A stretch of DNA of 64,000 nucleotides from Stylophora pistillata (Eukaryota), in assembly GCF_002571385.2 (NCBI RefSeq), contig NW_019217872.1:68280-132279 (forward strand), written 5' to 3'. Position 1 is the stretch's first letter, and each line of letters begins with the position of its first letter. Shown one piece after another: positions 1-64,000 of the stretch. Made by a program: the position numbers and the translations under genes. Under the pieces are notes generated by a model. It ran no database searches. It had not been told where the DNA came from and saw only the letters and a list, made by a program, of their open reading frames with translations.

Positions 1-23100: not shown

Positions 23101-26100
23101 ATATATATGGGTTATCAACCAAGCGTGAGGTTTAAAGATGGCTGGATATTGGCCGAGTTCTTTTTTTGTTTTTGCATTTTTATGGACTGAGACGAAGTCG
23201 AGGTCCATAAAAATGCGAAAAAAGAACGAGGCTAATATCCAACCATCTTGACCGAACAAGCTTGGTCAATAGAGGATTTATTAAATCGCAAAAAGATTCC
23301 GCTTTACTGAATAAGAACTAGGAATAACTTGTTTACTTTTTAATTGTGTTTGTAGCACAACAAACTCACGAGAGTCGTTTCTGTTTTCTATTGACTATCT
23401 TCTGCCGTTTTTTGCGTTTCCATCGTCGAAATTGTCCAAGAATTACGAACGTAGTTCTAATTCTATTTTTTTTTTCATGCGCGGAATTAATGCGAGCAAT
23501 TCCGAGCGGGCAAGATGGGCCCAACCAGAACACAGTAATCACTTTATTTTGCCCACGGGCGCTGCGAGCGATGTAATAAACCTCATTATTTTTTTTTGTT
23601 TAGGTATTCACCGACTTCAGTCTGTCCTCCTCAAAACTGCGCTTATATTTGGTGCCAAGCTATATACTGGTGTCACATTCGATGATGTCATCGAACCAAA
23701 CTCAGTGGAGGATGGGTGGAGGTGCAAAGTGTCCCCCGTGTCCCACCCTGTTAGTGAGTATGAATTTGACGTCCTCATTGGCGCCGATGGCAAGAAGAAC
23801 GTCATTCCTGGTTTCCAACAAATTGAAATGAGAGGTAGGTGAAGAATAAGTTCATTTTGATATTCTTTTCCATTAATTATCTAAATAACTGAATCCAAAT
23901 ATTCAATTTAGAATGGGTTTCAATTAGGGATCATTCATCCTCAAAGAACGCCATACTGCGCAAAAAGTGGCTCGAGTTCGGCTGCTTAACAAATAGTAAA
24001 CACCATAGCGTAGACTTATGGAGGCAAGCGGGAGGTTTGCTAAGCACCCAAGTAGCTAGAGTCGCTCTCTTCCGAAACATTTGCTTTCTTGAAAATATTT
24101 GCTCATGTCAGCAGCGTACACCCATGGGCAAATAGTAGACTATGAATTGACCAATCAGAGCGCGCGCTTTACGTAATAGCTGTTATAATCAATATTTTAT
24201 TGATTGAAAACCGGTCAGCATCAATTGTACACAAAAAGCGCAAGTTGAGCAAATTGTTGGACCTCCGACTTATTTATTCCTGATCCCAGTTAAAGAAATC
24301 GAACGTTACTTTTTTGAACTGACAGACGATTCTTTGTGATATAATTGATATCTGCAAAAAGGCAAGAGCTCCATAGGATATTTTTCCATGAAAGAAAAAG
24401 GAACTTGAACTGGTAACGCTCGATATATAATTGTGAATCTTACCGTTTTTTTATGTTACATTACACAGGCACGCTCGCCATCGGTATAACAGCGAACTTT
24501 GTGAATCATTACACGGAAGAAGAAGCTAACGTGGAGGAGATTAGCGGCATCGCGTATCAGTTCAATCCGCAGTTTTTTGATGAACTGTTTAAACAGAAGG
24601 GAATAAAGCTGGAGAATATTGTTTATTACAAAGATGAAACACATTATTTTGTCATGACTGCTGGCAAAGCAAGCTTACTTAAAAGAGGAGCATTAAAAGA
24701 GGTAAATGTATAGAATTGATTCATGCTGTTTTCTCCTGGTCAGTCTGTTTGTATTTCAGCCAGCATACACCCTAACTACTGGCCACACTGCTTCCGTAGG
24801 GAGATGGAGATGGAGTTGTTCTTGATATTGTGGCCAAAAAGAAAATTACTTCTTAAGCAATATCACAGGGTTTGTATCGACGAACTTCTTTCCGAGCTTA
24901 GCTATTCAACTTTCTCGAAGTTGCGTATCAACCAACCCCTAACCCCGTCCTTGGGCAGGAAACTGTAGCGGGGAAGATACTCTTTGCAATCCTTGCTTCT
25001 GTAGAAAAAATTAATTTACACCACTTAAATCGTAATGCACCTACAAAGGACCAAGCGATGATAGAGATATGAAGATGATGCCAATTTTCATTGGTTTTTA
25101 TCGATTCTGCAGGATTTTGGTCCTCCAACAAACCTTCTGGCACCAAGCAACATCGATCCCTCCAAGTTGCTAGAGTATGTAAAAGATGTGGTCAAATACG
25201 CCACAAAAGGAACCCTGAGGAACTTGGAGCTGAAAATTGTCAAAAATAATCAACCAGATATTGCTGCATTTGACTTTACTTCAATCAAAAAAGCTGAACA
25301 CGCTGCCAGGATCATTGAACGACAAGGAAGCAAGTTGCTTGTGGGCTTAGTAGGCGACAGCTTATTAGAGGTCAGTAACCAAACTCTTCTTACCGTTTCC
25401 TCTACATCCTCAATTTTTTTAGGAGAAAATAATTTTATTACGTAAAGGCAAAAAAGGTTGAAATTAATTCTAATACTGAAATATGCGTTTCATTTAGAGA
25501 TTAGTTTCACCAGTAAAGACATTCTGTATTTGAGTTGTAGTTCAATGTAACGTCTTAACTGCTGGCGGTAAATTTATTTTTATCTCACCCGGACTTTATA
25601 AAACGGCGAAATTTGAAATTATAAATCTGATCTAATTCAGTTAATAGGGTTGATCTGGAGGAGTCGCGGAGGGACAGGAAATTTAAAATCCTGCTTCTGT
25701 GTAGGCGTTGCGAATTGCGGGTAGGAATGGCGGAAAAAGAATAGAAAAAAAATGAAGCAAAATAATAATAAATAAAAAGGAAAATAATGCTGATTGGGAA
25801 AGAGCTGTAACTGTTACCAACTGCTATTACGCATAATCGAGGAGTTCTGCCTTGTGAAGAGGTTTTCAGTTTTTATGCCTGATCATGCCTGTTTTATATG
25901 TATTAAATAAACTACATATGATGCACGATCCTCGCAGTAGATAGCGCTATCTAAGCAATAGCGAAAATCAGACCTGAAAAAAATCAGGCCTGTACGGGAT
26001 TCGAACCACTGACCTCTGCGATACTAGTGCAGCGCTCTACCAATTGAGCTAACAAGCCAACTGGGAGCAGGCCGTTAAGTTGATTCGCAATAAACCCGTG

Positions 26101-29100
26101 AAAGTGATAAATGAGATACAATGAAATATATGAAGTTCATTTATTTTGTACTGCGGTATTAGATACATATGGTGCACGATCCTCGCAGTATTTTTTTCAG
26201 GTCTGATTTTCGCTATTGCTTAGATAGCGCTATCTACTGCGAGGATCGTGCATCATATGTATCTAATACCGCAGTACAAAATACATGAACTTCATATATT
26301 TCATTGTATCTTATTAAATAAACTGTGCGCAGCTGTGTAAATTTTTTGATCCTTCTTCCTTAGCCTTTTTGGCCCACTGGATCTGGCTGCGCCCGCGGTG
26401 TTTTGAGCGCGCTAGATGCGGCATGGATGATTCGTTCATTTGCACAGGACAAACCGCCACTGCAGATACTCAGTGAGCGCGAGAACATCTACCGATTACT
26501 TTCAGGGACCAGCTCGGAGAATCTCCACAAAGATCACGCGAAGTATACAATAAACCCGGCCACCCGTTATTTGCACATTACACAGAAACGAATTCGAGAA
26601 GTGTACCATTTGTTTGACACTGATGATCCAGTGAACGCCGATTTCAGTGTCGGAAGCCCTCAGATTACCGTATCAAACAAAGGTAAAGTTAGAGCTGTTG
26701 TCAGTCATTGTTATTCATGTTCGTTCATGCTCTCGTCAACACAAGGTGGTATCTTTGGCTTAGGTCGGAGACAAGCCATGGGTACTCTATTGGGCTGTGA
26801 ATTTAAGCTATTACTGTTGAACTATCCTATCAGTTTGATTAAATTCTAAGTCCTTATAGTATCAGTCCAAAGGAGAAAAAAACGCCTCCTCCTAAACCAG
26901 TCTATGCAAGCTTAAGAGTATTAACTACATTTCTTCAAAGGTCATCTACTTACGCGTCTTTGTTTTTGTTTTTTAGCTTCTCGTAGAAGAAGAATCAGTA
27001 CTGGTGCGAAGTATACTTCATCTAAAGGTCGGGCGCGAAACCGGGCAGGTACCAACTTAGATATTGCTACAACAAGAATGAGATCGACTTCGGGATCCAG
27101 TGTGGAAAACTTAGTCTCGCACAAGCCCCTGTCATCCACAGAATCAGTACCACTCGACAGCCGAGTTCGCGCTAATACGTTTGGCAGTGACGATGAAGTG
27201 TTCAAACCAAAAACAAGGCGTGTGAGGATAAACGATTTACCAAACCCTTCAACTGGACGTAGTAGAAGCTCCACTGTGGGAAGTTCAGGCGATGAACTCA
27301 AAGACACAAGGAAAAAATCGGCGAGAAAGCGTTCTATGACGAAGGACAATTCGGAAAATCAGAGAGAGAACACCCGTCGTAGAAGAGGTTTCTTTGGATT
27401 TGGAAAGAGCAGACCTAGAAGGAAAAGCGTAGGAGATTCGGATTATCAGTCTGATAAAGACAAAAAATTGCAGAAGATGAAACATGGAGAAGAGCAAGAA
27501 AGAATAGAGGGTACATTGAAAAGTGTTCGACCGAGAGAGGAAGAGAAGGCAGGATTTGTGAGGGACGATTCCTTGAAAAGTCGCCCTGCGGGATCATTCT
27601 CGAGAGAACAATACACGAGAAGGTCTGCACAAGACATAATTCGAGAAATGGAAGCTAGATCCAAAGGAGACACTGCTCCAAATGAAAATGTAAAGAATGA
27701 AAAGATTGCGGGCAAAAGATTTGACTCAAAAGGAGAAGAACTTCGCTTAAACGGTGAACTTCAGGGTGGAGGAGAGAAAGCTAGAAGGAATAAAAATGAC
27801 AACAAGGAAATGGAGGAAAAGGCAAAGTTCGAGAAAGAGGATGAGAAAAAGAAGCACAAGGAGGAAGAAAAGAGGAAAAAAGAAGAAGAACGAAAGAAAA
27901 GGGATGAGAAAAGAAAACACGAAGTAGACAAGAGGAGAAAAGAAGAAGACGAAAGGAAGAAGAAAGAGGACGAGACAAAGAAACGAGAACAAGAGAAGAA
28001 TCTACACAACAAAAAGCAGCAAACTACTCCTCAAAACAAGAAATCCATGAAGAAAAGTTTACTGGATGAGATAGCGGCGTAAGTATTTAGTCTTAACGTG
28101 TAAAGGAAGAAATTAAGATAAGCGAATGGAAAACATCTGCGCACAAACTAAAACTGATCTTGTTCCAATGCTAAATCACCAAACTTTTAGACTTTGTGGA
28201 TTTCAAGTCCCAGTTGTTGTTGTTGTTGTTGTTGTTTTATTTTAGCCGCTGTTAATTGTGATGCTCTGATATTTTGACAGGTTGTCTCCCTCAGCCAAAC
28301 GTGCCATGCCAGTCCTGTCCAAACTGAGCCCTGAAAACGACAAAGAAAACGACAAGGCGCGCCAACATAGTGTGATGTCAGTAGTGAGGGATGCCGCTAT
28401 GTTAGTCATGGCAACGCCGCTGCTGGTTGACGGAATGATACCCAAAATAGGAATGGATCGTAAAGGATCGTGGGTAAGGTGTTAATTTTTTGATTTATGA
28501 CAATTGACGTAGAGGTGCTTCTTTGCAAATATTCTCTCGCTTGGATTGTTGTTGTTTTTTTCTAATTGTTTCAATTTCATGTTTCCTGTGGATGCCTACA
28601 CAGACCTCAAAGTTTCTTAAGCAAACGTTATCCTTCACCAATTTTTTTTTACATTTGTTTTAGCTTGGGAGAAGTAGCGGTCGTGTCCGCGATGTTGTTC
28701 ATCGGTACAACACATTGAATGACATGAAACCCACCTTAGACAAGATGAATGGAAATGCAACTCCCTTGAAAAGGCCGAAAGATAGGTAGGCTGATTTAAC
28801 ACACACGAATTCACCATGTAAATGAAAATTACAATTGTATCTATGTCTGTATCAATGAAAAATTGTAATTGCCAGTATCAAATCCTAGCTATAGCTAGAT
28901 CACAGAAAAAATATGTCGCGCAGGGCTGGTCTGTTAATTTAAGGATGTTTTAACACTCTGCACTTCGCCAAGGTGACCAGGTTTGCTCGCTAATTACTGT
29001 ACTTCAGCCCACATCCCGGTTTTTAATTCAATTTAAACGAAAAAATGACCTTGGTTAGTTTGTCCTGCATGCATGTTCGATGAATTTCGCTTAAGCGCTG

Positions 29101-32100
29101 GACGGTGGAGTGAGAAAAATATTTACAGGTTTGGTATGTACATGTACTAAACTGTTATGAGAATCCTGAGTTGTTTTGCTTATTTGGTCTTTTCGCGAAT
29201 AAATTATTCCCCTAAATGTTATTATTTCGTTTCTCTTAAGTGTTGATGGTTCTGAAACGAGGCCAAGAATAATAAACGTTGACAACGTGGATGATAGAGA
29301 AAATCAGAAGACGGAAGATGCAACTGATTCAAAACTAACACCTCCCTCAGACAAGAAGAAGACTTTGCAGATAAAGAAAGATGAAAAGCTTTTAATTTCC
29401 TCTCCTTCACTGGAAAGGCTTAAATTAAAGGTAAGCATTACAGTCAGCAATTTCACTTGCATTGATAATTGTTTCATATAAACATATCTGAAGTAAGAGC
29501 GCTAATCTGTTTGATCTTTTATCGAAATTTGTTACTTTGGTGTAATATGTTCCTTCCTTTTTTTTTTTTCTTATTTGCGAGTTCGCGTGCCTATTCGGTG
29601 ACGTAATCAAAATTTTCGCAAAATCGTGTGTCTGAGAACTTAGAGACCAAAAAATCCTTTAAATTTTAACATTTTTGTATACTCTAGTTACAGGACGAAC
29701 CATCTTCCGCTGATAAAATGTGTTCTACTTCGTTATCAAACGGACATGTAACAAAGGACTTTAATTCTCCGATTTGGCAAAAAACGGTTATTGCCCAAGT
29801 TGCGGAGCATCAAGACAAGAGTAAAGAAAGCAAGAATGTGCATACCACAGGGAGAAAGGGAGAGGTCAGAGAAATCGAGAAGATAAGGCTTTATGTTGGT
29901 TTCACTCAGTGATGTATAAATCTCATCATAGTGAACACACGCGAACGCGAAGAAAGTTTTATATTATAGGGCCAGATGCTACATTTGTTGGTACTTCTTG
30001 CCACTCATTAGTGGTAGGTACGGGTCCATGCGGCTTCCCCCCCCCCCCCCCTCCCCACCGACGTAGCACAACTGTTTCACGTAAGATGCGCGGATATTTA
30101 CAGTTGTGGCCCCATTTTGAAATTCTCGGCCAAGCCCCCAGATAGCGGTTATATGTCACCAAAAAGCTAATCATCCTCACACCTAAGATAACCTAGCAAA
30201 GTGGAAAGATTGGTTTTGTTGATTTTTGTCAAAAAAAAAATGAGTCCTTGGAGATATTTTCGGACAGAGTTTGTCACTATTTTCTCCTTTTTTTTTTGTA
30301 TTTTTTGTAGGCAGGAGAGAAGCAGCCTGTTCGTACAAAACTCTCACAGCAAAAACGGCGTTCGTCCGTGTTGCCGTCTGAAGTGATGGAGGAAAAACTG
30401 GTGAATTTACTGAACAGTACAACAGCTGAGAAAGCTAGGCAGTCCATCAAATACATGATAAGTCTCTTCAGGTACGAAATTATTAAATCTTTTGCTGTAC
30501 TTGCGGCGGGAAGATAGGGTGTAGTGTCAGAATGAAGGTTACAATTCACGACAATTTACTTGTATGACAGCTACTTGACGTGAGCTTCAATAATCGTAAC
30601 GGTGGCCAGTTTACCATTTCAACTTTGTTGATTTATTCAAATTATTTCGTTAACCCCATCGACGCAGCCCCAAACAGTTTCTTTAGAAACTATCAGCCTT
30701 TATTTACTTGTATGACAGTTTCTCATCCGGGATATGAAAACATTTGAACCTTAAGCGAATTTTCAAACACAGCGCTATTCAGATAACGATACTTTACTCG
30801 TGCTTGTTGTTGTAGAGAGGTTAATATTTTGTGACGGTTTAATAAAGCCGTCGTGGAAATGACTTTCCTTACAGAGTCGTAAGGAATAGAGTTGAGGATG
30901 ATTATAAACTTTGAATGGGTATATTTTGTATTTGAGGCCTCGACGTGATTTTTTGGGTCTAACCTTATTGCTTACCCATCTTTCTTTCTTTTTCTTTTTT
31001 TCTCGAGTTCCTCAGAGTAAAATACATTAAAAAGAACCTAGGTCCAAAACAATCTCCGTCATAGCAAATGTACATCACCATGGCCAGTCCCGCCGTTCTA
31101 TATTACAAGGATCAGGAAAGAGCTGTCCCCTAGGATTTTAGTTTAATAATAATAATTTTATACATCCCACCTATGTTTTTCACGATGTATTTTCCTAGAT
31201 TGAGCTATTTCATAATTGCTGTATACATTTCTTCAGGCAAATTCAGAAAAACCCGACCGATGAAAAATACTACAGGATTTTCAAAGGGAGAGCGAGATTT
31301 AAAAAACACGTGTGGTCCATGAGGAACGCCAAGCTGTTCATGACATCAAGTGGTTGGACAGAGGTATCACTTCAACTTCACTTCGACTTTAAAAATCAGT
31401 AACAGTTTAGGTGGTTGTGTCCTATGATTACTGCCCAGAGCTCTTTACCAAGAGATTTGGCTTTTCAACCGGCTAACTTCTAACTAATTTGTCCATGTTT
31501 TTGGCCTATTGATAGATATCAGCAGGTGAAGAAGGGGCTGAGACAACCTGAGACAGGCCAATTTTTTTAGGGGAGGAAGGGGATCTGAGGGTTGAGGTGA
31601 CTTAAGGTGTAAAACCTCATTCTCGTGAACTGTTTCATACTGCGCATGTCCACTCATCCAAAGACCAGGGTTTTATATTTAAATCACATTTCTTTTCTTC
31701 TTTCAGATTGGCAGTTTCATTATATTTCCGTTATCAAAGCAAACCGAGGGACCCATGATACTGCTGAACAAGTACCTTAGGTATATACCACAAGCCTAGT
31801 TTTTCCCTTCCTCTTTTTCAGTGCTTGGCTACTCAGTTATTTGATTTTTATTTTTGTTACTATTAACTGATGCACCAGTCTCTTTCATTGAGGGAAGATT
31901 TTCGTTTTAGGACCTTTTTTTCCAAGAGATGTTCATGAATTTTGACGTCTCTAACTAGCTGATTTCGCGTAGTGCATGTGGTTGTCCTTAGACAACTTGT
32001 TGAGAGTGTGGAAGATGAAAAAGATGTCTGAGCCTAAGAATTCCTTATTATCAGGAGCAAATAAACGCGAAAAGGACCGCTTAGTAATAGTATTAGTAAT

Positions 32101-35100
32101 AGTAATCAAAGTTTAATGTCTTTACGTGGCGCATGGTTACCCATATTGCCCGAGCCAGAGGCTCATGTATGAAACGCAAGACAACAACCCACCCATCCCA
32201 CCCCAGGAGAGGACATCCATCGCACAGTAATCTCGTGCGTGGGAAATTAACGTCTCCTATCCCTCACCCTGCAGGAGACGGGACCTCCATTTATTTGCCC
32301 CTATCCAATAAGACTAGAATATCTAAGCCATTTCTTGATGTTATAGAAAGGCAGAATATTCTTCTCAATTATTTTAAGACCTTGAGTGTTGGTCCGGCCG
32401 GGGTTCGAACCCTCGACCTCCCGCACATCAGTCCAGCGCCCTATCCATTGAGCTAACCGGGAGGCGGTTAGCTAAATTTTTTCACCATAAAAAAATTGCA
32501 CCTGAAAGCTAGCAATAAGAAATGCGAGCTGCTTTATTTAGGCAACTGGTGTGATATGTTACAAAGAGCTGTATCTTAAGCCTTATTCCGAGACTTCATC
32601 AATTTAAAATTATCTGTTTGTTTGTATGTTAGTATAACAGAGGAGAAAATTAAAGAAAAGAGCAGTGTTCCCCTAAAGAAAGATGCTCCAAACCTACGTA
32701 GGGCGAACTCCTCAGATTTGGCAGAGCGAATACTGGAACTGAAAGAAGCTTTATCTTCATCTAAAACCAATTTGAGCACGAGGACAAAATCTGGTGGCAC
32801 CAATAAGAGTGGAGATTTAAAACTCTTGCAGAGAACACTATCACTGGATGAGGTAAACATTCTAAGAGTGAAAACTGGTGTGTCTAGGACTTCACTGAAG
32901 GAAGATTCAACTGATAGGAAAAGAGAATTGTCACGGAAACTGCGAAGTCGTTTGGACCAAAGTAACACGATCAAGGCAAACAAATTACGCCGCTCTGTGA
33001 GTGAAAACGCTCTTCGGGAATCAAGTGAAATTTGCGATAGCTTTGAGCCAACCTTATCACGATGCAGTAACGGAGATGAATCATCACAACAACTGCAAAT
33101 CCATTCAGACCAGGTGGGTGAAAACAAACCAAGTAATCTTCGTCGTTCTTTAAGCGAAAATACTCTTCTGGAATCGTGTGAAACTTACAATAACTCTGAG
33201 CAAACTTCATCGAGATTTACTGACAGCGATGAATTGTCACAAAAACTGCATAATCATTCGGACCAAGCGGATGAAAACAAATCAAGCAATCTTCATCGGT
33301 CTGTTAGTGAAAACACACTTCAAAAGTTACCCGAAACTAGCCATTCGGACAAAGCGGATGAAAAGAAACCAAGAAATCTCCGTCGTTCTGTGAGTGAAAA
33401 CACACTTCTAGAGTCAACTGAAACTAGCGATAGCCGCGACCCTATTTTCTCGCCATTTACGAGGCGATTCTCCAAAAGGTACGTCCAAGAACAAGAGGTT
33501 TCGTGCGATCTACTTATGGAGAATCCAATGAACTCGAATATTTCCACTGTTGGCATCACTTCAGATGAAGAGGATTTCCCCACAAGTAGTGCAGTAAACT
33601 CGCATTCGGGGCGGTTAGAGGTTCGCTCGCCACAAAAGGCCGTTCTGGATGAAGCAGACCAACTGTCCTCCGTTTTGGGAAATCTTATTGATACCTTAGG
33701 GAGCTCTACAGACAGCGAGAAAGAAACAGGCTCCGCGAAAGAGACAGAGAACAATTCTAAGAAGAAAGGAAAGGCCAAAGACGAGAACAATTCTAAGAAG
33801 AAAGGAAAGGCCAAAGACGAGAACAATTCTAAGAAGAAAGGAAAGGCCAAAGACGAGAACAAAGATGAGGAACTGGAAGCTTTATGCGAAACACTGGACA
33901 CATTAATCAATGACACAAGTAGTGACTCCTCCTCTGGGAATCACAACGAGAAGTCAAGAGAAAGGAAACCACGCAGTGAAGAAGAATGGCGTAAAACTGC
34001 TTTTAAACCTCCCCTGCCCCCAACCAAACGAAACAAGCAACAGCTGGGCAAAGGCAAAAGCATAGATACTGTTCAGAACGAATCTAACCGAAAATCGATT
34101 ACTAATGGCCGATCAGGGCGTGGACAAATTTCACAAGTGAAGAGCGTCGATATTGCGGCGCCAACGAGTAACACGAGACGAAAGGAAAGGACTTCTGGAA
34201 GTGCGGACTCGAAGGTGACGCAGAAATACACACAACAACGACAAGGAAGCTCAACACGAGCTCATTCTAAGCGGAAAAACGAAACGAGTAACAGTTTTGC
34301 TTCTCATGTGACTCATCGAAAAGAAAGCTTGTCAACTAAACGGAACTCTGATGTAATATCGTCCCAAAGAACGTCGAAACGACTTGCTATAAAAAGTAAA
34401 AGTGTTGATTTGGACAGATCAAGAACACGGTCTCCAGTGGCAAAGACGAAGAGTGTAGATCATCGAAGAAACGGAATTAAAGGCAGTAGGTCCGGACGTT
34501 TTGCAAGCAGCAAAGACGGCGACAAACCGCCACGGCAGAGCACAACCGAACAGAGTCAAATGAAGTCAAGGAATCAGGCCAAGAAAGGAAACCGTCGCGC
34601 ATCCTTACCTGAGCATTCAAAGAGCAAGACAAAAGAGGAAAATGATGAAGAGGCGTCTCAGCTTCTACATGAAAATACTACAAGAAAAGACGCTCCATCG
34701 CTTGAGGATGACTTCATTTTATGTGTGCCCATCGACGACAACAATGTCAACGATGCTGAAAGCCCGGCTTTACCCGATAAAGCATCAGGCGATTGCTTCT
34801 CAAACGATCAAGACATAACTAATTCTGGAAGAAGCAGTGAAAAGGAGCCTGGGAAGGAGAATTTTGAAGGTTACCCTAGCTGCGAATCATTCATCTTTGA
34901 AAACCGCGTTTCTGATGAAACAGATTTTTTTTCTCAAGCAAAAAGTGAGGAAATTATTGAGGTATCTAATCCTGTTCAGACCTATTCCAATGAAAATGAA
35001 GTTTTTACAAACGATGACGTCCATGGTGAGAATGGGGACGCGAACAATTTCGGAAATGACCAGAAAGAAAAGCAAACAATTGCAAGAAACGGGGAACTTC

Positions 35101-35150
35101 GTAAGCTTCTCAATTCTGGGACGGAAAAACTAACGGCAAATGGAAGCTAG
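20101..35150 (+). CDS. MICAL-family flavoprotein monooxygenase with atypical C-terminus (no CH/LIM/bMERB; PUB-like domain; long disordered regions), ~2057 aa
   Basis: Exons 20101-20569, 23604-23834, 24469-24701, 25113-25370, 26364-26682, 26977-28078, 28281-28473, 28664-28785, 29241-29430, 29688-29864, 30311-30471, 31237-31363, 31707-31780 and 32633-35150, all GT-AG and phase-consistent. MICAL motifs [55 protein letters not shown] and [18 protein letters not shown]. The MO call is very secure; joining of the 3' exons is inferred. Confidence 0.8.
23105..23580. mobile_element. Long-hairpin non-autonomous element related in grammar to 9-308
   Basis: ~85-bp-arm palindrome at 23110-23282 whose apex GAGACGAAGTCGAGG is identical to that at 60-74. 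Confidence 0.6.
25914..26311 (-). mobile_element. tRNA-cloverleaf-containing element: 251-bp terminally redundant monomer plus inverted arm, 13-bp TSD
   Basis: Direct repeat 25914-25939/26165-26190; inverted arm 26191-26311; TSD TATTAAATAAACT (25901-25913, 26312-26324). Confidence 0.85.
25987..26058 (-). tRNA. tRNA-Thr(AGT)-like cloverleaf inside a repeat element (probably not a functional tRNA)
   Basis: Acceptor GGCTTGT/ACAGGCC, D-stem GCTC/GAGC, anticodon loop CT-AGT-AT, T-loop TTCGAAT. T-stem has two mismatches. Confidence 0.55.
30571..30701 (+). mobile_element. Short Penelope-like 3' terminus insertion
   Basis: Homologous to 11895-12021. Flanked by ATTTACTTGTATGACAG (30554-30570, 30702-30718). 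Confidence 0.82.
32083..32468 (-). mobile_element. tRNA-derived SINE, near full length
   Basis: Pol III A/B box-like head at 32400-32460, shared core, (AGTAAT)n tail at 32083-32107. Confidence 0.85.
33747..33862 (+). repeat. Coding 36-bp tandem repeat x3 ([12 protein letters not shown])
   Basis: Three identical units starting at 33747, 33783 and 33819. Confidence 0.95.
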
Positions 35151-35891
35151 AAAGATATTGATACACATTCGCACATAAAAGAAGATAGAAATCCCATCAT
35201 CACTCAAAACGGTTACTCAGAGTTCACTGTATCTCAATCAGAAAATCGTAAAATGACCTTGGTGGATCTTGGAAAACAACAATCCAGAGAAAGAACTACT
35301 AGAAAAGAAGCAGTATCGCTTTCACTCGAAAAACGGAAGCAACTCATGCGAGATGCTAGTGTAACCAAACCAAAATCCAAACCTGCAGACAAAAGAAGAA
35401 GTATTCTACAAATTAAGAGCCGAAATGACGGAAATCTGGTAAAAACCAAAAAGCAAGCCTTTGAGAGGTCCAAAGAGGTTCATTCAGCTTCAGGTAGCTC
35501 TGATGTGAAAACTTCTAAGCAACGGCATTTCCGCTTACTAAGAAGGAGAAGAAAGTCGTTTGAACTCCCAACTGAACCATTAGGGGTTTTAGCTGAAGAT
35601 CAAGAAGAAGTATCTGAAGAGAAGCCAACTGCAAATGGAATGAAAACTCCTGTAAAGGCCAACAACAGTTGGAGGGACGGCCGCATTAACAACGGCGAGA
35701 TCACAGAACTAAAAAACTCTATCGGAGAAAAAGCTGAGAAAGTCGAGAAAGAGAAGAGTCATTCCCCTGCCAAAATAAGCCCATTTCAGTCGCTTTTAAT
35801 TAAACGAAAAGGTTCTTACGATTTAGAAAAAAGAGCAAGCCTAGAAGGCATCGTGAAATCACCTCAAAAAAATTCAGGGGAAAAGGAATGA
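35151..35891 (+). CDS. In-frame continuation of the MICAL-like terminal exon beyond a single TAG
   Basis: ORF 35253-35891 is in the same frame as 32622-35150, and 35151-35252 has no stop. Confidence 0.55.
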   Translation, partial: KDIDTHSHIKEDRNPIITQNGYSEFTVSQSENRKMTLVDLGKQQSRERTTRKEAVSLSLEKRKQLMRDASVTKPKSKPADKRRSILQIKSRNDGNLVKTKKQAFERSKEVHSASGSSDVKTSKQRHFRLLRRRRKSFELPTEPLGVLAEDQEEVSEEKPTANGMKTPVKANNSWRDGRINNGEITELKNSIGEKAEKVEKEKSHSPAKISPFQSLLIKRKGSYDLEKRASLEGIVKSPQKNSGEKE

Positions 35892-36331
35892 GAGGACCAA
35901 GATTCTCAAACATATTGATCAGTTAGATTTTTCTCGGAAATGATAAAGAAGTCAAATACATTTTTCCTATCTGAGAAGAGAATGCCAATTTTACCTTCCG
36001 TCAGTTTTAAGTTGTAGCAACTTAATTGCAAGAAATTCAACAAAATAATTAAAATTAATAGATCTTATATCCTCCGAGTTAAATCGCAGCCCTACTTCTT
36101 TGTCTAAGACAGACTTTACCAAAGAACGATTGAATGTTTTGACAAAGACATCTTGAGATAAGTGAGAAGAACATTTTATTCAAAGTGAATTTTTATGTTT
36201 TCCATTAATTGCAGTTTTCTTAAAAAATTTTAACGCAATAAATTTCTACCAAAACGCCGCCATTAATTTTTCTTGTGTTTCTCTCGTGTTCTCCTGGATA
36301 CGTGAAAAGATGATTTCAAAATATGAATTTA

Positions 36332-36370
36332 TAAGACATGTTTCCGTCGTTCAACGACCATCTTCAGTTG
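36332..36370 (-). ncRNA. Degenerate minimal hammerhead motif
   Basis: Minus strand: CTGAAGA-TG-GTCGT TGA ACGAC-G-GAAAC-AT-GTC. The stem II closing pair is mismatched. Confidence 0.5.
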
Positions 36371-37969
36371 AGAGTGGAACTGATTTGAAGTTATATTTGA
36401 ATTTATAATATAGACTGAAGAGAAGAAATATTGCAGCCAGCTTCGACTTTTTTATAGAAAAATGGTGTATAAAGGAAAATAAAACGGAAAAGTTTAGTGA
36501 TAATTATAATCATCACGATAATTATCATTTTTAGGTGTTATTTTGACCAAAAGACAGAGCAGTTTAGCAGGAAGGGGATTATACAGTTTCACTATCAAAT
36601 CTCCCAGATTATCGACGATTTCCTGGATACGTAATTTTGCGGAATACTGAACAAACTTCCGGTCTCCTACATAGTTCGCTAATCTCTTGATGTGAATTGG
36701 ATTTTTTACCTTCAAACAGGGGAAATACATCAATCATGAAAATGAGCTTTTCTCTTCAAAGTTAATGTTCTTTTAGGTGGATTAATTTTGGAAATTTTTC
36801 ATCGGTGTTGAGTGGAACTTGATAAGTTCAACAAGAAACGGTAATAAAAGAATGGCCACTGATGCATCAGATCAGATGCATATACCTCGTTTCTTTGTAT
36901 TCTGAGCAAAAGACGTCTGACACGCTAACACTCTGTTCCGATTTGTTTTTAATAATTTCTCAGAAACCTTTCCTATTGGCCCAAGAAAACTGATGCCGCT
37001 ATGTAACGTCAGTCGCGTGTTTATGTGACGTGGTTAAAATTACATCAGATGATATGTTTTGGATGACACGCAGTTCCTTTCATTCTTAAACGTTGTTTTT
37101 ACGCGTTTGCGATTGCAAGTTTCATTGTTTTTATTCCTTACTACGTTATTGTTTTGTAATCTCCTTTAAATGTAAGACAACAGCGCCGAGCAGAAACCTT
37201 TGACATAACTCAAAATCATTCTGCACTCGATATGTAACGGATGAATAAATATCCACCGATGGAGGTTCTGGTATGAAAAGCGCTTTTCTATGAGCATGGT
37301 AGTTACATAATATCATTAGATTTCGTTGAATTTCCTTCTTCACAGCTTAAACTGTAACGCACAGCTTTTCAGTTCCTTTTATTCCGGGAAGATTAGGAAG
37401 TTGGCTCGGGCCAACATCTGCCTGTCAATCAATTTAATTTCTTCCTCATATTTTGTATAATCTCAGTCAGCGGGCACATCAAACTCAGTTGAAACATGTT
37501 TTAAGATCTTCTACTTCTTGAAGTAGTCCTTCTCTGCAGTTCGTATAATTCCACTTCGAAACTGTGGATGTTATTGTTTACTCTCGTCTGCATGTGGTTC
37601 TTACTGTGTTTTTACCAAAACAGTTAACTCTTTTACAATCAGAGTTATTAGTGAGTCCATGGTTCATTCATTGCCGGAAGTTTTTAAACCAAGGTAAATC
37701 GCCCGTCAGCCACGTGCAGTCCACCAGATTGACTGAGGAATGTTACGGATTTTTTAAAGATAATTCCATGTGTCTTAATTAAACGCGTAAATTATGTATT
37801 GATAGGCTCGGATATCTTATGGTTTGACATAATGAAGTTGGTCTACCACAAACCAAACAGGAAAATTTTTTGGAATGATAGTAAAGAAAGCAGAACTTTA
37901 AGCTCAAGCGGAGCATAATTGGCAATGAAAAAGTTTTCCGCTCTCGAGGTTGATTTTGCTGATGGGAAT

Positions 37970-38338
37970 GTATTTATTTACGAATATGTATGTATTTACG
38001 AATATTTATACAGGGTAGCCCTGTTTAGCAGATAGCTAGTTTAAATGGGGCCCTGTGAACACCCATCCATCCCACCCCAGGGGAGGACATCCACCACACA
38101 GCAATCTGATGCGTGGGAAATTAACGTCTCCTACCCCTAACCCTGCAGGAGACAGGGCCTAGGGTATATTGGTCCTTATCCGAGAAGACTAGATTTTCTA
38201 TCCATCTCTTGATATTATAGAAAGGTAGGAAATTCTCTTCAGTTATTTTTAGACCATGAGTATTGGTCGGGCCAGAACTCGAACCCTCGACCTCCTGCAC
38301 AACACACTCCGGCGCTCTAACCAAGTGAGCTAACCGGG
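37970..38338 (-). mobile_element. tRNA-derived SINE
   Basis: Same head and core as 32083-32468, with a different 3' tail. Confidence 0.8.
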
Positions 38339-41300
38339 GGACGGGAAGGGAGGAGGAGGTGGGGCGCTGATAGTCTCTCTCAGAAAACTAATTTCTCAGA
38401 ATCGATTTTACCTTTACCAGCAAGGGCTCAACAAAACCGCCAAGTACCCTCTATTTTATAACTTACACCAACAGATTATTTTCACGTAATGAATTTCCAC
38501 TAGTTTTCAAGTCTCCACTGCATTGAATAACCTTCCCCTTCCCTCCGTGCCCCCAAATTTTGCCACCCGTCCCAGCTTCGAGCTGATCAGCCACCCCAGT
38601 CCCTCTTGCGTGACTTCGTTGACGCATGGTCCCAAACAAACAGTACCCGTCCGGTATGCTTCTATTTATAGCATAAACTCGGTGACTCAAAACGGCATGT
38701 CTCTTTGTATTGTGTGTCTGTGAGCAGCCTCGAAGTTCCACGCACGCAGATTCGCCCAAAAATACCCACTTTTGGTGAGTAGCTTTTAAAATATACTTCT
38801 TCAATAATTCAAGGCGGCTTATTAATATTTGAACATGGGACTGATTCTGTTCCATACTAGATTCGCTTGCGAACCGAGCAGGACTTTATTTCCGCTGAAA
38901 CCGGAGAATGAGATCGTGTCTTTGTTTAGTGTTTACCGAATGATTCTCGTTTGAAGCTTCTCCATTTCTAAAAACTGCTTCTTGTTCTTTGTCTTTTCTG
39001 ATATCATAACATCAGCCAGTTTACCAATTGAGTTCTTCAGTTGGTTCTAGTATGGCGCTGTTTCGTGTTTTCGGATAACAGGCCAGCATCACGGAATCAC
39101 ATTCCGCTACTACGAAGAAATTAAGCGAGTTCTTAATTTGGACACAGTTCTTTAACCTTTGTCATCTTTTCCCATTACAAGGATAACATTTTCTCTAGGT
39201 GAAACCTTTAGATAATGAAACAAAGTGTGTCTTAAATATTTTGCGCCACGATGAGTATCTATTTGTCTTCAGGCGAATCCATGCGTATTTTTTTTTTTTT
39301 TTTTCAACATTCCACATAAACCAGCTTACAGTAAGACCAAGGCCACTCTCCGCGTGTCGCCGTAGTGGATGTAAAATAACAGCGCAATTTTGTCGCAACT
39401 GTAATTTAGCAGGCAATTACTGATTCATTTGAAGCAGAGTATTTTGAAGCGTGATTTGAATTTCGTAATTAATCGCGCTTTAGGGCTGGTATCGAAGATA
39501 AACGACATATCGCTCCGCTGGACTTTGTGGCGTTCAGTTGCACAATAACAGCAGATTGTTATTTGCGTAATGGACAATATAATTGTTTTGGGATGTTACG
39601 TTGTGTCGCAATGTTCGCTAGCTTTGTTTATATTAAGACAGCTTTGGTTTAACACATCTTGGCTGCCATTTTGTTGTTTTTATCGATTCGCTTACACGGT
39701 GTGAATTCAAGATGAGTCAGCTTTTCTGTTTCATCAGCCATGCGTCAGTCATGTGGACACTATATTCTGATTGCACGTCAAACGCTAATCATGAATAAAG
39801 AGTTGCCCTCGACGACAGACATGGTTTCCGGTGAATTAGTCACGGTCTTAATTAGCGATAAAATTTAAGGGTAGTCTGTTGCTCAGAGAAATCCTTACTC
39901 TTTCGATCTAGTTGCCAATCCTATCTTATTTTAACAGAAAAATTAGAGGTGAGACCTGAAGCACCAGAAAATACAGCTAGGTTTTCATCACATTTCTNNN
40001 NNNNNTCTATGCTCTGTGTCACGCATCAAATGTATTACTACATGGAGTTAGGAGGCGTGTCATTCCTTGAAGGTAGGTTTCTGTTCTTTAATCGCTTTTT
40101 TTCAACACGCAGCACTTTTAGTTTCCATAAACGGTGTCTGGAACTACCTATTGTTAGCTTGATTTACATAAAAAAAGTTTTAGAATATACCAGATTGATT
40201 TGATCAGGAGGTTGTGTTGTTCGTTCCATACTGATTATGTTGAAATACCTCAAATGTGGAATGAACACAAAAATCGAGATCTCGTTTTAAAACCGGACAG
40301 GTTGGAAATTGGGACGCGAGAACAAACTTCCATTAAGGTTGGTAAAGCGATTTCACAAATGGATTTTTTTAATTTTTCGAATACCTCAGATTCAGATGGT
40401 ATTTAGTATATCGAAGGTTAGTTAACAAAACCTTGGCAGAAGATGTTTTGAGTTCAGTCTCCAGGCTGAAGGCACGGAATCACATTCCTGAAGTAAGGGA
40501 TCGAGGAGCTCAAAACAATGCTCTGGAATCAAGAACTCTTCAATTGTAGTTATAGTTGTCATTTAAAAGTTGTCTTCTCGCCTTGGGTTTGTGACTAGCG
40601 CATGTTGTTTTATTATCATGTAAAATATGCAAAATATTGATGTGCCTGAATGCTAATTCCACGTGGATGTGAATAATCATGTCTGTGTTTAGTTTACACA
40701 ATAATGTCGTTGTTGTGCAATCACGTTTTATTTTCTCACCGGATTTTAAGACCGGATTGCTCAAGTAAAGCTGTAATTGGACAAATTCCTTGGTTTCTGA
40801 AAGCGACAGATTTACCTGTGAAATTATCAGCACGTGAGAGATAAATGACGCGGCTGAATTTTGGGTTCGAACGTGCTTTTGTGAATGCATGAATTAAACA
40901 AAGGCGTGTTTCCACTTGAAGCATATCTTTTAATAACTTCTACGTCTTCTACGGAGGACGTACAAGTGTTGTGTTAGTCGATCTTAAAAGCTGGAATTTC
41001 CAAAGTTAACTTATATTTTGATTTTAATCGAAGCAACGAGAATACACTTTATGCCCCCTCTCGAGTTTCTTTTGACCCGGAATTTTATGGGATTATTTGG
41101 ATTAGCCGGAATAAAAAATGTCATAGATTTCATTTTCGAAAAGAAAGGAAAAATCTCGAGTCGGAGCTTACGTGTTGCGATCTGAAGAATTTACATAGCG
41201 GAATTGGTAATTATTTTAATTTAAACACAGCTGGAAGTTGAGAAATACGTCATGCCAAGTTCCGTGTTCGTTGTTATGTTTCTCAGTGACGGTCTCAATT

Positions 41301-43223
41301 ATTAACTTTTAGTGAAAACTCAGTTGTGAGTATTTCCCTGTACTATGCAGAGCAGAATATGCGTTGTGCGATTAATTTACTGGTGTGTGATCGTATTAAA
41401 TATGTGACCGCAGAGCGGAACTCATATTACAACTGACACTGTGTGCCCAGATTTAACACTGGTTTCTACAGGTCACTTCGCACTTACCTCACATCACCAA
41501 AGCGTTAACAAGGAGGTCACGTAATTATGCAGACTGGAAATCGTCAGTCAGTTATTTTGATCGGAGGTTTCAACGAGATTGCATTTAATTTATCTTTCAC
41601 TGTAACTTAAAAGAGTCCTAGTCTCCGCTGCTTGTCGCTCATATAAAATTCAGTATAAAGTTGTTTCTTTAAGTTGACAAGATGTCTACAATAATTATTG
41701 ATTTGAGATATATAACCCGGATTAAACAGGTCACAAAAATATAAGGAAAGACCGAAAATTCACAGTGAAATTTGCATAATTGGCTGTGTGATTTTAAACA
41801 AAGCTATTGCGCCAAATGTCACACACAGACGATAGAAGCTTAATAACTTCAAAGAGATTAAAAATCCATGCAACTGAAAACACGTTAGCGTTGAAAACGA
41901 AGAACGCATCATATATTTACATCACCATGTTACTTTCATTTTCATCATTTTTTCGCCGTAACCAAAGAAAATGCGTGTTGATGGTAAAGAGAAGACATAA
42001 CCGCGAGACAGCAACAAGTGTTAGGAATGTTTACATTTTCACGGTCAGGAGTTTCTATTTACAGGTAAAATACTCATTCTTGGAAAGAGTGCCAGTATAT
42101 TTCTCAAAACACAGTCAGGGGGATGGGGAAGTCAGTCTTGAACCGGAAATGGCCGTCGTTGTTGTGGACAAGTTTATCAACTTACAGGAAATAAGAAAAT
42201 AGACTTTGTGATTTCTTTTGTTTCTACTTATGTAAATATTAGTCACAAGCGTGGGGAAAATCTAAAAATCCCACGAGGATTCGAAACTCAGACCTGATTT
42301 CGCGTAGGATGCTCTATCAACTGAGATATAGAGAACTTATCATTAAGCTAGAGCTGTGTTAGGTTCGATTGTGTTAAGCAGCTGGCATACTGCTACGACT
42401 AGCATGGCAACTTGGCAAGTGCGAAACAGACCTGTGAGGAGATAGAATAGAAAAGAAAGTAAATTTTGAGCTCAGTCGTAGACGTAAATTGACCGACTTT
42501 TGATTTATTCCTTCAACTTCAAAGCCTAAGTTACAATGAAAGCTTCTTGTTCCTTATTCGGTTATTCGTTAATCGAAATCGGTAAAGTTGGCTCGCGTTC
42601 AGAAGATCTCAGTACATCAAAAGAGGGGCACTAAGGCTTATTGAATAGCGTAGACGTCTCGAATTTTTTCCTCTCAGCGCATAGGAATGGATCACCTATA
42701 TATGTCATGTAAGGTAGAAGACAAAAGGTGATCATGTTTATATCTCAAGGGTGACCCTTCGCTCTCGCGCTTCCGGCTAAAAGCTGAAAGGATATCTTTA
42801 TATTATTGCGACGAAACGGAAAAAAAGATCGATACTACTGTATTGGCTTCTACTAAAATGAACAATTGCTTGAGATAACACACTCGAAAATGAAAACATT
42901 ATTTACGTCCAAAGTCAATATTTCGATTTTCAATGGCCAAGAATGGGCTTCAGTTTTCTTGCTAGTGAAGCGAAATGACTCAACGATTGTAAGAGCAAAC
43001 CTTGATTGTAAGTTACACGCAAGGCTAGTTGTTTTGGATACTGGAAGTTTAGTGATCATTTGTTTCTGTCAACTTCTTGTTTTCTTTCCAGTTGGAACTG
43101 TGATAACCACCGCCCAAAACAACTCTGCAAAGAGCTATGCCGGATTGTTGGCTGCATCCAGCAAGTTAAGTGTTCACGTTTCTTTGTCACTTTGAGGAAA
43201 ATACTGAACTGTACTTGACTGAT

Positions 43224-46200
43224 ATGTACTCACTACACGACATCACAAGTGTTTGTCCAAAATTGGAGCCGCTGGCTTCTGATGAACCTTGCTGTCGCGA
43301 AGAAGAAAGTTTAAGATTGATGAATCATGCTAATGAACAGATGGACACACTTGTACGCGTTTCTGCTGAAAACAAAAACAGTTTAATGATGGAATCGAGC
43401 CAGTTGGATGTGTATGGAAAGACACCTTGTGTGGGAATGAGTGGCTACGAGGGAATGACGACCAACAACGCGATCGCTTACGAAGTGAAATCGATGGCAA
43501 CCGTCGTGAAAACTCTGCACGGTAATGCCTACCATGCGAATGCTTCCGGTCAAATGTCGTATGCAACGGTCAAGATTCCTTACGAAATCAAATCGATTGG
43601 AACTATCGAGAAACCGATTCCTTTTGGAAGCAAGCCAAATGGAATAGAGAAATCGCGGCCAGATGAAGCTTACCATTCAAACACTTGTGGGCAAGTATCT
43701 AACGGGGCGATAAAGATTCCCTACGAAATCAAATCGATTGGCACTATCGAGAAGCCACTTCTGTCAGGGGAGTCGTATCCCACGAGTGTCTCCGAGGAGT
43801 TGCCCCATGGAAAGATTTTGAACGTGTATACGGTTCCAGTTTACGAAAACGGTGGTAGCCATGAAGTTTACTATTATCCCATGGAAAACGATACTCAAGA
43901 AGGAGGAGCAATTTCACAGACCTCCCAAGCTGGCACTCCTGTTAGTTATGTTTATGACAGTGGCTATGACCCCTGCGAAAGAACCCAGAGCAAACCAGAA
44001 GCGACACCTTCGTCCGCAGGTCTGACCGCCTGCCAGTCGAGTGCTTACGGGACAATACCACTCAATCAATTGGGTCCTGATAGATTGTCACAACCGTACG
44101 ATATGCTTAGTCAAGAAAAGGCGCTAGGTCTCCAAAAGAATACTTTCAGGGGTACCCACAGGGCCTTGACATCGTATGAGATCGGAGCTCAGCCAAGACC
44201 CAGTTGTAATTGTTCTTGCCATCATTCTGATCCAGGTTCCTCTCATTTTCCCGCCTTTGGTTTGAGAAATGAACGTCCTTCTGTTATTATGGTTCCTGCA
44301 ACCTGGAATGGTGATGTCATGGACGATGCTGCTGGCAAGGTGAGCTGTGCCCTAATTGGGTCTTTATGTTTTTCTTTTAAATGTTTTGTTTTGCCGCCGT
44401 TATCCCAGTAAACTTTGAAATATCCTTACTAAATGCAATGTACTGTTGTGATCTAAGTTTTTTTTTCCATCTAATAGATTTGATTTTTGTTGTTGCCTTT
44501 TCTTAGTGGTAACAACAACAATAACAGAAACTGTAATCACAACAATAACAGCGATAACAATACAAACACAACATCAAGAACAACAACAACAACAACAACA
44601 ATAATAATAATAGTAATAATAATATTATTAGCAATGATAATGATGATAACTAGAAATGATACTATTCATGGCAAAAAATTGACCGGAAATCATTTTTCAA
44701 ACAGTTTGAATCCGCCTCCCATGGGATCCGACAAGATCTGCAGCATAAAGAATATCACGAATTGGTAAGTTTTACAGTTGCATAGTCGATAAAAATAATA
44801 CGCCATTTTACAGTTGCCAAGCATTTGATTTGGAGTGAGGTTGAAGGTGACCTTGTTGTGATAAAAACCGCTATCTAGTTGGCATGATAACAAAGTAATT
44901 CACATTTAGAAAGCAGCAAAGGTTGTATCATAATAAGGTCACCCTTAGCCTCACTCCTGTTCAAAGGCTTGGCAACCAAGCAGACAACTGTAAAATGGAC
45001 TATTGCAGGCTTAGCCTGCAGAGCAGGCGTAATTTGGGCGAGCAAGTGCTCGGTATTTTCTTAGCAAAATATGGCCGCCATCTTTGATTTTAATGGCAGC
45101 GGAAGGCTGGGGAGACAAAAACATTTGTATTAAGGGGGTGAGTGAAAAAATGGAGGGGGCTGGGGGGGTCTTCTCGCCCCTTCCCGCCCCCCTTCTCCTA
45201 CCCTCGATTCTGACACCAAATTAACCATGGCTGCTTAAATAAACGATCGCGCGCTTCTTAATGTTAACTGGCCCTATTAAGACGCTTGCACTGCAGACTA
45301 TTGAGGCGTGAGTAGTCCAGTGGTCAATGCGCTGGACTCTGGGTCGGTTGGCCCGGGTTCAAGTCCTGGCTGGGGCATGATGTTGTGTCCTTAAGCAAGA
45401 CGCTTCACTCACATTGCTTCTTCTTCTCGGATAAGACGTAAAGCCGTAGGTCCCGTTTCCTGCAGGGTCAGGGGCAGGAGACGTAATTTTACCGTGCACG
45501 AGATTACTGTGTAATGGATATCCTCCCCGGGGTGGGATGGGTAGGAAGGTGAGATCGCTACATGGACTGAAGCGGCTGCCAGAGGCGCCTGATAAAAATG
45601 CTGACGTCCGGTCTCAACCTTACGATACTGTTAAGAGCGACTGAATATATCCATGTAGAAGTCGGCGCTATATAAATGTAAAAATGTAAATGTATGAAAA
45701 TGTATTGCAGGCTTTAGTAAACTTGGTTTGTCGATGGTTTTTACAGGAGGATTCTGACTCATCCGATGATGGTGATGAAGATGGTAAGCATGAAAAGTAT
45801 TTCCGCAAGAACATCGACGGAACTACGGCGAGATTTAAGCTGTCCAAAGAAGACTGGAAGAGGATTCCAATCAACACATTCCCCAGCGGTGGCAGATTGT
45901 TGAGTGGCGACTGGACACGGATCTTCCTCAGCAAAGTCAAAGAAAGCAACCCATGGTGTAGCTTGCGCTTTAAGAATAATCACGTGAGATCAGAAAACTC
46001 TCGCAAAATCCACTCAGCGGTATTCTTCAGAGGAGGCGCGGAATGTAAGCGACCAGAATGCAACGTGAAGGTGCGATTCGTCATCCGGAAAGAAAGAGGA
46101 AAACACGTGGAGGTGACGTATGTTGGAAACGTTTGTCACAACAGTCAGCCAGGCGGTGGTGACGTCATAACTGACAAGAGAAAGAAGCGTTGTGTTCGCC

Positions 46201-46232
46201 GGCCAAGGTTTACGTCCAGTTTGGATGAGTGA
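43224..46232 (+). CDS. Orphan protein (~533 aa): low-complexity N-terminus with internal repeats plus a C-terminal WRKY/GCM1-like (MULE/NOF-type) Zn-binding domain and a basic NLS
   Basis: Exons 43224-44339 and 45747-46232, phase 0, GT-AG. C-terminal W...NPWCSLRF...FFRGGAECKRPECNV...VEVTYVGNVCH, then KRKKR. Confidence 0.65.
44510..44650. repeat. (AAC)n/(AAT)n simple repeat
   Basis: Directly visible. Confidence 0.9.
44797..45004. mobile_element. MITE with AATA(G/C)GCCATTTTACAGTTG TIR; partial copy at 55972-56140
   Basis: Terminal inverted repeats and a second homologous copy in the window. Confidence 0.75.
45012..45300. mobile_element. MITE with TAGCCTGCAG-type 19-bp TIR
   Basis: TAGCCTGCAGAGCAGGCGT / ACGCTTGCACTGCAGACTA (3 mismatches). 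Confidence 0.65.
45302..45693 (+). mobile_element. tRNA-derived SINE (different head, shared core), (AAATGT)n tail
   Basis: TAGTCCAGTGG A-box-like and GGTTCAAGTCC B box. The core is the reverse complement of the 32190-32290 core. Confidence 0.8.
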
Positions 46233-47500
46233 ACTTTACTTTCAAAACGAAACAATAACCATTAAAAAGTGAGTAATACTATCATTGCTTAAGAGGCGGA
46301 TATGCTGCATCCGCAGGCATTTAAAACATTGCAGTAATTGTTATCTAGAAGTTTGCGATGGGATATAAGTCGCTCTGATAAATTTTAGAGAGCTGATGTT
46401 TCAAAGAAGAGCCGATACTTCGAAGAACATTTAATGATCGAAGCGTTATATCTACCTTTATCGTCTCCTAATCTACAAGAAAATAAGCGCTGGCCGAACT
46501 GTTGTTTAAAATGTCTTCCCATCCAGCACTAGTCCGTCTAAAATTAAAATATAAAAGGAAAAAAAGGAAATCCTTAGTAATGAAACTTTTTAAAGAACGC
46601 TAGTTTTAAAAGGCGCTATTGTGTACTAGGAAAAACTAAACAAAGTATCTACAATCAAAGAAACTTTATTTATTTCCAAAATTTAATATTTTTCTAAACA
46701 AACTTTTTACATTTAGATTATTTTGTCGACCGTACGTTTAATTGATTGATATCAGATGTCCGTAGTTTCATAGATATGACAGATATATTTTATACCTTCG
46801 GCCGTTAGAATAGTTTTACAACTGAATCTGGCTATTTTAGGGTAACGTCTGTATGAATTTCCAGCAAAGTTTTAGAGGTCAAGCTAGTTTGTAATAGCTG
46901 CGTAGAGAATAATTGTAAATCATTAAATTCATATTTCATACAGGTTTGAAAGAGTGAATCATAAGCAAAAAAAACATTTTATGCCAACCAGGAGCAATGC
47001 CAGTCTACAGACCTACAAAAAGTCGAAAAGCTGGCTAAGCCCCTTACCAACGTTAGCCAAGTTTAGATTACGTCGAACTACAGAAAGTATCACTTATGTG
47101 GCATCACTAAATTAGATTGGATTGTCGATGTACTGATTGGTGAATGCCAGTAGCTTGTGACGAATTTGTTTAAATGGTGAAGTGATGTCCTTCATCTCTA
47201 GCCATGTCTAAGTTATTACAAACGTTTTATTCTTTATCAGCAGTGTTTTTCCAACTGTTGAGTTACTTAGATGCACGCAAATACATTTAGCTTATTTGGC
47301 TTGAGTTTAATTTTACCAATTTGCCTTTAATGAACCTCGGGTAGCATCGTTGTTAAAGTAGTTTTAAACTTCTAGGAGTACTTAATTCGACATTTGTATG
47401 GCCACGTGCACGTAAATGCGTTTAAGGTGAGAAATTAGTCTGAATTCTGTTAGGTTAGAAAAATGGGCTTTTGACGACTAACCTTAATTATTTTTAACCT

Positions 47501-48012
47501 TAATGATTTTTATTCGAAAATGTGTGTATTGGTTCCCTTACATTTGTAACAAACAAATTAAAAGATAACATGATGTTCGCAGCACTGTTTGCACTAGCTG
47601 TTTGCACTGATCGCACCAAGTTAAGTATAGGATAAAATAAGTATGATTTTACATGTGCTGAGTAGGATGTTGTGTTCACAGGTTTATATAACTCCGTCAA
47701 AGAGTTATAATTAGATAACGTCGTTGGTGATTAGGTTGTTAAACCCTTCTTTTGAATATCGTTTATCCATTTATATTGCAATATACACGCAAATGCATTT
47801 AATTGTAATGATTTTTATTCGAAAATGTGTTTATTGGTTCCCTTACATTTGTAACAAACAAATTAAAAGATAACATGATGTTCGCAGCACTGTTTGCACT
47901 AGCTGTTTGCACTGATCGCACCAAGTTAAGTATAGGATAAAATAAGTATGATTTTACATGTGCTGAGTAGGATGTTGTGTTCACAGGTTTATATAACTCC
48001 GTCAAAGAGTTA
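47501..48012. repeat. 207-bp direct repeat (47501-47707, 47806-48012)
   Basis: One mismatch seen; 98-bp spacer. Confidence 0.9.

Positions 48013-64000: not shown

Follow-up and report, generated by a model that had tools for sequence, protein, structure and literature searches.

The 64,000-nucleotide stretch of Stylophora pistillata DNA analysed here (part of contig NW_019217872.1; hereafter the window, in whose numbering all positions are given) carries at 25901..26324 an insertion that combines a tRNA-like fold, an inverted arm and a short target site duplication (TSD), which raises the question of what kind of element this is and which enzymes copy it. A preliminary description had proposed a retrozyme-like element dependent on Penelope (PLE) retroelements. 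The insertion is one copy of an abundant coral repeat of ~250 nt. On balance, we favour the view that this is a non-coding, tRNA-containing 250-nt repeat, copied by a borrowed PLE reverse transcriptase/endonuclease from a likely circular template and possibly cut out by host tRNA-processing enzymes, not by a ribozyme.

Layout of the insertion

With unit numbering starting at the tRNA base G1, the insertion resolves into the following features:

25901..25913, no strand: left copy of the TSD, 13 bp, by direct comparison with the right copy
25914..26190, minus strand: long arm, 277 nt, unit 120-251 followed by 1-145; its 3' end at 25914 is start site 1
25945..25963, minus strand: predicted 7-bp hairpin, unit 96-114; pairing kept, sequence differing among subfamilies
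25977..25983, minus strand: T7 run 3 nt past the tRNA, Pol III terminator-like, within the predicted hairpin 25968-25991
25986..26058, minus strand: tRNA-Thr-derived segment; box A 26040-26051, box B 25997-26007, acceptor stem paired 7/7, T-stem 3/5, 9-nt anticodon loop
26059..26102, minus strand: leader, unit 208-251; predicted rod-like pairing with the D- and T-arms of the tRNA
26124..26190, minus strand: conserved 3' module; ACUGCG/CGCAGU stem around start site 1, followed by an AU-rich hairpin that precedes start site 2 (26114) by ~11 nt
26191..26311, plus strand: inverted arm, 121 nt, unit 76-196; its 3' end at 26311 is start site 2
26312..26324, no strand: right copy of the TSD, identical to 25901-25913 at 13/13 positions

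Most of the layout given in the preliminary description holds. The 251-nt monomer with terminal redundancy is seen as a terminal repeat of 26-27 nt at a spacing of 251 with one mismatch; the inverted arm, the 13-bp TSD and the ACTGCG/CGCAGT stem are present, and a simple-repeat tail is absent from the copy, as claimed. The internal tRNA-Thr-like part scores 48.9 bits, its acceptor stem being fully paired and two of its five T-stem pairs mismatched. A 16-bp palindrome at 25938-25953 is perfect in this copy but owes this to a private A>G at unit position 108, which is A in 189 other unit alignments; the change is common to both arms. The conserved 3' module is likely the part recognised by the PLE enzyme. 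By eye, a hairpin ~12 nt before each start site fits both the repeat and the PLE of the window.

The copies carry a PLE-type insertion footprint

Across copies, 171 of 204 distinct 3' ends fall at unit 141-154 or 186-204, two sites ~51 nt apart, and in the same copy set the 5' ends are scattered, with a flat distribution along the unit. The permutation suggested earlier is thus borne out for the 5' ends but not for the 3' ends, which are fixed. Two-armed layouts account for 46 of the 106 complete insertions, all with outward-pointing arms (inward-pointing: 0 among 106). TSDs of 11-17 bp (mode 13, 76% AT) flank 28 of these 46, and a mismatched-flank control gave a duplication of at least 9 bp in 2 of 106. 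The two start sites are used by one arm each in 30/34 two-armed cases (p about 6e-6). In family G, from independently assembled coral-associated contigs, 58 of 74 ends lie at the same two sites, and in families G and K pooled, of the two-armed copies whose ends both lie at a site, 10 of 11 combine different sites. The two end sites also recur in RNA reads as loose ends with diverse flanks.

Three further insertions in the window serve for comparison:

53698..53922, no strand: two-armed insertion of an older subfamily; arms end near sites 1 and 2, copy body ~53711-53909, decayed 13-bp duplication 53698-53710 / 53910-53922 (10/13)
11322..12034, no strand: 3' fragment of a PLE that carries a hammerhead, two-armed, 13-bp TSD; arms end at two different sites
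54718..55027, no strand: another two-armed fragment from this PLE family, 13-bp TSD

The first of these had been described as a second subfamily at 53712-53905; it is an older two-armed copy, but contains only the last dozen bases of the tRNA. The hammerhead PLE insertions at 11335 and 54731 do carry the 13-bp TSDs described for them, and the hammerhead PLE control from the same genome has TSDs of 13-17 bp in 6 of 7 cases, with 77% AT. The end, TSD and layout statistics of the repeat match those of this control: TSD length, target AT content and arm layout agree, and LINE-like tails and fixed 5' tRNA heads are absent. The insertion footprint of the repeat is of the PLE type, not of the LINE/SINE type. 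Since the copies sit in the genome as PLEs do, the repeat likely borrows a PLE enzyme, and the previously suggested PLE dependence is strongly supported.

The tRNA-derived segment is conserved in its acceptor stem

The repeat falls into seven subfamilies with units of 246-251 nt, two of them mainly from other coral-associated contigs; a second search of this genome for family G returned one copy only. In all seven subfamily consensuses the acceptor stem is paired 7/7; both sides have changed at pairs 6-67 and 7-66, and the anticodon stem shows one further two-sided change. Among ten real copies, 91% of cells are paired, and the covariation score, in which relatedness is uncontrolled, was reached by 5 of 500 shuffles. 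The acceptor differences between subfamilies could stem from separate tRNA captures, although the host tRNA-Thr genes retrieved, a possibly incomplete sample, do not have these stems. ARAGORN and Rfam call the repeat units as tRNA-Thr genes.

The T-stem is paired 5/5 in subfamilies D, G and K and 3/5 in A, B, C and F, which are the youngest and include the copy at 25901..26324. A broken T-stem should weaken recognition by RNase P/Z. The proposed RNase P/Z processing therefore has the compensatory acceptor changes in its favour and the broken T-stem of A, B, C and F against it; the repeat may rely on host enzymes that cut tRNA for a step that a ribozyme performs in related repeats. A role for Pol III is similarly divided. 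Conservation extends to boxes A and B, but all seven consensuses have a T6-7 run 3 nt past the tRNA, at which most Pol III would be expected to stop before either start site; judging from this run, most Pol III transcripts should end at about 80 nt. The predicted hairpin at 25968-25991 would compete for the 3' acceptor strand of the tRNA.

In each of the seven subfamilies the leader is predicted to pair with its own tRNA better than shuffled leaders do (1-8/150), and no better than foreign leaders. The duplex test for leader and tRNA is weak (4-71/300 shuffles in six families), the leader-tRNA helices contain one-sided changes only, and RNAalifold gives them no net covariation term. The covariation analysis proposed earlier speaks for the acceptor and anticodon pairs but not for the leader-tRNA helices. 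When the unit is folded from +1, its first and last bases are predicted to lie in adjacent stacked helices in A, B, C and F; the predicted folds of D and G, and of K, whose monomer was mis-built, are without these joined ends. Units are highly self-paired, with a fold z of -6.7 on the tRNA strand and -3.7 on the opposite strand.

The template is multimeric or circular

Copies cross the tRNA 5' end and the unit junction seamlessly, which argues for a multimeric or circular template and not for a linear tRNA-headed transcript. Reliably assembled arrays comprise 1 to ~3.7 units (up to ~3-4 units per arm). In young subfamilies long arrays often border N, and divergence is 4.6-7 times lower in internal than in terminal units, the two being equal in old subfamilies; arrays longer than ~4 units probably reflect gap-filling by the assembler. 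The homogeneity of long arrays and the periodicity of variants were considered as proof of rolling-circle copying and rejected on account of the low internal divergence and the N borders. As the long young arrays are probably gap-fill, they provide no evidence for many turns round a circle. Variants are common to units of one insertion ~3x as often as between insertions; some of those shared within arrays fall at CpG hot spots or stem from one later duplication.

RNA reads from unstranded libraries contained no circle or cut ends for the repeat, and a true retrozyme control likewise gave none at its cut site, so the reads are uninformative on this point. They are mostly host transcripts, and among the rows listed no misread occurs at the A58-equivalent position. 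Logan contigs attest to the presence of the repeat only.

A mechanism that accommodates these results starts from the observed pattern of two 3' sites ~51 nt apart, scattered 5' ends, outward arms, AT-rich duplications of 11-17 bp and one arm per site. Very probably, a PLE protein acting as a dimer cuts the target with a stagger of ~13 bp and both DNA ends prime reverse transcription, each at one of the internal sites with 0-3 nt of pairing, after which the two cDNAs are joined. By a narrow preference we take the template to be a monomer circle, because 5' truncation would otherwise shorten arrays with each generation and because variants are shared preferentially within insertions. Should such a circle exist, we tentatively suggest that the cloverleaf marks the cut, made by RNase P at +1 or by an anticodon-loop nuclease, and that the leader pairs with the tRNA arms, juxtaposing the ends for ligation and masking the cloverleaf in the circle. 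The complete scheme, a ribozyme-free retrozyme in which host tRNA processing cuts a tandem transcript at every tRNA mimic, the tail splints the ends and a Penelope-type dimer copies the 250-nt circle from two sites onto both ends of one break, is unlikely to be correct in every part.

The alternative that survives best, which we consider possible if less than probable, is mobilisation by a PLE of a linear, multimeric read-through RNA with neither circle nor cut, the tRNA being no more than a relic or a promoter for Pol III. Transcription across 2-4 units would be by host Pol II or by leaky Pol III, and tandems would be renewed by PLE template jumping or by insertion beside existing copies. The small size of reliable arrays, the T-stem decay in the youngest subfamilies and the RNA reads on the repeat, ~70% of which run on into unlike sequence, agree with this. 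So do the head-to-tail arrangements of autonomous PLEs and non-autonomous Chlamys elements, presented with no circle in the sections concerned (PMC8557442), and the use of uncut RNA by PLE protein in the in vitro work described (PMC11167929). A promoter, however, needs boxes A and B only, which leaves the compensatory acceptor and anticodon pairs unexplained, as it does the unit length held at 246-251 nt across families ~30% apart; unit junctions that are seamless at every position also count against it.

No known ribozyme is found in the repeat

Ribozymes were sought with Rfam, under gathering as well as E-value cut-offs, and by scanning for the hammerhead core. The hammerhead core is absent from the copy, as had been stated, with no match in either scan, and the idea of a hidden ribozyme found no support in the Rfam scans, which returned no ribozyme with the E limit set at 10 for subfamily A and at 5 for six loci belonging to other subfamilies. 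The type I hammerhead expected in each unit of a retrozyme was not found in the repeat. Motifs of HDV-like, twister and hairpin ribozymes gave a by-eye resemblance and no fit.

This genome also harbours a hammerhead retrozyme with a unit of 244 nt, of which 18 of 31 segments end at one position, 16 of those in TA repeats. Homology between the two was not supported, as their similarity lies within that of shuffles (12-51/200, sense strand). The repeat is retrozyme-like in its unit size and seamless tandems, but the local retrozyme targets TA repeats, and the PLE partner is therefore probably not the same for the two.

Were a self-cleaving ribozyme of an undescribed type present, for instance in the ACUGCG/CGCAGU stem and its conserved CGANGAUC loop, the repeat would be a strict retrozyme. 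This stem and a GANGA motif are conserved in seven of seven subfamilies and look by eye like hammerhead stem I plus half a core, and the unit size matches that of the local retrozyme. We nevertheless judge this improbable: Rfam detects no ribozyme, the GAAA half-core is absent in register, the similarity to the local retrozyme does not exceed shuffles, and the motif can also be read as a small hairpin ~12 nt before start site 1.

Origin of the unit and search for a partner PLE

An ordinary LINE-dependent tRNA SINE or a satellite, its tandem and inverted forms produced by later recombination or by the assembler, would account for a tRNA head with boxes A and B and for long young arrays that resemble gap-fill. 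It is very improbable and already contradicted: 5' ends do not pile up at the tRNA head (2/102 at position 1 in subfamily A, copies running through this position), the copies end at two fixed 3' sites with no poly(A), simple-repeat or LINE-like tail, the TSD is tied to the two-armed layout, and the same end pattern recurs in raw RNA reads, in other assemblies and in copies that are old and diverged. Hardly credible is the reading that an autonomous PLE driven by a tRNA promoter has the unit as its terminal repeat (pLTR), the copies being its truncated ends, since, although PLE insertions are mostly truncated 3' ends, another unit and not coding sequence lies upstream of each unit and only 6 of 465 flanks match PLE proteins, all unrelated neighbours or insertion into an old PLE.

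No PLE reading frame continues from the repeat among the 465 flanks, no Naiad-type frame was recognised among the 150 scored of 1590 candidates, and no 3' sequence is shared with eight C-terminal-endonuclease PLE families.

Comparison with known systems

In vitro, the Poseidon_Ac PLE uses two adjacent internal start sites and cleaves both strands of AT-rich DNA, hammerhead cleavage not being required in the assays described (PMC11167929), and a PLE tail is reported at one end only (PMC8557442). The two-site ends and the one arm per site of the repeat match these start sites, this cleavage and the one-end tail. More generally, the repeat has in common with endonuclease PLEs (PMC11167929; Naiad, Chlamys and Hydra, PMC8557442; Adineta Penelope, PMC3846280) two adjacent start sites, an optional one-end tail, an inverted 5'-truncated arm, partial tandems, AT-rich targets and a short TSD, as far as these accounts describe them. 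It differs from them in having an internal tRNA segment and a tail of ~51 nt, and neither reading frame nor hammerhead, the latter being likewise absent from Naiads as described (PMC8557442).

Non-autonomous Chlamys elements such as MRC1 are also non-coding, PLE-dependent and multicopy head-to-tail (PMC8557442). Their 3' sequence is shared with an autonomous family, whereas no such shared sequence was found for the repeat among the 70 of 90 GIY-YIG matches compared, and the passages on MRC1-type elements mention no tRNA segment. Animal non-LTR retrozymes (PMC7229834, bioRxiv 10.64898/2026.07.22.740005, PMC7761336) resemble the repeat in their ~250-nt, self-paired tandem units in corals, large TSDs and link to PLEs; they are described with a type I hammerhead per unit and demonstrated circles, whereas the repeat is without a hammerhead and its circles are putative. 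In schistosome Sm-alpha/Sj-alpha (PMC2770079, PMC6765202) a tRNA-derived Pol III promoter likewise lies within tandem SINE-like units and not at the end of the mobile unit. Sm-alpha is reported to be cut by a hammerhead; the repeat instead has none, and shows a T6-7 run past the tRNA and a measured PLE footprint. The TRIMp3 elements Cassandra, Helenus and Ajax are non-autonomous, carry a small-RNA-derived Pol III cassette inside the repeat and use a non-LINE enzyme; their dependence, as described, is on LTR retrotransposons (PBS, PPT, 4-5-bp TSD), in contrast to the PLE footprint found here (PMC10886601). For TRIMp3 the author notes conserved promoter boxes and doubts a functional RNA, whereas in the coral repeat stem pairing is also kept.

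The repeat is thus likely a non-autonomous element of the PLE/retrozyme type with a tRNA fold and no known ribozyme. No description of a tRNA-derived PLE passenger was found in the literature searched; supplementary consensus files and Repbase/Dfam may hold the repeat, and given its abundance it is probably already listed there under some label.

Implications

On the practical side, the finding bears on tRNA-Thr gene calls made by ARAGORN/Rfam on the units and on the long arrays of the assembly, which are probably artefacts. The many short copies record in nature how PLEs insert, a step still unsolved: a ~13-bp cut, priming of both ends and one arm per start site, a rule that the available in vitro PLE system could test. 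Should the processing step be true, the repeat would represent a ribozyme-free route to genomic circular RNAs. If PLE dependence is true, PLEs have tRNA-derived passengers of their own, as LINEs have in SINEs and LTR elements in TRIMp3.

A Penelope-like insertion footprint in a tRNA-bearing repeat

The window copy comprises two arms of a ~250-nt non-coding unit with an internal tRNA-Thr-like part, whose first base is position 1.

Features of the window copy
25901-25913 and 26312-26324: identical 13-bp sequences flanking the 398-bp insertion
25986-26058, minus strand: tRNA-like part, numbering origin of the 251-nt unit
Long arm: unit positions 120-251, then 1-145
Inverted arm: unit positions 76-196

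The preliminary description had reported a 13-bp target-site duplication and an inverted arm, and both are present. The two arms point outward, so that each outer end of the insertion is a 3' end of the tRNA strand. The perfect palindrome described earlier exists, but is a private change of this copy; since it occurs in both arms, the sequence suggests that they derive from a single source.

The repeat family as observed is real. Searching the ~398-Mb genome with the element gave at least 228 matches (40 of 1270 candidates scored), with 94-100% identity among the matches listed, and the sequencing runs containing the element are coral by label. A pattern scan of metagenome contigs (at least 120 stretches) supplied many copies of families G and K. 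Family G, common in other coral-associated contigs, was found once in this genome (L275, G000:C14:153708-153968); this copy may represent an old remnant, a transfer or foreign sequence within the assembly.

Unit lengths of the subfamilies and families
A: 251 nt
B: 247 nt
C: 249 nt
D: 250 nt
F: 246 nt
G (distant; many copies in metagenome contigs): 251 nt
K (many copies in metagenome contigs): 250 nt

A footprint of two start sites, two arms and a 13-bp duplication is established for the repeat. Of 204 distinct N-free 3' ends, 171 fall within unit positions 141-154 or 186-204 (start sites 1 and 2), and the 5' ends (n=191) scatter across the whole unit; fixed 5' tRNA heads, named beforehand as evidence against a Penelope link, are not seen in subfamily A, where 2 of 102 5' ends lie at position 1. 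Family G, from independent assemblies, has 58 of 74 ends at the two sites, and raw RNA reads exit the unit at 142, 146 and ~197 into diverse sequence. The 106 complete insertions include 46 two-armed outward-pointing, no two-armed inward-pointing, 57 one-armed and three more complex cases. Duplications of 11-17 bp flank 28 of the 46 two-armed insertions (mode 13, 76% AT) and duplications of at least 9 bp flank 5 of the 57 one-armed ones, against 2/106 with mismatched flanks. The hammerhead Penelope-like element (PLE) family at 11335 and 54731, used as a control, has 13-17 bp in 6/7 two-armed copies at 77% AT, which bears out the proposed Penelope-like duplication and target. Both ends coincide with a start site in 34 of 45 two-armed insertions, the other 11 having one end elsewhere; 30 of these 34 carry one arm per site (p ~6e-6), two use site 1 twice (both units of one satellite) and two use site 2 twice. 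In 42/45 both arms come from one subfamily. At the 3' junction, element and target share 1.1 nt versus 0.39 by chance (49 ends).

According to PMC11167929, PLEs use two adjacent internal start sites in vitro, their targets are AT-rich with both strands cut, and the protein is a predicted dimer; PMC8557442 and PMC3846280 describe insertions in which one arm is inverted and truncated and a single end bears a tail. The insertion features of the repeat match PLEs as described there.

Arrays and the length of the template

Young subfamilies reach 16 units per array in the assembly. We read these long arrays as assembly gap-fill, because internal units are far nearer the consensus than terminal ones (divergence 0.0026 versus 0.0119 in A, 0.0007 versus 0.0050 in B) and many arrays adjoin N. 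In the older subfamily C, internal and terminal units are equal (0.044, 0.047), and arms have ~3 units at most (3.7 at a single locus, which underwent a later duplication). The reliable array length is 1 to ~4 seamless units per arm, and the template exceeds one tRNA-headed transcript in length. Within one C insertion 0.24 of variants are shared, against 0.06 between insertions, both figures being inflated by CpG decay; leaving out the duplicated locus (six pairs) lowers the former to ~0.19 (hand count). A circular monomer and a uniform source array are both compatible with this sharing.

Beside an older 3.7-unit copy lies a 219-bp satellite of ~38 units (L259, G000:C8 ~733500-741700), each a complete small two-armed insertion of this family plus ~85 bp of flank. 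The satellite may have arisen by genuine amplification or by gap-fill. At L304 and L306 (~1350-1580) and L080:988-1444 the tRNA part by itself forms short tandem repeats, with units of 83 bp (10 nt of leader plus tRNA, 6-nt repeat at the joints) and 65 bp.

RNA folding and expression

The tRNA strand folds better than shuffled sequences (z = -6.7; opposite strand -3.7). Among the host tRNA genes retrieved, tRNA-Thr(CGT) is nearest, and none has the acceptor stems of the element. Comparison of the seven consensuses, and of ten real copies, shows a fully paired acceptor stem in every consensus, with two-sided changes at pairs 6-67 and 7-66 of that stem and at pair 28-42 of the anticodon stem. 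D, G and K keep an intact T-stem; in A, B, C and F two of its pairs are mismatched. All seven share an A-C mismatch that opens the anticodon loop to 9 nt, and a T6-7 run three bases 3' of the tRNA.

The lowest-energy predicted fold has no cloverleaf: the 44 nt preceding the tRNA (the leader) pair with its D- and T-arms, and the 3' strand of the acceptor stem forms pairs across the T run. The energy gained from the leader exceeds that of shuffled leaders in all seven (1-8/150 shuffles) and that of host tRNA-Thr gene leaders (0 to -5 kcal/mol). The leader-tRNA helices show one-sided changes only, the result of a duplex test was weak, and own leaders were not preferred over foreign ones in pairing. 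Two mutually exclusive folds are thus predicted, a cloverleaf with the better covariation and a rod with the better energy.

Three unstranded RNA runs place 8139-9267 of 12.9 million reads on the unit, ~70% of them continuing into unlike sequence and 110-148 spanning the 251-nt junction. Read starts and ends do not pile up at +1, +73 or the T run; since a true 244-nt hammerhead retrozyme of this genome (377-460 reads) is equally blank at its cut site, these runs do not decide on cut ends.

Partner enzymes and related elements

No 3' sequence common to the element and PLEs was found in 70 GIY-YIG loci (at least eight PLE families), and no PLE reading frame runs on from its 465 flanks. The hammerhead PLE family of the window, with further fragments at 15586-15729, 17875-18062 and 30578-30704, is one candidate partner; its duplications have the same length. 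Tails differ between PLE families of this genome (~95 nt and ~63 nt; L108-L128, window 11939-12021), and the ~51-nt tail of the tRNA element is unlike either; tail length may guide the search for the partner. A hammerhead-like core at 510-538 differs from that of the window PLE family.

The local type I hammerhead retrozyme (L104:319-1121, L393-L442) is probably served by a different enzyme, since it favours TA repeats: of its 31 segments, 18 have their end 14 nt past the predicted cut site, and 16 of these lie in TA repeats. One local PLE family also targets TA repeats.

Animal retrozymes are built alike, but the tRNA repeat lacks their hammerhead; the noted absence of a hammerhead was upheld, no known ribozyme being found in the element. 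Sm-alpha likewise combines a tRNA promoter with tandem units but carries a hammerhead, and TRIMp3 is a parallel case dependent on LTR elements. In open-access text, covered mostly as listings and passages, we found no description of a tRNA-bearing, ribozyme-free PLE passenger, nor is such an element described in passages from PMC5786205 and PMC2888827.

The window also holds a separate tRNA-headed family (1449-1660, 14079-14211, 32187-32467, 38061-38344, 45422-45546) whose tRNA is terminal, as in ordinary SINEs, and palindromic non-coding repeats of MITE-like appearance (6-308, 13336-13640, 23135-23249, 60846-60968).

A model of insertion

The main rival to a circular template is uncut linear read-through RNA, the tRNA being a promoter or relic. 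Pol III terminates at T runs, and the run following the tRNA argues that Pol III alone would seldom produce the template. We lean slightly towards a circle. Were it one, host tRNA processing might conceivably cut the RNA, the leader first splinting and then masking the cut, a step we propose tentatively. A SINE does not match the start sites, arms and duplications. Very probably, a PLE dimer primes both ends of a single staggered cut, one per start site. In its working the repeat resembles the non-autonomous PLEs of MRC1 type (PMC8557442).
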